Virus record (IMG/VR): IMGVR_UViG_3300023174_000087
Location: 1-64,000 of that record
Source: a virus
Length of the DNA stretch: 64,000 nucleotides
Strand: one strand, 5' to 3'
Within the stretch, counting starts at the first letter, position 1. Every line of letters starts with the position of its first letter. The position numbers were made by a program, and so were the translations under genes. Below, one piece after another: positions 1-64,000 of the stretch. Under the pieces are notes generated by a model, which was not told the DNA's origin, did no database searches, and was given only the letters and a program-made list of their open reading frames with translations.

Positions 1-70
1 TGCTCTTCAATATCTAATTCAAGGTTAACATACTTAACCCATGGTTTGCGTAATGTATATGGTCCTATTT

Positions 71-304
71 TCATATATCCATCATAGCACTAAGACCCTT
101 AGTTACGCAAGTCTCAATGCTATCTCCGTACCTATGATTAAACATTTGACCAGTCTCCCAAGGAAAGTCATCTTCTACAATTAGATAAGTATTGATTGAT
201 TCCTGGTCTGTACCACCTGAAACTCTCCCAATGTGATAGGTTTTAATTAGTTTATCATTAACATAAATAGGAACATGAATAGGCACTAATAACCCCCAAG
301 ACAC
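71..304 (-). CDS. hypothetical phage protein
   Basis: 77-aa ORF in a tightly packed leftward gene run; no recognisable motif. Confidence 0.6.
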   Translation of the reverse strand: MSWGLLVPIHVPIYVNDKLIKTYHIGRVSGGTDQESINTYLIVEDDFPWETGQMFNHRYGDSIETCVTKGLSAMMDI

Positions 305-492
305 TCGTTGCGTGTGTGAAATAATCTAATCTTTGTCATAATTTTGCGGGACGGAGCATAAAGATCTTCCCTACAGGTAGCACACTTATAAGACCATTCA
401 CCAGCAAACCAGTCATGAACATAGCCTTTAGCATTAGAGTATTTTTTGGCTACAAAAGTTTGGAATGGATCAGGGATTTCCATATTAATCAT
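286..492 (-). CDS. small CxxC-containing (possible zinc-binding) protein
   Basis: CATC plus C-terminal H/C residues; overlaps neighbours as in an operon. Confidence 0.6.
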   Translation of the reverse strand: MINMEIPDPFQTFVAKKYSNAKGYVHDWFAGEWSYKCATCREDLYAPSRKIMTKIRLFHTRNECLGGY

Positions 493-638
493 AGTTTGGC
501 TACAAACTTAGAAGCCATCTTCAAACCCTTAACCAATCCATCATGGTAGTCTTGATTCTTGATAACACGAGCAGTATCCCAAATACGATAGGATTCTTTG
601 TTTAATAACTCTGCTATTTCTTCATTAGTCATATATTA

Positions 639-667
639 AGTATAGCAAAATCTGCGGGGGAAGTCAA
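639..667 (-). promoter_or_regulatory. sigma70/SigA-type promoter driving a leaderless small ORF
   Basis: minus strand TTGACT-17-TATACT, with ATG 6 nt after the -10. Confidence 0.7.
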
Positions 668-846
668 GAATGACCCAATTACCCCTATAGTAACTACGCT
701 GTAAGACAAACTACTTTAGTAATAGTCATATGTGGTTCTTCTCTTAGTGCCATAGCCTTGGCTTCTTCTTCAGTTGAGGCAAACATTTCTAAATCCAGTG
801 ATCGGTCATAATCTAATAGTGATATTTTATATATGTTCATAATCTA

Positions 847-875
847 ATTATAGAATGGTTTGCATGGTTTGTCAA
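847..875 (-). promoter_or_regulatory. consensus sigma70/SigA promoter, leaderless ORF starting at 840
   Basis: minus strand TTGACA-17-TATAAT-TAGATT-ATG. Confidence 0.8.
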
Positions 876-880
876 TATTG

Positions 881-951
881 CTTCAGGTGAAGGAATCGGA
901 CCTTCATTATCAGTTTCGGAAACTGCTCTACGGCCACTATAGTAACCTGAA
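881..951 (-). tRNA. tRNA-Arg(CCG), divergent
   Basis: acceptor TTCAGGT/ACCTGAA, anticodon loop TTCCGAA, T-arm GAAGG-TCCGATT-CCTTC; non-canonical T-loop, one anticodon-stem mismatch, no encoded CCA. Confidence 0.7.
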
Positions 952-995
952 TTAACTTTCAGTATAGCACTGATATAGGTTCCGTGCAAAAAAAG

Positions 996-1800
996 TTATC
1001 CACAGGTTTTATATCCTTAAAATGTTAGTTATACACAGGTTTATCCACAGATAAATGTTACTGATTATGTTGTTTGACATTCTAGAAGTGGAGTATTGTG
1101 GAGGATAGTGGAGTACTGAGCATTTTCATGAAGGGCGTCGTAATCCCAACGGGCCAAACCCCATATCCAAACATCTTATACCATATATCCAAACCTTTGT
1201 CAAACCTTATATCTCATATGCCCGATAGCGGATTATATACCAAACATTAGTGTTTGTCAAGTTCAAATTGATACAATTTGATGTGACAATTTTCTACGAA
1301 TTTGTCGATAAATAAAAGAAAACCCTTATAAAAATATATAAAGGTTTGATAATGTTTTATAAATCAGGAAAAAGTTATTGTCTTCGTAATACTATGTTTA
1401 TCTATAGAGGTTTGAGTGATTTACTTTTTGATCCCCGCCTGCAGCGGGATCTTCGATAGGATTATTAGACATGGCCACGGCAGGGGATTCAGTAAAATAC
1501 TTACCCAAACCTATAGCAACAGTAAAGGAAGTAAAAGCATTAGCCAAATCCTGATCTTGTTGTCTTGCCATTTTAGGATTAAGCATTCTTGAAAAATGTC
1601 TTGGGCTCATACATTTATTATACACCTATTTGACAAACAAAGGTTTGTATGATATAAGGTTTGACAAAACAATGTTTGTCTGGTATGGGGAAAAGAATTT
1701 GTCTTTCGTAATCTTTATTTGAGAAAATTGTTTGTCCATGATTGGGGAAAAGGATTTGATCTTCGTAATCTTGTTTGGATATAATGTTTGACATGTCCGA
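996..1800. other. candidate replication origin: three DnaA boxes, iteron-like repeats and an AT-rich tract
   Basis: TTATCCACA 996 and 1041, TTATACACA 1029; 18-bp inverted repeat 1196-1213/1651-1668; clustered GTTTG cores; AT-rich 1260-1400. Confidence 0.4.
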
Positions 1801-1859
1801 TATGTCCGAATTCACGTCCCACACCCCCAGGCTTTTGTCAAGCCCAGGGGAATGTAAAA

Positions 1860-2162
1860 CTATTCTGTTTCTTCTGTGTTCTGTTTCTTATTATAAGCAA
1901 AAATCAAAATTGCACTAAGGTTTACTTCAGGCAAAACATCAATCTCTTGCTCTGATATATTTAACAACTGTAAAAACATCTTGAAGGTTTCTTCTAGCAT
2001 TTCCTCACCAACAGGAGATAACTCACTAATTAGTCCTTCTGCTACCATATATGCTAATGGACAACCTAGGTCGTTATATTCCATAAATGCCGTGAAATCT
2101 TCGTCATTACGAAACTCAATCCATAACTGACCAATAATGCCAGCCTTGTTTGCTAATTCCAT
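1860..2162 (-). CDS. hypothetical acidic phage protein
   Basis: 100-aa ORF, translationally coupled to the upstream gene. Confidence 0.7.
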   Translation of the reverse strand: MELANKAGIIGQLWIEFRNDEDFTAFMEYNDLGCPLAYMVAEGLISELSPVGEEMLEETFKMFLQLLNISEQEIDVLPEVNLSAILIFAYNKKQNTEETE

Positions 2163-2383
2163 TACTTCCCCTTTATCTCTTCCATAAGTTTATCATACTC
2201 TTCTTGTGCGGTCAAGGCTAAAACATCAAACCTGTGAAATACAATCAGAGGTAGATTTCTAACTAAATAATAACCAACTCGTTCCAAGTCAATAGAAAAA
2301 TCTTCCGTGAGGAGTTTTGCTAATTGCTCTGCTTTCTTAGACTCTTTTGTTTGGGTTGCCGTTCGTCTTACTGAATAAGCCAT
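2162..2383 (-). CDS. hypothetical phage protein
   Basis: 73-aa ORF with GAGGAG RBS and TGGTACAAT upstream. Confidence 0.7.
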   Translation of the reverse strand: MAYSVRRTATQTKESKKAEQLAKLLTEDFSIDLERVGYYLVRNLPLIVFHRFDVLALTAQEEYDKLMEEIKGK

Positions 2384-2411
2384 TGGATACTCCTCTCATC
2401 TCCATTGTACC

Positions 2412-2458
2412 AAAAAAGTAGGGGGAACGCAAGCCTACGAAAACTTGCGTCCCACCCT
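2412..2458 (-). terminator. intrinsic terminator
   Basis: minus strand GGGACGCAAG...CTTGCGTTCCCC stem followed by a T-run, after ORF 2481-2846. Confidence 0.65.
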
Positions 2459-2480
2459 GTTAATCTAAGGGACCCACTCC

Positions 2481-2846
2481 CTAGATCTGCTCAACTAAAA
2501 CTTTTGGTGCATATGCATTAATAAAATCTGGCCATGTAACAACATTTCCATTGTCATCAATGATAGTTTCTTTAGCAATATCGATAACTACCGTCGTATC
2601 TCCTAGGTCGTATACAGTGCCAGTTATGGCATAAATTCCAAATCCTGTTTCATCCAAAATAGAATCTTGCATAAGATAACTAATCATCATACGGTTAAAG
2701 TATGCGTAGTCACTCCATCTAGGCTTTGAATGCTCCAGGGCCATTGCTAGGTCCCGCTGCCATTCAGTCTCACCCCAATGGCTATAAAGCACTACAGAGG
2801 CCTCGTCTTCAACATCCTTGAATACGTAGTGGATCCGTGCTCCCAT
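2481..2846 (-). CDS. conserved-type hypothetical phage protein (LYxHW motif)
   Basis: MGAR...VVLYSHWG N-terminus, a pattern common in phage early proteins. Confidence 0.7.
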   Translation of the reverse strand: MGARIHYVFKDVEDEASVVLYSHWGETEWQRDLAMALEHSKPRWSDYAYFNRMMISYLMQDSILDETGFGIYAITGTVYDLGDTTVVIDIAKETIIDDNGNVVTWPDFINAYAPKVLVEQI

Positions 2847-3031
2847 TACGATAACTCCTCTTCCTCTTCAATATCTGTGATTTCTAGCGGGTACCAATCA
2901 TAGGCGTATTCCTCAACATCTTCAGTTAATTCAATACGGTTAACTTCAGCAATTGCCTCTTCTTCAGATTCAGCCTCAAAGTTAAACTCATAGATAGTTT
3001 CTCTTTTAGCAATTATTGTATAGAGTGGCAT
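2846..3031 (-). CDS. small acidic protein (beta-beta-'EAxSEEEA' type)
   Basis: ORF coupled to neighbours; motif shared with other small ORFs in this region. Confidence 0.65.
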   Translation of the reverse strand: MPLYTIIAKRETIYEFNFEAESEEEAIAEVNRIELTEDVEEYAYDWYPLEITDIEEEEELS

Positions 3032-3489
3032 TATAACTGCACCACCTTTTCTCCAAAAGAATGAAATACATACTCATCCTCATCTTGCTCTACTTCATTT
3101 GTTGGGTTATCATTCATTAGGGTCTCCTCGCATTTGTGGGTTAGTTCTTCATCAAGTATATCACCGCAGTCATCACAAGTCAAATCAGGCTCTCCAACCA
3201 TAACCTGAATGTCTGTGTCAGATGGGCAGGGCACTTCAGTAATAAAGTATCCTAATCTATTTACAAATCCCCAGCCATTCCAAACATATGTGCCACCATC
3301 ATCACCTTGTCCATACATCCAGATTTTATCGGGGGATTGTGATTTAACAAACTCTACCTCATCACCATATGTCTCAAACATAATGCCGCCCTCCCCATTA
3401 TCAAATGAGGCATGTTCGTCTATATGATTAATGATTGGCTTGTATACTTCACACCATGTATCAAAATCCATTTCAATAAAGTTATTCAC
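3031..3489 (-). CDS. hypothetical acidic protein with CxxC
   Basis: 152-aa ORF containing GWGFVNRLGYFITE and CDDC. Confidence 0.7.
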   Translation of the reverse strand: MNNFIEMDFDTWCEVYKPIINHIDEHASFDNGEGGIMFETYGDEVEFVKSQSPDKIWMYGQGDDGGTYVWNGWGFVNRLGYFITEVPCPSDTDIQVMVGEPDLTCDDCGDILDEELTHKCEETLMNDNPTNEVEQDEDEYVFHSFGEKVVQL

Positions 3490-3766
3490 CTAGAATCTCC
3501 TTGCGGTTCTTGATATCTTCCTTGGCAAAAGCGATAGCATAAGTTAAGGCATATACCTCAGACAATGCGTCAAGATAACCTGAAGCCTCAGTACGAGCCA
3601 TAGAGTCCATTGCTTCTTCTGAGTACTCCTCTGCCTCAATGCACAGGTCTAACTGTTGTTCAGCCTCATACATAAGAGTTTTAAGATGTCCGTGCAGGAT
3701 ATCTGCTCCGTCCATACCCATTTCTACCTGTTTCATTAGATATGGGTCTAGTGTCATGTTATCCAT
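3482..3766 (-). CDS. hypothetical helical protein
   Basis: 94-aa ORF in an operon-like run. Confidence 0.65.
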   Translation of the reverse strand: MDNMTLDPYLMKQVEMGMDGADILHGHLKTLMYEAEQQLDLCIEAEEYSEEAMDSMARTEASGYLDALSEVYALTYAIAFAKEDIKNRKEILGE

Positions 3767-3911
3767 TAAGAACCTCGATTAGATGTTTAGTAGCATAGAT
3801 TTGTCCCTCTATATCTACCACATGGATAGAAGCAGGGTTTTCTTCAAGGTCTTGTTCAAGACTTATTAGGTGTAGGTTTATATATTCTTTGAATGTGTTT
3901 AGGTCCATATA

Positions 3912-4127
3912 TTAATTATAGGGGTTGGTATTGATTTTGACAACTTGTGTAGGTGTGACCTTGCTCACATCAGTAATGATAGGGGCATTGCCATCTGACA
4001 CTCCTATATTAATAAGATTAGCAGATCCACAAGAGCACCATCCTCGCCACTCTCTGATATCTACAGGGGTAGTGATTTCCATAAGGGCATCACAATCAGT
4101 ACAAAGATAATCATACTTAGTCCACAT
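3912..4127 (-). CDS. zinc-ribbon protein (FmdB-like pattern)
   Basis: YDYLCTDC...CSCGS. Confidence 0.6.
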   Translation of the reverse strand: MWTKYDYLCTDCDALMEITTPVDIREWRGWCSCGSANLINIGVSDGNAPIITDVSKVTPTQVVKINTNPYN

Positions 4128-4570
4128 TAGTCAAAATACCCTTCTGCCCATAGTCCTTGTAAGAAACTAGATACTTCATCTAGCCCCTTAGCAATACCTG
4201 AATTACCCAATTGCTCAGAAGCAATGTTTACATTAGCAATCATCATGTTTAAATCAGATAGTTCATAGCCTAGCATTATCCTACCTCAATTCCTGCATAT
4301 TTAGCAATAGTGTTTAGTGTAATATGGATATGGCAGTCACAATCTGTTCCCCCCATATTTTCTTCAAACTCAAGGTGAGAGAAGTTGCTTTCATATATTT
4401 CATTGATTAGATCATTTATAGTATTTATTGTTTGGGTCATGTATTAATTATCGCATGAACTGGGGAAAAAAGCAAGCCTTCATAAAGTTATCCACAAGAA
4501 ATGTCATGTGATTTACATCACAGGTGACGTCCCGCATTTTTATGCACTGCATTGCATATTTATTTACTTG

Positions 4571-4644
4571 CGATCCGTACGGGACTTGAACCCGTGACCT
4601 CTACCGTGACAGGGTAGCGAACTAACCAACTATTCTAACGGACC
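4571..4644 (-). tRNA. tRNA-Asp(GTC)
   Basis: canonical cloverleaf: GGTCCGT/ACGGATC acceptor, CTACC-CTGTCAC-GGTAG anticodon arm, GGTTCAAGTCC T-arm; CCA not encoded. Confidence 0.95.
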
Positions 4645-4647
4645 ATG

Positions 4648-4675
4648 TGAGCAGTTTTTATTCATGCTCAGGAAT
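4648..4675 (-). ncRNA. repeated pseudoknot-like RNA motif, copy 1
   Basis: ATTC-CTGAGCAT-GAAT-AAAAAC-TGCTCA. Confidence 0.6.
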
Positions 4676-4691
4676 CTTTATTCAGTTGTTA

Positions 4692-5714
4692 TTATGCGAG
4701 AGACATTACGCCTTGCACAACTTTTAGTAAGCGATTTTTTTCTGCGTTGATAGCAGGGTCAAATCCACTCGCACTTGCAAGAATAGACTCGTTAGAACCA
4801 CCACGAGCAGAACGATACCAGTCAAGGCGCTCAGTTAGTGCATTGAACGCACCCCAAGCATTGCCAGCAATCATTCCATTGAATTCACCAGTGTAAATAT
4901 CATTGATTACATCAACTTTATTTTCCCACTTTTTGAAAGCACCCTTAGCATCTTTTTCTGGCTTAGGATAAGCAGCAAGAATGATTTTGTTGAAATCAAT
5001 CGCATTGACTTCTTTTTCAATCATTGCCTTAGCCATAGTATCAAATTCGTCCATGTAAGCATTAGCAAGACCAAGAGTCTCACGAGCAATTTGCACCTTG
5101 CCATTAGCAGTTTGTGTATGACGAATTTTGAATGATTGCTTGATGCCCTTGTTCTTCTTGCGACCAACGCCACCAAGAGCAAGGTTTAGAGTATTAGCGC
5201 ACACAACACGAACGGGTGTTATGCTTGCTTGAATAGCGATTGAGCCATCGTGTGATGTATTGATGAGCAAATAAGTTTTTACCTTATCAGATACACCATT
5301 AGGGTCAAGAATTGTTTCACGCTCAAGAGCAAGAGCGCCAAATACTACACGCCCACCCTTGATTGAGCCAGCAGTCTCCCAACGACCTCCGCCGTCTAGG
5401 ATATTATCACCAAATGAAAATAAATCTTCATTCTGCAATACATGGTAGCGCTCACCAACTACGCCAAGAATATCGGTTTGTGTATTGTCGGTAGGGTTTG
5501 TTCGCAATACATATTGATAGTTTTTGTCGCTTGTTAGATGTGATGGGGTTTCCAAATCTTCAAGACGAACATTCCAACCATTGAGACTTGCAGCCTCTAA
5601 CATTTCTGCGGTTGTTTTTTCTTCTGTGAATACGGTTCCCAATCCATGCCAAGCAGGTTCACGGAAAGATGCAAAAGATGTTTTTCCGTTTTGTATTTCT
5701 AGGTCATGTGCCAT
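4692..5714 (-). CDS. DUF932 / TIGR03299-type phage-plasmid protein
   Basis: MAH...PAWHGLG, LGVVGERY..LQN, ETAGSIKGGRVVF, LLINTSHDGS, TPVRVVCANTL, IRHT motifs. Confidence 0.85.
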   Translation of the reverse strand: MAHDLEIQNGKTSFASFREPAWHGLGTVFTEEKTTAEMLEAASLNGWNVRLEDLETPSHLTSDKNYQYVLRTNPTDNTQTDILGVVGERYHVLQNEDLFSFGDNILDGGGRWETAGSIKGGRVVFGALALERETILDPNGVSDKVKTYLLINTSHDGSIAIQASITPVRVVCANTLNLALGGVGRKKNKGIKQSFKIRHTQTANGKVQIARETLGLANAYMDEFDTMAKAMIEKEVNAIDFNKIILAAYPKPEKDAKGAFKKWENKVDVINDIYTGEFNGMIAGNAWGAFNALTERLDWYRSARGGSNESILASASGFDPAINAEKNRLLKVVQGVMSLA

Positions 5715-5897
5715 GAGTTATTTTTTCCTTTTCTGTTTGTTGATATAGATAACTATACACTACCCAGCCGACAAATGCAAATCGGTATAGTTAAACATGG
5801 TATAAATTGGACATTTTGATCATGTGACTAAAATAACATTCGTAAACACGGCGTGTCAATTTGACAAAGTTATCCACAGGCGGGACGTCAAAATTTT

Positions 5898-5926
5898 TGA
5901 GCCTTTTTAATTCATGCTCAGGAATT
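5898..5926 (-). ncRNA. repeated pseudoknot-like RNA motif, copy 2
   Basis: AATTC-CTGAGCAT-GAATT-AAAAAG-GCTCA. Confidence 0.55.
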
Positions 5927-5982
5927 TTCACTACCATGTATATGGAACCAATATCCATATGTATGGTTCTTGTGAAATATAT

Positions 5983-6012
5983 TAAGCAGTTTACGTAGAC
6001 ATGCTCAGGTCC
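5983..6012 (-). ncRNA. repeated pseudoknot-like RNA motif, copy 3
   Basis: GGAC-CTGAGCAT-GTCT-ACGTAAAC-TGCTTA. Confidence 0.55.
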
Positions 6013-6030
6013 TTTATTAGTAGCCCCCTA

Positions 6031-6450
6031 CTAAATATCTACTCTGTCAACACTGGATGACAAGTAAGTTACACCTTGCGGTTCTGATACTGAATCAAAA
6101 TCAATATCATGAATTAAATTAATTGCTGATTCTTCATCTCTTGCATTAACTGTAATTGAATACATGACTGTAACTTCAACTTCGAATTCTTTTGTTAATT
6201 CAAAGCCCATAATTTCAGCAATTTCTTCTGCTTCTGTTTCATTAATTGAACCATGCTCAAGTGCATTGAGGGTCCATTCTTGCATTGATTCAACCATACG
6301 GTTTTTGTCTGCAGAATCTGCATATGAGCGCTGGGTTACCTTTTGAATGTGCTCTTCTAGTTCTGCAACACGCAATGTTGTTTTGGCTAAAGAATCACGA
6401 AGAAAGTCTTCTGTTGCATTTATAATTGTTGGGTATGTCTCTTGGTCCAT
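6031..6450 (-). CDS. hypothetical acidic protein
   Basis: 139-aa ORF with AGAAAGAGG RBS and its own promoter. Confidence 0.75.
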   Translation of the reverse strand: MDQETYPTIINATEDFLRDSLAKTTLRVAELEEHIQKVTQRSYADSADKNRMVESMQEWTLNALEHGSINETEAEEIAEIMGFELTKEFEVEVTVMYSITVNARDEESAINLIHDIDFDSVSEPQGVTYLSSSVDRVDI

Positions 6451-6565
6451 GGGGGCCTCTTTCTGTTAGTTGTAATATATTCAATTGTACTGTTGGGCAC
6501 TGACAAATAGGGCCATACCCCTAGGGGATCCTTGCTAACCATAGCGTCAAACGCAAGGGGTAAGG

Positions 6566-6594
6566 CTGAGCAGTTTAGCGACATACTCAGGTCG
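6566..6594 (-). ncRNA. repeated pseudoknot-like RNA motif, copy 4
   Basis: CGAC-CTGAGTAT-GTCG-CTAAAC-TGCTCAG. Confidence 0.6.
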
Positions 6595-6627
6595 TTTTAG
6601 GAGAGGCTCTGAACCCCTTACCCTAAA

Positions 6628-7050
6628 TTATAGGTAGCGAGCCACCGCATTGTATGTAGAAGTATTTACAACTTCCTCATCTGTCATTTTGAGAATACGA
6701 ATTGCGTTAGTCATTTCGTCTTTCATCTCACGATAAGTGTGAGAGTGAATTACCTCAAAATCTTTTTCAGGTTCTGTTGGGAAGTTTCCTTCTTTTACTG
6801 TAATGTCAAAATCAACATTGAGGTTATTGTTCCAAGAGCGATAGTTTGTTCGTAGGTTTTCAGCCTTTGAGAAGTTAGCAATAGCCCACTCACCAATTTG
6901 CTTTTTCCAAGCCTCATAAGTAAGTTTGTATTGTGCTTCTTTTGCTTCTTGTGTTGCGTAGTCCATCTCTAACTTTGCTAGTGATGTTTCTAGTCCTGCG
7001 ATTACTCGTTGAGTAGGGATTTTTACTGAGATTGCTTTGCCTCTTGCCAT
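6628..7050 (-). CDS. hypothetical phage protein
   Basis: 140-aa ORF with purine-rich RBS. Confidence 0.75.
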   Translation of the reverse strand: MARGKAISVKIPTQRVIAGLETSLAKLEMDYATQEAKEAQYKLTYEAWKKQIGEWAIANFSKAENLRTNYRSWNNNLNVDFDITVKEGNFPTEPEKDFEVIHSHTYREMKDEMTNAIRILKMTDEEVVNTSTYNAVARYL

Positions 7051-7097
7051 TTGTATTTCTCTTTTCTGTTTGTGGGTTATTTTTTAGGGGGTTTGTT

Positions 7098-7125
7098 TGA
7101 GCAGTTTTACATCTTGCTCAGGATA
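7098..7125 (-). ncRNA. repeated pseudoknot-like RNA motif, copy 5
   Basis: TATC-CTGAGCAA-GATG-TAAAAC-TGCTCA. Confidence 0.6.
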
Positions 7126-7141
7126 GTTTCTCAGGTGAGAA

Positions 7142-7306
7142 TTACTTAGATGTCCAAGTTGTGTAACGAATTGTTCCATCAACATTGAGTTTTACACGAA
7201 CATTTCCATTTGCTTGTGGAGTGATTTCCTGAATTGTTCCTGTAACCTTTGACTTCTGTGTTGTGTAGAGGTCGCCTACCTTGTATGTGTTTGTTGCTAC
7301 TGACAT
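7142..7306 (-). CDS. small SH3/KOW-like beta protein (longer in-frame start at 7420 also possible)
   Basis: AAGGAG RBS before ATG 7306; YKVGD...GTIQEI...VRVKL pattern. Confidence 0.6.
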   Translation of the reverse strand: MSVATNTYKVGDLYTTQKSKVTGTIQEITPQANGNVRVKLNVDGTIRYTTWTSK

Positions 7307-7640
7307 TTTTGTTTCTCCTTTTGTTTGGTTGATAATCCAAGTATAACATTTCCTACTGACATTTCGCAAGTCAGCCAAGAAAAATCTCACATCTTGGACT
7401 ACGGGGGTTGTTTTGTTCATAACTTAATAATAGCAAATAAATGTCATAAATACAAATCATAAATAGGATAAATCGGACATTGCTATGTGAGAAACATCAC
7501 AAAAAATATGCGTGTCGTAACTTGACAAATGGGGGTCGGCGGGACGTCCCAAAATTCCAGGGGATCTGCTAGGACCCACTAGAACCAAGGAGTGCACTCA
7601 GAGTTATAGTTACAATAAATAACCAAAATAAAATATTCAT

Positions 7641-8375
7641 TTATTTTTTACTTGCGCTAAATATAACATCACTCTTAGAGTATACACACAATGAACAAGA
7701 AACGCAAGCGCTACCGTTATTTGAAATAAGTGGAATTTGTTTATTATTCTCAGGACACTTAGCAGCAGGGCGCCCGATCATTTCTTTCATATCTGCTTGA
7801 CCAATAGCAAAGTTTTTAGCAAGGTATGCAAGGCGCACACCAGAATTAATCTTTAGGTCAACGCCTACCTTTACATTCTCGCTATCAGTACTAAAGTAAA
7901 GAGACAGGTTATCAATATCTTTTAGCATAAGGGCTGCAGATTGTACACGAGTGTATACCCAAAATTGAATATCAGTATTGTTTAGGATGACATTCTTCCA
8001 GGCCTGCGTATACGTATCGTTGAAGAAATCTCCGTCCCAGTGGATACGAAATAGCATAGGGGCGTCTTTCTTGATACAGTCTGCCTTGAAATCATTTATC
8101 ATATCAGTAAGCAGGTCCTGCATAGTATCTTGATCAGCGTCTTTTAGTAATTCCCAATTATGTAATAGGTTAGCCTTTACACCCTTGAAGAGTTTTTCGA
8201 GTTTACCTGCATAGCAGACACTCTCGCAAACAGTCGTTGCGCCAGGGCAAGAATAAGCCTTTCCTGCAGGGAGACCGAATGTGTTAGCAATTGCGGCTTG
8301 CTTTCCATTTTTTGTGACAAGGTTAGCCACCTTTCTATCATTAGAGCGTTTTAGTGTAAGTGTATTAGTAGTCAA
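7641..8375 (-). CDS. GP88-like Cys-rich (radical-SAM-like) phage protein
   Basis: FGLPAG..SCPGAT.VCESVCYA, FRIHWDGDF, FWVYTR, CP...C..C.LC. Confidence 0.7.
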   Translation of the reverse strand: MTTNTLTLKRSNDRKVANLVTKNGKQAAIANTFGLPAGKAYSCPGATTVCESVCYAGKLEKLFKGVKANLLHNWELLKDADQDTMQDLLTDMINDFKADCIKKDAPMLFRIHWDGDFFNDTYTQAWKNVILNNTDIQFWVYTRVQSAALMLKDIDNLSLYFSTDSENVKVGVDLKINSGVRLAYLAKNFAIGQADMKEMIGRPAAKCPENNKQIPLISNNGSACVSCSLCVYSKSDVIFSASKK

Positions 8376-8785
8376 GACCTAGACTCATTTCTAGAGCAAT
8401 GTCTTCATTATATGTAACGGACATTTCTTCTAGTAAGCAATGAGTGCATTTTTCTTCATATTCATCTACCGCATTTTCTTTGCATGACGGACAGACAGTT
8501 GCGTAGTATTCATCTAACATTTCATCGTTTTCGTAGGTCATGGGCTATTCTCCTTTTTGTTGATATTTATATTGTAACAGTTCAGACTGACATTTCTTTC
8601 GATTGTAAGCCTTTTTAGATTGGACAGCAGAGGCTGCATTAGAACGGCGAAGTTCCATAAGCCTGCGTAATTCCTCAGATGTCTTTTTCATATAACAATA
8701 CTAACACACATAAAGTAAAAATGTCAAATCTTATTTATGTGATAAATCTCACATGCGGGACGTCCCATTTTTTGAAAGTATTTAG

Positions 8786-9049
8786 TTATTCAATTTCATC
8801 TTCACGATAAACATAAAGTTCAATTATATCTGTGTGAATAAATTCTGCAACATCTTTATCACCAAACTCATCTTGATAACCAATGTAATAAATATCTCCT
8901 GTTGCATCTGATTCAATAGCAAGCACTTCAACGATGCTATCACCAAACTTAATTATGTCATCAATCATTATTTGATCTGGTGTTAGATTATCTGCGTGGA
9001 TCAATTCCATAGTTTTTATTGTAGCAGACATTTTAATCCTCATCTTCAT
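8786..9049 (-). CDS. hypothetical acidic beta protein
   Basis: 87-aa ORF; true start may be slightly downstream. Confidence 0.6.
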   Translation of the reverse strand: MKMRIKMSATIKTMELIHADNLTPDQIMIDDIIKFGDSIVEVLAIESDATGDIYYIGYQDEFGDKDVAEFIHTDIIELYVYREDEIE

Positions 9050-9320
9050 AGTTATCTACTGGGTCAATAAACCAAGATAGATGGTGCTGGTCTACAATAG
9101 CGTGTGCAGGTGCGTGACTCATTCCTTTATAAAATACGCCTTCAGGCATAGCAATAAATCGGTCATAGTCCTCATCATAGTATGCGTCAATAGCCTCGAT
9201 GCAAGGTTGCACCATAGAAAGTGGAACGGGCGGGTAATGATTACCCTGTAAGTGATAGGCTAATTGTGTTTCTAAATCTAATACGCTATCGGCTAATCCA
9301 ATTGCTGTTACTGATCCCAT
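9033..9320 (-). CDS. hypothetical phage protein
   Basis: HLQGNHYPPVP and HHL motifs; GAGGAG RBS. Confidence 0.7.
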   Translation of the reverse strand: MGSVTAIGLADSVLDLETQLAYHLQGNHYPPVPLSMVQPCIEAIDAYYDEDYDRFIAMPEGVFYKGMSHAPAHAIVDQHHLSWFIDPVDNYEDED

Positions 9321-9462
9321 TATATTTTCTCCTCTATATCTGCGACATATATGTCATTCTTATTTAGTAGTCCGTATCTGATATTGCTATCAAACATTTC
9401 AATTGCTGAGTCATAGTCGTCTGCTTCAACATTTATGAAAGTGGTAAATTCAAATAGTGCCA

Positions 9463-9672
9463 TTACTTCACACTCACATTTCCATTACGATAGAAAGTCT
9501 TAGTATACATTTTACCCATTGGGTCTGATAAGTTATAGGTTGCGTATTCTTTAGCATCTCCAAAGTCTACACACTTATTCCACGCAGATACCATTTCAAG
9601 CATATCTCCGCTTCGTGTTGTTGATACAAGTTCTCCGTCATAGGAGATAGTTAGTGAGTAGTTATATTCCAT
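9463..9672 (-). CDS. hypothetical phage protein
   Basis: 69-aa ORF with RBS. Confidence 0.65.
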   Translation of the reverse strand: MEYNYSLTISYDGELVSTTRSGDMLEMVSAWNKCVDFGDAKEYATYNLSDPMGKMYTKTFYRNGNVSVK

Positions 9673-9814
9673 TAGTTAGCCTCTTTCGTTGTAAATAGTG
9701 CGCCTTCATTTAGTAAGCCCACTTCTAAAGTAAATAGTTCATTGGGTGTTGCTTCGGATAAGTCTACCCAACCCGCACCCTCATTGTCAATTCTAAAAAT
9801 CTCAATATATCCCA

Positions 9815-10042
9815 TTAGTTATCTCCAACCTTTACGACTACTGTCGCATAGAAATCAGGCTTAGGAAAACCTTCACCTTTATAGGTAGGGCGAACCTTTA
9901 CGACATATGCGTCATAGCCTTCACCATAGTAGACATTATCACGCTTTTCTGCGTATTGGATAAGTCCGTCAATATGTCGTGATAGTGAGCGATAGTATTT
10001 TCCCTCTAGTAGGGTTGGGATATCATATTTATAACTAGCCAT
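9815..10042 (-). CDS. hypothetical phage protein
   Basis: 75-aa ORF with AGAAAGAGG RBS and upstream promoter. Confidence 0.7.
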   Translation of the reverse strand: MASYKYDIPTLLEGKYYRSLSRHIDGLIQYAEKRDNVYYGEGYDAYVVKVRPTYKGEGFPKPDFYATVVVKVGDN

Positions 10043-10488
10043 TAGTAAGACCTCTTTCTTTTTGTTGATATAAATATCTTAGCATATATGACCGACATTT
10101 CCTAAACGACACGCCGTAATTGCTAAACTATTTATTTTTTCTTACTATGTAAGTCTATCTGATTAGTCTAAAAATATCAAGTTACTAGCCCGTAATTCCA
10201 TATAATGAGACGCTCAAATGGTGTGATAAATCTCACATGCGACACGCCCGAACGCGACGTCGCAAAAATTTTCCCACCGATCAAAATGGGAAAACTTTTT
10301 TTGCTACATAATCCGTTTTATTTTTCGCAGGCTAATCTAAAAGTTTCAAATTTGAAATTTGGATTATCTGCTTCAAACATAGAACCAAACTCATCAACCA
10401 AATCGTGATAAGTAAATTCATCACCGATCAAATCTTTGAAAGATGAAAGAATTTCGGCTACGGCTACATAGTCTTTGCGTGTCATCAT

Positions 10489-10695
10489 TTATTCTGCCAC
10501 CTTTAGAATTGCGTAAGACCCATTAGCATTTATTTCATCAAGCGCAGGCTGAATGCGCTTAGCGAGTAAATCTTTTAGCATTGACTCTAACATATGGATT
10601 TGAGAAACTTCATCAAGTCTCAAGAATTGTTGTGCTACTGGGTGAGTTTCATCAAACTCGGTTACAAATCTTAGTGCGTGATTTACCTTTATCAT
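10489..10695 (-). CDS. hypothetical phage protein
   Basis: 68-aa ORF with AAGGAG RBS. Confidence 0.65.
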   Translation of the reverse strand: MIKVNHALRFVTEFDETHPVAQQFLRLDEVSQIHMLESMLKDLLAKRIQPALDEINANGSYAILKVAE

Positions 10696-10841
10696 TTATT
10701 TATTCTCCTTTGATAGTTGAACGCAAGCGCATTGTGTTATTTCTATGCCCGAAGGCTCTACCGAAACATAAGCAATAGTTTCGCAATTATCGCAAATCCA
10801 CATACCAGCGATTTCACCAATTACATCAAATAGGTTTCCCA

Positions 10842-11027
10842 TTATAGAACCGCCTTACCGCGTAGTGTTCCGCTAACGCCTAACTGGTCGCAAGATACTT
10901 TTACCGCAACGCCAACTGGTAGTTGAGTTGGATAGTTTGAGATGAATTGAGCAACTGCACCTTTAGAGGATAGGTTGATTTTTTTGGTAGAACCTGAAAA
11001 GGTTTCTAGTGTTATAGTGTAAGTCAT
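10842..11027 (-). CDS. small hypothetical protein, paralog of 12956-13141
   Basis: aligns by eye with the plus-strand ORF at 12956. Confidence 0.75.
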   Translation of the reverse strand: MTYTITLETFSGSTKKINLSSKGAVAQFISNYPTQLPVGVAVKVSCDQLGVSGTLRGKAVL

Positions 11028-11739
11028 TCTTTGACTTCCTTTCTTTATTTGATAAGACTATCTTATCATTGGGGGCTGACATTTTGGCTACTTATTTGCT
11101 AAGGCTCACTGTGATACTAGTCACATTTATTTGCTTAGGCTCATTAGCCAAACTGTCCTTTATTTATTTATAAGAAAATACTATCAGAGAAATGTCAAAA
11201 AGTCAAATTATTTCTCGGCGTGTCGGGTATGAGTTACATCACATTAGTTATACACAGCCTGTGGATAACTCCACGTCCCATTTTTTGCAGGGAAATTAAA
11301 TTTATTCTTTTACGAATAAATAAAATCCACTAAGTAAACAGATCATACAGAACCAGAATAGTGCATTACCACTTGCAAAGAATGTTTGATAAAAGTTATT
11401 CATTATTTTTTATCCTTGTATAAAAAATCCCAAGCCTTACGGCATAACACAATAGACTTACAGTTATCGCAACAGATAACACCGTGAGGGTTTAGGTCTA
11501 AGTCATAGATGTCTATGCTAGTGCTCACCGCACCGCATACTGATTTGATAGGTACATAGGTACTCATTTAGATACATTCCAATCAGTCCACATAGGTAGA
11601 CGCTCAGGGTCGGTATCGTTATACCAACGCTCAATGTTATTTTCACACTCAGTACAGAATGTGTATTGTGTATCTGATACCTCAGAGATAGCAGATACCA
11701 TAGGTGTATGCTCTTTACATACTGTTATTAGTATAGTCA

Positions 11740-11949
11740 TTATTTGACCACCTTTCCTAGTAAATTGTGTTCGGTATAGTTACCGCCACACATTGTGCAG
11801 AGTGACCAAGCGGTTACTCTACCGCAACCTGCTGAGCAGGATACATAGCCAAGACGCTTAGCGTCACTTTCATTAGTGTAATCATTTACACTTTCCCAAA
11901 TACGATTTGTCATTTTATTGACCTTTCTAAGTTTGATAACCTTTATCAA
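11740..11949 (-). CDS. small zinc-finger-like protein (likely start near 11913)
   Basis: CSAGCGR...CTMCGG; AGAAAGG RBS before MTNRIW. Confidence 0.6.
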   Translation of the reverse strand: MIKVIKLRKVNKMTNRIWESVNDYTNESDAKRLGYVSCSAGCGRVTAWSLCTMCGGNYTEHNLLGKVVK

Positions 11950-12164
11950 CTTTCTTTATACTAGAAGTATAACAGGGGGGTCTGACATTTATGGGTGTAC
12001 AAAACGCATAAAACGGACATTTGGGATTGTGATGTAGGTCATGTGGATAACTTACGCTCAATTATGAATGTGATGTGTACCATGTGGATAACTTCACGTT
12101 CAAATGTCCGATTTGTCTTATATGTACTGTGGTGTATATCACATGCGACACGCCGTGTTAGAAC

Positions 12165-12193
12165 TTGACTTTTGGGGTTAGGTATGCTAGAAT
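12165..12193 (+). promoter_or_regulatory. rightward sigma70/SigA promoter at the transcription divergence point
   Basis: TTGACT-17-TAGAAT with extended TG; a second copy TTGACT-17-TAGTAT at 12441-12469. Confidence 0.75.
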
Positions 12194-12628
12194 ACTAGTA
12201 TTAGAAAGTTAGAGAAGGTCTCTAAACTAGAAAGGGTCAAAAATGACTAAAGTATTATCACATCAAGTAAGTAAGTGCCTATCCTGTAATTGGACAGGTG
12301 ATAGTTGGGACAGGTTCTGTTCAGTAGATAAATCCCATAAAACCGAACAGATGTTCGCATACTATGAGGCAGGCGTAGGCTACACCTACGATAAGTCTCC
12401 TAGTGTGGTCTAAATCACACAGCGCCTACGGCGTGTCGCCTTGACTTTTCAGGGTATGTGTGTTAGTATTACTACATACAAAAACTAAATAATAGAAAAT
12501 CCTAGTGAGCCTCTTGAGCCTACCAAATAAACCGCCTAGCGGGTGAGCGTAGCAAATAAAGAGCAAATAACCTAGGTCAGCAAAATAGTTAGCACAAGGC
12601 TAACGAATAAAAAGAAAGGTAGTCTATT

Positions 12629-12817
12629 ATGAACTACACTAACGAAATCCGCAAGGAAATAGCCCTAGAGTTTGGGTTAGAAGCAGCAGGTTACGCACCT
12701 GCACCTAAATACGCATTGACTATTCGCCAATGCCAAATCCTAAATAACAAATACGGGTTTGAGAAGGCTCAAGAAATAGTCAAGCGCTATGTAGCCCTAA
12801 AGAAAGTATCTAAATAA
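12629..12817 (+). CDS. hypothetical phage protein
   Basis: 62-aa ORF with AGAAAGG RBS. Confidence 0.7.
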   Translation: MNYTNEIRKEIALEFGLEAAGYAPAPKYALTIRQCQILNNKYGFEKAQEIVKRYVALKKVSK

Positions 12818-12955
12818 ATGGAAGATACATATTGCGAAGAGTGTCTTAGAATAACTAAGGATGAAGACTTTCACTATCGCTTTGAGCGACCAGTTTGCCA
12901 AGAGTGTGTATATAAATTAAAACTAACACCAGATATTTTAGAAGGAGAATACTAA

Positions 12956-13141
12956 ATGATAAATGTAAAACTAACAACAGTTAGCGGTAACACTAGAGGA
13001 ATGCAATTCGATACTAAAGAACATGTATTAGAATTCATTGAACTATATGGCGCAACACTACCTGCAGGCACTGCAGTAAATATAGATGCACCCCTAATTG
13101 GAATCCACTCAGGTTGGATTCAGGGTAAAAGCAGGGTATAG
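12956..13141 (+). CDS. small hypothetical protein, paralog of 10842-11027
   Basis: AAGGAG RBS; sequence similarity to the leftward copy. Confidence 0.75.
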   Translation: MINVKLTTVSGNTRGMQFDTKEHVLEFIELYGATLPAGTAVNIDAPLIGIHSGWIQGKSRV

Positions 13142-13162
13142 TGCTAAACACTTAGCGGGGTG

Positions 13163-13204
13163 TAGTGGGCATTGATCTCTAAAAAAGTGCTCACTATTCT
13201 TTTG
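13163..13204 (+). terminator. possible intrinsic terminator ending the rightward early unit
   Basis: TAGTGGGCAT...GTGCTCACTA stem followed by TTCTTTT. Confidence 0.5.
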
Positions 13205-13420
13205 CTATATTGTTTTCTATTTACTGTATCATACATCTCAGAAAAATATTCAGATTTTAAGCAAATTGGATTTTAAAATTATTTTCAGATTTGAGGTATA
13301 ATAAAACCATGGGTATGTTAGACAATTTAGAAAATTACTTGGACATAGAAAATGAATCAAAACCTATGGCTGTTACTGATGCTATGGGTAGAGAAATTTT
13401 TTGGGAAGACTTAGGAAGAC

Positions 13421-13633
13421 CTACCAACGCATAGGGTGTTTGTCGTGATTATACTTACGATAAATCCTAAAATCATTTAAGGCTTGGATAATAACTTTTT
13501 TGTCAACATTTGCCATTTGTGCAAGGGCATCTAAAGACTTCTCGTTATCAACATATTGCTCAGTTAACCAAGACTCATCTTGATGTTTAGGCAATGACGC
13601 CATTGGCCTCAAGTACATCGTAAATAATTCCAC
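13421..13633 (-). CDS. small helix-turn-helix protein
   Basis: WLTEQYVDNEKSLDALAQMANVDKKVIIQALNDFRI resembles phage HTH proteins. Confidence 0.55.
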   Translation of the reverse strand: MELFTMYLRPMASLPKHQDESWLTEQYVDNEKSLDALAQMANVDKKVIIQALNDFRIYRKYNHDKHPMRW

Positions 13634-13799
13634 TAATGATATTCATCTGAGGAGCAGACTCTTCTGCCATTCTCATAATGCTTTCTTCTGGTACATTGTT
13701 TTTACGTGCTAGTTCAATATTCATATCACGAACTGTATTAGTAATAAGGTTTACTACTTCTTGCTTTTCCATTTTATTCACCATTTCTCTATAGGGCAT
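13587..13799 (-). CDS. hypothetical protein
   Basis: helical ORF within a leftward mini-operon. Confidence 0.55.
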   Translation of the reverse strand: MPYREMVNKMEKQEVVNLITNTVRDMNIELARKNNVPEESIMRMAEESAPQMNIISGIIYDVLEANGVIA

Positions 13800-13978
13800 T
13801 TAGCCTGTTTTAAGGTTGATTTTAATTTCATAAAACAACCACATTTCTTACATGTTACAAACTTTTTGTTAAACCATTCACAAGAGTTACATATTTTCAA
13901 ACGGGACTCAATTAACTCTTGATCACTTCTTGGCTGACTAGGATCAAATAAATCAGTAAACTTTACATCATCTGACAT
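13778..13978 (-). CDS. small Cys-rich protein (RxxICxxC...CxxCGC...CPxxKW), paralog of 20006-20245
   Basis: identical Cys spacing to the ORF at 20006. Confidence 0.75.
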   Translation of the reverse strand: MSDDVKFTDLFDPSQPRSDQELIESRLKICNSCEWFNKKFVTCKKCGCFMKLKSTLKQAKCPIEKW

Positions 13979-14038
13979 TATGCCAAATCCAAGCAGCCAA
14001 AGAAATTACAAGGATATAGGGAAGAACAACAAACAGTG

Positions 14039-14809
14039 TTATCTCCATTCTATCTCCTCCTTATATGTTACAGAGTACTCTCCTGTAAATATCTCTGCAT
14101 ATGAAATTATATCAGACATATAGCGCTTTACTGTATTTACCCCGACTTTATCAGACATATATTTTTTACCATCAGACAAAGGCCTGTGGATAAGTCCTTC
14201 AGAGACAAATGCATCATTTAAGGTTTGGATATATCTTTCTTTGCCAAACCTCTTAGATGCAAACTCTTGTCTCATATACTTTTCACGAAAATTATTATCT
14301 GCTTGTTGGGTTTCATCTGTATTACAGATAACATATGAAACAGCATCATGACTCATCCTATTAGACCAATTTCGCATATTGTCTCCGTACTTCTCCATGT
14401 TTCTTAGAGTTGAATCGGAGAAAGACATGCGTATTTTGTCATCAGGGGATGTTGTCACCTCTGTTGCAAACGAAATTAAAAACGCGGTTGCGTATGGAAA
14501 TTTTTCATAATATTTGTCAACCTTGTAGTGTTGATTTGGATTAAATGACTCTACTGAGTTTGCGTCGTCTAAAAGCCTCATATGATTTCCAATTGAAACA
14601 TAATCTGAATGATTCATATCTACGTCGACGAAAAGACATTCTTTTGGATCTATCCCATCGGCGAGACATAAAAGATTTTTATCGTATGTGCCGACGACTT
14701 CAGAACCGTTAAACCTATTTATCAATTGCGCCGACATAAAACCATCCATGTCTGGAGAAATTATTAATTTATTTGAAAAACTTAAAGTATCCAATATGTC
14801 CGTTTTCAT
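14039..14809 (-). CDS. DHH-superfamily-like phosphoesterase
   Basis: ISPDMDG (DxDG), FVDVD, and IGNH in place of DHH. Confidence 0.55.
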   Translation of the reverse strand: MKTDILDTLSFSNKLIISPDMDGFMSAQLINRFNGSEVVGTYDKNLLCLADGIDPKECLFVDVDMNHSDYVSIGNHMRLLDDANSVESFNPNQHYKVDKYYEKFPYATAFLISFATEVTTSPDDKIRMSFSDSTLRNMEKYGDNMRNWSNRMSHDAVSYVICNTDETQQADNNFREKYMRQEFASKRFGKERYIQTLNDAFVSEGLIHRPLSDGKKYMSDKVGVNTVKRYMSDIISYAEIFTGEYSVTYKEEIEWR

Positions 14810-14841
14810 TTTTAATAAATTCCCCTTATAATAATACAGTT

Positions 14842-15117
14842 ATGAATATCCAAGATTGGGCTTCCCTTATTGTAGCGATACTTACAATTGTATCATCTAT
14901 AGCCTTTTCAATCAAGTGGCTTGTAAAACATTATTTGAGCGAACTTAAAACAAATGGTGGCTCAAGTGTTAAAGATCAAATTAATAGATTAGAGGCTCGC
15001 CTTAATGAGGCTGATATAAAAAGAAGCCAAATGAAAGAAGATCACAAAGTTATGAAAGCCAAACTTGATCATATGTATGATATTCTTTTAGATTATATAT
15101 CTAAAAGTGGAAAATGA
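14842..15117 (+). CDS. membrane protein with N-terminal TM helix and coiled coil (holin-like)
   Basis: WASLIVAILTIVSSIAFSIKWLV followed by ELKTNGGSSVKDQINRLE. Confidence 0.6.
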   Translation: MNIQDWASLIVAILTIVSSIAFSIKWLVKHYLSELKTNGGSSVKDQINRLEARLNEADIKRSQMKEDHKVMKAKLDHMYDILLDYISKSGK

Positions 15118-15332
15118 TAGACTTCTGGTCTTTGATATATATAATATATTTAATATAAAAACCTTTTAAAGATAGTTCTTTTTTCTTATATATATTTAAG
15201 TATACACTATCCCGTTCCTGACATTCTATTACTTAATAGACAAAATGGACATTTACAATTATAACAATTTGATAACTTTTATAAAATCCTTTATACTCTT
15301 GATTAATTATTTAGTGGTATAATCTTTATACT

Positions 15333-15719
15333 ATGAGCAATTGTTGTAATCCTGAGATTTTTGGTGCTGATCCTGTAAATATTAAATGGAATGTTGTTAG
15401 AGGAGATAAAGCATCTTTGCGTGTTGAGTTTTTAAATGATGATGAAGTTACATACTTTGATATTTCTGACTGGGATTTTAAATCTTTTGCCTATGATCCT
15501 AAAGGTGATATTATTGATGAACTATTAGTTACCCAAGGGGTTGGCTATGTTGATATTATTGCAAATTCTGATGTTACTCAATTTTGGGGAACAGGATATT
15601 CTTCAGTAGTTGCAGAACTTTCTTTTGACCTTCAAGTAACACTTGATGACTCAACTACATGGACCCCCGTAATTGGCTTTATAAGGGTATTAGGAGATGT
15701 TTCAGGAGGAAGTCTATAG
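15333..15719 (+). CDS. virion Ig-like / BppU-N-like protein
   Basis: VVRGD...FDLQV...GFIRVLGDV pattern shared with 16565 and 22151. Confidence 0.55.
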   Translation: MSNCCNPEIFGADPVNIKWNVVRGDKASLRVEFLNDDEVTYFDISDWDFKSFAYDPKGDIIDELLVTQGVGYVDIIANSDVTQFWGTGYSSVVAELSFDLQVTLDDSTTWTPVIGFIRVLGDVSGGSL

Positions 15720-15829
15720 TCATGGCTGTAATCAAAGTTTCTAATACCCCAAAACCAATACCAGCAATTATTCGAATTGGTAAAAAGGTTTTTAAAGTAA
15801 AAAATTAAATACAATGAGATAATGTCCCT

Positions 15830-16558
15830 ATGGCTGTTTCTAAATCCGTAGATTTTCCAGGTGAAAAAAAATCTTCTTATGCTGCTCAAGTCGAGCAAAG
15901 TCAAGCAAGTCCTTATCAAGAAAATACACTCTCATTTCTTCCCGTTCCTGGACCAGTTGGTCCTCAAGGACCATCAGGCAAAGATGGAAAAGATGGCGCA
16001 CCTGGTCCTCAAGGTCCAGAAGGAAAACAAGGTGCTAAAGGTGAAAAAGGTCCTAAAGGAAATGATGGATTAAGTTCATTGTCATCTTCTGGTCAACAAG
16101 CAGGTTGGGCATCATATTTTAATAAACTAAAAAATAGCCATAAACTTGGTGTAACTCAGGGTGAAGATGGATGGGTTACAGTTTATATCAATTCTGAAGG
16201 ATATAAAAATGAAACGTATTTACCAAAAAATACAGTAAGTTTATGGAATGATCATGCAAGAATGTTAAACTTTAAAGGACTAAAAGAGGGTGCACAGGTA
16301 TTTATTACATACAATTTTGAGTTAACAACATATACTAGCAATACTGAAGTATGGATTAGAACATTTTTTTCAAACTCAGATACAGAGATATCACAGTTTG
16401 TGGCATCATTAAAGTATCAACACACATACCCCATATCTGTTACTCAGCAAATATTTATTGAGGACCAAAAAATGTGGGGAAATGGAGCATATCCACAAAT
16501 CAGAACAGACTATGATGCTTCAGTAATTATGAAATCTATATATGTCAGCGTGGTATAA
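15830..16558 (+). CDS. collagen-repeat-containing minor virion protein
   Basis: Gly-X-Y run GPVGPQGPSGKDGKDGAPGPQGPEGKQGAKGEKGPKGNDG. Confidence 0.8.
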   Translation: MAVSKSVDFPGEKKSSYAAQVEQSQASPYQENTLSFLPVPGPVGPQGPSGKDGKDGAPGPQGPEGKQGAKGEKGPKGNDGLSSLSSSGQQAGWASYFNKLKNSHKLGVTQGEDGWVTVYINSEGYKNETYLPKNTVSLWNDHARMLNFKGLKEGAQVFITYNFELTTYTSNTEVWIRTFFSNSDTEISQFVASLKYQHTYPISVTQQIFIEDQKMWGNGAYPQIRTDYDASVIMKSIYVSVV

Positions 16559-16564
16559 TAAAGT

Positions 16565-16927
16565 ATGGCATTTCCAGGTGAACTAAACATAAGTTATTAT
16601 AAAGGCGACACACAAGAGTTTGCTCTTTACCCAAAACAAAATAATGGAAGACCATTTGTCATGACTGGCTATACAATTAAATTTTCTATTGCAACAACAA
16701 GAGGTTCATCTACAACAATTAACTGTTATGCAGCAATTGACTCAAGTGATCCAACAAAAGCGTTATGTGTTATTAGACCAGCAGATGGAGCACAACTTAC
16801 AGCAGGAACAGAATACGTTTATGATGTTCAAATATCAAGGTCTTCAACACCATATCCAATTGTCTACACTATTCTTACAGGAACGGTTTCAGTAACTGAA
16901 CAAGTAGTTCAGTATACCCCTTCATAA
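16565..16927 (+). CDS. virion Ig-like / BppU-N-like protein
   Basis: YKGDT...YVYDVQI...ILTGTVSV. Confidence 0.6.
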   Translation: MAFPGELNISYYKGDTQEFALYPKQNNGRPFVMTGYTIKFSIATTRGSSTTINCYAAIDSSDPTKALCVIRPADGAQLTAGTEYVYDVQISRSSTPYPIVYTILTGTVSVTEQVVQYTPS

Positions 16928-17511
16928 TGGCAAATTTATATTCTTCAGATGACATTACTGTTTTGGGTGGACCATCAACAATAAATATTGATTTAGACTT
17001 TGGACCAACTGGTCAAAGAGGAAGCAAGTTCTTTGTTGGTAATGGAAACCCAAACTCTACTCCAAGCCCAATTTCAACATCTATTCCTCTTTTTGTTTTT
17101 GACATGTATTTAAATCTTAACCCTGCAACTAGTGAGTATAGGTCCTTATACCAATACCAAAATGTTTCAGGAACAAATACTTGGGTCAAATTAATTAATT
17201 TAATTCCAAATATTTATAGTTTAAACATTTCTTTAAATTTTGTTAATGGCATTGCTTCTACTACGCTTCCAGTTATTAGTCTTGTAGACTCTGATCAAGT
17301 ATCATCTATCACTGCCTCAAGATTTAATGTTCAGCACTCTTTGGTTAACAATGGAAAGCCAAACATGACAGATGTTACAGTATCAGAAATAGTTGTTGCT
17401 GATGGAACAAGGGTTTTGCCTTTATCTTTTTCTGCTTATCAGTTAAATAATGGAATTATAGAAAGTGTTACAGGTCAGAAGATGGTCCATATCTTTATTT
17501 CTGTGGTATAA
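16927..17511 (+). CDS. putative minor tail protein
   Basis: GPTGQRGS..FVGNGNP motif typical of tail-fibre-associated proteins. Confidence 0.6.
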   Translation: MANLYSSDDITVLGGPSTINIDLDFGPTGQRGSKFFVGNGNPNSTPSPISTSIPLFVFDMYLNLNPATSEYRSLYQYQNVSGTNTWVKLINLIPNIYSLNISLNFVNGIASTTLPVISLVDSDQVSSITASRFNVQHSLVNNGKPNMTDVTVSEIVVADGTRVLPLSFSAYQLNNGIIESVTGQKMVHIFISVV

Positions 17512-17529
17512 TTTTGGGGGAGATGACAA

Positions 17530-17958
17530 ATGGCTGAAGATATTAATCCTACTGGACCCTATAACACAAAAGTGCCTGGCTATAACGAGGCTGCTGATAT
17601 TCAACAGGCTTTAAAATTGTTCCTATATGGAACTACAACCCTACCCTCAACAACTTCCGAAATTCAATCAGCATCATTAGCGGGTAACTTAAAAAGAATA
17701 GATGCAAGCATTGAAACATTAAACAATAAGGGCATTGGTTCAGCAATTGCAGCAAGCCAACCAACAGGAATAACAAATGGTCATATTTGGGTAGATTCAA
17801 CAAGTTCTGTTACATCAGGTGTTCAATATGCAACATCTTCATATCAAATATCTGCACCAGCATCTCCTAGCACAGGTGCTTTGTGGGTTGATTCAGATAC
17901 CACACCATTAAAAATGTATGTTTGGTCTGGTTCTGCATGGAGAGAGATTGGTGCATAA
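17530..17958 (+). CDS. putative minor tail/fibre protein
   Basis: two 'P....G.lWVDS' repeats and YVWSGSAW. Confidence 0.6.
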   Translation: MAEDINPTGPYNTKVPGYNEAADIQQALKLFLYGTTTLPSTTSEIQSASLAGNLKRIDASIETLNNKGIGSAIAASQPTGITNGHIWVDSTSSVTSGVQYATSSYQISAPASPSTGALWVDSDTTPLKMYVWSGSAWREIGA

Positions 17959-18080
17959 TGGCTAAAGAAAAAACATCAGAGCAGGAATTAAAAGAACTTG
18001 GTATTGCAAAGTTAGTTGGACTTGGTTTGACTGAAGCAGAGTTAAGAGCATTGGGGTTGACATCAAATGACAACAATTAA
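17958..18080 (+). CDS. 40-aa protein with 'AKLxxLGLTxxE' motif (not in the ORF track)
   Basis: MAKEKTSEQELKELGIAKLVGLGLTEAELRALGLTSNDNN, coupled to both neighbours. Confidence 0.55.
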   Translation: MAKEKTSEQELKELGIAKLVGLGLTEAELRALGLTSNDNN

Positions 18081-18699
18081 TTCAGATGGTAAGATAGCAT
18101 ATATTTATAATCAAAGCAATGATACTTGGTATGCACTAGGTGGCGCAGTAAACACAAATGCTCAATACACTTGGACTGCAGATCAAAAATTTTCTTCAGT
18201 AGTTACTTTTGATACTGTTGCAAAGGCAAAAGCAGGAATAAATAACTTTCAAAATCCAACTGCAAGGGCTGCAGCAATTCCATCTCCAACAAATGGAGTT
18301 GTTTGTTTTATACAGCAAAAAGATGACGGAACAGTAATTAATCAAATTCAATATTACTATAACGGTGAGTGGCGGTTTATAAATGACTCAATTGATTTTG
18401 TTGCAAAAACAGCCAATTATACAATTACAAAAGAAGATGCTGGTAAAACAATATCAGTTACATCCTCATCTGATGTAGTTATTACAATTCCAGCAAATAG
18501 CACAACGCCTTTTATTGTAGGTCAAAAAATTGAAATAATTAGAAACGGTTCTGGAAATGTTAGTATTGCTGGAGCAACTGGAGCAGTAATCATTAATAGC
18601 AAAAATTCAAATAAAAAAATTGCATCTCAATACTCTGGTGCAATAATTTCCAAAATGGATACCAATACCTGGATTCTTATTGGCGATTTGACGGCGTAG
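18067..18699 (+). CDS. tail fibre protein with C-terminal '...W...GDLxA' domain
   Basis: C-terminal ~95 aa homologous by eye to the C-terminus of 26972-28963. Confidence 0.7.
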   Translation: MTTINSDGKIAYIYNQSNDTWYALGGAVNTNAQYTWTADQKFSSVVTFDTVAKAKAGINNFQNPTARAAAIPSPTNGVVCFIQQKDDGTVINQIQYYYNGEWRFINDSIDFVAKTANYTITKEDAGKTISVTSSSDVVITIPANSTTPFIVGQKIEIIRNGSGNVSIAGATGAVIINSKNSNKKIASQYSGAIISKMDTNTWILIGDLTA

Positions 18700-18706
18700 G
18701 TTTAAT

Positions 18707-19738
18707 ATGCCAAATTTTGGATTGTGGTCTTCTTCAAAAGGTATGGTCTTAGTACCAAGTCTTTCTGGATTAACCGTGCAGGGTGCAACATCTTCAATTC
18801 AAGCAGCAGGATTAGTTGCGGTAAACAATGGAACAACAAACACATCTGATAGCAATTTAAATGGAAAAATTGCATCACAATCACCTGTAGCAGCAGAATT
18901 AGTTAATTATGAAACATCAGTTTCTTTTACATCTTATAATTATATTGGCGTTACTCCCGTTACCCCAGTAACTCCAGTTACACCCGTAACCCCTGTAACC
19001 CCTGTAACACCTGTAACACCAGTTACACCACCTACAGCGTTACCAGTTCCAACACTTTCTGTAGCAAATGCTGGTTGGAATGTTTATCCAAATACAGTTT
19101 ATGCAAACATTCATGTAGGTAACTTTGATTACGGATCTGGAATATCTTATTCATCAACTCTAGGAAGTCAGAATCCAGAATTTCCTTATGAATGGAATCT
19201 TGAAAATTTATCGCCTAATACATCTTACACAGTTTCAATAACAGCATCTAAGGCTGGATTTACAAGTTCTACTGGAACATTAACATTTACATCACACTCA
19301 ACATCTGCAGTTACTCCAGTTACTCCTGTAACACCAGTTACTCCTGTAACTCCAGTAACACCAGTTACACCAGCCGTTACTCCAGCACCAGTATGTGATT
19401 ATACAGATGGAACAGTATATTGTTTAAATGTTAATGCTCAAGGTTACGGAACAGCATATCAAAGATCATGGACGGCTGGATGTCCAGATATGAACTTAGG
19501 GTATACTTTTTGCGGAGTACCAGCCGTTACACCAGCCGTTACACCAGCCGTTACACCAGCCGTTACACCAGCCGTTACACCAGCCGTTACACCAGCCGTT
19601 ACACCAGCAGGTGGAGGGACAGTAACATGTACATGCTATTATGGCTGTTTAGATGCAAATGGAAACCTAACTGATTGTACATATACCTACACCGAGTCTG
19701 CTGAGGCAAATGCAGCCAACGGTGGCTGCTGTGGCTAA
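18707..19738 (+). CDS. PASTA-like + FN3-like protein with (VTP)n/(PAVT)n repeats and Cys-rich tail
   Basis: VPSLSGLT...A...IQAAGL...IASQSP (PASTA-like), LSPNTSYTVSITA (FN3-like), three repeat tracts. Confidence 0.7.
   Translation: MPNFGLWSSSKGMVLVPSLSGLTVQGATSSIQAAGLVAVNNGTTNTSDSNLNGKIASQSPVAAELVNYETSVSFTSYNYIGVTPVTPVTPVTPVTPVTPVTPVTPVTPPTALPVPTLSVANAGWNVYPNTVYANIHVGNFDYGSGISYSSTLGSQNPEFPYEWNLENLSPNTSYTVSITASKAGFTSSTGTLTFTSHSTSAVTPVTPVTPVTPVTPVTPVTPAVTPAPVCDYTDGTVYCLNVNAQGYGTAYQRSWTAGCPDMNLGYTFCGVPAVTPAVTPAVTPAVTPAVTPAVTPAVTPAGGGTVTCTCYYGCLDANGNLTDCTYTYTESAEANAANGGCCG
18950..19030 (+). repeat. (VTP)9 coding repeat, synonymously diverged 9-mers
   Basis: GTWACNCCN x9. Confidence 0.9.
19520..19603 (+). 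repeat. perfect 12-bp tandem repeat x7 encoding (PAVT)7
   Basis: CCAGCCGTTACA x7. Confidence 0.95.
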
Positions 19739-19767
19739 AAAATATTTGCTATGATACAATAGATTGT

Positions 19768-20013
19768 ATGAAAATTAACATATACAAAGACGAATCATTA
19801 TTCATTTTTTTTACTGGAACAAATAATCCACTGGCTATTTTTTTTATTAATAGGGATTCTATTAATAAATATGACATGAGTCCAGACTTTTCTGAACAAG
19901 ATAGACATTTTTTAAAATATTCTTTTAATGAAAAAGACTATTCTTTAAATATAAATTCTAGTATGGCTGAGGCTATATTAAATGAATATAGAGTGGAATT
20001 GTTAGATGAGTGA
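19768..20013 (+). CDS. hypothetical protein
   Basis: very AT-rich 81-aa ORF; TGATACAAT 7 nt before the ATG. Confidence 0.55.
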   Translation: MKINIYKDESLFIFFTGTNNPLAIFFINRDSINKYDMSPDFSEQDRHFLKYSFNEKDYSLNINSSMAEAILNEYRVELLDE

Positions 20014-20245
20014 AGAACTTACCCCTTGGGAAAGATATAAACAGCGTTTAGGTGAAACAAGGCCTTGGGATGTTGTTAATCCAAATACAGAATGGGCTAC
20101 TGAAGAAAAAACAAAAGAAAGGTTTGATATTTGCCAAGAATGCCCAGAACTTATAAAATTGACAACACAATGCAAGCAATGTGGCTGTATTATGAAAATA
20201 AAAACTAAATTAGAAAAAGCAACATGCCCCATAGGAAAATGGTAA
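20006..20245 (+). CDS. small Cys-rich protein, paralog of 13778-13978
   Basis: RFDICQEC...CKQCGC..K.K..L....CPIGKW. Confidence 0.75.
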   Translation: MSEELTPWERYKQRLGETRPWDVVNPNTEWATEEKTKERFDICQECPELIKLTTQCKQCGCIMKIKTKLEKATCPIGKW

Positions 20246-20254
20246 TTTTAAAAA

Positions 20255-20893
20255 ATGAGTTTGGAAGAAAAAAAAATATCTCCATGGGAAGAATACAAAA
20301 ATAAATCATTAAATAGCCTAGGCATAGATATGTTATTGGTAGAGCAAGCCCGTAAAGAAAATAAAGTTCATATATTTAAAAACCCTTTTCCAAAACTTCC
20401 ATCCTGGGACACATTAATTTCTGTTGTTTCCCAGTATGTGGAAGAAGATTTAAAAAAATTTCCAAATAGATCATATCTTTTAAGTGATTTTATTGAGGGA
20501 GAATCTTCTGATATGAAACTAAAATGTCGTTTTTGGTCAAGAATGGCTTTTCAACTTTATGATCCAAATGACAAATACATGTCTATAATTCCAGAACTTG
20601 ATCAAGTAACTAGATGGGGTCTTTCTCAATATTCGTCAGATGTTTATGATGGCAACTTTGCTTTAGTTACTCTTATGAAAAATCGTGGGGTTGTAGGAAA
20701 CAAACATAGTGATTACGTAGATCAGTTTCAATGGGTAGTTAAAGGTGAGATGATCTGGCGTACAGGTGATAACCTAGAAAATGAATATCATCTTGTAGAA
20801 GGAGATTTTGTATTTATTCCCAAAAATTTGCAGCATGAGGTTGAAACTTTAGTAGCACCAAGAGCAGCCATTAATTTAATTTTAAGAAACTAA
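20255..20893 (+). CDS. JmjC/cupin-fold (Fe(II)/2OG-type) protein
   Basis: HSD...QWVVKGEMIW...LVEGDFVFIPKNLQHEV (HxD...H triad). Confidence 0.8.
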   Translation: MSLEEKKISPWEEYKNKSLNSLGIDMLLVEQARKENKVHIFKNPFPKLPSWDTLISVVSQYVEEDLKKFPNRSYLLSDFIEGESSDMKLKCRFWSRMAFQLYDPNDKYMSIIPELDQVTRWGLSQYSSDVYDGNFALVTLMKNRGVVGNKHSDYVDQFQWVVKGEMIWRTGDNLENEYHLVEGDFVFIPKNLQHEVETLVAPRAAINLILRN

Positions 20894-20928
20894 AAAGCAC
20901 CTATAGGTTTTACCCCATAGGTGCCTTT
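20893..20928. terminator. bidirectional terminator between convergent genes
   Basis: AAAA-GCACCTATAGG...CCCATAGGTGC-CTTT. Confidence 0.7.
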
Positions 20929-20940
20929 AGTTATTATAAT

Positions 20941-21504
20941 TTACTTAGGAAATTTGTTCATCCACATTCTAGTCTTTGGCGTAATGCCTTTCCAAGAAGA
21001 CCAATTTTCTCCCCCATTTGTCATGTAGTATGCAATCTCTGCATTTTTGACGGGATTGAATAACTCAACATTAGAATTAAGATCAAACTTGTTTCTACGA
21101 TCAGGACCAAGGTCATCAATCATATTAATTTGAAACATTCCATAAGACGAGTCGCCAGTCTTACGGTTGTCGGTAAAAGCAAATGGTCTCCCATTAGATT
21201 CTTTTTTAGCAACTGCCCAAGCAACTACAAGGTCTTTACCCTTGAAGCCTACTAAAGAGAGCAGTTCTTTTAGTTCTAGATCAGTCAGAGAAGTCTTATT
21301 CTCAAAACTCTCTAGTTTTTTTGCTTTAGAAACCAAAAAAACCTCTTGCGAGGTATTGTTCGATTGCTGAGCCTGTTCCAGGCTAAGATTATTTTTGGTA
21401 TCTAGTTCTGTTGTAGCATTAGCAGCATTAGAAGATACGGCTACTAATAATACAATGCTGAGTGTGCTAATGATCTCTTTGTTTCTTTCGATAAATTTAA
21501 TCAT
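20941..21504 (-). CDS. lysozyme-like / lytic transglycosylase with N-terminal signal or TM segment
   Basis: AVAKKESNG (catalytic Glu), SYGMFQIN, WSSW; AAGGAGG RBS before ATG 21504; own TTGACT-18-TATACT promoter. Confidence 0.8.
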   Translation of the reverse strand: MIKFIERNKEIISTLSIVLLVAVSSNAANATTELDTKNNLSLEQAQQSNNTSQEVFLVSKAKKLESFENKTSLTDLELKELLSLVGFKGKDLVVAWAVAKKESNGRPFAFTDNRKTGDSSYGMFQINMIDDLGPDRRNKFDLNSNVELFNPVKNAEIAYYMTNGGENWSSWKGITPKTRMWMNKFPK

Positions 21505-21610
21505 AGTTTCCTCCTTAGAAAACAATAACACCCTGGCAGGTGTCTACTGATAAGTATAACACAAATTTTACCTAAAAGTCAACTTTATGACATGGTATAA
21601 TAAAATTACT

Positions 21611-22132
21611 ATGGCTACAGGAAATACAGACGATGGATTATTTAATTTACCATACCCAATTGCAGATGATCCAGTTAATGTTCATGGAGATATTCAATCA
21701 TTAGTCAATAGATTATTGACAATACTTCCCCCACTTGGATTATCGCAATTTCAATTAGGTGTATTCAATGGTACTGGTCAAAACTTACCAGCAGGAACTC
21801 CTGTATATGCAACAGGATATAATAATGAAAGAGCAAGAACAATTATTGATAAATCTTTGGCAAGTACATCTTCACCAGTCTTAGGATTAACAAAAACAAA
21901 TATTCCAATTGGATCATCAGGAATAGTTGTAGTTGCTGGAGTTATGGAAAACATAAATACATCTGGATTCAATAATGGAGATGTTTTATATGTTGGAACT
22001 TCTGGTGGACTGACAAACACTCCTGGTTCTGGTGCTGTTGGAATAGTTGCACATGCAGCAAATAATGGAGTAATTATTGTTGAGGCAAAAGGCAACGGCA
22101 CATGGGGGGCATTAAAGGCTGGATTAGCCTAA
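21611..22132 (+). CDS. minor virion/tail-fibre-associated protein
   Basis: LPYP...D..NVHGDIQSL N-terminus; Gly-rich beta domain. Confidence 0.6.
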   Translation: MATGNTDDGLFNLPYPIADDPVNVHGDIQSLVNRLLTILPPLGLSQFQLGVFNGTGQNLPAGTPVYATGYNNERARTIIDKSLASTSSPVLGLTKTNIPIGSSGIVVVAGVMENINTSGFNNGDVLYVGTSGGLTNTPGSGAVGIVAHAANNGVIIVEAKGNGTWGALKAGLA

Positions 22133-22150
22133 TGGTGATATAATTAAACA

Positions 22151-22561
22151 ATGGCAACCTTAAGAGGATCTCAAACATCATACGACATAGGAAATAAACC
22201 TCCTACAGTTGTTTGGACTGTTGTCCGTGGAGATACTTCTGGCTTTAAAGTTTATGTAACAGATGATGCAAAGGTTCCGTTAATTTTAAAAGGAGCAGGA
22301 TCTGAATGGGATATTGCTATGAAAATTAAAAGACCAAATTCTACTCCTGGAGTAATCACTGATGACGCTGTTACAGTAATGGCACTACATCCAAGAGCAG
22401 ACGAAGATGATCTAGTTGGAGAGTTTACAGTTTGGCTTACAGCAGAAGAATCCAATGTTTTACAAACAGGAGACATCTTTGATATTCAAGTTTCAGATCC
22501 TACAAGAGTTTGGACAGTTGCTCAGGGTAGCATGAAGATTCTTGAAGATGTAACAGATTAA
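22151..22561 (+). CDS. virion Ig-like / BppU-N-like protein
   Basis: VVRGDT...FDIQV...WTVAQG...EDVT. Confidence 0.6.
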   Translation: MATLRGSQTSYDIGNKPPTVVWTVVRGDTSGFKVYVTDDAKVPLILKGAGSEWDIAMKIKRPNSTPGVITDDAVTVMALHPRADEDDLVGEFTVWLTAEESNVLQTGDIFDIQVSDPTRVWTVAQGSMKILEDVTD

Positions 22562-22785
22562 TGGCTACAGCATTAATACTTGATGAATTAAATAATAAAA
22601 CAAATTCAGTATTTTCAATTGATTATCCATTAGTTGAGATAAAAGATTTTACAAGAAATGCAGTTCTTAGTGATGTGCTTCCATTTAGAGTTAAGTTTAC
22701 AGCAATACAAATTCAAGCAATTGGCTTAGGCAATACTCCAGCAATTCCACTACAAGTTATTGGCTACAGCAACTATATTCTTTAA
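22561..22785 (+). CDS. hypothetical virion-associated protein
   Basis: 74-aa ORF coupled to the upstream gene. Confidence 0.55.
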   Translation: MATALILDELNNKTNSVFSIDYPLVEIKDFTRNAVLSDVLPFRVKFTAIQIQAIGLGNTPAIPLQVIGYSNYIL

Positions 22786-22818
22786 TTAATTAATTAAAAA
22801 GCGTGTTATAATTACCAC

Positions 22819-23265
22819 ATGGCTAAAATATCAGTTCCAGGAGTAAAAAGTCTATTTCAAACAGGTGATAGACCAACTCAAGAAAATTATGTAGATTTAA
22901 TTGATACCCTTGTTGCTCAATCAACAGATTTGGGGTCAGCAGGTAATAATGAAAATACAATCAATGGTATTGAGAATGTAACTGTGGTTGATAATTTTGA
23001 CGCCACAGTTTGGCGTATGGTCAAGTACATTGTTTCAATCTCAAAGACCTCTGCAGGGGACAATAAGTTCTATGCAACCGAACTAACAATTCTCGTTGAC
23101 GGTACAGATGTATCAGTCAGCGAATATGGCACTATCGACAATGATGGGAATATTGGCACCATTAATGTCTCTCGCACTGGAAATACCGTGGCTTTAACAG
23201 TCACTCCAGATCCTGCGATCAAGCCAGTCACTGTACGTTTTGCACGTATGGGACTTAAGGCATAA
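22819..23265 (+). CDS. minor tail protein
   Basis: FQTGDRPTQENYVDLIDT N-terminus; C-domain resembles the C-terminus of 23283. Confidence 0.65.
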   Translation: MAKISVPGVKSLFQTGDRPTQENYVDLIDTLVAQSTDLGSAGNNENTINGIENVTVVDNFDATVWRMVKYIVSISKTSAGDNKFYATELTILVDGTDVSVSEYGTIDNDGNIGTINVSRTGNTVALTVTPDPAIKPVTVRFARMGLKA

Positions 23266-23282
23266 CTAAGGAGATATAAAAA

Positions 23283-25271
23283 ATGGCAACAGTAAATAAA
23301 GATTTTAAAATCAAGAGTGGACTTATCGTTGAAGGTACAACAGCGACAGTTAATGGATATGACATTCTTACAAAGAAGCAAGGCGATCAAGATTACATAG
23401 TTAATCTTATTGGTGGTACAGCAACATCTGCTAACACGGCAAATACAGTTGTAAAGCGTGATGGCAGTGGTAATTTTGCTGCAGGAACCATTACAGCAGA
23501 TCTAGTTGGTGATGTAACTGGTCAAGTATCAGATATTTCAAATCACTCAACAACAGATCTTGGTGAAGGCTCAAACCTTTACTTTACAAACCAAAGAGCA
23601 CTTGATGCAACATCTGCAGCATACGATGCAGCAGGTTTAGCAGGAGATGTTCAGGATAACCTTGATGATCACACAGGTGCTTCTTCAGGAGTACACGGAG
23701 TAACTGGAAGTGTTGTAGGAACTACAGACTCACAGGTTCTTACTAACAAAACAATCAACGATGAACTTTACTTCACTAACCCATCAACACAAGCAAGTGA
23801 TGGTGGAATTAAGATCGATGATAGCAACGAAGATTTAGTAATTCGTGCTTATACAGCAGACCTTGAAGTAATTGCTTTGGGAGATGTAAATATTGCATCA
23901 CAGAATGGTGACATTAACCTTAACCCAGATGGAAACGTATTTATTAATGGCTCAACTGCAGCAGCACAAGTTGCTACACAGGGTTATGTAGATACTCAAA
24001 CAGGAAATGTTCAGACAAATCTTGACAACCACGCAACAGATACATCAACACACGGTGTTACAGAAATTCTTGGTGCTACAGAATCACAGACAATTTCTAA
24101 TAAGACACTTGGTAGCGATCTTGCTGCTGGTGGATACAAGGTTTCAGGTCTTGCACAACCTTCAGCAAATCAAGATGCAGCAACAAAGGCATACGTTGAT
24201 ACAGCCGTTGCAGATCTAGTTAATGGTGCACCAGCACTGCTAGACACTCTTAATGAGTTGGCACAAGCAATTGGTGACGATGAAGATTTCATTACAACAG
24301 TTACAACATCAATTGGTGAAAAGGTAGCAAAGGCTGGCGACAGCATGTCTGGCAACCTTGACTTTGGCGGAACAAACAAGGTAACAAGCCTTGCAACACC
24401 AACAAACTCAGGCGATGCTGCAACTAAGGGTTATGTTGATACAGAGATCTCAGATCTTGATACAGCAGCCCAGGGTTATGCTAATACAGCACAAGATAAT
24501 GCTGCAGATTATACAAATCAAGCAATTACTGACCTTAATCTTGGCTCAACATACGATGCATTTGGAGCAGCAGGACAGGCTTACACAGATGCAGTAAATG
24601 ATGCACAAGATTATACAAACTCTGCAATTACAACAGAAGTTTCAGATCGTAACTCTGCAATCACATCAGCAGTTAATGCACTTACAACATCTGATATTGA
24701 AGAAGGTTCAAACCTTTACTTCACAGATTCTCGTGCTAAGTCTTCAGCAGCAGATCTTTTGGCTGGTGCTTCACTTACAAATATTACAATCACAGGTACA
24801 GGTGCAGGACTTACTATTACCGCAGAAAACGGTGTAGCAGACTCTGATACTGACGATCTTGATGAAGGTACAACAAATAAGTACTTTACAGCAGAAAGAG
24901 CAGTAAATGCTCTTGAAGCAGTTGTTCCAAACTTTACAGCAGTTGAGGTTAACTCAGTTGCTAAGCAGGTTGCAGCAACAGTTTCTGCTCCAGTAGCAGG
25001 AATTAATCAGGCTTATGGATTTGATCCAGAAGTTTACCGTTCAGCAGAATTCCTTGTGAAGGTTGCTTACGGATCACACACTGAAATCTCAAAGGTTCTT
25101 TTGACACTTGATTCTTCAGATAATATTGCAATCACAGAATATGGAATTGTTGGAACTAATGGTTCGGCATCATCAATTTCAGCAGATATTTCTGGTGGCG
25201 AAGTAAGACTACTAGCAACAACCGTTAACAATAACTCAACCGTTACTGTTATGGGAACACTAATAGTTTAA
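23283..25271 (+). CDS. long tail fibre protein
   Basis: repeated EGSNLYFT, DAATKAYVD, APALLDTLNELA and HGVT fibre motifs. Confidence 0.8.
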   Translation: MATVNKDFKIKSGLIVEGTTATVNGYDILTKKQGDQDYIVNLIGGTATSANTANTVVKRDGSGNFAAGTITADLVGDVTGQVSDISNHSTTDLGEGSNLYFTNQRALDATSAAYDAAGLAGDVQDNLDDHTGASSGVHGVTGSVVGTTDSQVLTNKTINDELYFTNPSTQASDGGIKIDDSNEDLVIRAYTADLEVIALGDVNIASQNGDINLNPDGNVFINGSTAAAQVATQGYVDTQTGNVQTNLDNHATDTSTHGVTEILGATESQTISNKTLGSDLAAGGYKVSGLAQPSANQDAATKAYVDTAVADLVNGAPALLDTLNELAQAIGDDEDFITTVTTSIGEKVAKAGDSMSGNLDFGGTNKVTSLATPTNSGDAATKGYVDTEISDLDTAAQGYANTAQDNAADYTNQAITDLNLGSTYDAFGAAGQAYTDAVNDAQDYTNSAITTEVSDRNSAITSAVNALTTSDIEEGSNLYFTDSRAKSSAADLLAGASLTNITITGTGAGLTITAENGVADSDTDDLDEGTTNKYFTAERAVNALEAVVPNFTAVEVNSVAKQVAATVSAPVAGINQAYGFDPEVYRSAEFLVKVAYGSHTEISKVLLTLDSSDNIAITEYGIVGTNGSASSISADISGGEVRLLATTVNNNSTVTVMGTLIV

Positions 25272-25335
25272 TGTATTAAAGGTTAGGGGATCCTTTTAAA
25301 ATCCCCCACAAAAAAGCATTACAGAGGAGAAGTAA

Positions 25336-25785
25336 ATGGCAACAGTCGAAAAAGACTTCAAAGTTAAGAATGGACTCATCGTTGCAAACGGTGGTTCTTT
25401 TGGCGGGGCAGTTGAAGTAGGAACACCTACTCTTAATGCTCACGCAGCAACTAAGGAGTATGTCGATTCAAGATCAATGGCTGTTGGAGATACTGCTCCT
25501 TCTTCACCAATAAATGGAACAATGTGGTTAGATACTCTAACAAATAGAGTAAACTTCTACTACGAAGGATCATGGTATACACAAGCAACAATTCAAGATA
25601 CAATTAATATTCCAGATCACATTCACGATACTGCAATTGATGGCACAGGCCTTATTGTAAGTATGTTTATGGACTCTGGTTTTTTTGATAGCCCAATGAC
25701 ATCTAGTACAGATTCTGGAAATGCATCAGATACAGTTTTTACCTCTACCATAGATGGTGGATTAGCAATAGATAATTTCAATTAA
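25336..25785 (+). CDS. short tail-fibre-associated protein
   Basis: N-terminus MATVEKDFKVKNGLIV nearly matches 23283; HAATKEYVD. Confidence 0.7.
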   Translation: MATVEKDFKVKNGLIVANGGSFGGAVEVGTPTLNAHAATKEYVDSRSMAVGDTAPSSPINGTMWLDTLTNRVNFYYEGSWYTQATIQDTINIPDHIHDTAIDGTGLIVSMFMDSGFFDSPMTSSTDSGNASDTVFTSTIDGGLAIDNFN

Positions 25786-25839
25786 TAAATTGATGTTATA
25801 ATAAGATACATATGGGCAGCCCCCATAAGGAGGAAGTAA

Positions 25840-26910
25840 ATGGCAGTTAGACAACAGCAACGCAGAGGTACCGCAGCACAGTGGACATCAGCAAACCCAA
25901 TTCTTTCAGCAGCCGAAATTGGTTATGAAACAGATACAAATAAATTTAAGATTGGTGATGGAACCAATCGTTGGTCAACTCTAAGTTATTTTGTTGATCT
26001 TGATACAATGATTGCTGGTGCACCAGGACTTCTAAACTCTCTTGACGAAATTGCAGCCGCAATTAATGATGATCCAGCATTCTTTACAACAATTGCATCA
26101 TCACTTTCTTCAAAAGCACCACTTGCTTCCCCAACTTTTACAGGTACCGTTTCAGGTATTACAAAGTCAATGGTTGGACTAGGATCAGTAGATAATACTG
26201 CAGATTCAGCAAAGCCAGTATCTACAGCACAGGCAACAGCAATTGCAACAGCAAAGTCAGAAGCAGTATCAACTGCCTCATCTGATGCAACTACAAAGGC
26301 TAATAATGCTAAATCAGGTGCAGAGACAACAGCAGCAACTGCTCTTGCTTCACACGAATCAGACACAACAAATATTCACGGCATTGCAGACACATCTGCT
26401 TTGGCTACAAAAACATATGCAGACAATGCAGCATCTACTGCAGTTGCAGCCGTTGTAAATTCAGCGCCAGAAGCGCTTAATACACTAAAAGAACTTGCAG
26501 ATGCACTGACTGCAGACGAATCAACAGCAGCATCACTTGCTACTCTTGTTGGTACAAAAGCACCTTCTGCAAATCCAACCTTTACTGGAACAGTACAAGG
26601 TATCACAAAATCTATGGTAGGTCTAGGAAATGTTGATAACACATCTGATACCAATAAGCCAATATCATCAGCAACTCAGACAGCGCTTGATGCCAAACTT
26701 GCTTCTGCAACTGCAGCATCAACATACGAAACAATTTCAAATGTAGCACTTAAGGCGCCATTGGCATCTCCAGCACTTACTGGTACACCAACATCTCCAA
26801 CTGCATCAGTTGGAACTAATACAACACAAGTTGCCACAACAGCATTTGTTAAAGCAGCAATTGAGAATATTGCTTCACTAGACTTAGTACTTGATGGCGG
26901 TGGAGTATAA
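25840..26910 (+). CDS. tail fibre protein with Mtd-N-like N-terminal domain
   Basis: QQRRGTAAQWTSANPIL..EIGYETDT.KFKIGDG; VGLGNVDNTSD..KP repeats. Confidence 0.8.
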   Translation: MAVRQQQRRGTAAQWTSANPILSAAEIGYETDTNKFKIGDGTNRWSTLSYFVDLDTMIAGAPGLLNSLDEIAAAINDDPAFFTTIASSLSSKAPLASPTFTGTVSGITKSMVGLGSVDNTADSAKPVSTAQATAIATAKSEAVSTASSDATTKANNAKSGAETTAATALASHESDTTNIHGIADTSALATKTYADNAASTAVAAVVNSAPEALNTLKELADALTADESTAASLATLVGTKAPSANPTFTGTVQGITKSMVGLGNVDNTSDTNKPISSATQTALDAKLASATAASTYETISNVALKAPLASPALTGTPTSPTASVGTNTTQVATTAFVKAAIENIASLDLVLDGGGV

Positions 26911-26971
26911 AATGAAAAATTTTAATACAAAAAAGAAAGTGTACGCAACCCGTACAGAAGGAGATAAATAA

Positions 26972-28963
26972 ATGACAACAAGAATGCAACAGCGTAGAGG
27001 AACCTCTGCACAATGGACTTCAGCAGATCCAATTTTAGCAAATGGTGAAATTGGAGTAGAAACAGACACTAACCAGTTTAAACTTGGAGATGGTGTTAAC
27101 GTATGGTCAGATCTCTCCTACTTTAAAAATCTTGATGACCTTGCTGGTTCTCTTGATGACTACGTATTATTAAGCACAAAGGGGCAAGCAAATGGAGTTG
27201 CAACTCTAGACTCTAATGCTCAAATTCCGCTTTCACAATTAGCAAATCTTATATCTTCAGCACCATTAGCACTAGACACATTAAACGAACTTGCAGCAGC
27301 ACTGGGAAATGATGCAAATTTTGCTACAACAATTTTAGCATCAGTTGCAACAAAACTTCCTACTAGTACATTTACAACACATGCAGCGACCACAACAAAT
27401 GTTCATGGAATTGCAGATACTTCAGTTCTAGCAACTGCTACAACGGTAGCAACCGCTAAAGCAGAAGCAATTTCAGCAGCAGCAACTTATACATCAACTG
27501 CAAAATCAGAAGCAATTTCTGCAGCAGCAACCGATGCAACAAGCAAAGCATCAAGTGCAGCAGCAGAAGCAGCAACTGATGCAACAACTAAAGCAGCAAC
27601 TGCAAAGTCAGAAGCAATAGCAGCAGCCGCTTCTGCAGCAGATACAAAAGTTTCAACACATAACACAGCAACAACAAACGTACATGGCATTACAGACACA
27701 GCAGCACTAGCGACTAAAACATATGCTGACTCAGCAGTATCAACTGCAGTTTCAGGACTTACAAAGTCTTCTGTAGGACTTTCAAACGTAGATAATACCT
27801 CTGACGCCAACAAGCCAGTTTCTACTGCAACTACAACAGCACTTGCACTTAAGGCTAATCTTGCCAGTCCAACTTTCACAGGAACAGTTTCTGGAATTAC
27901 AGCATCAATGGTAGGCCTTGGAAATGTCAATAACACAGCAGACACTGCAAAGCCTGTTTCAACAGCACAGCAAACAGCACTTGATGCTAAGTTGGCACTT
28001 TCTGGCGGAACAATGACAGGAGCACTTACACTATCAGCAGATCCTACATCAGCACTTCATGCGGTTACTAAACAGTATGCAGACGGACTTGCTGCTGGAA
28101 TTAACTTTCACCAAGCAGTAGTTGCAGCATCAGCAGGCAACCTTGCTGGTGTTTACAATAATGGAACAAATGGTCTTGGTGCAACAATTACAGCATCAGC
28201 AAATGGTGCTATTGGAACAATTGATGGTGCAACAGTTTCTGTTGGTTCTAGAATTCTTCTTCGTGCACAAACAGATGCAACTCAAAACGGTATTTACACA
28301 GTAACTGACCTTGGAAGCGGATCTACAAAGTGGGTTGTAACTCGTGCAACAGATGCAGATAATAATCCAGCAGGTGAACTTGCAACTGGTGACTTCTGTT
28401 TCGTAACAGCAGGCTCAACAAATGCTGCTAAGGGTTATATCCTAAGCACAACAGGAACAATTACAATTGGAACTACAAATGTTAACTACACACAGTTTAA
28501 TGCTTCTGAAGCCGTAACTGCTGGTACAAATATTACAAAGTCTGGTTCAACAATTTCTGTTGCAGATGCACCAACATTTGCTGGGCTTGTAACAGCCTCA
28601 GCAGCAGGTGTTGCATTCTCAGACGGTACACAAACAAAGGAAGGCGTAGTCTCACGTACACCAATTATTCAAAAGACAGCAGCCTACACACTATCAGCAC
28701 TTACAGAAAGAGACTCATTGATTGAAGTATCTTCTGCATCAGCAGTTACCTTAACAATCCCAACAAATGCAACACTAGCCTTGCCAGTAGGAACATCTAT
28801 AGATATTCTTCAGACTTCTACTGGACAAGTAACAATTGCAGGAGCAGCAGGAGTTACAGTTAACGCTACACCAGGTCTAAAACTACGCACACAGTGGTCT
28901 GGAGCAACTCTTTTTAAGAGAGCAACAGATACTTGGGTAGTTTACGGCGACCTATCAGCATAA
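26972..28963 (+). CDS. tail fibre protein with Mtd-N-like N-terminus and 'GDLxA' C-terminal domain
   Basis: same N-terminal motif as 25840; Ala/Thr-rich shaft; QNGIY.VT...RATDAD. Confidence 0.8.
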   Translation: MTTRMQQRRGTSAQWTSADPILANGEIGVETDTNQFKLGDGVNVWSDLSYFKNLDDLAGSLDDYVLLSTKGQANGVATLDSNAQIPLSQLANLISSAPLALDTLNELAAALGNDANFATTILASVATKLPTSTFTTHAATTTNVHGIADTSVLATATTVATAKAEAISAAATYTSTAKSEAISAAATDATSKASSAAAEAATDATTKAATAKSEAIAAAASAADTKVSTHNTATTNVHGITDTAALATKTYADSAVSTAVSGLTKSSVGLSNVDNTSDANKPVSTATTTALALKANLASPTFTGTVSGITASMVGLGNVNNTADTAKPVSTAQQTALDAKLALSGGTMTGALTLSADPTSALHAVTKQYADGLAAGINFHQAVVAASAGNLAGVYNNGTNGLGATITASANGAIGTIDGATVSVGSRILLRAQTDATQNGIYTVTDLGSGSTKWVVTRATDADNNPAGELATGDFCFVTAGSTNAAKGYILSTTGTITIGTTNVNYTQFNASEAVTAGTNITKSGSTISVADAPTFAGLVTASAAGVAFSDGTQTKEGVVSRTPIIQKTAAYTLSALTERDSLIEVSSASAVTLTIPTNATLALPVGTSIDILQTSTGQVTIAGAAGVTVNATPGLKLRTQWSGATLFKRATDTWVVYGDLSA

Positions 28964-28993
28964 AAATTTAAATAGAAAAAAGGAGATATACCA

Positions 28994-30523
28994 ATGGCAG
29001 TTAATAAGAATATAGGTGGTCGTTCACAGGGAGCAAATGACTTTCTTACACCATATGCACCAACAATTGGAACAGCAACAGATGTAGGAACAGGTCGGGC
29101 ATACAATAATGGTGCTGCTACAGTAACTTTTACTGCTTCTGGTCCTAATGCAGCAACATCTTATACTGTTACATCTTCTCCAGGAGGATTTACTGCGACA
29201 GGTGCTTCATCTCCTTTGACAGTAACTGGTCTTCAATCTAATACAGCATATACATTTACTGTAACAGGAACAAATTCAGCAGGAACTGGAAGTGCATCAA
29301 GTGCATCTAACTCAATAACTGCAACAACTGTTCCTCAAGCACCAACAATTGGAACAGCAACAGATGTAGGAACAGGTCGTGCTTACAACAATGGCGCAGC
29401 AACAGTAGCATTTACTGCAAACGCAACTGGTGGAAAAACAATTTCTAATTTTACAATTACATCTACACCAGGTAATATAAATGCAACAGGATCAAGCAGC
29501 CCAATAACTGTTGAAAGCCAGTTATCAGCAGCAGCATATACTTATGCAGTTAAGGCAACAAATGCTAATGGAGACTCTTTATATTCTTCTGCATCAAACT
29601 CAATAACAACTACAACTGTTCCTAATACTCCTGACGCACCAGTTGCTTCATCACCTTCTGCAGGAACAGACTCTGTTTCATGGTCAGCCCCAGCAAATGG
29701 TGGAAAAGCAATTGATCTTTATTATTGGGCATCAAATGATGGAAAATCAGGAAATACATCATCTACATCAGTTTCAGTTTCACAAGAGCAAGGAACAGCA
29801 CAGACGTATACAGTTTATGCACATAATGCTAATGGAAACTCTGGAACATCAGCAGCATCAAACAACATTACAACAACATTTTCATTTACACCATTTGGTG
29901 CTTTTGGAGCATTCGGAGCATTCGGAGCATTCGGAGCATTTGGTGCTTTTGGAGCATTCGGAGCATTCGGAGCATTCGGAGCATTTGGAGCATTCGGAGC
30001 ATTCGGAGCAGTTTATGGTGGACCAGGATTCTTCTTCCACTGGTCACTTAACATTAATACAGAAGTGTTAATGTCTACTGTTGCAGGAGAACCACAGTCA
30101 TCAAAGCCTGCTGGAGAACTTGCAGTTGGAGACAAACTGGTTGCACTTGATTTGGGTTCAGGAGTTTCAGACTGGACAACTTGGCAGTCATCAACTATTG
30201 ACCTATCACAGGCACCAATTGTTGAAACAACAATTACAAGTATTGACATTGTTCCAGAAGATGAATTTGTTTACATCGATGGAGACTTGTTCTCTAAGTC
30301 ACACTGGATTCTTACTAAAAAAGACGGGATCGTTAAGTTTATAAAGTCTATGGATATAGATACTACATACCAGAGATACTCTCATGCAGACTCTGCTTTT
30401 GTAGACATTGTTTTAGTTGAAGTTGTAGATCTTCAAATGAATAAGGTTTCCATAAACTGTGAACCTTATGACAACTTCTTTACAAAGCAAATGTTAGTAT
30501 TTGACAGACCAGATACAAACTAA
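28994..30523 (+). CDS. FN3-repeat protein with (FGA)13 tract and C-terminal Hint-like domain
   Basis: three FN3-like units (APTIGTAT...YTFTVTGTN.AG); SLNINTEV, L.VGD, SKSH, INCEPYDNFF..MLVFD. Confidence 0.75.
   Translation: MAVNKNIGGRSQGANDFLTPYAPTIGTATDVGTGRAYNNGAATVTFTASGPNAATSYTVTSSPGGFTATGASSPLTVTGLQSNTAYTFTVTGTNSAGTGSASSASNSITATTVPQAPTIGTATDVGTGRAYNNGAATVAFTANATGGKTISNFTITSTPGNINATGSSSPITVESQLSAAAYTYAVKATNANGDSLYSSASNSITTTTVPNTPDAPVASSPSAGTDSVSWSAPANGGKAIDLYYWASNDGKSGNTSSTSVSVSQEQGTAQTYTVYAHNANGNSGTSAASNNITTTFSFTPFGAFGAFGAFGAFGAFGAFGAFGAFGAFGAFGAFGAFGAVYGGPGFFFHWSLNINTEVLMSTVAGEPQSSKPAGELAVGDKLVALDLGSGVSDWTTWQSSTIDLSQAPIVETTITSIDIVPEDEFVYIDGDLFSKSHWILTKKDGIVKFIKSMDIDTTYQRYSHADSAFVDIVLVEVVDLQMNKVSINCEPYDNFFTKQMLVFDRPDTN
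29894..30010 (+). repeat. 9-bp tandem repeat x13 encoding (FGA)13
   Basis: TTYGGWGCW x13 with a duplicated 45-bp higher-order unit. Confidence 0.95.
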
Positions 30524-30545
30524 CCGTTTGTGATATACTGGTCTT

Positions 30546-31295
30546 ATGAGCAAAAAAAACAAAGCATCTAAAGTAAAATTTGTTAATACTTTGCCAAAAA
30601 TGGTAGATGTATTTCCTAAACCAGAGCCAGCATCTAAAAATATACCATCTTGGTTTAAAAAGGTTGATAGTTTTCACAATAATGATTCAACCCCAGTAAA
30701 CGGTAATCAAAACATTACTGTTAAAAGATGTGTAGCATTTTTAGATATGTTGTCAAGTGGATACATATTTAAAGCACCTTTTGATATATATGTTGATACA
30801 ACAGAGGGCAAAAAAGTTTTTGAAGTTCCAGCAGCCATGCAAGCCTTAGTTGCTCTCGGCACCAGACAACTTGTAGGAAGTCATGATTTAAATCAAGTTC
30901 CAGGTTATCCGTTCGACACAGATCAATACATAGAATATCTTTTTAGAGTTAATATGATTTGGATAATTCAAACAGAACCTGGATATAGCACTTTATATAT
31001 TCAGCCACAACACCACGAAGTTACTCCATTTTATGCAATTTCTGCAGTAATTGATTCAGATTCTTATCCATCAAATGGTTTGATGTCTTTTTTAGTTAAA
31101 AAAGATTTTAAGGGAATAATTCCAAAAGGTACACCTTTGTTACAAGTAATACCATTTAAAAGAGAAGATTATGAATCAGAGTATGTTGAAACTCAGCAAG
31201 CAGCAGATGTTATTCAAAAGGTAGGATATTTGATTAGAAGTGTTTTTAATTCTGGTTATAAAAAATTTATGTGGTCTAAAAAGTCATACAGGTAA
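30546..31295 (+). CDS. dUTPase-like-fold protein of unknown function
   Basis: KRC..FLD....GY, AVIDSDSY and IPKGTPLLQVIP resemble dUTPase motifs III/IV, but other motifs are absent. Confidence 0.5.
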   Translation: MSKKNKASKVKFVNTLPKMVDVFPKPEPASKNIPSWFKKVDSFHNNDSTPVNGNQNITVKRCVAFLDMLSSGYIFKAPFDIYVDTTEGKKVFEVPAAMQALVALGTRQLVGSHDLNQVPGYPFDTDQYIEYLFRVNMIWIIQTEPGYSTLYIQPQHHEVTPFYAISAVIDSDSYPSNGLMSFLVKKDFKGIIPKGTPLLQVIPFKREDYESEYVETQQAADVIQKVGYLIRSVFNSGYKKFMWSKKSYR

Positions 31296-31399
31296 TTTTT
31301 TTTATAAACTCTCTACTATAACTTTAAGTAGAGTTTTGTTTTTTATAAAACTCTGCTATACTTAGGTCTTAATCCGTTTTTGAAAGGACGATACACATT

Positions 31400-33433
31400 A
31401 TGTCAGATTTTTTTAGTTTTAAACTTCCAGAGGACTTTGTAGAAAAGTACAAGAACCAAGAAAGCCCATTTGGGTTTAAGGATGCAGCAGAAAATTCACT
31501 TGGAGAGATTACTTTTATTCGTACGTATTCTCGCATGAAAGAAGATGGAACTAAGGAAAGATGGCATGAAGTTTGTCGTCGTGTAATCGAGGGTATGTAT
31601 TCAGTTCAAAAGAATCATGCTAAAGAAAACCGTTTGCCATGGAATGACTACAAGGCTCAGAAGTCTGCACAAGAAGCATTCCAAAGAATGTTTGAATTGA
31701 AGTGGACACCACCAGGACGAGGCATGTGGGCATTTGGAACTCCTATGACTATGGAGAAGAAGAACTCAGCAGCACTACAAAACTGTGCAATGGTATCTAC
31801 AAAGGACCTTGACAAGAATGATCCAGGAGCGTTGTTTGCTTGGGTTATGGATGCCCTTATGCTTGGCATTGGTGTAGGGTTTGATACAGTGGGACAGGAT
31901 AAGCATTTCTCAATCTATGCCCCAACAGAACCTGAACAGGTGTTCGAAATCCCAGACACTCGTGAAGGATGGGTAGAGTCAGTCAGACTTCTAATAAACT
32001 CATACCTAAGAGCAAACCAAAGTATTCAAAAGTTTAACTATAACTTGATCAGACCACTTGGATCCCCAATTAAGGGCTTTGGAGGCGTTGCATCAGGACC
32101 TGCACCCCTTATCAAGTTGCACAACCAGATAGACCGTGTAATAGGCTCCAGAGGGGGAGAAACACTAGATTCTCGTGCCATCGTAGACCTTGTAAACCTC
32201 ATTGGTACTTGCGTTGTATCAGGTAATGTTCGTAGATCAGCAACACTTGCTTTGGGAAATGCAGGTGATGAAACATTTATGAATCTAAAGAATGCAGAAC
32301 TATTCCCAGAGCGTAACTCGTTTGATCCAGAGAATCCAGGTTGGGCCTGGATGTCTAACAATTCTATTTCAGCAGAAGTAGGAACAAAGTACGAAGACTA
32401 TGTAGATTTAATTACAGAAAACGGAGAACCAGGTTTTATCTGGCTTGATGTTGCTCGTAATTATGGACGACTAAAGGATGCGCCAGACGGTAAAGATTAT
32501 CGTGTGATGGGATTTAACCCATGTGCGGAGCAGCCATTGGAGTCATACGAATTATGTACACTTGTAGAAGTGCACTTGAATCGTCATGAATCTAAGGAGG
32601 ACTTCCTGCGTACTCTGAAGTTTGCATACCTTTATGGAAAGACTGTAACACTTGTTCCAACACACTGGCCACAAACAAACGGCATCATGCAACGTAATCG
32701 TCGTATTGGTACATCTCTTACTGGTATTGCATCATTTGCAGATCAAAAGGGTTTACCAGTTGTTCGTGAGTGGATGGACGAAGGCTATAATAAAATTCGT
32801 CATTATGACCATCAGTATTCAGAATGGCTGTGTGTTCGTGAATCAATCCGTGTAACTACAGTAAAACCATCTGGCTCGGTTTCAATTCTTTCTGGTGCAA
32901 CTCCTGGAGTTCACTGGGGTCCTGGAGGAAACTTCTTCCTTCGTGCAGTTCGATTTGGAACTACAGATCCAATGATTCATTTGTTCAAAGCAGCAGGGTA
33001 TACAATCGAAGATGACGTAGTATCAGCAAATACATCGGTAGTTTATTTCCCAATTAAATCAGGTCATCCAAGATCTGAGAAAGATGTAACATTATTTGAA
33101 AAGATTGCTCTTGCTGCAACTGCTCAAAAATATTGGTCTGATAATGGAGTTTCTGTTACACTTTCATTTGACAAAGAAACAGAATCTAAGCACATCGTTC
33201 CAGCATTAAATATGTATGAGGGACAGTTGAAAGCAGTATCATTTCTTCCAATGGGAAACACTGTTTATCCACAGCAGCCATACACACAAATTACTGAAGA
33301 ACAGTATGAGTCGTATATTGGTAAATTAAAGCATATTGATTTTTCTGCAATTTACGACGGTGTAGATAATCTTGAGGCTCAAGGTGAAGCATACTGTACA
33401 ACAGATTATTGTGAAATTAAAATAAACAAGTAG
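31400..33433 (+). CDS. nrdJ: class II (adenosylcobalamin-dependent) ribonucleotide reductase, monomeric RTPR type
   Basis: PPGRG, LQNC, GNVRRSA, NPCAEQ, TTVKPSG, C-terminal CTTDYC. Confidence 0.92.
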   Translation: MSDFFSFKLPEDFVEKYKNQESPFGFKDAAENSLGEITFIRTYSRMKEDGTKERWHEVCRRVIEGMYSVQKNHAKENRLPWNDYKAQKSAQEAFQRMFELKWTPPGRGMWAFGTPMTMEKKNSAALQNCAMVSTKDLDKNDPGALFAWVMDALMLGIGVGFDTVGQDKHFSIYAPTEPEQVFEIPDTREGWVESVRLLINSYLRANQSIQKFNYNLIRPLGSPIKGFGGVASGPAPLIKLHNQIDRVIGSRGGETLDSRAIVDLVNLIGTCVVSGNVRRSATLALGNAGDETFMNLKNAELFPERNSFDPENPGWAWMSNNSISAEVGTKYEDYVDLITENGEPGFIWLDVARNYGRLKDAPDGKDYRVMGFNPCAEQPLESYELCTLVEVHLNRHESKEDFLRTLKFAYLYGKTVTLVPTHWPQTNGIMQRNRRIGTSLTGIASFADQKGLPVVREWMDEGYNKIRHYDHQYSEWLCVRESIRVTTVKPSGSVSILSGATPGVHWGPGGNFFLRAVRFGTTDPMIHLFKAAGYTIEDDVVSANTSVVYFPIKSGHPRSEKDVTLFEKIALAATAQKYWSDNGVSVTLSFDKETESKHIVPALNMYEGQLKAVSFLPMGNTVYPQQPYTQITEEQYESYIGKLKHIDFSAIYDGVDNLEAQGEAYCTTDYCEIKINK

Positions 33434-33458
33434 TCTTCTGTGGTAAAATAGACCTATA

Positions 33459-36400
33459 ATGTCTAATTCATCAAACCTTTATGCTGACAAAGTTTTTTCA
33501 GAACACCCAATGGTTCTTTGGGCTTTAGACGACAATATTGATTATATTTCTTTAATATCAGAAAATAAACGAAGCATTTCTTCTTGGTCTAAAACTGCAG
33601 GAACAGTATCAGAGGTTGATTCTGGATTAAGCCCGTTTCCAAATAGCACAACTTCAAAGGTTACCCTAGCAAATCCAGAAGATGAGTTTAGCATAGCAAC
33701 ATTTAAAAGTGATGACATTATTAATTTTACATTAATGAATCAAGAATTAAAAACATTTTCTATTGGTGCCTATATAAATATTAATACTTCCGCTTTTGCT
33801 GGTTTTGAGTTAGGTTATGAATATATTGATTCAACAACAGCACAAACAATACAAAACTTAAAATATTTTGCAACATCTGTTACAGATTCTTGGATGTTTA
33901 TATCTGAAACATTTGATTTACCAGATGATAATACAACAATGAAGTTAGTAATTAAAGCAGTGTACTATTCTATTCCAGAGTTGACTGATCCATACATATT
34001 CTTAGTAAATGGAATAAGTCTTGGGCAATGGTCAGAAGAGTTTAACTCAACATCACTTGGTGTTACCGTTGGTGCCCCAATTTCTGGTGTTTTGAGAAAT
34101 GCAACATTTAAAGGCGTTCAGTCTTTATCTTATGGTTTAAACCAGGATCCTGCGTATTATGTTGTATCTAATAATTCACTATATGCAAAAAATACTGGAA
34201 TTCCGATGGTGTATGGAGCAACAGGACTTACCAGACTTTCTCCAAATACAAACATGCCATCATTGTTAATACCAGGTAATGGGTTTTTACATGAATATGG
34301 AAAGTTTAAAGAGTATACATTTGAAATGTGGCTTAGACTAACAAATGATTCATCAGAGCCTAAAAAAATATTTGGTCCAGTTGAAACAAGTGATGGACTT
34401 TGGGTAGATGGCCCATTTTTAATTTTAAAAATTAATGATTACATTGCAAGTCACTATGTTGGCGAATGGGGAAAGCCAATGCTAGTTGATATAAGGTACA
34501 GTTATAATGGAGCAAATCTTGTTATAAATGGTGAGCAAGTTGCAGAAATTTTGTTTAATGCAAAAGACTTGTCATTTTTATTAGGTCAAGAATATACAAT
34601 TGATTGGCTTGCTTTTTGGTCTTATGATGATGTATATCCAGTAGAAGTAGATGCTGTTGCAATATACTCTTATCAGGTTCCCAACATTGTTGCAAAAAGA
34701 AGATATGTTTACGGACAGGGTGTTGATTTTCCAGAAAACATTAATACAGCCTATAGTGGGTCTTCCGTTTTTATTGACTATCAATATGCAAATTATGCAA
34801 GTAATTACATATATCCAGATCTGGGCAGATGGAATCAAGGAGTTCTTGATAATATATCTATTGATAATAATGAACTATCAGCACCAAGTTATTCTTTGCC
34901 AGAGTTGGTAATTGAATCAGGTCGTACTTCTGATTTGACTGATTTAGTTTTTTCATCAAACTTACAATTAGAAAGCAACAATTTCTTTACATTTAAACCA
35001 AATAATGCTTGGAATAAAAATGGGCACCTAGTTTTTAATAATTTTAATTTTTTACAAGAAGAAATTAAAGCATTTTATTCAGTTATTAAATTTACTAATT
35101 TACCACAACAGGATGAAGTCATTATACAAATTAATTCTGCAACAAACTCTAATTATTTTTCAGTTATTGCAAATGGATCAAAAATAAAATATAATCTATT
35201 TTATAATGGAAGCCTAACAACAATACATGAAAACTCTGGAGTGCAGGTTGGAGAGGTTTTTCCTGTGGGCATTAATATCGATGATTTTACAAAACATTTT
35301 GGAGAAAACCTATATTCATTTTTTGGAAATAGGTCAGATCTAAAATTTTATGTTGGTGGAAATAAAGATTTTTCTAAAAGTTTTCACGGAAAGATTTATT
35401 CTGTAGGTTTTTGCAATTCATCAAATCTTTCTGAGGTATCTGAACTTTTTAATGCAAAAGGTTGTGTAATTGAACATGAAGATATTTTTGATCTATACAC
35501 TTCACAAATTGATGCAGACAGTGGAGAGTACACTGGAAGTAGTGAAGGCTTTTGGCAGTTTTTTATGGATGGAGGAGACCCATATTCTTATTCTAGTTAT
35601 AGATTAAAAAATCACACAGCAAGTTATACTTTAATTGTTAAAGAATATTTTGATAAATTTTATTTTGATATTGCAATAAGTGGATCATGGAAAGACTATT
35701 TACCACTTACTTATTTGGCAAAATATGTAACAGATACAACTGGAAGCAAATACTATGACTTAGATTTTATTCAGTTTAATGTTGATTACCCAGCACCATC
35801 TACTTTTTTAGAAAAAGAATCTACACCAATCGTATGGAATTATGGAAACCCAAGATCAATTACAACAGATGGTGTAACAACAGTTATCCCTTCATTAATG
35901 GAAGAATACTCTACTCCAATTCAAAAGAAATACTCCGCTTTAGACAATCATCTTTATACTGGATATAATGACTATACAGATCTACAAAATAAATCATTTA
36001 AAGACTATATTTATGATACTTCTAGTTCTTATGTAAGGTCGTATGTAAATTTTGAATATGTTTCTTCTGGGATCAACACTAATGATAATTATTTTATTAC
36101 AACAGAACTTCCGCCAAAAGATGGAGTAGTTTCACCAGGCTCCAATTGGTTGTCTACAAAATATGAAGTTGTTGATAATATGATTATCTATCCACCATCA
36201 GAAGATATCAACTCTTTGGCCATGGTAACAAAACTAGTTTTTAAAATTGATGGAATTTTTACCCATGGAGTAAGATTAAAAACTTTGGAGTATGCTTCTC
36301 AATCATTTAATGATTCTTCTCCAAACCCAGTTGGTACAAAGTTTGGAATTCCAATTTATCCATATAGGAAGAGCGGATACTATTATGATTATAAAGAAAA

Positions 36401-37187
36401 GAATCCTTTTTCTATTTATAAAAAAAGTTCTCCATATTTGTTTTTAACAAAGAATAGTGGCATTGAGTTACGTGGTAATTATGATCCAAACATTGACCGT
36501 GGCCTGTCAATACCAATTAATCAGTCTGTAGCAGAGTCTTTTAAGATAATGGCAATGCAAACTGCAATAAAATATGACAAGGACTATTTCCCATTTAGCC
36601 CAATGCAAATATTTGAGATAGAGTCTAAAGATCAAAATATTCAATTTTTTATGGTTGCAAATAGTCCTGACGGTAAAAGAGGAAAATTATATGCGGTAGA
36701 TTCTACAACTGGAAAACTTGAAGATGGAATTTCCTTTTATATAAATGGTAAAATTGTAAAAGATCCAGTAATAACAATTAAAGAATGGACTTTCCTTGGA
36801 ATTGGCTTCTCAAGCATTCTTGATTTTAAAAATACTGTAGGATCTATTAGGCTCACTGGCCCCATGATGTTTAATGTTTTATCTTATTATCAAACAACAA
36901 GTCTTCAGGAAGTTCAGCAAACATCTCTTAGACCTTGGTTTAAAGTTAAATATGCTGGAGTTTTGCCCCTTGATTGGAATTTTTGGAATCCCGCATATAT
37001 GTGGCAAGGAGTTTTGGTTATCTCAACAAAGAGTTATTATGGGGTTGAGCCAGACGTAATCTATAAAACTTATACGGGAACAAATAAAACAATTATTGAT
37101 ACTGATGATATTTTGACCCTTGGAAAATATGAGTACAACATATATCAGGATATATCTTGGCAACAAACAACCGTAATACCTGTTTAA
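33459..37187 (+). CDS. large virion structural protein with LamG/ConA-like segment
   Basis: 1242 aa; P...WALDD, YTFEMWLR, VDAVAIYSY; located upstream of the head genes. Confidence 0.55.
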   Translation: MSNSSNLYADKVFSEHPMVLWALDDNIDYISLISENKRSISSWSKTAGTVSEVDSGLSPFPNSTTSKVTLANPEDEFSIATFKSDDIINFTLMNQELKTFSIGAYININTSAFAGFELGYEYIDSTTAQTIQNLKYFATSVTDSWMFISETFDLPDDNTTMKLVIKAVYYSIPELTDPYIFLVNGISLGQWSEEFNSTSLGVTVGAPISGVLRNATFKGVQSLSYGLNQDPAYYVVSNNSLYAKNTGIPMVYGATGLTRLSPNTNMPSLLIPGNGFLHEYGKFKEYTFEMWLRLTNDSSEPKKIFGPVETSDGLWVDGPFLILKINDYIASHYVGEWGKPMLVDIRYSYNGANLVINGEQVAEILFNAKDLSFLLGQEYTIDWLAFWSYDDVYPVEVDAVAIYSYQVPNIVAKRRYVYGQGVDFPENINTAYSGSSVFIDYQYANYASNYIYPDLGRWNQGVLDNISIDNNELSAPSYSLPELVIESGRTSDLTDLVFSSNLQLESNNFFTFKPNNAWNKNGHLVFNNFNFLQEEIKAFYSVIKFTNLPQQDEVIIQINSATNSNYFSVIANGSKIKYNLFYNGSLTTIHENSGVQVGEVFPVGINIDDFTKHFGENLYSFFGNRSDLKFYVGGNKDFSKSFHGKIYSVGFCNSSNLSEVSELFNAKGCVIEHEDIFDLYTSQIDADSGEYTGSSEGFWQFFMDGGDPYSYSSYRLKNHTASYTLIVKEYFDKFYFDIAISGSWKDYLPLTYLAKYVTDTTGSKYYDLDFIQFNVDYPAPSTFLEKESTPIVWNYGNPRSITTDGVTTVIPSLMEEYSTPIQKKYSALDNHLYTGYNDYTDLQNKSFKDYIYDTSSSYVRSYVNFEYVSSGINTNDNYFITTELPPKDGVVSPGSNWLSTKYEVVDNMIIYPPSEDINSLAMVTKLVFKIDGIFTHGVRLKTLEYASQSFNDSSPNPVGTKFGIPIYPYRKSGYYYDYKEKNPFSIYKKSSPYLFLTKNSGIELRGNYDPNIDRGLSIPINQSVAESFKIMAMQTAIKYDKDYFPFSPMQIFEIESKDQNIQFFMVANSPDGKRGKLYAVDSTTGKLEDGISFYINGKIVKDPVITIKEWTFLGIGFSSILDFKNTVGSIRLTGPMMFNVLSYYQTTSLQEVQQTSLRPWFKVKYAGVLPLDWNFWNPAYMWQGVLVISTKSYYGVEPDVIYKTYTGTNKTIIDTDDILTLGKYEYNIYQDISWQQTTVIPV

Positions 37188-37205
37188 TATGGTATACTTA
37201 TGGTT

Positions 37206-37610
37206 ATGAATCAAGAAAATCCAAACAAAAAGCGTAAAGCATTGCCCAAGATGAAGGGGCAAGTAGGCGAATCTCGTGCAAGAATTATTGAAAAACATTA
37301 TGATTGGGGTTTATACGTTTATAAAAAAGCCAATGGAAGATGGTTTACAGACGGAACAGGATCTGTTTTAAACATTCCATCAATGAAAGGCGATATCTCC
37401 AAGATTTCTGAATTAAAGATTGCAGCAAAACATTATGGAGATGAAGGAGACGGAACATGCGTATTTGTTCCAGGCCTAACAAGAATTTCAGAAGAAGAGT
37501 ACTCTGAGCAAAAGCAAAGAATGGCAGAAGGACTCATTCCTTCTATGAATGACTTAGGTGCTGTACAAGCAGCCAAAGACACTATTGCAAAGTATGGAAG
37601 TGATGATTAA
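37206..37610 (+). CDS. conserved hypothetical protein upstream of portal
   Basis: TGGTATACT 7 nt upstream of ATG 37206; coupled to portal. Confidence 0.65.
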   Translation: MNQENPNKKRKALPKMKGQVGESRARIIEKHYDWGLYVYKKANGRWFTDGTGSVLNIPSMKGDISKISELKIAAKHYGDEGDGTCVFVPGLTRISEEEYSEQKQRMAEGLIPSMNDLGAVQAAKDTIAKYGSDD

Positions 37611-39226
37611 TGTCAGAAGAATACGAATACAAGATTCCAGCAAGAATTGATAACCTTCCAGAAATAGATGATACTTTTACAAAACAAGATTCATTTAATA
37701 AAAACTGGGACGAACTAAAAAATTTTCAAGGACTAGATAATAACTTTAAACGCCGTGCAAGCAGGGTTTCAAAAGTAGATGCTTCTCAAGGTTATATTGA
37801 TAGTTCTAGAGCAGAAAGCACTGGTATTGGTGGAGCAAAGTCAAAGGAGATTAATCCTGGACTTATTTATAGAAATGGATACGGTTTATTTGATGTAATC
37901 ACTCCGCCTTGGAACCTATATGAATTAGCAAACTATTACGATACATCTTTTGCTAATCATGCCGCTATTGATGCAAAAGTTGAAAACATTGTTGGACTAG
38001 GCTATGATTTTGAAGTATCAGCAAGAACAATGCTTAAGTTAGAATCTTCTACAGATTCAGATGCCGTTGGTCGTGCTAGAAAAAGAATTGAGCGAGCAAA
38101 GATTGAGGTTCGTGATTGGCTTGAATCTCTTAATGATGAAGACTCTTTTACTGCCTCAATGGAAAAAGTATTTACAGATCTTCAAGCAACAGGAAATGGT
38201 TATCTTGAAATTGGTAGAACTGTAAAAGGAGAGATTGGATATGTCGGTCATATTCCATCAACAACCATAAGAGTTCGTAGATTAAGAGATGGATTCGTTC
38301 AGTTAATTGGAAATAAGGTTGTTTACTTCCGTAATTTTGGAGCAACAAATCCAAATCCACTTGGAACAGATCCAAGACCAAATGAAATAATTCATTTTAA
38401 ATCTTATTCACCATTAAATACTTTTTACGGTGTTCCAGATATTCTTTCAGCAATAAATTCTCTTTATGGAGATTCACTTGCTTCACAATACAACATTGAT
38501 TTCTTTAGTAACAAGGCTGTTCCAAGATATGTTGTAACTCTTAAGGGTGCTAAGTTATCCACAGAAGCAGAAGATAAAATGTTTAGATTTTTACAAACTG
38601 GACTAAAAGGACAAAATCACAGGACACTTTATATTCCACTTCCAGGAGATTCAGATACCAACAAGGTTGAGTTTAAAATGGAGCCAATTGAAAATGGTGT
38701 TCAAGAAGGATCATTTAAAGAGTATCGCAAACAAAACCGTGATGACATTTTAGTTGCACATCAGGTACCACTATCAAAACTTGGAGGCGGAGACTCTTCT
38801 GCAGTGGCAGCAGCATTAGCACAAGACAGAACATTTAAAGAGCAGGTTTCAAGACCAGCACAGGATAAACTTAATAAGATGATTAACAAGATTATTCGTG
38901 AAAAAACAGATATTCTTGATTTTAAGTTTAATGAGTTAACTCTTACAGATGAGATTGCTCAATCACAAATTCTTGAGAGATATATTAAATCACAGATCAT
39001 GCTTCCAAATGAAGCAAGAACTATACTTGGTATGCCTCAAAGAGATGGTGGAGATGAGCCATTTTCTCCTAAGCCAGAACAAATAAATAACCCCGCAGAT
39101 CGTGCACGAGATGCACAAAGAACTAATAATCAGTCTGATGGCTCAGCAACAATTTCTGGCAGAAATCCAAAAGGCGAAGGAAGAAAATTTGATGAAATTG
39201 ATATTCTTTCCGAAATGTCCGAATAG
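37610..39226 (+). CDS. portal protein
   Basis: GNGYLEI, EIIHF..YSP...YGVP, FF.N.AVP, IL.AHQVP, PNEAR..LG. Confidence 0.9.
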   Translation: MSEEYEYKIPARIDNLPEIDDTFTKQDSFNKNWDELKNFQGLDNNFKRRASRVSKVDASQGYIDSSRAESTGIGGAKSKEINPGLIYRNGYGLFDVITPPWNLYELANYYDTSFANHAAIDAKVENIVGLGYDFEVSARTMLKLESSTDSDAVGRARKRIERAKIEVRDWLESLNDEDSFTASMEKVFTDLQATGNGYLEIGRTVKGEIGYVGHIPSTTIRVRRLRDGFVQLIGNKVVYFRNFGATNPNPLGTDPRPNEIIHFKSYSPLNTFYGVPDILSAINSLYGDSLASQYNIDFFSNKAVPRYVVTLKGAKLSTEAEDKMFRFLQTGLKGQNHRTLYIPLPGDSDTNKVEFKMEPIENGVQEGSFKEYRKQNRDDILVAHQVPLSKLGGGDSSAVAAALAQDRTFKEQVSRPAQDKLNKMINKIIREKTDILDFKFNELTLTDEIAQSQILERYIKSQIMLPNEARTILGMPQRDGGDEPFSPKPEQINNPADRARDAQRTNNQSDGSATISGRNPKGEGRKFDEIDILSEMSE

Positions 39227-39265
39227 TGATACTTTGATAAAAAAGGGCTTATAATATATAATACG

Positions 39266-40615
39266 ATGACTATATCAAAAGCCCATTGGAATTCAGAGGG
39301 TGACAACCTTCGTTTTTCCATGCCATTCAGTAAAGTTGATAAAGAGAGGCGTACAGTCTCTGGTTTTGCATCCCTAGATAATCTTGACAAGCAAGATGAC
39401 ATTGTAACAGCAGAAGCATCAATGGATGCATTTGCAAAATTTCGTGGGAATATTAGAGAAATGCACCAACCATTAGCAGTAGGCAAAATGGTTTCATTTA
39501 AAGAAGACAAGTATTTTGATCCAGAAACAAAGAAATTTTATAATGGTGTTTTTGTTTCTGCATATGTTTCAAAGGGTGCACAAGATACTTGGGAAAAGGT
39601 TCTTGATGGAACATTAACTGGTTTTTCTATAGGCGGTAGAATGAACAAGTGGGACGACGCTTATGATGAGAAAGCAGATAAGACAATTAGAGTTATTAAG
39701 CAATATGATCTTGTTGAGTTGAGTCTTGTTGATTCCCCAGCAAATCAATTTGCAAATATTGTTTCAGTAGAGAAGGTAGACGGTGTTGATATGATTAAGG
39801 GCGATGAAACAGTTGTTGAAAATGTTTTTTGGGACAAGCAATCTGGTATTGTAACCGTATCAGAAAATGAATCAGAACTTAGCCCTGTTTCTGGTGAACC
39901 AATGCAAAACATAGGTTTCGTTGAAAAAACGGATAATGAAAAAACAGATATGATAAAATTCTTAGTCGATAGTGCTAAAGGCATTAATACTTCTAAGATT
40001 AACAAGGAGGAAAACCTTATGGCAAAAGCAACAAAAAATACAGTAGAAGAAATCGTTGAGAAATCTGATATTGTAGTTGAAATATCAGAGGTCGCTCCAG
40101 AGGCAGATGCAAAAGCAGATGTTGTAGTACCAGCAGATGAAGCAGAGACTGATGCAGAAAAGGCTATGAAAAAGCCTGCTACTGATGAATCTGAAACACC
40201 AGCAATGGATGCAGCAGAAACTCCAGCAGATGAAGAGGCAGAGGCTAAGAAGCCAATGGCCCCTAAGTCAGATGAGGTAGTTGCAGAAGCAGTTACAGAA
40301 ACAAATGACGGTCTTGAAAAAGCCTTTAGCGATCTAGTAGAAGTTGTTAAATCACTTCAATCAGAAGTAGAACTTTTAAAGTCTACTAAGGTTGATGTTG
40401 AAACAGCAAAACAATCATTTGAAGCAGTTGCAAAAGATATTGCATCAGCAACAAGTGTATTTAATGAATTTGGTAAGCGTGTGGAACTTGTAGAGCAAGA
40501 CACCGCTTTCCGAAAGTCTGGCGATCTCGGCGAGATAGTACAGAATCAGCCTGAAATGGTTGAAAAATCCCTATGGGGCGGTAGTTTCCTCAAAACAGCC
40601 GATCTATTAAATTAG
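39266..40615 (+). CDS. prohead protease with C-terminal scaffold region
   Basis: V.GFAS...D.Q.D, EMH, GFSIGG, ELSLVD.PAN; acidic Ala/Glu-rich C-half. Confidence 0.88.
   Translation: MTISKAHWNSEGDNLRFSMPFSKVDKERRTVSGFASLDNLDKQDDIVTAEASMDAFAKFRGNIREMHQPLAVGKMVSFKEDKYFDPETKKFYNGVFVSAYVSKGAQDTWEKVLDGTLTGFSIGGRMNKWDDAYDEKADKTIRVIKQYDLVELSLVDSPANQFANIVSVEKVDGVDMIKGDETVVENVFWDKQSGIVTVSENESELSPVSGEPMQNIGFVEKTDNEKTDMIKFLVDSAKGINTSKINKEENLMAKATKNTVEEIVEKSDIVVEISEVAPEADAKADVVVPADEAETDAEKAMKKPATDESETPAMDAAETPADEEAEAKKPMAPKSDEVVAEAVTETNDGLEKAFSDLVEVVKSLQSEVELLKSTKVDVETAKQSFEAVAKDIASATSVFNEFGKRVELVEQDTAFRKSGDLGEIVQNQPEMVEKSLWGGSFLKTADLLN
40019..40615 (+). CDS. nested in-frame scaffold protein
   Basis: AAGGAGG at 40004-40010, 8 nt before in-frame ATG 40019. 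Confidence 0.6.
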   Translation: MAKATKNTVEEIVEKSDIVVEISEVAPEADAKADVVVPADEAETDAEKAMKKPATDESETPAMDAAETPADEEAEAKKPMAPKSDEVVAEAVTETNDGLEKAFSDLVEVVKSLQSEVELLKSTKVDVETAKQSFEAVAKDIASATSVFNEFGKRVELVEQDTAFRKSGDLGEIVQNQPEMVEKSLWGGSFLKTADLLN

Positions 40616-40638
40616 AAAAAATCACAGGAGGTGACAAT

Positions 40639-41796
40639 ATGTCGGAACAAAATATAGAAAAAAACCAGCCAGGTGCTGCAGGTGGAGAACACATTGGTGG
40701 AAATATTCCAGGACTCTATCAGGGTCAGGGAGCATTTGCATCAGGTAATGAATCTCATCCATACACACCAGGTAACTACACAACTGGTGGAGTTCTAGGG
40801 AATATCCCAGAATCTACACTTGGTTCAGTAAGTGGTCCAAACGCAGTAAATCCTTCAGGTGAGGCTGGATCAGGTATCCTACGCCCAGAGCAAGCACGTC
40901 GTTTTATTGACTACGTGTGGGATGCTACCATTCTCGCCCAAGATGGCCGTCGCGTTACAATGAGAGCCAACACAATGGAACTCGAAAAGGTAAACGTCGG
41001 AGAGCGTGTAATCCGTTCTGCTACACAAGCACTCGGAGAGTACACAAACGCAGGAGCAACTTTCTCAAAGGTTGAATTGACTACAAAGAAGATTCGTCTT
41101 GACTGGGAAGTAACTTCAGAAGCACTAGAAGATAACATCGAAGGTGCAGCACTTGAAGATCACATCGTTCGTCTTATGACAAACGCATTTGGTAATGACA
41201 TCGAAGACCTTGCTATTAATGGTACAGGTTCAGGTGATGCATTTACATCAATCATGAACGGTTTCGTAAATCGTGTCAAGACTGGTGGAGACGCTCACGA
41301 AGCAGTCGTTACAGTTGCTAACGGAGGATGGACTCCAGAAGTTATGCAGAACATCATCCTTGCAATGCCACGTAAGTACCGTGCACTTAAGAACAATCTT
41401 AAGTTCTACGCAGGTACAGATGTATTCCAAGGTATCGTAAAGAATAACGGTACACTTGCTGATGCAATTGCAGAAGCATTTGGTTCACATGCAGGTGGTG
41501 CTGGTACTCCAGCAATGCGCCAATCATACTTAGATGGTAATGCACAGACATTCGGACAAGCACGTACAACTCGTGTTCTCGGAATTGACGTACAAGAAGT
41601 TCCTTACTACCCTGCAGGATATGTCGATTTGACATTCCCACAGAACCGTGTATGGGGCTTCCAGCGTGACATCACTGTTAACCGTGAATACAAGCCAAAG
41701 AAGGACACTGTAGAATATACAGTCTTCGTTCGCTTCGGTATTCAATGGGAAGAACAAGATGCAATCGCTTGGGCAGACGCTGCAGCAGATGCATAA
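40639..41796 (+). CDS. major capsid protein (HK97 fold)
   Basis: position after protease; GILRPEQ..RFID, ALEDNIEG, DIEDLAING; strong AGGAGG RBS and biased codons. Confidence 0.9.
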   Translation: MSEQNIEKNQPGAAGGEHIGGNIPGLYQGQGAFASGNESHPYTPGNYTTGGVLGNIPESTLGSVSGPNAVNPSGEAGSGILRPEQARRFIDYVWDATILAQDGRRVTMRANTMELEKVNVGERVIRSATQALGEYTNAGATFSKVELTTKKIRLDWEVTSEALEDNIEGAALEDHIVRLMTNAFGNDIEDLAINGTGSGDAFTSIMNGFVNRVKTGGDAHEAVVTVANGGWTPEVMQNIILAMPRKYRALKNNLKFYAGTDVFQGIVKNNGTLADAIAEAFGSHAGGAGTPAMRQSYLDGNAQTFGQARTTRVLGIDVQEVPYYPAGYVDLTFPQNRVWGFQRDITVNREYKPKKDTVEYTVFVRFGIQWEEQDAIAWADAAADA

Positions 41797-41814
41797 TCTG
41801 TAAACAGTATAATT

Positions 41815-41850
41815 TAGGGGGAGTAGGAGTTAATTCTCCTGCTCCCCTTA
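41815..41850 (+). terminator. terminator hairpin after major capsid gene
   Basis: GGGGAGTAGGAG-TTAATT-CTCCTGCTCCCC. Confidence 0.75.
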
Positions 41851-41886
41851 TCACTTATAATGATATAATACTAACAAGGAGGAATC

Positions 41887-42342
41887 ATGGAAAATTTAGA
41901 TAATTCATTTGAAGAAAATAGTTTGACAGTTGAAGAAACTGTAACTTTTGAAGCACCAGTTGTAGAAGAAGTTCTAGCAGTAGAAGACGTATCTGTAGAA
42001 GCACCAGAAGTTGAAAATATTGTTGAAGCAGTAGAACCAGCAGAAACAATTGCAACAGATTCTTTTGCAAACACAGAAGAAGTTCAAGCAATTGGAACCG
42101 TTAATGGGGCCATCGGTGCAACAACTGCACCAAGAGAATCAAGAAAGCCTGCAAAGAGGGTTCCTGAAGAAAAGAAGGAAACAGTTGCCATCCATTCATC
42201 AAAAAATGTTTCTTGGGAAGGTGTTGGAAACGTAAATCGTGGTATCAACATTGTTTCAAAGGCTGCTGCTGATAAGTGGCTTACTCGCTCACATATTACA
42301 CTTGCTACACCAGAAGAAGTTGCCAGGGAATTTGGTAAGTAA
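41887..42342 (+). CDS. acidic head-associated protein
   Basis: Glu/Val-rich N-half; follows capsid gene with its own promoter and RBS. Confidence 0.6.
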   Translation: MENLDNSFEENSLTVEETVTFEAPVVEEVLAVEDVSVEAPEVENIVEAVEPAETIATDSFANTEEVQAIGTVNGAIGATTAPRESRKPAKRVPEEKKETVAIHSSKNVSWEGVGNVNRGINIVSKAAADKWLTRSHITLATPEEVAREFGK

Positions 42343-42345
42343 TTC

Positions 42346-43254
42346 ATGGAGGTCATGAGAGTTCCACCTTATCCTATTACAACAACTTGGACATTACCTA
42401 TACCTAATTATACGTATATCCAGTATGTTGAGGATTTGGTGGATCACTCAGTAGTAGAAACAGAAGTAACATCAGATGCTAATGGAATAGTCATATACGA
42501 ACTTCCACTAGATAAGGTTCAATACGATAGAAAATTTTATATTAAGTTTTATGATTCAGAACATATACATACTTTGCATGAAGAAAACTTAGACATTATT
42601 AGACCATATGTAAATGCCAACAAACTTGCAACAACTGCATCAGAAGTTACAGAGTATAGAATGCTTGAGTTAGTTGCAAGATCAATTATTGATACAATTA
42701 TTCCAAATGGTTTTTATAATCACAAACAAGTTATTCAAACAGTTGGACAAGGAACAGACTATTTTCCAGTATGGTTTGACACCAACAAAGTCTTAAAAGT
42801 TTATGAAAACAATGTTTTAGTTTACGATGTTGAAACACCAGAAACAAATATTTATGATTATATTATTACATTAGATAATTCAGCAATTCAAAGAGTTATT
42901 ACAGATCCTTACAATCGATCAGAACAATCACCGCCAAATGTTCCAGTTGCAAGAGGAGACCTTGGATACTATGGGTATCAATCAGTTGGTTTCCCCGCAG
43001 GATATGACTATACATTTATTGTAGATAGCGGATATAAAACCATTCCATCAGATGTAGAATATGCAACCCAAGTGCTACTTGAAGACATTAAATGTGGAAG
43101 ATTAGATTATTACAAGAGATATGTAACAAACTATAATACAGACCAATTTAGAATTCAGTTTGATAAGAGTTTATTTGATGGAACAGGAAATCTTTTAGTA
43201 GATAAGATATTAGATAAGTATGCAAATACTATTCTTAAACCAGGGATAATTTAA
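42346..43254 (+). CDS. head-tail adaptor/connector
   Basis: synteny; ARSIID...GYKTIPSDVEYAT, TGNLLVDKILDKY. Confidence 0.65.
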   Translation: MEVMRVPPYPITTTWTLPIPNYTYIQYVEDLVDHSVVETEVTSDANGIVIYELPLDKVQYDRKFYIKFYDSEHIHTLHEENLDIIRPYVNANKLATTASEVTEYRMLELVARSIIDTIIPNGFYNHKQVIQTVGQGTDYFPVWFDTNKVLKVYENNVLVYDVETPETNIYDYIITLDNSAIQRVITDPYNRSEQSPPNVPVARGDLGYYGYQSVGFPAGYDYTFIVDSGYKTIPSDVEYATQVLLEDIKCGRLDYYKRYVTNYNTDQFRIQFDKSLFDGTGNLLVDKILDKYANTILKPGII

Positions 43255-43700
43255 TGATTTGCGAAGAGCCAGACTTTGCTTTTCCTATGCAAGCAGACAT
43301 ATTTTATCCAATTGTTGATCAAGGCATTTATGGTGATTTAACAAAGCAGTGGGTATTAGATAGAACAATTGTAGGAAATTTTATTCCGCTCAGTCGCAAG
43401 GGTAAAGAAGAAATAACCCCCAATGTTAATATAACAAAAGAATCAATTCTTGTCGGCAGAGTAAAAACAGACATTAGAGTATCCACAAGAGAAGAAAGCA
43501 ACTCTGTAACAAATATTATCATTACAAATATTAAAGATAGAAGTTCAAATGAGGTATACACAGAAACATCTGGACCACGCAAAGGCAAATCTACAATATA
43601 CGAAATAGCCACCCAGGAGCCGTTCTTAGGGCCTTTTGGATCAATTGAGTACTACAACGTAGTTCTAAGAAGATCAGAGAACCAGGCGAGTGATGCATGA
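43254..43700 (+). CDS. head closure/stopper-like protein
   Basis: synteny and size. Confidence 0.5.
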   Translation: MICEEPDFAFPMQADIFYPIVDQGIYGDLTKQWVLDRTIVGNFIPLSRKGKEEITPNVNITKESILVGRVKTDIRVSTREESNSVTNIIITNIKDRSSNEVYTETSGPRKGKSTIYEIATQEPFLGPFGSIEYYNVVLRRSENQASDA

Positions 43701-44374
43701 TAACTTTAAAAATTGACTCAAAATCATTTCAAAAAGAAATGAAAAATATAATTGATTACTCTGTTGGATTTGTTGAGGGTATGGAATTAGGTAAAAAAGA
43801 ATTTTTTAATAGATTAGGTCCAGTAATCGCAGAACAAGCATCTCAATTTATTGATGCTAATGCAAGAATAGATTATCAATCATTACATCATGTTTATGAA
43901 TGGTCTCAGGTTGGAAGTCCATCAGGTAGGCTATTTGATATTACTTTTACTACAAGTAATTTAGGTCTATCTTTTATGTCAGAGTTTAGTCAATCAACAA
44001 CTATTAAGTCTGGATCTAATGTTCCATTTTCTGACAAGGCAAGAATTATGGAATCAGGAATCCCAGTAACAATTGCTCCAAGAAATGCTGATTCTTTAAG
44101 GTTTGAAGTTGGTGGAGAAATCGTATATACAAAGAAGCCAGTAGTTGTTGATAATCCTGGAGGCAGCACTCAGGGTCAATTTGCAAATGTATTTGATATG
44201 TTTTTTGGAAAATATTTTACACAAGCATTTTTAAGATCCAGCGGTTTATCAAATTACTTTAGTAATCCAGAAGTTTATAGAAAGAATTTAAAATCTGGAA
44301 AACGTGGAGGCAGACCTATTGGACTTAACACAGGATCTAGATGGGTAGCAAATGCAGGAAAGGTATCATTATGA
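43697..44374 (+). CDS. neck/tail-completion protein
   Basis: synteny between head and tail genes. Confidence 0.5.
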   Translation: MITLKIDSKSFQKEMKNIIDYSVGFVEGMELGKKEFFNRLGPVIAEQASQFIDANARIDYQSLHHVYEWSQVGSPSGRLFDITFTTSNLGLSFMSEFSQSTTIKSGSNVPFSDKARIMESGIPVTIAPRNADSLRFEVGGEIVYTKKPVVVDNPGGSTQGQFANVFDMFFGKYFTQAFLRSSGLSNYFSNPEVYRKNLKSGKRGGRPIGLNTGSRWVANAGKVSL

Positions 44375-44916
44375 CAGAATCAACATCTACACTAAATACA
44401 CCAGGTTTATGGGTAAATAAGTATCTACAAGAAAAGATTTTTGGATATACCGATATCGGAATTCCATTTTTTCCAACAAAGCCAACAACCATAGATGACC
44501 TAACACAACAATGGGTAACAATATTGGATGAGCGTGTAGCATATCAAGGGGTAGCCTGTACATATGACAGACTTATTAGAATGAGAAGATCTCCATTTCC
44601 ACACATTAAGTGTGAACAATTACTATACTATTTTTATGCAACACAAGAAAATGTTACACAAAATATGGTAAAAATTCAAGAGGCAGTGTTAAGGCTTATG
44701 GATAGAGCAGATGAGTCAGCAGAAGAATTAAACAATTGGGCAAGAAATCACGAGCCTATTGATGGAATGTCCTGTAAGTTTTATTTTCATAACTTTAAAG
44801 TTTACCAGTTAGAAGAAGTAAGAGATCTTATAGATTTTGGAACAGCCAGAACCTTTGGCGGTAACAAGATAATCATTGATTTTGACTACCATCAAGATAC
44901 CTCTATTTCTCAATAG
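44371..44916 (+). CDS. tail terminator-like protein
   Basis: immediately upstream of major tail protein; GAAAGG RBS before ATG 44371. Confidence 0.5.
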   Translation: MTESTSTLNTPGLWVNKYLQEKIFGYTDIGIPFFPTKPTTIDDLTQQWVTILDERVAYQGVACTYDRLIRMRRSPFPHIKCEQLLYYFYATQENVTQNMVKIQEAVLRLMDRADESAEELNNWARNHEPIDGMSCKFYFHNFKVYQLEEVRDLIDFGTARTFGGNKIIIDFDYHQDTSISQ

Positions 44917-45012
44917 TGGCATTATACCACAAAAAACATTAAAATATGATGTTATAATTATAAATGAGGAAACAAGCCCTTTATTCTATAAGAAAAAAAG
45001 AGGTGAAATACT

Positions 45013-45654
45013 ATGGCAGATTATACAAGAGGTTCGAGCAACAACATTATCGTTGGTGCTGCAGCACTTTTCACATATGATCTAGGTGTCTTATCAGATG
45101 CCGATCTTCCAGCATACGAAGCAGCAACATCATTTAAGGATTCCCTTACAAACGATGCTGACTACACAAATGTTGGATATACAAGCAATGGTCTTGAAAT
45201 TCAGTTCCAACCAGACTTCGGTGAAGTTAAGGTTGATCAGGTTCTTGACGTTGCTAAGTTGTACAAGCAGGGAATGCAGGTCTCATTGAAGACAACATTC
45301 GCTGAGTCAACACTTGAGAACCTATTGTTCTCACTTGCAGGAAAAGACGCAGATCTAAACGCTTACAATACAGCAGGCGCAGGATCTAAGGCACTTAATC
45401 TTTCAGCAGGAGACATTGGAGAATGTCCAGTTGAAAAGGGACTAGTTGCAGTTGGACCAGGTACAGGTGACTGTGCTGCAGGATCAACCAAGGAGCGTAT
45501 TTATGTTGCATACCGTGCACTTTCAATTGAAAATGTTACAGTATCAGCAAAGCGTGACGAAGCAACAATGTTTGAAGTGAACTTCCGCCTTCTTCCAAAT
45601 GATAATGCATCATATGGTAAGATCGTAGATCGTACAATTCCAGCAGGCGCATAA
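45013..45654 (+). CDS. major tail (tube) protein
   Basis: NIIVGAA, VGYTSNG, V.VDQ, T.FAE.TLENL, F..LP; followed by a strong terminator. Confidence 0.85.
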   Translation: MADYTRGSSNNIIVGAAALFTYDLGVLSDADLPAYEAATSFKDSLTNDADYTNVGYTSNGLEIQFQPDFGEVKVDQVLDVAKLYKQGMQVSLKTTFAESTLENLLFSLAGKDADLNAYNTAGAGSKALNLSAGDIGECPVEKGLVAVGPGTGDCAAGSTKERIYVAYRALSIENVTVSAKRDEATMFEVNFRLLPNDNASYGKIVDRTIPAGA

Positions 45655-45670
45655 TATAACTTAACATGAG

Positions 45671-45703
45671 AAGCCCAACCCTTCGGGGTTGGGTTTTTCT
45701 TTT
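45671..45703 (+). terminator. intrinsic terminator with cUUCGg tetraloop
   Basis: AGCCCAACCC-TTCG-GGGTTGGGTT-TTTCTTTT. Confidence 0.9.
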
Positions 45704-45717
45704 GGTATACTATATAG

Positions 45718-46401
45718 ATGGCTACAGAAATCTATAAAACAAAAATAATTCAATTAATTGATGGCACAGAGTTAGAAATTTCTCCATTAAAAATTAAATA
45801 TTTAAGAAGATTTATGGATGAATTTGAAAATGTAAGATCATCAAAAGATGATATCGAAGCCATATCAGCATTAGCAGAATGTGCAAGAATTTGTATGCAA
45901 CAGTTTAAACCTGAAATATCAAAAACAATTGAATTACTTGAAGACTCTGTTGACTTAGCAACTATTTATGAAATTTTAGAGGCGTCAGCAGGAATTAAGA
46001 TTAATCAACAATCAGAAGAGCCTGTTAAAAAACAGGCAGTAGAGAGTGGTTCATCTTGGGAAGATTTAGATTTGGTCAAACTTGAGTCAGAAGTATTTTT
46101 GCTGGGTATATGGAAAGACTATAATGAACTTGAAGAATCTTTATCTATGCAAGAAATAACAGCAATACTAAATGTAAAAAGAGAAGAAGATTATACTCAT
46201 AAGAAATTTCTTGCAGCAATGCAAGGAGTAGATCTTGATAAAGGAAATAACAAATCTAATGCTTGGGAAGAAATGAAAGCCAGAGTGTTTAGCGGAGGGC
46301 AAGCAGCAAATGCAAATGACATAGTAGCACTACAAGGTGTAAATGCTCAAAGGGCTGGATTTGGTATTGGTATGGGATTAGATTACGAACAAATAGATTA
46401 A
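45718..46401 (+). CDS. tail assembly chaperone, long (GT-like) form
   Basis: between major tail and tape measure; N-terminal ~95 aa paralogous to 46452; C-domain W..Y.ELEESLSM.E. Confidence 0.7.
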   Translation: MATEIYKTKIIQLIDGTELEISPLKIKYLRRFMDEFENVRSSKDDIEAISALAECARICMQQFKPEISKTIELLEDSVDLATIYEILEASAGIKINQQSEEPVKKQAVESGSSWEDLDLVKLESEVFLLGIWKDYNELEESLSMQEITAILNVKREEDYTHKKFLAAMQGVDLDKGNNKSNAWEEMKARVFSGGQAANANDIVALQGVNAQRAGFGIGMGLDYEQID

Positions 46402-46451
46402 AATACGCTTGTGCTATGGTATAATTAACTAACAAACCTAATGGAGGAATA

Positions 46452-46769
46452 ATGTCAGAAAAAGCATCAACAACAAAAAAGGTAACCCTTATTGATGGAA
46501 CAACCGTAGAAGTTCGTCCACTTAAGATTTCTTTGCTTAAGCCATTTATGAAGCGATTTGCAGATCTTGCAGGGGTATCAGAAGACAATGATCAGTCAAT
46601 GGATGTATTACTAGATTGCGTAGAGATTGCATTTAAGCAGTACATGAAGGAAGAGATTACTCGTGAAACACTTGAGGAAAATATTGATCTACCAACAGTG
46701 TACGAAGTAATTGATGCAGCATCAGGTATTCAACTTACTGATCCAACATCAATTTTGTCAGCACGATAA
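46452..46769 (+). CDS. tail assembly chaperone, short (G-like) form
   Basis: LIDGT..E..PLKI..L..FM shared with 45718; GGAGG RBS. Confidence 0.7.
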   Translation: MSEKASTTKKVTLIDGTTVEVRPLKISLLKPFMKRFADLAGVSEDNDQSMDVLLDCVEIAFKQYMKEEITRETLEENIDLPTVYEVIDAASGIQLTDPTSILSAR

Positions 46770-46793
46770 AAAAAGAATGGGGTGTTATGAAGA

Positions 46794-49700
46794 GTGTCAG
46801 ATGTAAACGCTAATATTGGTATACATTTTGATACTGCCAACGCCCTTGCACAACTAAGACAATTACAGGCTGGTCTTAGTAAGTTTAATCAATCCCTTAC
46901 TGAGGGAAATGTTGCATCAGCAAATGCTCAAAAAGGTTTAAATGCTCAACTGATGCAGTCTATAAATGCTACGGGCAAGTTTGTAGCATCTCAAAGAAGT
47001 ATTGCATCAAGTACAGCATCTTTTACTGATGCACTTGAAAAAAATAAACTTAGTATGGGGCAGTATTTTAAATACACCTCTGCTGCAGCATCCCTTAACA
47101 GTAAAATGCTTCAAGGGTTTTTTACAAAAGAAAAAGAAATTCTTAATCGTGCAAGTAAGGATAGAGTTAAGGCCCTACAAACACAATATGTTCAATTAAC
47201 TAATGCCAATGGTGAGTTAGTAAAGGTTCTTCAGGTTGTTCCAAAACATCTTCAAATGGTTAATGGACAATATGCAGATTATGCAACAAGAACACAGATG
47301 GCTGCACAAAGACAGCAATTTCTTAATCAATTATTAAAGCAAGGATCTACACAACTTTTAAATTTTGGTAAGAACACTCAGTGGGCTGGTCGCCAACTTA
47401 TGGTTGGTTTAACAATTCCTTTGGTTATGTTAGGATCTACAGCAGCAAAAACATTTAGAGATATGGAACAGGCTACTGTAAAGTTCCAGCGTGTTTATGG
47501 TGATATGCTTACAAGTGTTGCAGATACCGATAAAGCAGTAGAAGGCATAAAGGTGCTTGCAAAAGAATTTACAAAGTATGGAGTAGCAGCAACAGACACC
47601 ATGAATCTTGCTGCTCAGGCAGCAGCGATGGGTCTGACAGGTGCAGCACTTCAAGAACAGGTTACATCAGCAACAAAACTTGCAGTACTTGGACAGGTTG
47701 ATCAACAACAAGCGCTTGAAACTACAATTTCTTTACAAAATGCTTTTGGTATTTCTTCAGAACAACTAGCACAAAAAATTAATTTTCTTAACGCTGTTGA
47801 AAACCAAACTGTTCTTTCTATTGAAGATTTAACGGTAGCAATTCCAAAGGCTGGTCCTGTTGTAAAACAACTAGGTGGATCAGTAGAAGATTTAGCCTTC
47901 TTTATGACTGCAATGAAAGAAGGAGGCATTAACGCATCTGAAGGTGCAAATGCACTTAAATCTGGTCTTGCTTCTATGATTAATCCTTCAAAGAAAGCAA
48001 GCGATATGCTTGCAAGTCTTGGGGTTAACATAAAGGGAATTGTAAATGCAAATGCTGGAGATCTAAAAGGAACAGTTGTAGGGTTTGCAAGAGCACTAGA
48101 TACACTAGCGCCTCTTGAAAGATCTAGAGCAATTGAACAACTATTTGGTAAGTTTCAATTTGCACGTCTTTCAACTTTATTTCAAAATATCACAAAAGAT
48201 GGAAGTCAGGCTGCAAAGGCTTTTGGTTTAGCAGGAGCATCGGTAGAAGAACTTGCAATCCTATCTGAACGAGAATTAGGAAAAGTAGAAAACGCAGTTG
48301 GTGTTAAATTTCAAAAACAAATTGAAAATTTAAAAATTCAACTTATGCCAATAGGAAAAGCATTCCTTGAAGCAGTAACTCCAATTGTACAGTTTGCTGG
48401 AAAAATGCTTGAAAAATTTAATAATCTTAGTGATGGAACAAAAAAGTTTGTAGTTGGTTTTATTGCAGTTTTGGGTGGAATTGCTCCAGCCGTACTTATG
48501 ACTGTTGGTCTTGTTGCAAATGGCGCAGCAAACCTTATCAAGTTTTTTGCAATGCTCCGTGGCGGAATGGCAAAACTTAATGGGCAAAACAATGTTCTTG
48601 GCGGGGGATTTGATTATTTAACACAACAAGAAATTGAAAATTTAACTCAATCGCAAGCACTACATACATCACATAAACAACTTATTGAAACATTTAATGT
48701 TGAATCAACATCTGTAAACCTATTAGCAACAGCGTATGCCAATGCAGCATCACAGGCAAGATCTCTTGCTTCAGGGTCACCAGGACTATTTAATGGAAGT
48801 CCAGGTGCAGTTGGTGCAGTTTCAGGACTACCCAAGAAGTTTGCATCAGGTGGAGTGGTTCCAGGAACAGGAAATGGAGATACCGTTCCAGCACTCCTTA
48901 CACCAGGAGAATTTGTAGTAACAAAAGATGTTGTTAAGCAAAACCCAGAACTAATTGCTGCACTATCAAATAAAAATGTTCAAAAATTTGTAGATGGGGG
49001 AATTGTTGGTGGAAATTCAATGTTCCTTCAAAAAGAAAGAGATAGAATTGCAAATCTTGATGATTCACAACTTATTGCTTATGCAAGCAAGGTTGGCGTT
49101 GATATAGCAGATACATCCAAAACTGCACTAGAGGATATTAGAAAGATGATATCTTCAGAGTTTGAAAAAATATTACAGGATGTACAGTCAAAATTTGGCA
49201 AAATAACACAGTCTGGAATAACAGAGGTTGGAAAAAAGTTTGATCCAGAAAAGGGTTCAAGCAGAATGGGTGCCTATTATCCAAAGTTTGATCAATTGCA
49301 AGGACAAGAATTCTCACATGTTGGACAAACTAAAGCAGTAGATGCTACATATGGAGATAACCTAAACTTAATTCCGCAGGCTCGTAATCAAGTAGAACTT
49401 ATTAAAAAGTTTTATGGAGATGGTGGCGGTAGTGGTGAGATGCCACAACTCAAGGTTGCTGATGCTCATGGATTTATGTTAAAGGGCAAACTAAATAATG
49501 CAATGTCAACTTTAGGCAAATCTGCAAGTTATGAAAAAGCAAATGGAGCAGGAAGCCTAGGAAAAGATTTTCAGGCAGACTTTGAAAAAACTGGTGCTGA
49601 AAAATGGAGAGCAATGACCACCATGATGGGGGGAGATTTTGATCAGTTAAAGTCGCAAGCAGAGGTTTATGACAAACTATTAATAGATAAACTAAGTAAG

Positions 49701-52700
49701 TGGAATTCGGAAAATCTTGCAAAACCTATACCACAAATTTTTGATGATGCTACTTTTAAACAAATTGAATCTCAAGTAACTGCAGATATGCAAACGCTTG
49801 CTCCAGAATTTTCAAAGATTGTCGATCAAGCAAAAGAAAGTATTACAGCAATAAGAATAAGCCTTGGCAATGATTTTGAAGAAGTTAATGCAATGCTTAA
49901 AGCCAATGGCGCAGGAACACTTGGAACAAACCCAAACAATGCAAAAATACTAAATTATGAAGCAAGACCAGATAATGCAAAATTACTTGGAACAATGCAG
50001 GAGGGTGCATCTTTAGGCGATGCTGCAGTTAAGGGGGTAAGATCTAAATCTGGAACAGATGCTGGATCACCATCAAAGAAAGCAAAGTCTGCTGGAGAAG
50101 AAGTTGGCGATGGACTAATCGAAGGCATGAAGTCTAAAGAAGCAGAGGTTCAGTCTCAATCATCTAAACTCGGAAATGCTGCAGTACCAACAGAAAAAGA
50201 AATTAGAGATGGTGCAATAAAGTCTGTCAAAAAATCTGCTAAAAAAGCAAGCAAATCTAGAAACTCAGTTAAAGATTCAAACACTTCAACAATGGTTGTT
50301 GATGCAGAAAATGTAAGCGTATCACAAGATATTGTAAAATCAAAGAAAAAACAACTTGCACTTTCTGATGAAACAGTATTAGCACAGCAGGCTCAAACAC
50401 AAGGAACAATTACTGCAGCAGAACTAACACAAGCAGCATCACTTAACCTTGGAGACTCCGCAAGTAGTGCTGAGCAAATCAATACAGCACAACAAGATAT
50501 GCTTAATTCATCAATAGAATCTTCAAACCTTGAGGATCTTTCTGTTGTTGAAAAACAAAAACAAGTTGAACTATTAAAGAGATATAATGCTGAAATGGCT
50601 GCACAGGTAGCAGGAGTTCAAATACCTATTGGTTCACAGACTAACGGAATAAATCCTTCTACAGCACTCAGTTCAGTTGATGCCTACGAGTTAGCCTCAA
50701 CATATACAAGAGACAAAAATGGTAGCATCTTAATGGATCCAGAAACTGGCAATCCAACATCTATGAGCAAAAAACAGATTACTCAAAAAAAGCGTGGAAT
50801 GCGTAGAGAAAAGGCTGGAAAGTATTCTGGAAAAGCAGCAGGAGCACTCGGAGTTGCTACTATGGCAGCAGGCGCAGTTGGTGCACCTCCAGCAGTAACT
50901 GGGGCATTAGGAGCAGCATCAACAGTTGCATCTATGGCTCCAGCCCTTGCAGGCATGGGTCCAGTTGGCTGGACAGTTGCTGGAATAGCAGCACTTGGTG
51001 CTGGAGCATACATGCTAAATCAGCATTTTAATAAAATAGCAGAGGCATCAGCAAAACTTGCTACTGCAACATCTGCAACAAGAGAGAGCATGAAAAAGAT
51101 GGGTGAACTGACTGGAAAAGTCGGGGCATCTCAAATTATGGACAAGCGCAGATCAACAACACAATATGGAAAATACTCAGAATCTCTTAAACTAGATAGA
51201 ACATTTGGAAATACATTTTTAGGTTCAGATCTTGGTAAACAGGAAAAGAAAACATTTAAAGAAAACTCATCAAAGTTTGGTGTAGAGCAAGCAACCTCAG
51301 ATCTTGCTCTTAAGTTATCTGCACAAGTCGCAGATGGAGTTCTTGGTAAAGACCAAGCAGAAAGCATCGCAGCAGCGCTTGCATTATCATTAAAAAATCA
51401 AAAAATTGAAATGCAAGTAACTGGAAAAATGAGAACTATTTTGGGTCCAGATGGAGAAGATCTAAAAGATAAGCCATTAAAGACAAGAGTTTTACTTATT
51501 GCTACAGCAAGACAAAGAAGCGAAAAAGCATTAAAAACAATTGAAACAAAAAGAGAAAATGGGGATAGCGCTAGAAAAGATATAGCAGCGCTTGCTGCAT
51601 ACAATATTAATAATCTTGAACTTGCAACAATGCAAGCAGACGCTGTTCAGTATGAATATGAAACACAAAAGAAGAAACTTGAAATTGAAATTGCTTCAAC
51701 AGCAAATGCTCAAAGAAAAGTAGAACTTGAAACTCAACTTGGTACACTAAACTCTAATAATCTTAAAAATACTGAAACAATGAACAACCAAGTTCTTATG
51801 AATATTAAACAAGCAGAACTTGATTTCCAAAAAGTTTATAGTGGATCTGTTTTGGGAAGTCAGGCAAATAGAGAGGACGCTTTCTTCGATGCCTCTAGAA
51901 CTACAGTAACCAATGCTTATAAAGGTACAGATCAAGAAAAATCAGCATCCAATTTCTTAAAAAATACAAAGCAACTTGAGACTGGTGCAACATCTGGAAC
52001 CTATAATAGCAAAACAAGTTTATATGAAAAAAATGGTCTTGGAACTGCAAGAGCAGCACAAACATTCCAAGCAAAAATGGAACTATTGGTTGGCGGAAAA
52101 GTAATTAGTCCAGATGAAGCAAATTCATGGATGAAGATGTTTAAGGGAAAACTAAATGAACTTGATTTAGCAATTAATACAAGCATTAAATTAAATGGCG
52201 CAGGTAAGACAAAAGAACTATTTAATATGTTCTCAGGATTTAGAAACAAAAAAGTTGCAACAAATATGATTCAACAGATTCTTTTAACAAAGAAAAATCC
52301 TGCAGAATTTGATGCAATTATGGAAACATTAAAGAATCTACAGGCACTTGATGGAACAGCAATAGATATGGAAGTTTTAATTAAATCTATTGGTTTATCT
52401 GGAGTAGATAAAATTAAAAAAGAATTTGAGCAAATTGAAGCATTAAAAGAAAAAGCAAAAAAAGAAGGCAAAAAGATAGACTTAGAAGAAGTAAAGAAAA
52501 AAGGCGGAACTGTAAATCCCGCAATTGAAGCACTTCAAAAAGATACTAAAGCCTATAAGAAATTTACTGACTTAAATGTAGAGCAACAGGGCGAGTACTT
52601 ACAAAAACTAACTGCTGCATATGCTTATCAATCACAATTAACAGACACACAACTTGAAGAAGAAGCAGCAACATGGGCTGCAGCACAGTTATGGGAAGAG

Positions 52701-55565
52701 GGAATTTCACAAGATGATGCAAAATACAAAGATTCATTAGCAGCAAAAATTGCAACCTATCTTTCAAAAGGACCCCAACAAAGAGCAGTTGATTCTTTAA
52801 TACCATATCTAGATCCAACAATACCTTCAAAAACTGGAAATGGTGCAGGTGGTGGTGGTGGCGGAACAAGAGATGCAACTTATGATGATTTATTAAAGCG
52901 TTTGAGAAATGTTCGACTGGCTGCACTTAATGCAGCAGGAGGTTTTAAAGAACTTGAAAAAGCCATAGCAGCATCTGGAAGTAAAGCAATCAAGAATCAG
53001 TTTAATGGTTTAGAGCAACAACTTATTAAACTTGGAAAGTCTACTCAATTTTCTGATTATTTGGCGGGACTTGATCAAAAAGAATTAAATGTAATGGGCA
53101 AGGCTGCAACTAAAAATGGCATTGATCCAAATACAGGTAAAAAGAAAAAGGGTGTAAAGGCTGGAGACTTTATTCTTAGTGATAAAGGTCAAAAGATGGA
53201 AAAGGGCTTTGATAAAGCCGTTATAGGAGATTACAATAAAGAGCAGTTAAAATCTGTAACATTGGCCAAGCAGGAGATTGCAGCAAGAGGAAAACTTTTA
53301 GCACTGGGCTTTAAAGAAGTAGATATTCAGACAATGCTTGCAGATGAAAACTATAAGACACTTATTGCCACAGGCAAAGTAACTGATGCAGAATTAAAAA
53401 CAAATGCTGCACTAACCCAGCAAGCAAGAATTAGAAATCAAATTAATGGCGCAGTTGCTGGACAAAAAGAGTTGCAAAAAACTACAGAAAATCAAAAAAG
53501 AATTCCAGAAGTTATAAAAATGATGCAACAGGCAGGAATGGATGCAGAAGCAATCCGTGCAGCAATATCAGATCCAGCAATGTTAGATACGTTAATAACT
53601 GGAATGGATAATTTTGCTACTTTGGCCAAAGATGCTCAAGCAGAATTTAATCATCTATTGTCACAGATTAATGAAATTCCAGAAAGAAAAATTGTTGAAA
53701 TTGCTTTTACTCAAACAAGAGAAGAAAAAATAATTAATGCTGCAAATGCCGCAGCAGAAATGTTTGATGCCTATAAGATGATTGATGAAAATACAATAAA
53801 GAATGCACAAGGAAATACTTATGCCAGCATTCAAACTCAGATGGATAACTTAAACAATCAAGCAAAAATTGTTCAAGACAGCATAAATATAACACAATCA
53901 CAGATTGATACTCTTCAGCAAGAAGTAGATAAAGATCAAAGAAATATAGAAACAAACTTTACTCGTCCAATTGAAGCAAAGCAAAGAGCAATTGAAAAAC
54001 TAAATCGTACAGCAGAAATGAATTTTGTTCGTCCAATACAAACACTTCAAGATAGATCTGCTATTTTATCTCATGATTTAGAAGTAATGAGCCATGCAGC
54101 AGATCAGATTAATGAAAAATATGATAAGCAACAAGAAGCCCTTGCCAAGGTTTCTGAAATTAACCAACAAATTATTGAACAACAACAGCAACAACTTGGG
54201 TTAGCAGATGCATTATCCTCTGGAGATATTTCAGCAGCAGCAAAGGCTGTACAAGGAATGCGATCAACAAGTGCATCAAACTATGCACAAAATGCTGATA
54301 AGGCTTTGCAACAAGCAAGACAAAATGAAATTGATGGACTACGTGGTGGAGTAAGTGGAAAATCACAAAAAGATATTCAAGAAGAACAATATCAAATTGG
54401 GCAACAGGTTTATGATCTTGAACAAAAGAAGGCTGCCATTGATGTAGAGATACTTAAGATTCAGGATGAAATTTATAGTCTAGAGCAATCAAGACAAGTA
54501 GCACTTGATGCAATTCAAGTTAAAACAGATGCAATTGCTAAACTTCAATACGGAACACTTCTTGATCAGCAAAACCAACTTAAAACAATAAACGATCAAA
54601 ACCTTAAGTTACAGTTACAGAGTGATGTTCTTGCATTGCAAATAAGTCAAAATGATGCAAACAGAATTATTCAAGGCCAAACTAGAGCAGAGTGGGATCT
54701 TACATTAAAAGCAGCCCAGGCCGCAGAAAAACTTGCAAAGGGGGATCTTGCTCTTGCACTTGCTGGAATCAATACGGTTTCTGGTACAGTAAAGGGCGCA
54801 TGGGACTCTATCAAATCATCTTATGATGCAATCAAAGATAAATCCATTACCATAACTCAACATATTGTTACTACATATGGAACAGCACTTGGTTTACCAC
54901 CAGTCACACCAACAGTTCCACCGCCTTCAGGAGATCCAGCAAAGGCTCCAGGATCTGCTTGGGTTTCTGATGGCAACGGTGGCTGGAAGCAACCAACAAA
55001 ACCTGCTGGGGATTATGGTTGGGATGATAATCAAGGTTGGGTAAAGGGTTATTATAAAGATGATGCTAATATACCACAGCCAGGATCACAAACAGATTCA
55101 GCAGCAGAAGCAAATATGAGAGCAAAAGCACTTGAAGAAACAGCAAGAAGAGAAAAAGAAGCAGCAGACGCTAAAGTACAGGCAGAGGCTCTTGCATTGC
55201 TAAAAGCAAAAGAAGCAGCCTCAGCAAAAGCAGATCGCATTGCAACTGGATTTGGCTGGTATGGATTTGCTAAAGGTGGAATAGTTCCAAAATATTTTGC
55301 ATCAGGTGGTTTTGCTCGTGGAACAGATACAGTTCCAGCAATGCTAACCCCAGGAGAATTTGTAATGAGTAGATATGCTGTAAATAGCCATGGCATAAAT
55401 AATATGAGTGCTTTAAATTCAGGAACATCAATGGGCGATTCAGTGTATAATTATAACTTAAATGTAAGTGTAAGATCAGATGCTAGTCCAGACGAAATTG
55501 CAAGAACGGTAATGGCACAAATAAAGCAAGTAGACTCACAAAGAATTAAGGGGAATAGACTATAA
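46794..55565 (+). CDS. tape measure protein (2923 aa)
   Basis: TP901-like core (AVENQT..S..DL..AIPKAGPV, EGANALKS); Ala/Gln-rich helical; DTVPA.LTPGEFV motifs. Confidence 0.92.
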   Translation: MSDVNANIGIHFDTANALAQLRQLQAGLSKFNQSLTEGNVASANAQKGLNAQLMQSINATGKFVASQRSIASSTASFTDALEKNKLSMGQYFKYTSAAASLNSKMLQGFFTKEKEILNRASKDRVKALQTQYVQLTNANGELVKVLQVVPKHLQMVNGQYADYATRTQMAAQRQQFLNQLLKQGSTQLLNFGKNTQWAGRQLMVGLTIPLVMLGSTAAKTFRDMEQATVKFQRVYGDMLTSVADTDKAVEGIKVLAKEFTKYGVAATDTMNLAAQAAAMGLTGAALQEQVTSATKLAVLGQVDQQQALETTISLQNAFGISSEQLAQKINFLNAVENQTVLSIEDLTVAIPKAGPVVKQLGGSVEDLAFFMTAMKEGGINASEGANALKSGLASMINPSKKASDMLASLGVNIKGIVNANAGDLKGTVVGFARALDTLAPLERSRAIEQLFGKFQFARLSTLFQNITKDGSQAAKAFGLAGASVEELAILSERELGKVENAVGVKFQKQIENLKIQLMPIGKAFLEAVTPIVQFAGKMLEKFNNLSDGTKKFVVGFIAVLGGIAPAVLMTVGLVANGAANLIKFFAMLRGGMAKLNGQNNVLGGGFDYLTQQEIENLTQSQALHTSHKQLIETFNVESTSVNLLATAYANAASQARSLASGSPGLFNGSPGAVGAVSGLPKKFASGGVVPGTGNGDTVPALLTPGEFVVTKDVVKQNPELIAALSNKNVQKFVDGGIVGGNSMFLQKERDRIANLDDSQLIAYASKVGVDIADTSKTALEDIRKMISSEFEKILQDVQSKFGKITQSGITEVGKKFDPEKGSSRMGAYYPKFDQLQGQEFSHVGQTKAVDATYGDNLNLIPQARNQVELIKKFYGDGGGSGEMPQLKVADAHGFMLKGKLNNAMSTLGKSASYEKANGAGSLGKDFQADFEKTGAEKWRAMTTMMGGDFDQLKSQAEVYDKLLIDKLSKWNSENLAKPIPQIFDDATFKQIESQVTADMQTLAPEFSKIVDQAKESITAIRISLGNDFEEVNAMLKANGAGTLGTNPNNAKILNYEARPDNAKLLGTMQEGASLGDAAVKGVRSKSGTDAGSPSKKAKSAGEEVGDGLIEGMKSKEAEVQSQSSKLGNAAVPTEKEIRDGAIKSVKKSAKKASKSRNSVKDSNTSTMVVDAENVSVSQDIVKSKKKQLALSDETVLAQQAQTQGTITAAELTQAASLNLGDSASSAEQINTAQQDMLNSSIESSNLEDLSVVEKQKQVELLKRYNAEMAAQVAGVQIPIGSQTNGINPSTALSSVDAYELASTYTRDKNGSILMDPETGNPTSMSKKQITQKKRGMRREKAGKYSGKAAGALGVATMAAGAVGAPPAVTGALGAASTVASMAPALAGMGPVGWTVAGIAALGAGAYMLNQHFNKIAEASAKLATATSATRESMKKMGELTGKVGASQIMDKRRSTTQYGKYSESLKLDRTFGNTFLGSDLGKQEKKTFKENSSKFGVEQATSDLALKLSAQVADGVLGKDQAESIAAALALSLKNQKIEMQVTGKMRTILGPDGEDLKDKPLKTRVLLIATARQRSEKALKTIETKRENGDSARKDIAALAAYNINNLELATMQADAVQYEYETQKKKLEIEIASTANAQRKVELETQLGTLNSNNLKNTETMNNQVLMNIKQAELDFQKVYSGSVLGSQANREDAFFDASRTTVTNAYKGTDQEKSASNFLKNTKQLETGATSGTYNSKTSLYEKNGLGTARAAQTFQAKMELLVGGKVISPDEANSWMKMFKGKLNELDLAINTSIKLNGAGKTKELFNMFSGFRNKKVATNMIQQILLTKKNPAEFDAIMETLKNLQALDGTAIDMEVLIKSIGLSGVDKIKKEFEQIEALKEKAKKEGKKIDLEEVKKKGGTVNPAIEALQKDTKAYKKFTDLNVEQQGEYLQKLTAAYAYQSQLTDTQLEEEAATWAAAQLWEEGISQDDAKYKDSLAAKIATYLSKGPQQRAVDSLIPYLDPTIPSKTGNGAGGGGGGTRDATYDDLLKRLRNVRLAALNAAGGFKELEKAIAASGSKAIKNQFNGLEQQLIKLGKSTQFSDYLAGLDQKELNVMGKAATKNGIDPNTGKKKKGVKAGDFILSDKGQKMEKGFDKAVIGDYNKEQLKSVTLAKQEIAARGKLLALGFKEVDIQTMLADENYKTLIATGKVTDAELKTNAALTQQARIRNQINGAVAGQKELQKTTENQKRIPEVIKMMQQAGMDAEAIRAAISDPAMLDTLITGMDNFATLAKDAQAEFNHLLSQINEIPERKIVEIAFTQTREEKIINAANAAAEMFDAYKMIDENTIKNAQGNTYASIQTQMDNLNNQAKIVQDSINITQSQIDTLQQEVDKDQRNIETNFTRPIEAKQRAIEKLNRTAEMNFVRPIQTLQDRSAILSHDLEVMSHAADQINEKYDKQQEALAKVSEINQQIIEQQQQQLGLADALSSGDISAAAKAVQGMRSTSASNYAQNADKALQQARQNEIDGLRGGVSGKSQKDIQEEQYQIGQQVYDLEQKKAAIDVEILKIQDEIYSLEQSRQVALDAIQVKTDAIAKLQYGTLLDQQNQLKTINDQNLKLQLQSDVLALQISQNDANRIIQGQTRAEWDLTLKAAQAAEKLAKGDLALALAGINTVSGTVKGAWDSIKSSYDAIKDKSITITQHIVTTYGTALGLPPVTPTVPPPSGDPAKAPGSAWVSDGNGGWKQPTKPAGDYGWDDNQGWVKGYYKDDANIPQPGSQTDSAAEANMRAKALEETARREKEAADAKVQAEALALLKAKEAASAKADRIATGFGWYGFAKGGIVPKYFASGGFARGTDTVPAMLTPGEFVMSRYAVNSHGINNMSALNSGTSMGDSVYNYNLNVSVRSDASPDEIARTVMAQIKQVDSQRIKGNRL

Positions 55566-56224
55566 TGGCATCAGCATCATATTTATCGGGAAGAAAAAAA
55601 TATGGCAGACCACAAGCAGCCTTATGGTCAAATAATGCTGGAACCCTAGTAAATGGTGTATATATACCAACAGGATATGAAATAGGTGCAGATCAAACTG
55701 GCGCTTTAAGTCAATCATATTTAGATCAATTTTTAATATTGTCTGATCACAATAGATCTCCAATTAATGTTGGAAATGAAAGAATTGAAAAACGTGAAAG
55801 AATGATTAATGGAAGAATGCGCTCTTATCATGTTGCCGATAAACTTAAATTTGATTTTAGTTGGGATATGTTGCCATCCAGGTCTTATGCAGGAGTTCCT
55901 GAATTTAATAAAGATACTGGCAAAAGTTCTATGTTTGGTGGATCTGGTCTATCAACTGGGCCAGACTCAGAGTACACCATTGATGGTGGTGCAGGTGGAG
56001 CAGAATTATTAGACTGGTACGAAAATCATACTGGGTCATTTTGGATGTTTTTAGCATATGATAAATATACAAACTTTGGATCAGACGATAATGCATACGG
56101 ACATCTTGCACAGTATAATCAAATAGTTGAGGTTTTCTTTTCAAAGTTTGACTATTCTGTACAAAAAAGAGGAAATTCTAATATGGATCTTTGGAATGTA
56201 TCTGTGTCTTTGGAAGAAGTTTAA
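55565..56224 (+). CDS. distal-tail-like protein
   Basis: first gene after tape measure; RMINGRMRSYHV, WNVSVSLEEV. Confidence 0.6.
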   Translation: MASASYLSGRKKYGRPQAALWSNNAGTLVNGVYIPTGYEIGADQTGALSQSYLDQFLILSDHNRSPINVGNERIEKRERMINGRMRSYHVADKLKFDFSWDMLPSRSYAGVPEFNKDTGKSSMFGGSGLSTGPDSEYTIDGGAGGAELLDWYENHTGSFWMFLAYDKYTNFGSDDNAYGHLAQYNQIVEVFFSKFDYSVQKRGNSNMDLWNVSVSLEEV

Positions 56225-59200
56225 TGTTTGATAACAAAGAACTTCAAGATCACTTGGAACAATCATCAACAGTAAAAACCCAATCTGCTGTAATTGCAGA
56301 GTGGAACATGAATATTCCCACAAACATTTTAAAAATCGGAAACTATAGATATAGACCAACAGTTACAGATTCAAAATACTCACTATTACCTAACACATTT
56401 GATCCAAATGATGCTGGAAATTATTACACAGATGCTACTGATGCAGATATCACCATTGACGGCGGTATTGAAGATTCAGGGCTTCCCATATCTTTAACCA
56501 CCAAAAAAGATAAATTAAAAATGTTATATTCATTAGAGGATTGTTTTAAACAATTTAGACCTAGATCTGGAATTAATAAGGCTAAGTATTTTAGTGGATT
56601 ATTCTTGCACCATGCCAATATGCAAATGGCTGATAGACCAAGATATTATATGTCAGATAGGCAAGACATTTTTAAATATTGGACATCCTTTAGAACTGAG
56701 TCTGGCAGCGAATATGGTATTGCAAATAAAACATCTAACGGACAAAGAATAATTGAAGACTCTGTTCCATTTGTTGTTTACAAAGAAACAATTCCAGCAA
56801 ACAGAATTGTTGTGAAGATGCAAACTCATATTGGAAGCGTTGATCTTGGAAATATTGTTTATAATTCAAAATCAATACCAGACCCACTATACGGAGATGC
56901 AAATAAATCAACCCCACTTAAATGGAAGATACAGGTGCTCAAAGGTTCTAACTGGGTAGATGGTTTATCTTTTGCTGTAGGAGAACTTAGAGCAAACGGA
57001 AAACCTATAATTGGTTCAGATGGATATGTAGAACTATCGTATGGTCTAAAGATTCCACAAAAATATAAAAGCAATTTTATTTTTGCAGAAAGGCTTTCTT
57101 CAGAAACACTTTTGCCAGAAACAAATATAGATGGATATGCCTATTTAATTGTTTCAAATAGCAATACTCGTGGTACATTTCATATTTGGAATAAAACAAT
57201 GTATGAAACTTTTTCTCCAGAATATACTTGGCAATTAGCAGAAGATGTTGTTGATAGTTTTACAAACTTTGTCACAGACCTTACATCCCCAGACTATTAT
57301 AATTCAACCACTGATAATTCATTAAAGTACCGTGAGTTTGAATATATTCGTGGTGTTCGAGTTGTTGTTGATTCAATGACAAAAGCAGATGCAACATTTG
57401 ATTTGATTGAAATATCTCCAAGACTTTCAGTCAATTTAACAGATAAAGTTTTACAGTATTCTGTAAATAAAAGTGCATCAGATCTTGGAGTAAGCGGTTT
57501 ACCAGTTGGACAATTACTTGCTTCAACTGGAAGCATAAAACTTTTTGACTACGATGATTCATTTAATCAAAATAACTCTAATAGTATAATTAAAAACTAT
57601 GTCTCAAGGCACATACAGTTTAAGTTATACGAAGTGATTGTAGATATAAATGGATACGATTATTATGTTCCATTAAAAACTTTGTATTCTGAAGACTTTC
57701 CAAAAATATCAAATGCTGATAGAACTGTAGAACTTAGTTTAAGGGATATGTTTTTTTATCTTGAGTCTATTACTGCTCCACAAATTTTAATGACAAATGT
57801 ATCTATAAGTTCTGCAGTCTCCCTTCTTCTTGACTATGTAGGTTTTTCAAATTATTCTTTTAAAAGGGTAAACGGAGAATCTGAAGTTACAATTCCTTAT
57901 TTTTTTATTCCACCCGATATGACAGTTGCACAAGTATTACAAGACCTTGCTGTATCAACACAAACAGCAATGTTCTTTGATGAATATAATAATTTTATAA
58001 TGATGAGTAAAAATTATACTATGCCTTTAGAGTCAGAGAGATCAACAAGCATAACACTTTATGGAACTAAAGACTTTGAAGATCAAGGGGTTCGTGAAAA
58101 TTACCCATTAAATAATAAACTAACAAATATTATAGAATTAAGCAATCAAGACTCAAAAGTATATAATGATGGATCAATCAATTATACTTCAAGATATATT
58201 CAAAGATCTGTTGGTTCCATAAAACAGGCGGGATTAATTGATAATGAAAAAACATGGATATATAAGCCAGTATTGCTATGGGAAGTTACGGGAACAGATA
58301 ATACAAAATCCGTAAATGGTCAAGTTGGAAATCAGTCAACATATGTTCTTGGTGCTATTGCATTAAATTCTGATCTATCAAATTTGGTGCCATATGTTTC
58401 AAACAATAAAATTTTAAATAATACTATCGACTTTGGTGAGTCAGTGTATTGGATGACAAGATATAATGGGTATTTTTATGCAAATGGAGAAGTTATTAAA
58501 TTTGATGCAGTTGAGTATAATGTTGCTGGTGTTGGAAATGTTTGGATTTCGGATGTACAGGAGTATCAGACTTATTTTTCAAAAATACCATTTAACGGAA
58601 AAATTTATCCAACAGGTCTTGTAAGAATATACTCAGAGCCAAATTATCAAGAAGTAAATGGTGTTTTAAAATTTAAAAATGGTGACGTTGCAAAACATGG
58701 ACGAGGACAGTTTGGAACATCTATTGTAAATCATTATGCTGGACTATCTACACATTGGACAGACAGTGAAAATCTTCGTGGTTGCACCATGACTGGAGAT
58801 GTTCTATTTAGTTCTATTGCAACAGAACTACCACAACCAGAAACAGGGCTATCAGTTGCAGCAGCAGGTCTTTCTACTTTTATAAATAGTGGCACACCAC
58901 CTGAAACTGAACAGCCAACAAGTAATTCTATTTCTCAAAAAGCAACAAGAAATGGAATCATTAAAAACTTTTTGTCTTCAACATATATTGATCAATCAGT
59001 AACGAATAGACTGCAAAGCACACAATCTGGATCAATTCAATCATCAGCATTTGTTATGAACGGTCCAGCACTTACAACCTCTCCAAGACCAAAAGACTTT
59101 ATTTCTTATGTATACAAACCATTAGAAGATAAATTTAAGCATTTTGGAACAAGGGTTAGAATTATTGGAAAGATAGAAAACAATATGGATCGTGGTCAAA

Positions 59201-60555
59201 GTGCTATAGGCAGTTCAAACTACTATATTATTCCAGGCACGACTCCAGAAAAAAGCATTAGCATTTCTGGTGGATCTGGTGGAATGGCAGTTATGATTAA
59301 CCCAGATACAAATATCGGTTATTATTTTGAAATTGCAGCACTTGGTATTTCAGACATAAAAAAAACAGATACAAGCAATGTAAATAATGTTTTCTTTTAT
59401 AAACTTTTAAAAGATGCCAATGGCAATGCTGTACCAGTAAAACTGTGGGAAGGGCTGTCAAAGATTATTGTTGATGATGGAAATTTTGTTGGTCAATATA
59501 GGGTTGCTGCTGAAGAAAATCCAACGGTATACGATCTTTCAGTTGAATACCAAGATATAGGAAAGACAAGAAGGTTTTATTTATATATAAATAATACTTT
59601 AATTAAGACTGTTGATGATACAAACCCACTACCTATATACAAAAATATGGCTCTTTTTGTAAGAGGGGCTTCTAGACTTATGTTTGAAAATGTTTATGCA
59701 CTTACAAATAATTACTCTCAAAACACTACTTTTGCTTTAGACACACCAGTAAATTCAATATTTGATGGAAAAGAAATTAATGCCAACGACTCATTTAGAA
59801 AATATGCTATGAGTGGAATTGTGCAAGGAACTCACCTTTCGGGAATATCTTCTTCGGAGGGGCCAAAGTACAATATATACTTTGAAGAATTTGGAACAAT
59901 TATGAGAGAGGCAGCAGCATTTAACATTCGATACGATAAGGCATATCCTGCACTTTATGCAAAAATATCTCCAACTTTTAATAGGCTCAAAGGCTATACT
60001 GTTTCTGGTTTTAGATCTGGTTCTTATGGCGCAGAATTTTTAATATTTAATGCTACAGACACTGCTCTTAGTTTAGATGAAACATCTGGAAACTATTTAA
60101 GAATTCAGGGTATTACTTTTACTCAACAATCTCAAAATATTTTAAAGGTAGATGATTATTTTTCTAAATATTCAGATTTATCAGATCCAGATGTAAGTGG
60201 AACCACCGTTATTACATCTCCATTTAAAATAGCAAAAGATTATGAAGATATAAAATTAAGTAGAATGACTTATGGAAATAAAGCATTTAGTTTAAATGTT
60301 CCATATGTTCAAACGACAGATGATGCCAACAACCTAATGAAGTGGATGATTTCAAAAATAATGAAACCAAGAAGATCCATTGGTGTAAAGATTTTTGCTA
60401 ACCCAATGATTCAATTAGGAGATATAGTTTCAGTAGACTATACTGAAAATGAAATAAAAAAGGGTGGACCTTCTAGATATGTTGTATACAATATTGAGTA
60501 CTCAAAAGATAAAAATGGACCAAGCATGCAATTATTTTTAAGTGAGGTAGTTTAA
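56224..60555 (+). CDS. large tail tip / baseplate hub protein
   Basis: ~1440 aa after Dit-like gene; C-terminal NPMIQLGDIV.V.Y motif. Confidence 0.7.
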   Translation: MFDNKELQDHLEQSSTVKTQSAVIAEWNMNIPTNILKIGNYRYRPTVTDSKYSLLPNTFDPNDAGNYYTDATDADITIDGGIEDSGLPISLTTKKDKLKMLYSLEDCFKQFRPRSGINKAKYFSGLFLHHANMQMADRPRYYMSDRQDIFKYWTSFRTESGSEYGIANKTSNGQRIIEDSVPFVVYKETIPANRIVVKMQTHIGSVDLGNIVYNSKSIPDPLYGDANKSTPLKWKIQVLKGSNWVDGLSFAVGELRANGKPIIGSDGYVELSYGLKIPQKYKSNFIFAERLSSETLLPETNIDGYAYLIVSNSNTRGTFHIWNKTMYETFSPEYTWQLAEDVVDSFTNFVTDLTSPDYYNSTTDNSLKYREFEYIRGVRVVVDSMTKADATFDLIEISPRLSVNLTDKVLQYSVNKSASDLGVSGLPVGQLLASTGSIKLFDYDDSFNQNNSNSIIKNYVSRHIQFKLYEVIVDINGYDYYVPLKTLYSEDFPKISNADRTVELSLRDMFFYLESITAPQILMTNVSISSAVSLLLDYVGFSNYSFKRVNGESEVTIPYFFIPPDMTVAQVLQDLAVSTQTAMFFDEYNNFIMMSKNYTMPLESERSTSITLYGTKDFEDQGVRENYPLNNKLTNIIELSNQDSKVYNDGSINYTSRYIQRSVGSIKQAGLIDNEKTWIYKPVLLWEVTGTDNTKSVNGQVGNQSTYVLGAIALNSDLSNLVPYVSNNKILNNTIDFGESVYWMTRYNGYFYANGEVIKFDAVEYNVAGVGNVWISDVQEYQTYFSKIPFNGKIYPTGLVRIYSEPNYQEVNGVLKFKNGDVAKHGRGQFGTSIVNHYAGLSTHWTDSENLRGCTMTGDVLFSSIATELPQPETGLSVAAAGLSTFINSGTPPETEQPTSNSISQKATRNGIIKNFLSSTYIDQSVTNRLQSTQSGSIQSSAFVMNGPALTTSPRPKDFISYVYKPLEDKFKHFGTRVRIIGKIENNMDRGQSAIGSSNYYIIPGTTPEKSISISGGSGGMAVMINPDTNIGYYFEIAALGISDIKKTDTSNVNNVFFYKLLKDANGNAVPVKLWEGLSKIIVDDGNFVGQYRVAAEENPTVYDLSVEYQDIGKTRRFYLYINNTLIKTVDDTNPLPIYKNMALFVRGASRLMFENVYALTNNYSQNTTFALDTPVNSIFDGKEINANDSFRKYAMSGIVQGTHLSGISSSEGPKYNIYFEEFGTIMREAAAFNIRYDKAYPALYAKISPTFNRLKGYTVSGFRSGSYGAEFLIFNATDTALSLDETSGNYLRIQGITFTQQSQNILKVDDYFSKYSDLSDPDVSGTTVITSPFKIAKDYEDIKLSRMTYGNKAFSLNVPYVQTTDDANNLMKWMISKIMKPRRSIGVKIFANPMIQLGDIVSVDYTENEIKKGGPSRYVVYNIEYSKDKNGPSMQLFLSEVV

Positions 60556-61046
60556 TGGCAACAGATGCAGTAGCAAATCAAGCAGCAAGTACTCCAAGCA
60601 CATCTTCTAATGGAGTAAAAATTGCAACACCAGATTTATTTATCTTTAAAGATGAAGTTGTACCTATTGAAATAATGACAGATCTTATTTTTGAAAATAT
60701 TGGTGGTCAAGAATTAATTACAATTTCAAGAAATGATATAATTTCTGGTCAGTCAATATATTATCAGCCAATTAAAAATATTAGTCATCTTTATATTCAA
60801 TATAATCCACAAAATATATTAAACTTGCAAGACACATCTGCAACCTTCTTTAAAAATTATCCTATTAAATTTGAAAAATCAATCCCAATATCGGGAACTG
60901 GCCCAAACGGTGAGATTGTTTATTTAGATCCAGTAACTGGTGATCTTGTGATAAACGTAATTAATCTTGAAAGTGATGAACAGGTAGATGTTCAAATTTT
61001 GATTGATGGCAAACTACTTAATGGTACAATATATGGGGCGGTATAA
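60555..61046 (+). CDS. minor tail protein
   Basis: synteny, translational coupling. Confidence 0.55.
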   Translation: MATDAVANQAASTPSTSSNGVKIATPDLFIFKDEVVPIEIMTDLIFENIGGQELITISRNDIISGQSIYYQPIKNISHLYIQYNPQNILNLQDTSATFFKNYPIKFEKSIPISGTGPNGEIVYLDPVTGDLVINVINLESDEQVDVQILIDGKLLNGTIYGAV

Positions 61047-61049
61047 AAA

Positions 61050-62207
61050 ATGATAACTAAAACAGGCAAAGGAATAATCACTAAATATCTTATTGGACAG
61101 GCACCAGCCTATGCTTCTTATGTTGCTGTAGGGTGTGGTCCTAATGCTATTAGCGGAAGTTTGGGTGATTACTCAGATCAGACATCCCTTGATTTTGAGA
61201 TGTTTCGTGTTCCAATTACATCAAGGGGTTTTGTAACTGAGGATGGCATAAATAAAGTTGTTTTGACAGCAGAACTACCTACAGAAGAAAGGTATGAAAT
61301 AACAGAAATTGGAATTTATTCTGCAGGATCAAATCCATCTGCTGGATCTTATGATAGCAGAAATCTTTTTTCTTTTACAGAAAATGAAAATTGGGAACAT
61401 CATACAAGCACGGCAGCAGGTGCAATTGATTCTATTACTACACCGTTAAATGAAGACAGTGGAAATAATACAATTACAACAACAAAAAAAGTTTTTCAAA
61501 CAAATGCAGATAATGTTGTCTTTACAAATACACAAAGACTAAACAGAAATGAAAGATGTAGGTTTTTAAATAATATTATTGTCATGTCTGGAGACTCATC
61601 TAAAATTGATTTGCTACCAAGCGGTAAACTTGATTTAGTATCTACATGGGGTACTGGACAAAATATTAAGAACTCTTCACATATACATCTTAATGGAACG
61701 CCTCCAGATTTTAATAAGCAATCTCCAAAAGATGAAATTCGTTTTGCATTTTCTGTAATTAATAAAAATGGAACAGATGGAACCAAGCCCAAAAAGATTA
61801 GATTAATGGTAGAGTTTGCAGAAGATGATGCTTACAGCGTAGGACAATATGCAAGATTTGAAGTAGATATTTCTCATATTGATAATGATCCAGTTTATGA
61901 TTTTTCAGATAATAGATATTTTGTTGTATCTAAAAAATTAGAAGAACTAACAAAGACTTCTGCTTTTTCTTGGGGATCTATGAAACTTGTAAAAATACAT
62001 GCATGCATTTTAGATCAAAACGATGAGCCATCTGAAAACTTTTTAGTTTGTCTTGATGCAATTAGATTAGAAAATACATATAGTCAAAATCCATTATATG
62101 GTCTTACAGGTTATTCTGTTGTAAAGAATACAAATGCAAGACCAATTATTAAGTCTGCAAACACATCAAATTTTATTGAGTTTAGATTTAATGTTGGTGT
62201 TGCGTAG
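61050..62207 (+). CDS. minor tail/baseplate protein
   Basis: MITKTG...YVAVGCG...LDFEMFRVPI...ITEIGIY. Confidence 0.6.
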   Translation: MITKTGKGIITKYLIGQAPAYASYVAVGCGPNAISGSLGDYSDQTSLDFEMFRVPITSRGFVTEDGINKVVLTAELPTEERYEITEIGIYSAGSNPSAGSYDSRNLFSFTENENWEHHTSTAAGAIDSITTPLNEDSGNNTITTTKKVFQTNADNVVFTNTQRLNRNERCRFLNNIIVMSGDSSKIDLLPSGKLDLVSTWGTGQNIKNSSHIHLNGTPPDFNKQSPKDEIRFAFSVINKNGTDGTKPKKIRLMVEFAEDDAYSVGQYARFEVDISHIDNDPVYDFSDNRYFVVSKKLEELTKTSAFSWGSMKLVKIHACILDQNDEPSENFLVCLDAIRLENTYSQNPLYGLTGYSVVKNTNARPIIKSANTSNFIEFRFNVGVA

Positions 62208-62647
62208 TGGCAGACTCAAAAATAAAAAAGGTAGTTATACCAAAATCTAAACTACCATCAGTTAGTGGAAATGAAAAGGGCTATACTGTAAGATATAGAA
62301 TTGTTTCAGAAGATAAAAATAGAACATCTCACTGGTCAGCACAATATAAACTTGGTGTACAAAATCAAACTCCAATAGATTATGCAATATCTGTTGATAC
62401 TACTGGAAAAATAATCAATGTTGTTTGGACACCACCAACTGGATCAACAAGTATTTTTGATGTATATGTTAAATGGGATAATCAAGATTGGAAATCTGTT
62501 GGTCAGGTTTTATCTCCAAACTACTCTGCCCTAGTGCCAGTTGGGTCAACATCTGTAAAAGTTGCTGTTCAGATTCCAACATTTCCAAAAAGTAGATTTG
62601 TGTTTGCCACACTGTTTGAAACAACAGCAACCTCTGTAGTGGTATAA
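62207..62647 (+). CDS. minor tail protein (FN3-like)
   Basis: VRYRIVSED.NR.SHWS. Confidence 0.55.
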   Translation: MADSKIKKVVIPKSKLPSVSGNEKGYTVRYRIVSEDKNRTSHWSAQYKLGVQNQTPIDYAISVDTTGKIINVVWTPPTGSTSIFDVYVKWDNQDWKSVGQVLSPNYSALVPVGSTSVKVAVQIPTFPKSRFVFATLFETTATSVVV

Positions 62648-62653
62648 TAGATT

Positions 62654-63097
62654 ATGGCAAAAATTCCTGTACCTGACCGTGGTCAACCACTAGATGTTTC
62701 TTATATTTCTACATTAGCAGAAGCAGTTAATAGCCTTTCAGAGCAGATCACCCCAGCACTGTACAAGTATGTAACAGTAGACACTCCAAATGTCGGCAAG
62801 CAAAGTGTGAAGGCTTCTGAAGCACGTATTTTGGGTGGGTATGTAGAAGTTGTTAACAGTGCAGCAAAAACAAAAGGAGATACTGTAGCATTCTCATATG
62901 ATTTTGCAACAGATTTTAAGTATGCCCCGATTGCAACAGCAACACCTGTAAATATTGGAAATACATCTGCAGGTAAAAATGTTTCAGTAGTTTTAAAAAC
63001 AGTAACGACATCAAAGGTTGAGGGTGTTGTTATTTTTAATGAAACTGGTGACCTAACAGTTGGAGTCAATCTAATAGTTGTTGGAATTCCTAATTAA
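62654..63097 (+). CDS. minor tail protein (gp53-C/H-lectin-like pattern)
   Basis: F...FKYAPIATAT...VNLIVVG. Confidence 0.5.
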   Translation: MAKIPVPDRGQPLDVSYISTLAEAVNSLSEQITPALYKYVTVDTPNVGKQSVKASEARILGGYVEVVNSAAKTKGDTVAFSYDFATDFKYAPIATATPVNIGNTSAGKNVSVVLKTVTTSKVEGVVIFNETGDLTVGVNLIVVGIPN

Positions 63098-63288
63098 TGC
63101 TAAGATGCGACAAATGCAAAGGAAGAATGTTTCTTGATAGACAATACAGTAGCCCAGGTCATCTAGAATCTTACTGCATGATGTGTGGCAATAGAAGATT
63201 CTTTAATCCACCACAGAATTCATCGGAGGGAAGATGGCTCTTAAAAAAGGAAGTATCCAGAGCGAAGGCTACAATCTCGCCCCTGTAA
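63097..63288 (+). CDS. small zinc-ribbon protein
   Basis: CDKCKG...CMMCG. Confidence 0.7.
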   Translation: MLRCDKCKGRMFLDRQYSSPGHLESYCMMCGNRRFFNPPQNSSEGRWLLKKEVSRAKATISPL

Positions 63289-63776
63289 TCCCAGGTAATA
63301 AAAAAGTTTGGTTTCTTAATGGAGACCTTGTTAGAGTTCATCACCTAAATAGATCTAATGGGATAATGTCTGTTTATAACATTACAAAAGATCAAATTGA
63401 AAGTTGCTTAATTGGTGATTTTAAGAAAAAAAGAGAAAGAGCATATACTGTTGGTGAAACTGCTACTCTTGTGAATAGACATAAAAAATATATGCCATCA
63501 TTAATGAAACGAGGAATCATTCCTTTTCCCACTGGGTCTCAAAAGGGAGGGGCAAGGGGATTTCAAGTAAGATCATACTATTCAGAATCACAAGTAAGGG
63601 CTATACGTGATATACTTGCTACGTACCATATTGGAAGACCAAGAAAAGATAATTTAATAACAAATGACATGACGCCAAGTGTGCAAGAGTTGACAAGGCG
63701 TATGGGAGACGGTATACTTACATATGTAAGAACTGAAGATGGACGATTCATTCCAGTGTGGTCTGAGTCTATTTAA
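63234..63776 (+). CDS. putative DNA-binding protein (MerR-like winged HTH)
   Basis: YTVGETATLVNRH......KRGIIP...RSYYSESQV. Confidence 0.55.
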   Translation: MALKKGSIQSEGYNLAPVIPGNKKVWFLNGDLVRVHHLNRSNGIMSVYNITKDQIESCLIGDFKKKRERAYTVGETATLVNRHKKYMPSLMKRGIIPFPTGSQKGGARGFQVRSYYSESQVRAIRDILATYHIGRPRKDNLITNDMTPSVQELTRRMGDGILTYVRTEDGRFIPVWSESI

Positions 63777-63789
63777 CGAAGGGTATAAA

Positions 63790-63999
63790 ATGGAAAATGA
63801 TTTAACTAAGGTATCCGTAACACTAGGATATACACTCAATTTAGGAAATTTTCAGTCTTTGAGACTTGATCTTGGAGTTATTGATTCCAAGCGTGATGGT
63901 GAAAATACAGAGCAGGCTTTTGAGCGTGTATATAAGTTTGTTGAAGACAAACTAACTGATAAGATTAAAGAAGCGCAGTTAGAAGCATCTGATTCATAA
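63790..63999 (+). CDS. conserved hypothetical phage protein
   Basis: KVSVTLGYTLNLGNFQSLRLD; GAAGGG RBS before ATG 63790. Confidence 0.65.
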   Translation: MENDLTKVSVTLGYTLNLGNFQSLRLDLGVIDSKRDGENTEQAFERVYKFVEDKLTDKIKEAQLEASDS

Positions 64000-64000
64000 T

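Follow-up and report, generated by a model that had tools for sequence, protein, structure and literature searches.

Coremin, or xrRNA-C, is a pseudoknot of beny-, cucumo- and other RNA viruses, alongside which a Watson-Crick variant, namely xrRNA-WCC, has been described (Dilweg et al., 2019, PMC6546385; 2023, PMC10520033; 2023, PMC10321173). Its fold, which has great mechanical stability, stalls Xrn1 as well as ribosomes, hp2 being needed for resistance to Xrn1, and several of its elements are indispensable, i.e., (i) a C-G pair must close the loop, (ii) L1 is a single essential nucleotide, and (iii) the AAACU of the spacer is essential, with adenines modelled in the minor groove of stem 1; in the xrRNA-WCC of SPlV5, stem 2 is made of GAG and CUC(A) (PMC6546385, PMC10520033, PMC10321173). 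Judging from sequence, these pseudoknots of eukaryotic RNA viruses appear to be the closest known element to a motif found in five copies in a lake phage and shared, as scans of sequence collections indicate, by hundreds of phages and mobile elements across many bacterial phyla.

In the window, i.e., the whole stretch of 64,000 nt of viral DNA analysed here, all five repeats can be read off the minus strand, among the following features:

tRNA-Asp(GUC): 4570..4644, minus strand, directly downstream of copy 1
Pseudoknot copy 1: 4648..4675, minus strand, AUUC-CUGAGCAU-GAAU-AAAAAC-UGCUCA, 44.6 bits, E 1.9e-9
DUF932 gene, 340 aa: 4692..5714, minus strand, upstream of copy 1
Candidate sigma-70-like promoter: 5830..5859, minus strand, TTGACA-18-TATTTT, with TG; consensus match only
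Pseudoknot copy 2: 5898..5926, minus strand, (A)AUUC-CUGAGCAU-GAAU(U)-AAAAA-GGCUCA, 43.5 bits
Pseudoknot copy 3: 5983..6012, minus strand, GGAC-CUGAGCAU-GUCU-ACGUAAAC-UGCUUA, 30.4 bits, E 7e-6
Gene of 139 aa, no assigned function: 6031..6450, minus strand, followed by tandem copies 3 and 2
Pseudoknot copy 4: 6567..6594, minus strand, CGAC-CUGAGUAU-GUCG-CUAAAC-UGCUCA, 44.6 bits
Gene of 140 aa, no assigned function: 6628..7050, minus strand, followed by copy 4; 16 homologous loci
Pseudoknot copy 5: 7098..7125, minus strand, UAUC-CUGAGCAA-GAUG-UAAAAC-UGCUCA, 43.2 bits
Gene of 54 aa, no assigned function: 7142..7306, minus strand, followed by copy 5; 19 homologous loci

The initial annotation had placed five copies on this strand, all of which are present, copy 4 starting at 6567 and not at 6566; the pairings it quoted for the first stem (P1), said to change in sequence yet stay paired, are correct in the five copies, and the complementarity it saw between the loop and a downstream TGCTCA is borne out, copy 2 (GGCUCA) lacking one terminal pair of the second stem (P2). 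In copies 3 and 4, P2 does retain G.U pairs after the C>T changes; copy 3, whose linker reaches 8 nt, has G.U pairs in both P1 and P2, and copy 4 has a U.G pair in P2. Four copies do lie within about 40 nt of a stop codon, as had been proposed: copy 1, ending 3 nt before the tRNA-Asp, starts 16 nt past the double stop of the DUF932 gene, while copies 3, 4, and 5 start 18, 33, and 16 nt past the stops of the 139-, 140-, and 54-aa genes, respectively. The second member of the tandem pair, copy 2, lies 104 nt from the preceding stop and represents an AAAAA-GGCUCA variant with orthologues in related phages. Copy 5 can be regarded as intercistronic since the next start codon is 47 nt further on and the gap holds no promoter. 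As for the neighbouring genes, DUF932 is the family most often preceding the motif (30 loci) and the 139-aa gene with its tandem copies is an arrangement kept in relatives (11 loci); searches of the 54-, 139-, and 140-aa genes against Pfam and PHROGs gave no clue to function, and megablast of the region against cultured phages returned no match.

This recurrence is well above chance, the pattern of the initial annotation giving five matches in the window where 0.30 were expected, every one of them on the minus strand, and none of 100 shuffles giving five. A covariance model built from homologues likewise recovers exactly these five in the window (E 1.8e-9 to 7.2e-6), the next match standing at E 0.73, and pattern scans of the whole 115,201-bp genome of the lake phage returned no copy beyond them.

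The consensus, P1(4 bp)-C-UGAGCA-W-P1'-NNAAAC-UGCUCA, totals 28-30 nt. Stem 1 comprises 4 bp of free sequence apart from the C-G pair closing the loop, which occurs in 23 of the 25 copies found outside the fetching pattern, and loop 1 consists of one C (25/25 of the same copies). In stem 2, the hairpin-loop UGAGCA pairs with the downstream UGCUCA over 6 bp, of which the four inner pairs are always kept and the two outer ones often open. A single base, U or A, forms the junction after the loop strand of stem 2, this last loop base being U in most copies, A in fewer, and C or G in only a few. In the 6-nt loop NNAAAC, the AAA is conserved at 99-100% and the C at 93%, the next base being U in 137 of 150 copies; the position of this loop would allow its adenines to dock in the minor groove of stem 1.

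Both stems covary. For P1, 108 unique IMG/VR copies were considered, fetched by a pattern that left the P1 pairs unconstrained: pairing reaches 99% in the two pairs beside the C-G, where all four Watson-Crick types occur, falls to 81% in the outermost pair and is random further out. For P2, 150 distinct copies contain seven compensated double changes and no broken interior pair, with pair 12-32 occurring as GC in 141, AU in 5 and GU in 4 copies, pair 14-30 as GC in 149 and AU in 1, and pair 15-29 as CG in 136, UG in 13 and UA in 1. Scored for covariation, P2 reaches 0.38, whereas shuffles give 0.11 and slid partners no more than 0.10. Single-side changes in P2 amount to 17 G.U against 0 A.C, which assigns the pairing to the sense strand. 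Of the homologous copies, 179 of 185 are sense to the local coding strand and none of the 35 multi-copy loci mixes strands, in line with the claimed orientation along transcription. With more than 250 homologues consistent with the structure, an H-type RNA pseudoknot, on the sense strand and within mRNA, is strongly supported by sequence comparison.

The alternative of a DNA site is suggested by the fact that TGAGCA-N11-TGCTCA makes up an inverted repeat, and a precedent exists in the stoperators of cluster A mycobacteriophages, which are asymmetric, co-oriented with transcription and near stop codons. Such an orientation-dependent operator, or else a single-stranded DNA hairpin, is nonetheless very unlikely: a sequence-reading protein would not tolerate a stem 1 covarying with all four pair types, the G.U to A.C imbalance implies pairing in one strand, symmetric double changes occur in single copies next to consensus copies of the same genome (loci L057 and L079), and the minimal distance of 5 nt from the stop codon (see below) has no reason at DNA level. 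The preference of the initial annotation for RNA over a DNA operator is thus upheld.

Set against coremin, the likeness extends to most parts of the fold. The hp1 of coremin has 3-5 bp, with a free or compensable stem and an obligatory C-G closing pair, and the 4-bp stem 1 of the phage motif behaves likewise; its L1 is a single non-substitutable nucleotide, a C in BNYVV as in the phages. The coremin loop, YGAD or YGNNAD, and the phage CUGAGCAU have in common a first Y, an A in the last place but one and seldom a C in the last, whereas the 8-nt phage loop begins CU-G, with a U as second base where coremin has G. The coremin spacer, UUAAACUAC, in which A16-A20 are essential, is matched in part: NNAAACU, i.e., two tolerant bases and then AAACU, recurs in the phage motif, which continues with GCUCA instead of AC. 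The canonical antiparallel stem 2 and one-nucleotide L1 of xrRNA-WCC are both present in the phage motif, and stem 2 of SPlV5 even has the same letters as the phage stem 2 core. Both coremin and the phage motif are located at the start of 3' UTRs or between genes, sometimes in several copies per genome. Differences are equally clear: the phage stem 2 has 6 bp, four of them always kept, against three non-canonical or canonical pairs in coremin and WCC; hp2 is missing, the 8 nt after the phage motif being G-poor and unstructured; and, unlike coremin, the phage motif is carried by DNA phages and mobile elements, in bacterial hosts devoid of Xrn1.

Regarding its distribution, an exact-pattern scan of IMG/VR found at least 119 contigs with the motif. 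A scan of genome collections gave 71 further P1-paired copies in genomes of many phyla; 48 of its 119 matches had no stem 1 pairing and were set aside, their number being equal to a rough estimate of the chance rate. Cultured carriers comprise Mycobacterium phage Labelle, with the motif at 56436-56473, Erwinia phage Berlingot, cyanophage S-RIM4 (Synechococcus), and Paracoccus phage ParMal1. A wobble-tolerant hairpin scan gave 463 real matches against 331 in reversed sequence, a background too high, for which reason it was replaced by Hamming-limited scans. A seeming second loop class, 'NTGAGCAG', was discarded as the opposite strand of the same copies. The initial annotation recognised no named family, and no match of Rfam 15 (including preQ1-I, SAM-II, pistol, and hammerhead) overlapped any copy, be it at gathering score or E<=10, the searches returning two tRNAs and chance matches only; the searchable literature held nothing on this element, including in combination with coremin, RNase J or DUF932.

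The motif appears, from its placement, to be anchored to the upstream gene. The spacing from stop codon to motif never falls below 5 nt, peaks at 5-6 nt (54/217), with all three stop codons in use, and is broad, with a maximum above 100 nt; in intergenic regions of 120-400 nt, some 20 nt separate the motif from the stop, and 130-200 nt separate it from the next start. The genes upstream fall into 106 clusters. Many copies are intercistronic with no space for a promoter, about a quarter, in co-directional gene arrays, having the next start no more than 28 nt downstream, and four copies are followed by a convergent gene. Another recurrent neighbour is a tRNA: 17 copies, i.e., copy 1 and those of 16 other loci, stand 3-13 nt upstream of the 5' end of a tRNA (Asp, Glu, Leu, Val or Met), and none just downstream of one.

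A position 5-6 nt after a stop, together with a compact H-type fold, calls to mind recoding signals, namely stop-codon read-through or -1 frameshifting as stimulated by luteovirus and retrovirus pseudoknots 5-9 nt after the recoding site. Luteovirus-type frameshifting pseudoknots (beet western yellows virus, 28 nt) are alike in size and H-type topology, in the very short L1 in the deep groove of stem 2, in the A-rich loop across stem 1 and in the few nucleotides separating them from the codon in the ribosomal A site, and coremin elements can stimulate -1 frameshifting in vitro. Recoding was nevertheless rejected as extremely unlikely on account of the short frames past the stops (median 8 codons in the 0 and -1 frames, 4 in +1), neither overlapping nor extended frames being seen; besides, the motif, in several copies per genome, follows all three stops, of many unrelated genes, and a double stop in copy 1, the spacing is broad, and by eye no slippery heptamer is common to the 9 nt before the stops. 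Other candidates, i.e., boxA/nut, tRNA D-arm mimicry, CRISPR-repeat mimicry, type III antitoxin repeats and attC, were dropped as their defining order, spacing or tandem layout is absent.

The reading tentatively preferred here, at somewhat under an even chance and by sequence context and analogy, is that of a mechanical roadblock that would leave transcription unterminated and protect the upstream mRNA at its 3' end. At 5 nt or more past the stop, the pseudoknot would lie just beyond the reach of the terminating ribosome and remain folded, forming a compact roadblock that would serve as the 3' boundary mark of the upstream cistron. Since genes or tRNAs follow within 3-30 nt, RNA polymerase is proposed to pass through it. 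A cut downstream, by RNase P at an adjoining tRNA or by another endonuclease in the G-poor tail, would then leave the pseudoknot to halt 3'-to-5' exonucleases, and the upstream early mRNA would be stabilised; the pseudoknot would as such be equivalent to a terminator hairpin without termination. A position anchored to the upstream stop fits poorly with a riboswitch-like role.

Comparison with gene-end hairpins bears directly on this roadblock. T7 early RNase III sites, REP and terminator hairpins are, like the phage motif, repeated between early genes, on the sense strand and just past gene ends, but they are long or GC-rich plain hairpins with no cross-phyla sequence conservation, whereas the phage motif is a 28-nt pseudoknot with near-invariant loops. 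In Streptomyces phage Navo, where a degenerate pattern search gave only chance-level matches relative to a backwards-read control, the DUF932 homologue and its upstream neighbour are each followed, at the equivalent position, by hairpin-plus-T-tract terminators, the place of which is taken by the motif in the lake phage. This substitution could indicate a partial terminator or pause, in which stem 2 would fold behind RNA polymerase and, with an 8-nt G-poor hybrid, release some polymerases, setting the ratio of upstream to downstream expression. The 8 nt 3' of the motif contain G at 2-14% only (2-9% in the first seven), a tract close in length to an RNA-DNA hybrid and without conserved hairpin, and a terminator scan found none at the five sites or in the minus-strand spacers holding them. 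Such partial termination is still quite improbable: there is no U-tract, positions +1 and +2 being mostly C, the phage uses a canonical terminator elsewhere (45668-45699), and tRNAs or genes needing co-transcription lie within 3-30 nt. Efficient termination is unlikely for the latter reason, the more so as no space is left for a promoter. Across homologues, a hairpin plus T-run within 60 nt is found for 7 of 257 copies, i.e., at random level, and GC-rich hairpins for 47 of 257, many of which are tRNA stems.

The same fold could act in the other direction, as a bacterial xrRNA blocking 5'-to-3' movers (RNase J, 5'-end-tethered RNase E or post-termination ribosomes) and so shielding or insulating the downstream cistron or tRNA precursor. 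In coremin and xrRNA-WCC, the closest known relatives of the motif, Xrn1 halts at the base preceding hp1, and ribosomes are stalled as well; the quarter of copies close before a start in co-directional arrays and a minimal distance from the stop suggestive of a fold hard for ribosomes to melt also agree with it. This possibility, considered unlikely, has to contend with anchoring to the upstream stop instead of the downstream start, and with promoter-like sites between the motif and the next gene in long spacers. The promoter-like sites of the window are downstream of the motif; the candidate at 5830..5859 sits between copy 2 and the DUF932 gene, the primary transcript of which, if that promoter is used, would begin downstream of the pseudoknots. 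Furthermore, the motif stands before tRNAs, where RNase P would remove it, and in no case after them, where a block to 5' attack would be useful, and its carriers include an Erwinia phage, while enterobacteria are not known to have RNase J. By analogy, the idea of an exonuclease block, raised in the initial annotation, gains support from the likeness to coremin-type xrRNAs. The context, however, favours a role in guarding the 3' end of the upstream message over one in shielding the downstream RNA from RNase J. The analogy nonetheless also provides a point against 3'-end protection, coremin blocking a 5'-to-3' enzyme and not 3'-to-5' exonucleases, and requiring the hp2 absent from the phage motif. 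Protection of the 3' end does not account for the marked scarcity of G in the 8 nt that follow the motif, and compaction of the genome could be responsible in part for its proximity to tRNAs and stop codons.

Nor does a 3'-stabiliser obviously call for the extreme conservation of sequence seen between phyla, as ordinary hairpins suffice; such conservation may instead reflect a specific partner or chemistry. A recognition element, i.e., a binding site for a conserved protein or for a small ligand, or a tiny self-cleaving RNA would process or regulate the transcript at gene ends; the pattern is typical of aptamers and ribozymes, with a free stem 1 and L1, stem 2 and AAAC near-invariant across phyla, and the positions between cistrons and 3 nt before tRNAs are of a processing type. 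The preQ1-I riboswitch aptamer, of H-type and the smallest known riboswitch, is similar in size, in its covarying stem 1, in its conserved loop and in an A-rich tail ending in the 3' strand of stem 2. It differs in that the phage motif has no Rfam match, lies after genes and not in 5' leaders, a 3'-UTR location that misfits a riboswitch, has no Shine-Dalgarno in stem 2, and occurs in multiple copies per genome. Recognition or self-cleavage is therefore improbable: no co-occurring protein family was seen among the upstream clusters, no Rfam ribozyme or riboswitch family was matched, no natural ribozyme class is known to be as small as 28 nt, and the coremin experiments show that a fold alone can impose such strict sequence needs.

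In lake metatranscriptomes, relatives of these genes occur in four RNA runs. Three exact contigs of one run (X1) end near the motif, at 5 nt from copy 5, 13 nt from copy 3 and 14 nt from copy 2, which is a weak hint at most, as the contigs are assembled, of low depth and possibly from DNA carry-over; among the matches listed for the four runs, no contig spans a pseudoknot, and 5905-6011 has zero cover in all four.

At 28 nt and with covariation in both stems, the element ranks, from its sequence signature, among the smallest structured RNAs to be strongly supported, and is absent from Rfam and the searchable literature. The annotation of phage genomes would gain from the motif as a mark of true gene ends and strand, and it may provide a portable 28-nt part to tune mRNA stability across many bacteria; its cultured carriers make the proposals directly testable in Mycobacterium smegmatis, Erwinia, Synechococcus and Paracoccus. 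More broadly, it is conceivable, albeit doubtful, that the miniature fold of coremin xrRNAs also serves DNA phages and mobile elements in bacteria, perhaps in archaea too, as a protein-independent, universal 'stop sign' of about 28 nt for RNA-threading exonucleases and ribosomes, set 5-6 nt past stop codons and fixing mRNA ends without terminating transcription. Were such a roadblock to exonucleases or ribosomes true, it would account for the stabilisation of early phage messages in the absence of terminators, would bring bacteriophages into an xrRNA concept drawn from eukaryotic RNA viruses, and would constitute the first exoribonuclease-resistant RNA class described for prokaryotic systems.

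All five minus-strand copies of the motif claimed by the initial annotation are present: its pattern gives five matches in the window, all on the minus strand, against a chance expectation of 0.3, and none further across the virus genome of 115,201 bp, whose left 64 kb make up the window. Under a covariance model built from homologues of the motif, copies 1 to 5 score 30-45 bits (E 2e-9 to 7e-6), the next-best match having an E of 0.73. As such, the observation of a five-copy element is confirmed.

Copies 1 to 5 of the pseudoknot motif in the window
Copy 1: 4675-4648, minus strand, AUUC-CUGAGCAU-GAAU-AAAAAC-UGCUCA
Copy 2: 5926-5898, minus strand, AAUUC-CUGAGCAU-GAAUU-AAAAA-GGCUCA
Copy 3: 6012-5983, minus strand, GGAC-CUGAGCAU-GUCU-ACGUAAAC-UGCUUA
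Copy 4: 6594-6567, minus strand, CGAC-CUGAGUAU-GUCG-CUAAAC-UGCUCA
Copy 5: 7125-7098, minus strand, UAUC-CUGAGCAA-GAUG-UAAAAC-UGCUCA

As had been read from the sequence, four of the five copies start shortly after a stop codon, the measured spacing being 16-33 nt, and copy 1 adjoins tRNA-Asp, which begins 3 nt past its end; copy 2 is the second member of a tandem pair. The 56 nt separating tandem copies 3 and 2 (window 5927-5982, minus strand) hold two similar 12-mers, CCATACATATGG and CCATATACATGG, and the tandem order with variant tails (UGCUU-type, then GGCUCA-type) is also found in related phages (L026, L029 and L056). That the motif was not recognised as a named family is borne out, since zero Rfam families match it even with the threshold relaxed to E<=10, and a literature search found no paper on it.

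The pattern used to fetch copies for the stem-1 test constrains only the tail, the loop and its closing C-G, leaving the outer bases free. Among the matches listed, 108 unique IMG/VR copies have the two pairs adjoining the C-G 99% paired, with all four Watson-Crick types, and the fourth pair 81% paired, positions beyond being random, so that stem 1 comprises 4 bp. For stem 2, copies were gathered by a rule blind to loop-tail pairing, 150 distinct ones were aligned (alignment A1) and pairs were counted with the pseudoknot bracket string; all four inner pairs are never broken, namely GC141/AU5/GU4, AU150, GC149/AU1 and CG136/UG13/UA1 in the 150 copies, counts that exceed the number of independent events since the recurrent AAAAA-GGCUCA variant, as in copy 2, seems orthologous among relatives. 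The outer two pairs are frequently open. Compensated double changes occur at seven places in six loci (L008, L029, L057 with two copies, L058, L079 and L023), in copies differing in both stem-1 sequence and upstream gene, and a wider scan added L118, where CUGGGCAU faces UGCCCA. Single-side changes gave 17 G.U and no A.C, an asymmetry which argues against a DNA site and shows that the sense strand pairs, therefore RNA (formally also one DNA strand); with stem 1 covarying and stem 2 compensated, the proposal of an RNA pseudoknot instead of a DNA operator is upheld. In unconstrained copies, loop 1 (L1) is C in 25/25 and the closing pair is C-G in 23/25. The loop following stem 1 reads NNAAAC, with A at 99-100%. 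These alignments strongly support a predicted compact H-type pseudoknot with 4 bp in stem 1, an L1 of 1 nt, 6 bp in stem 2, a single junction base and an A-rich loop of 6 nt.

Relative to genes, 179 of 185 copies run in the sense of the local coding strand, bearing out the orientation with transcription first proposed, and mixed strands occur in none of the 35 multi-copy loci. Between stop codon and motif there is a sharp minimum distance of 5 nt, below which fall 3/217 copies, and the mode is 5-6 nt (54/217), all three stop codons being represented. Given the layout of the mRNA channel of the ribosome, a helix that lies 5-6 nt beyond an A-site codon sits just outside the ribosomal helicase; taken with this geometry, the 5-nt bound suggests that the terminating ribosome must not enter the fold. 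In long intergenic regions, the motif keeps close to the stop (~20 nt), the next start being 130-200 nt away, and it belongs to the upstream gene. A recoding signal was ruled out on the shortness of the frames past the stop; this reading and that of a DNA site, even taken together, keep only a very slight probability. Among ~180 unique copies, G falls to 2-14% over the 8 nt 3' of the motif (20% overall), and positions +1 and +2 are C-enriched, the tract mostly starting with C; such G-poor tracts (e.g., window 4640-4647 and 7090-7097) could reflect cleavage at this site, an effect of the RNA-DNA hybrid or selection against mispairing. Same-strand tRNAs (Asp, Glu, Leu, Val, Met) lie 3-13 nt downstream of 17 copies, and no copy was found just 3' of a tRNA. 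The genes preceding the motif form 106 clusters, the largest being DUF932 (30), then the three small genes of the window (19, 16 and 11); since the largest clusters are its four genes, this module of four genes is conserved, pseudoknots included, in related lake phages.

The exact pattern CCTGAGCATG-N6-16-AACTGCTCA occurs in at least 119 IMG/VR contigs (at least 129 instances) and at least 119 times in the genome collection. Among the genome matches listed, stem 1 is paired in 71 and unpaired in 48, the latter being, on a rough estimate, about chance level for 596 Gb. Paired matches span widely differing taxa, with many Candidatus Saccharibacteria, Anaerolineae, Nocardia, Segatella, Lachnospiraceae and Merdibacter, as well as several Proteobacteria and two Methanobrevibacter MAGs. 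Where nameable, their surroundings point to mobile DNA, with DUF932, an ArdC-like gene, a major head gene of Mu type and, on one complete chromosome of Saccharibacteria, a cluster for type IV secretion. The rumen Methanobrevibacter MAG contigs (L140 and L148) each have a well-formed copy, with a UGAC/GUCA stem and a linker of 7 nt, 5' of an ArdC-N/IrrE-like gene, and may represent either a mobile element of archaea or bacterial sequence that was mis-binned. Cultured carriers comprise Mycobacterium phage Labelle, a group of Erwinia amylovora phages, cyanophage S-RIM4 and Paracoccus phages, in each of which the motif lies directly 3' of an annotated CDS, in the same sense.

Partial termination at the motif is improbable. 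A hairpin with a T-run follows only 7/257 copies, the random level. The host polymerase is expected to use ordinary terminators, since a strong canonical intrinsic one (45668-45699, plus strand; 14-bp stem, TTCG loop, T-run) adjoins the end of a 213-aa late gene (45013-45654). Copy 5 and the gene that follows it have no promoter between them, and copy 1 adjoins a tRNA, so that polymerase must read through the motif. In Navo (L244), a 130-kb Streptomyces phage whose gene order resembles the left end of the lake phage, the homologue of DUF932 (52% identity) and its upstream neighbour are each followed, at the position of the lake phage's pseudoknots, by a hairpin-plus-T-tract terminator (3800-3850 and 5025-5065), with a promoter-like sequence after each. 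Spacers 3' of the pseudoknots in the window (5860-5885 and 4480-4545, minus strand) carry, beside sigma-70-like promoters, a recurring module in which GACGTC is accompanied by a perfect complement to the DnaA box (TGTGGATAA in CTGTGGATAACTTT / TTGTGGATAACTTT) and by a CRP-like palindrome (TGTGATGTAAATCACA). Relatives of these genes occur in four lake metatranscriptomes; exact contigs of one run end within 5-14 nt of three copies, with none extending across a copy, which is at most a hint, these being assembled contigs from which ends and strand are not readable.

Elsewhere in the window, a 1242-aa ORF (33459-37187, plus strand), with a class II ribonucleotide reductase and a portal gene on either side, has no Pfam match; it may be a divergent or intein-bearing terminase, since no large terminase gene was identified in the window. 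Two adjacent plus-strand proteins (25840-26910 and 26972-28963) each have at their start an Mtd_N domain (N-terminus of the major tropism determinant), a hint that they are fibre or receptor-binding proteins.

The motif is without an Rfam family. Among known classes, the coremin-type xrRNA, an Xrn1-stalling pseudoknot found in RNA viruses of eukaryotes, comes nearest, with defined differences. Compared feature by feature (PMC6546385, PMC10520033, PMC10321173), the two are alike in the C-G closing pair on the first hairpin (hp1), a pair that coremin needs, a stem open to compensation, a one-base, unchangeable L1, two tolerant bases followed by AAACU, essential in coremin, and adenines modelled in the minor groove of stem 1; in the Watson-Crick coremin that Sanxia picorna-like virus 5 carries, stem 2 likewise pairs GAG with CUC(A). 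The phage motif, however, has no G at loop position 2, different bases following AAACU, a longer stem 2 and no second hairpin (hp2), which Xrn1 resistance of coremin requires (PMC6546385, PMC10520033, PMC10321173). Judged from its sequence, it falls outside coremin as coremin is defined; by analogy, it may work like coremin-type pseudoknots, relatedness being possible. A specific partner or self-cleavage is unlikely: the main argument for specific ligand binding or catalysis, i.e., the near-invariant bases, is gone, as coremin experiments show that a fold alone can demand near-invariant loop bases (PMC6546385, PMC10520033, PMC10321173).

The motif is an RNA pseudoknot in mRNA, positioned with respect to the translation end of the upstream gene and passed by polymerase, and we infer by analogy that the fold would act as a mechanical roadblock. 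The reading we tentatively prefer, at somewhat less than even confidence, is protection of the 3' end of the upstream message after a downstream cut, without termination: RNase P cleavage at tRNA junctions would supply such a cut, transcription continuing, and the pseudoknot would then shield the upstream 3' end. This protection is favoured because the motif is anchored to the upstream stop, promoter-like sites lie 3' of it, the homologous phage Navo has terminators at the equivalent place and the tRNA association is one-sided. RNase R and PNPase depend on a 3' tail that is single-stranded over about 7 nt or longer; the 3-5 nt remaining after RNase P would be consistent with an inert end. A true xrRNA working in the opposite direction, shielding downstream RNA from RNase J, RNase E scanning or ribosomes, is possible at a distinctly lower probability than upstream protection. 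The proposed function is addressable in the cultured carrier phages.
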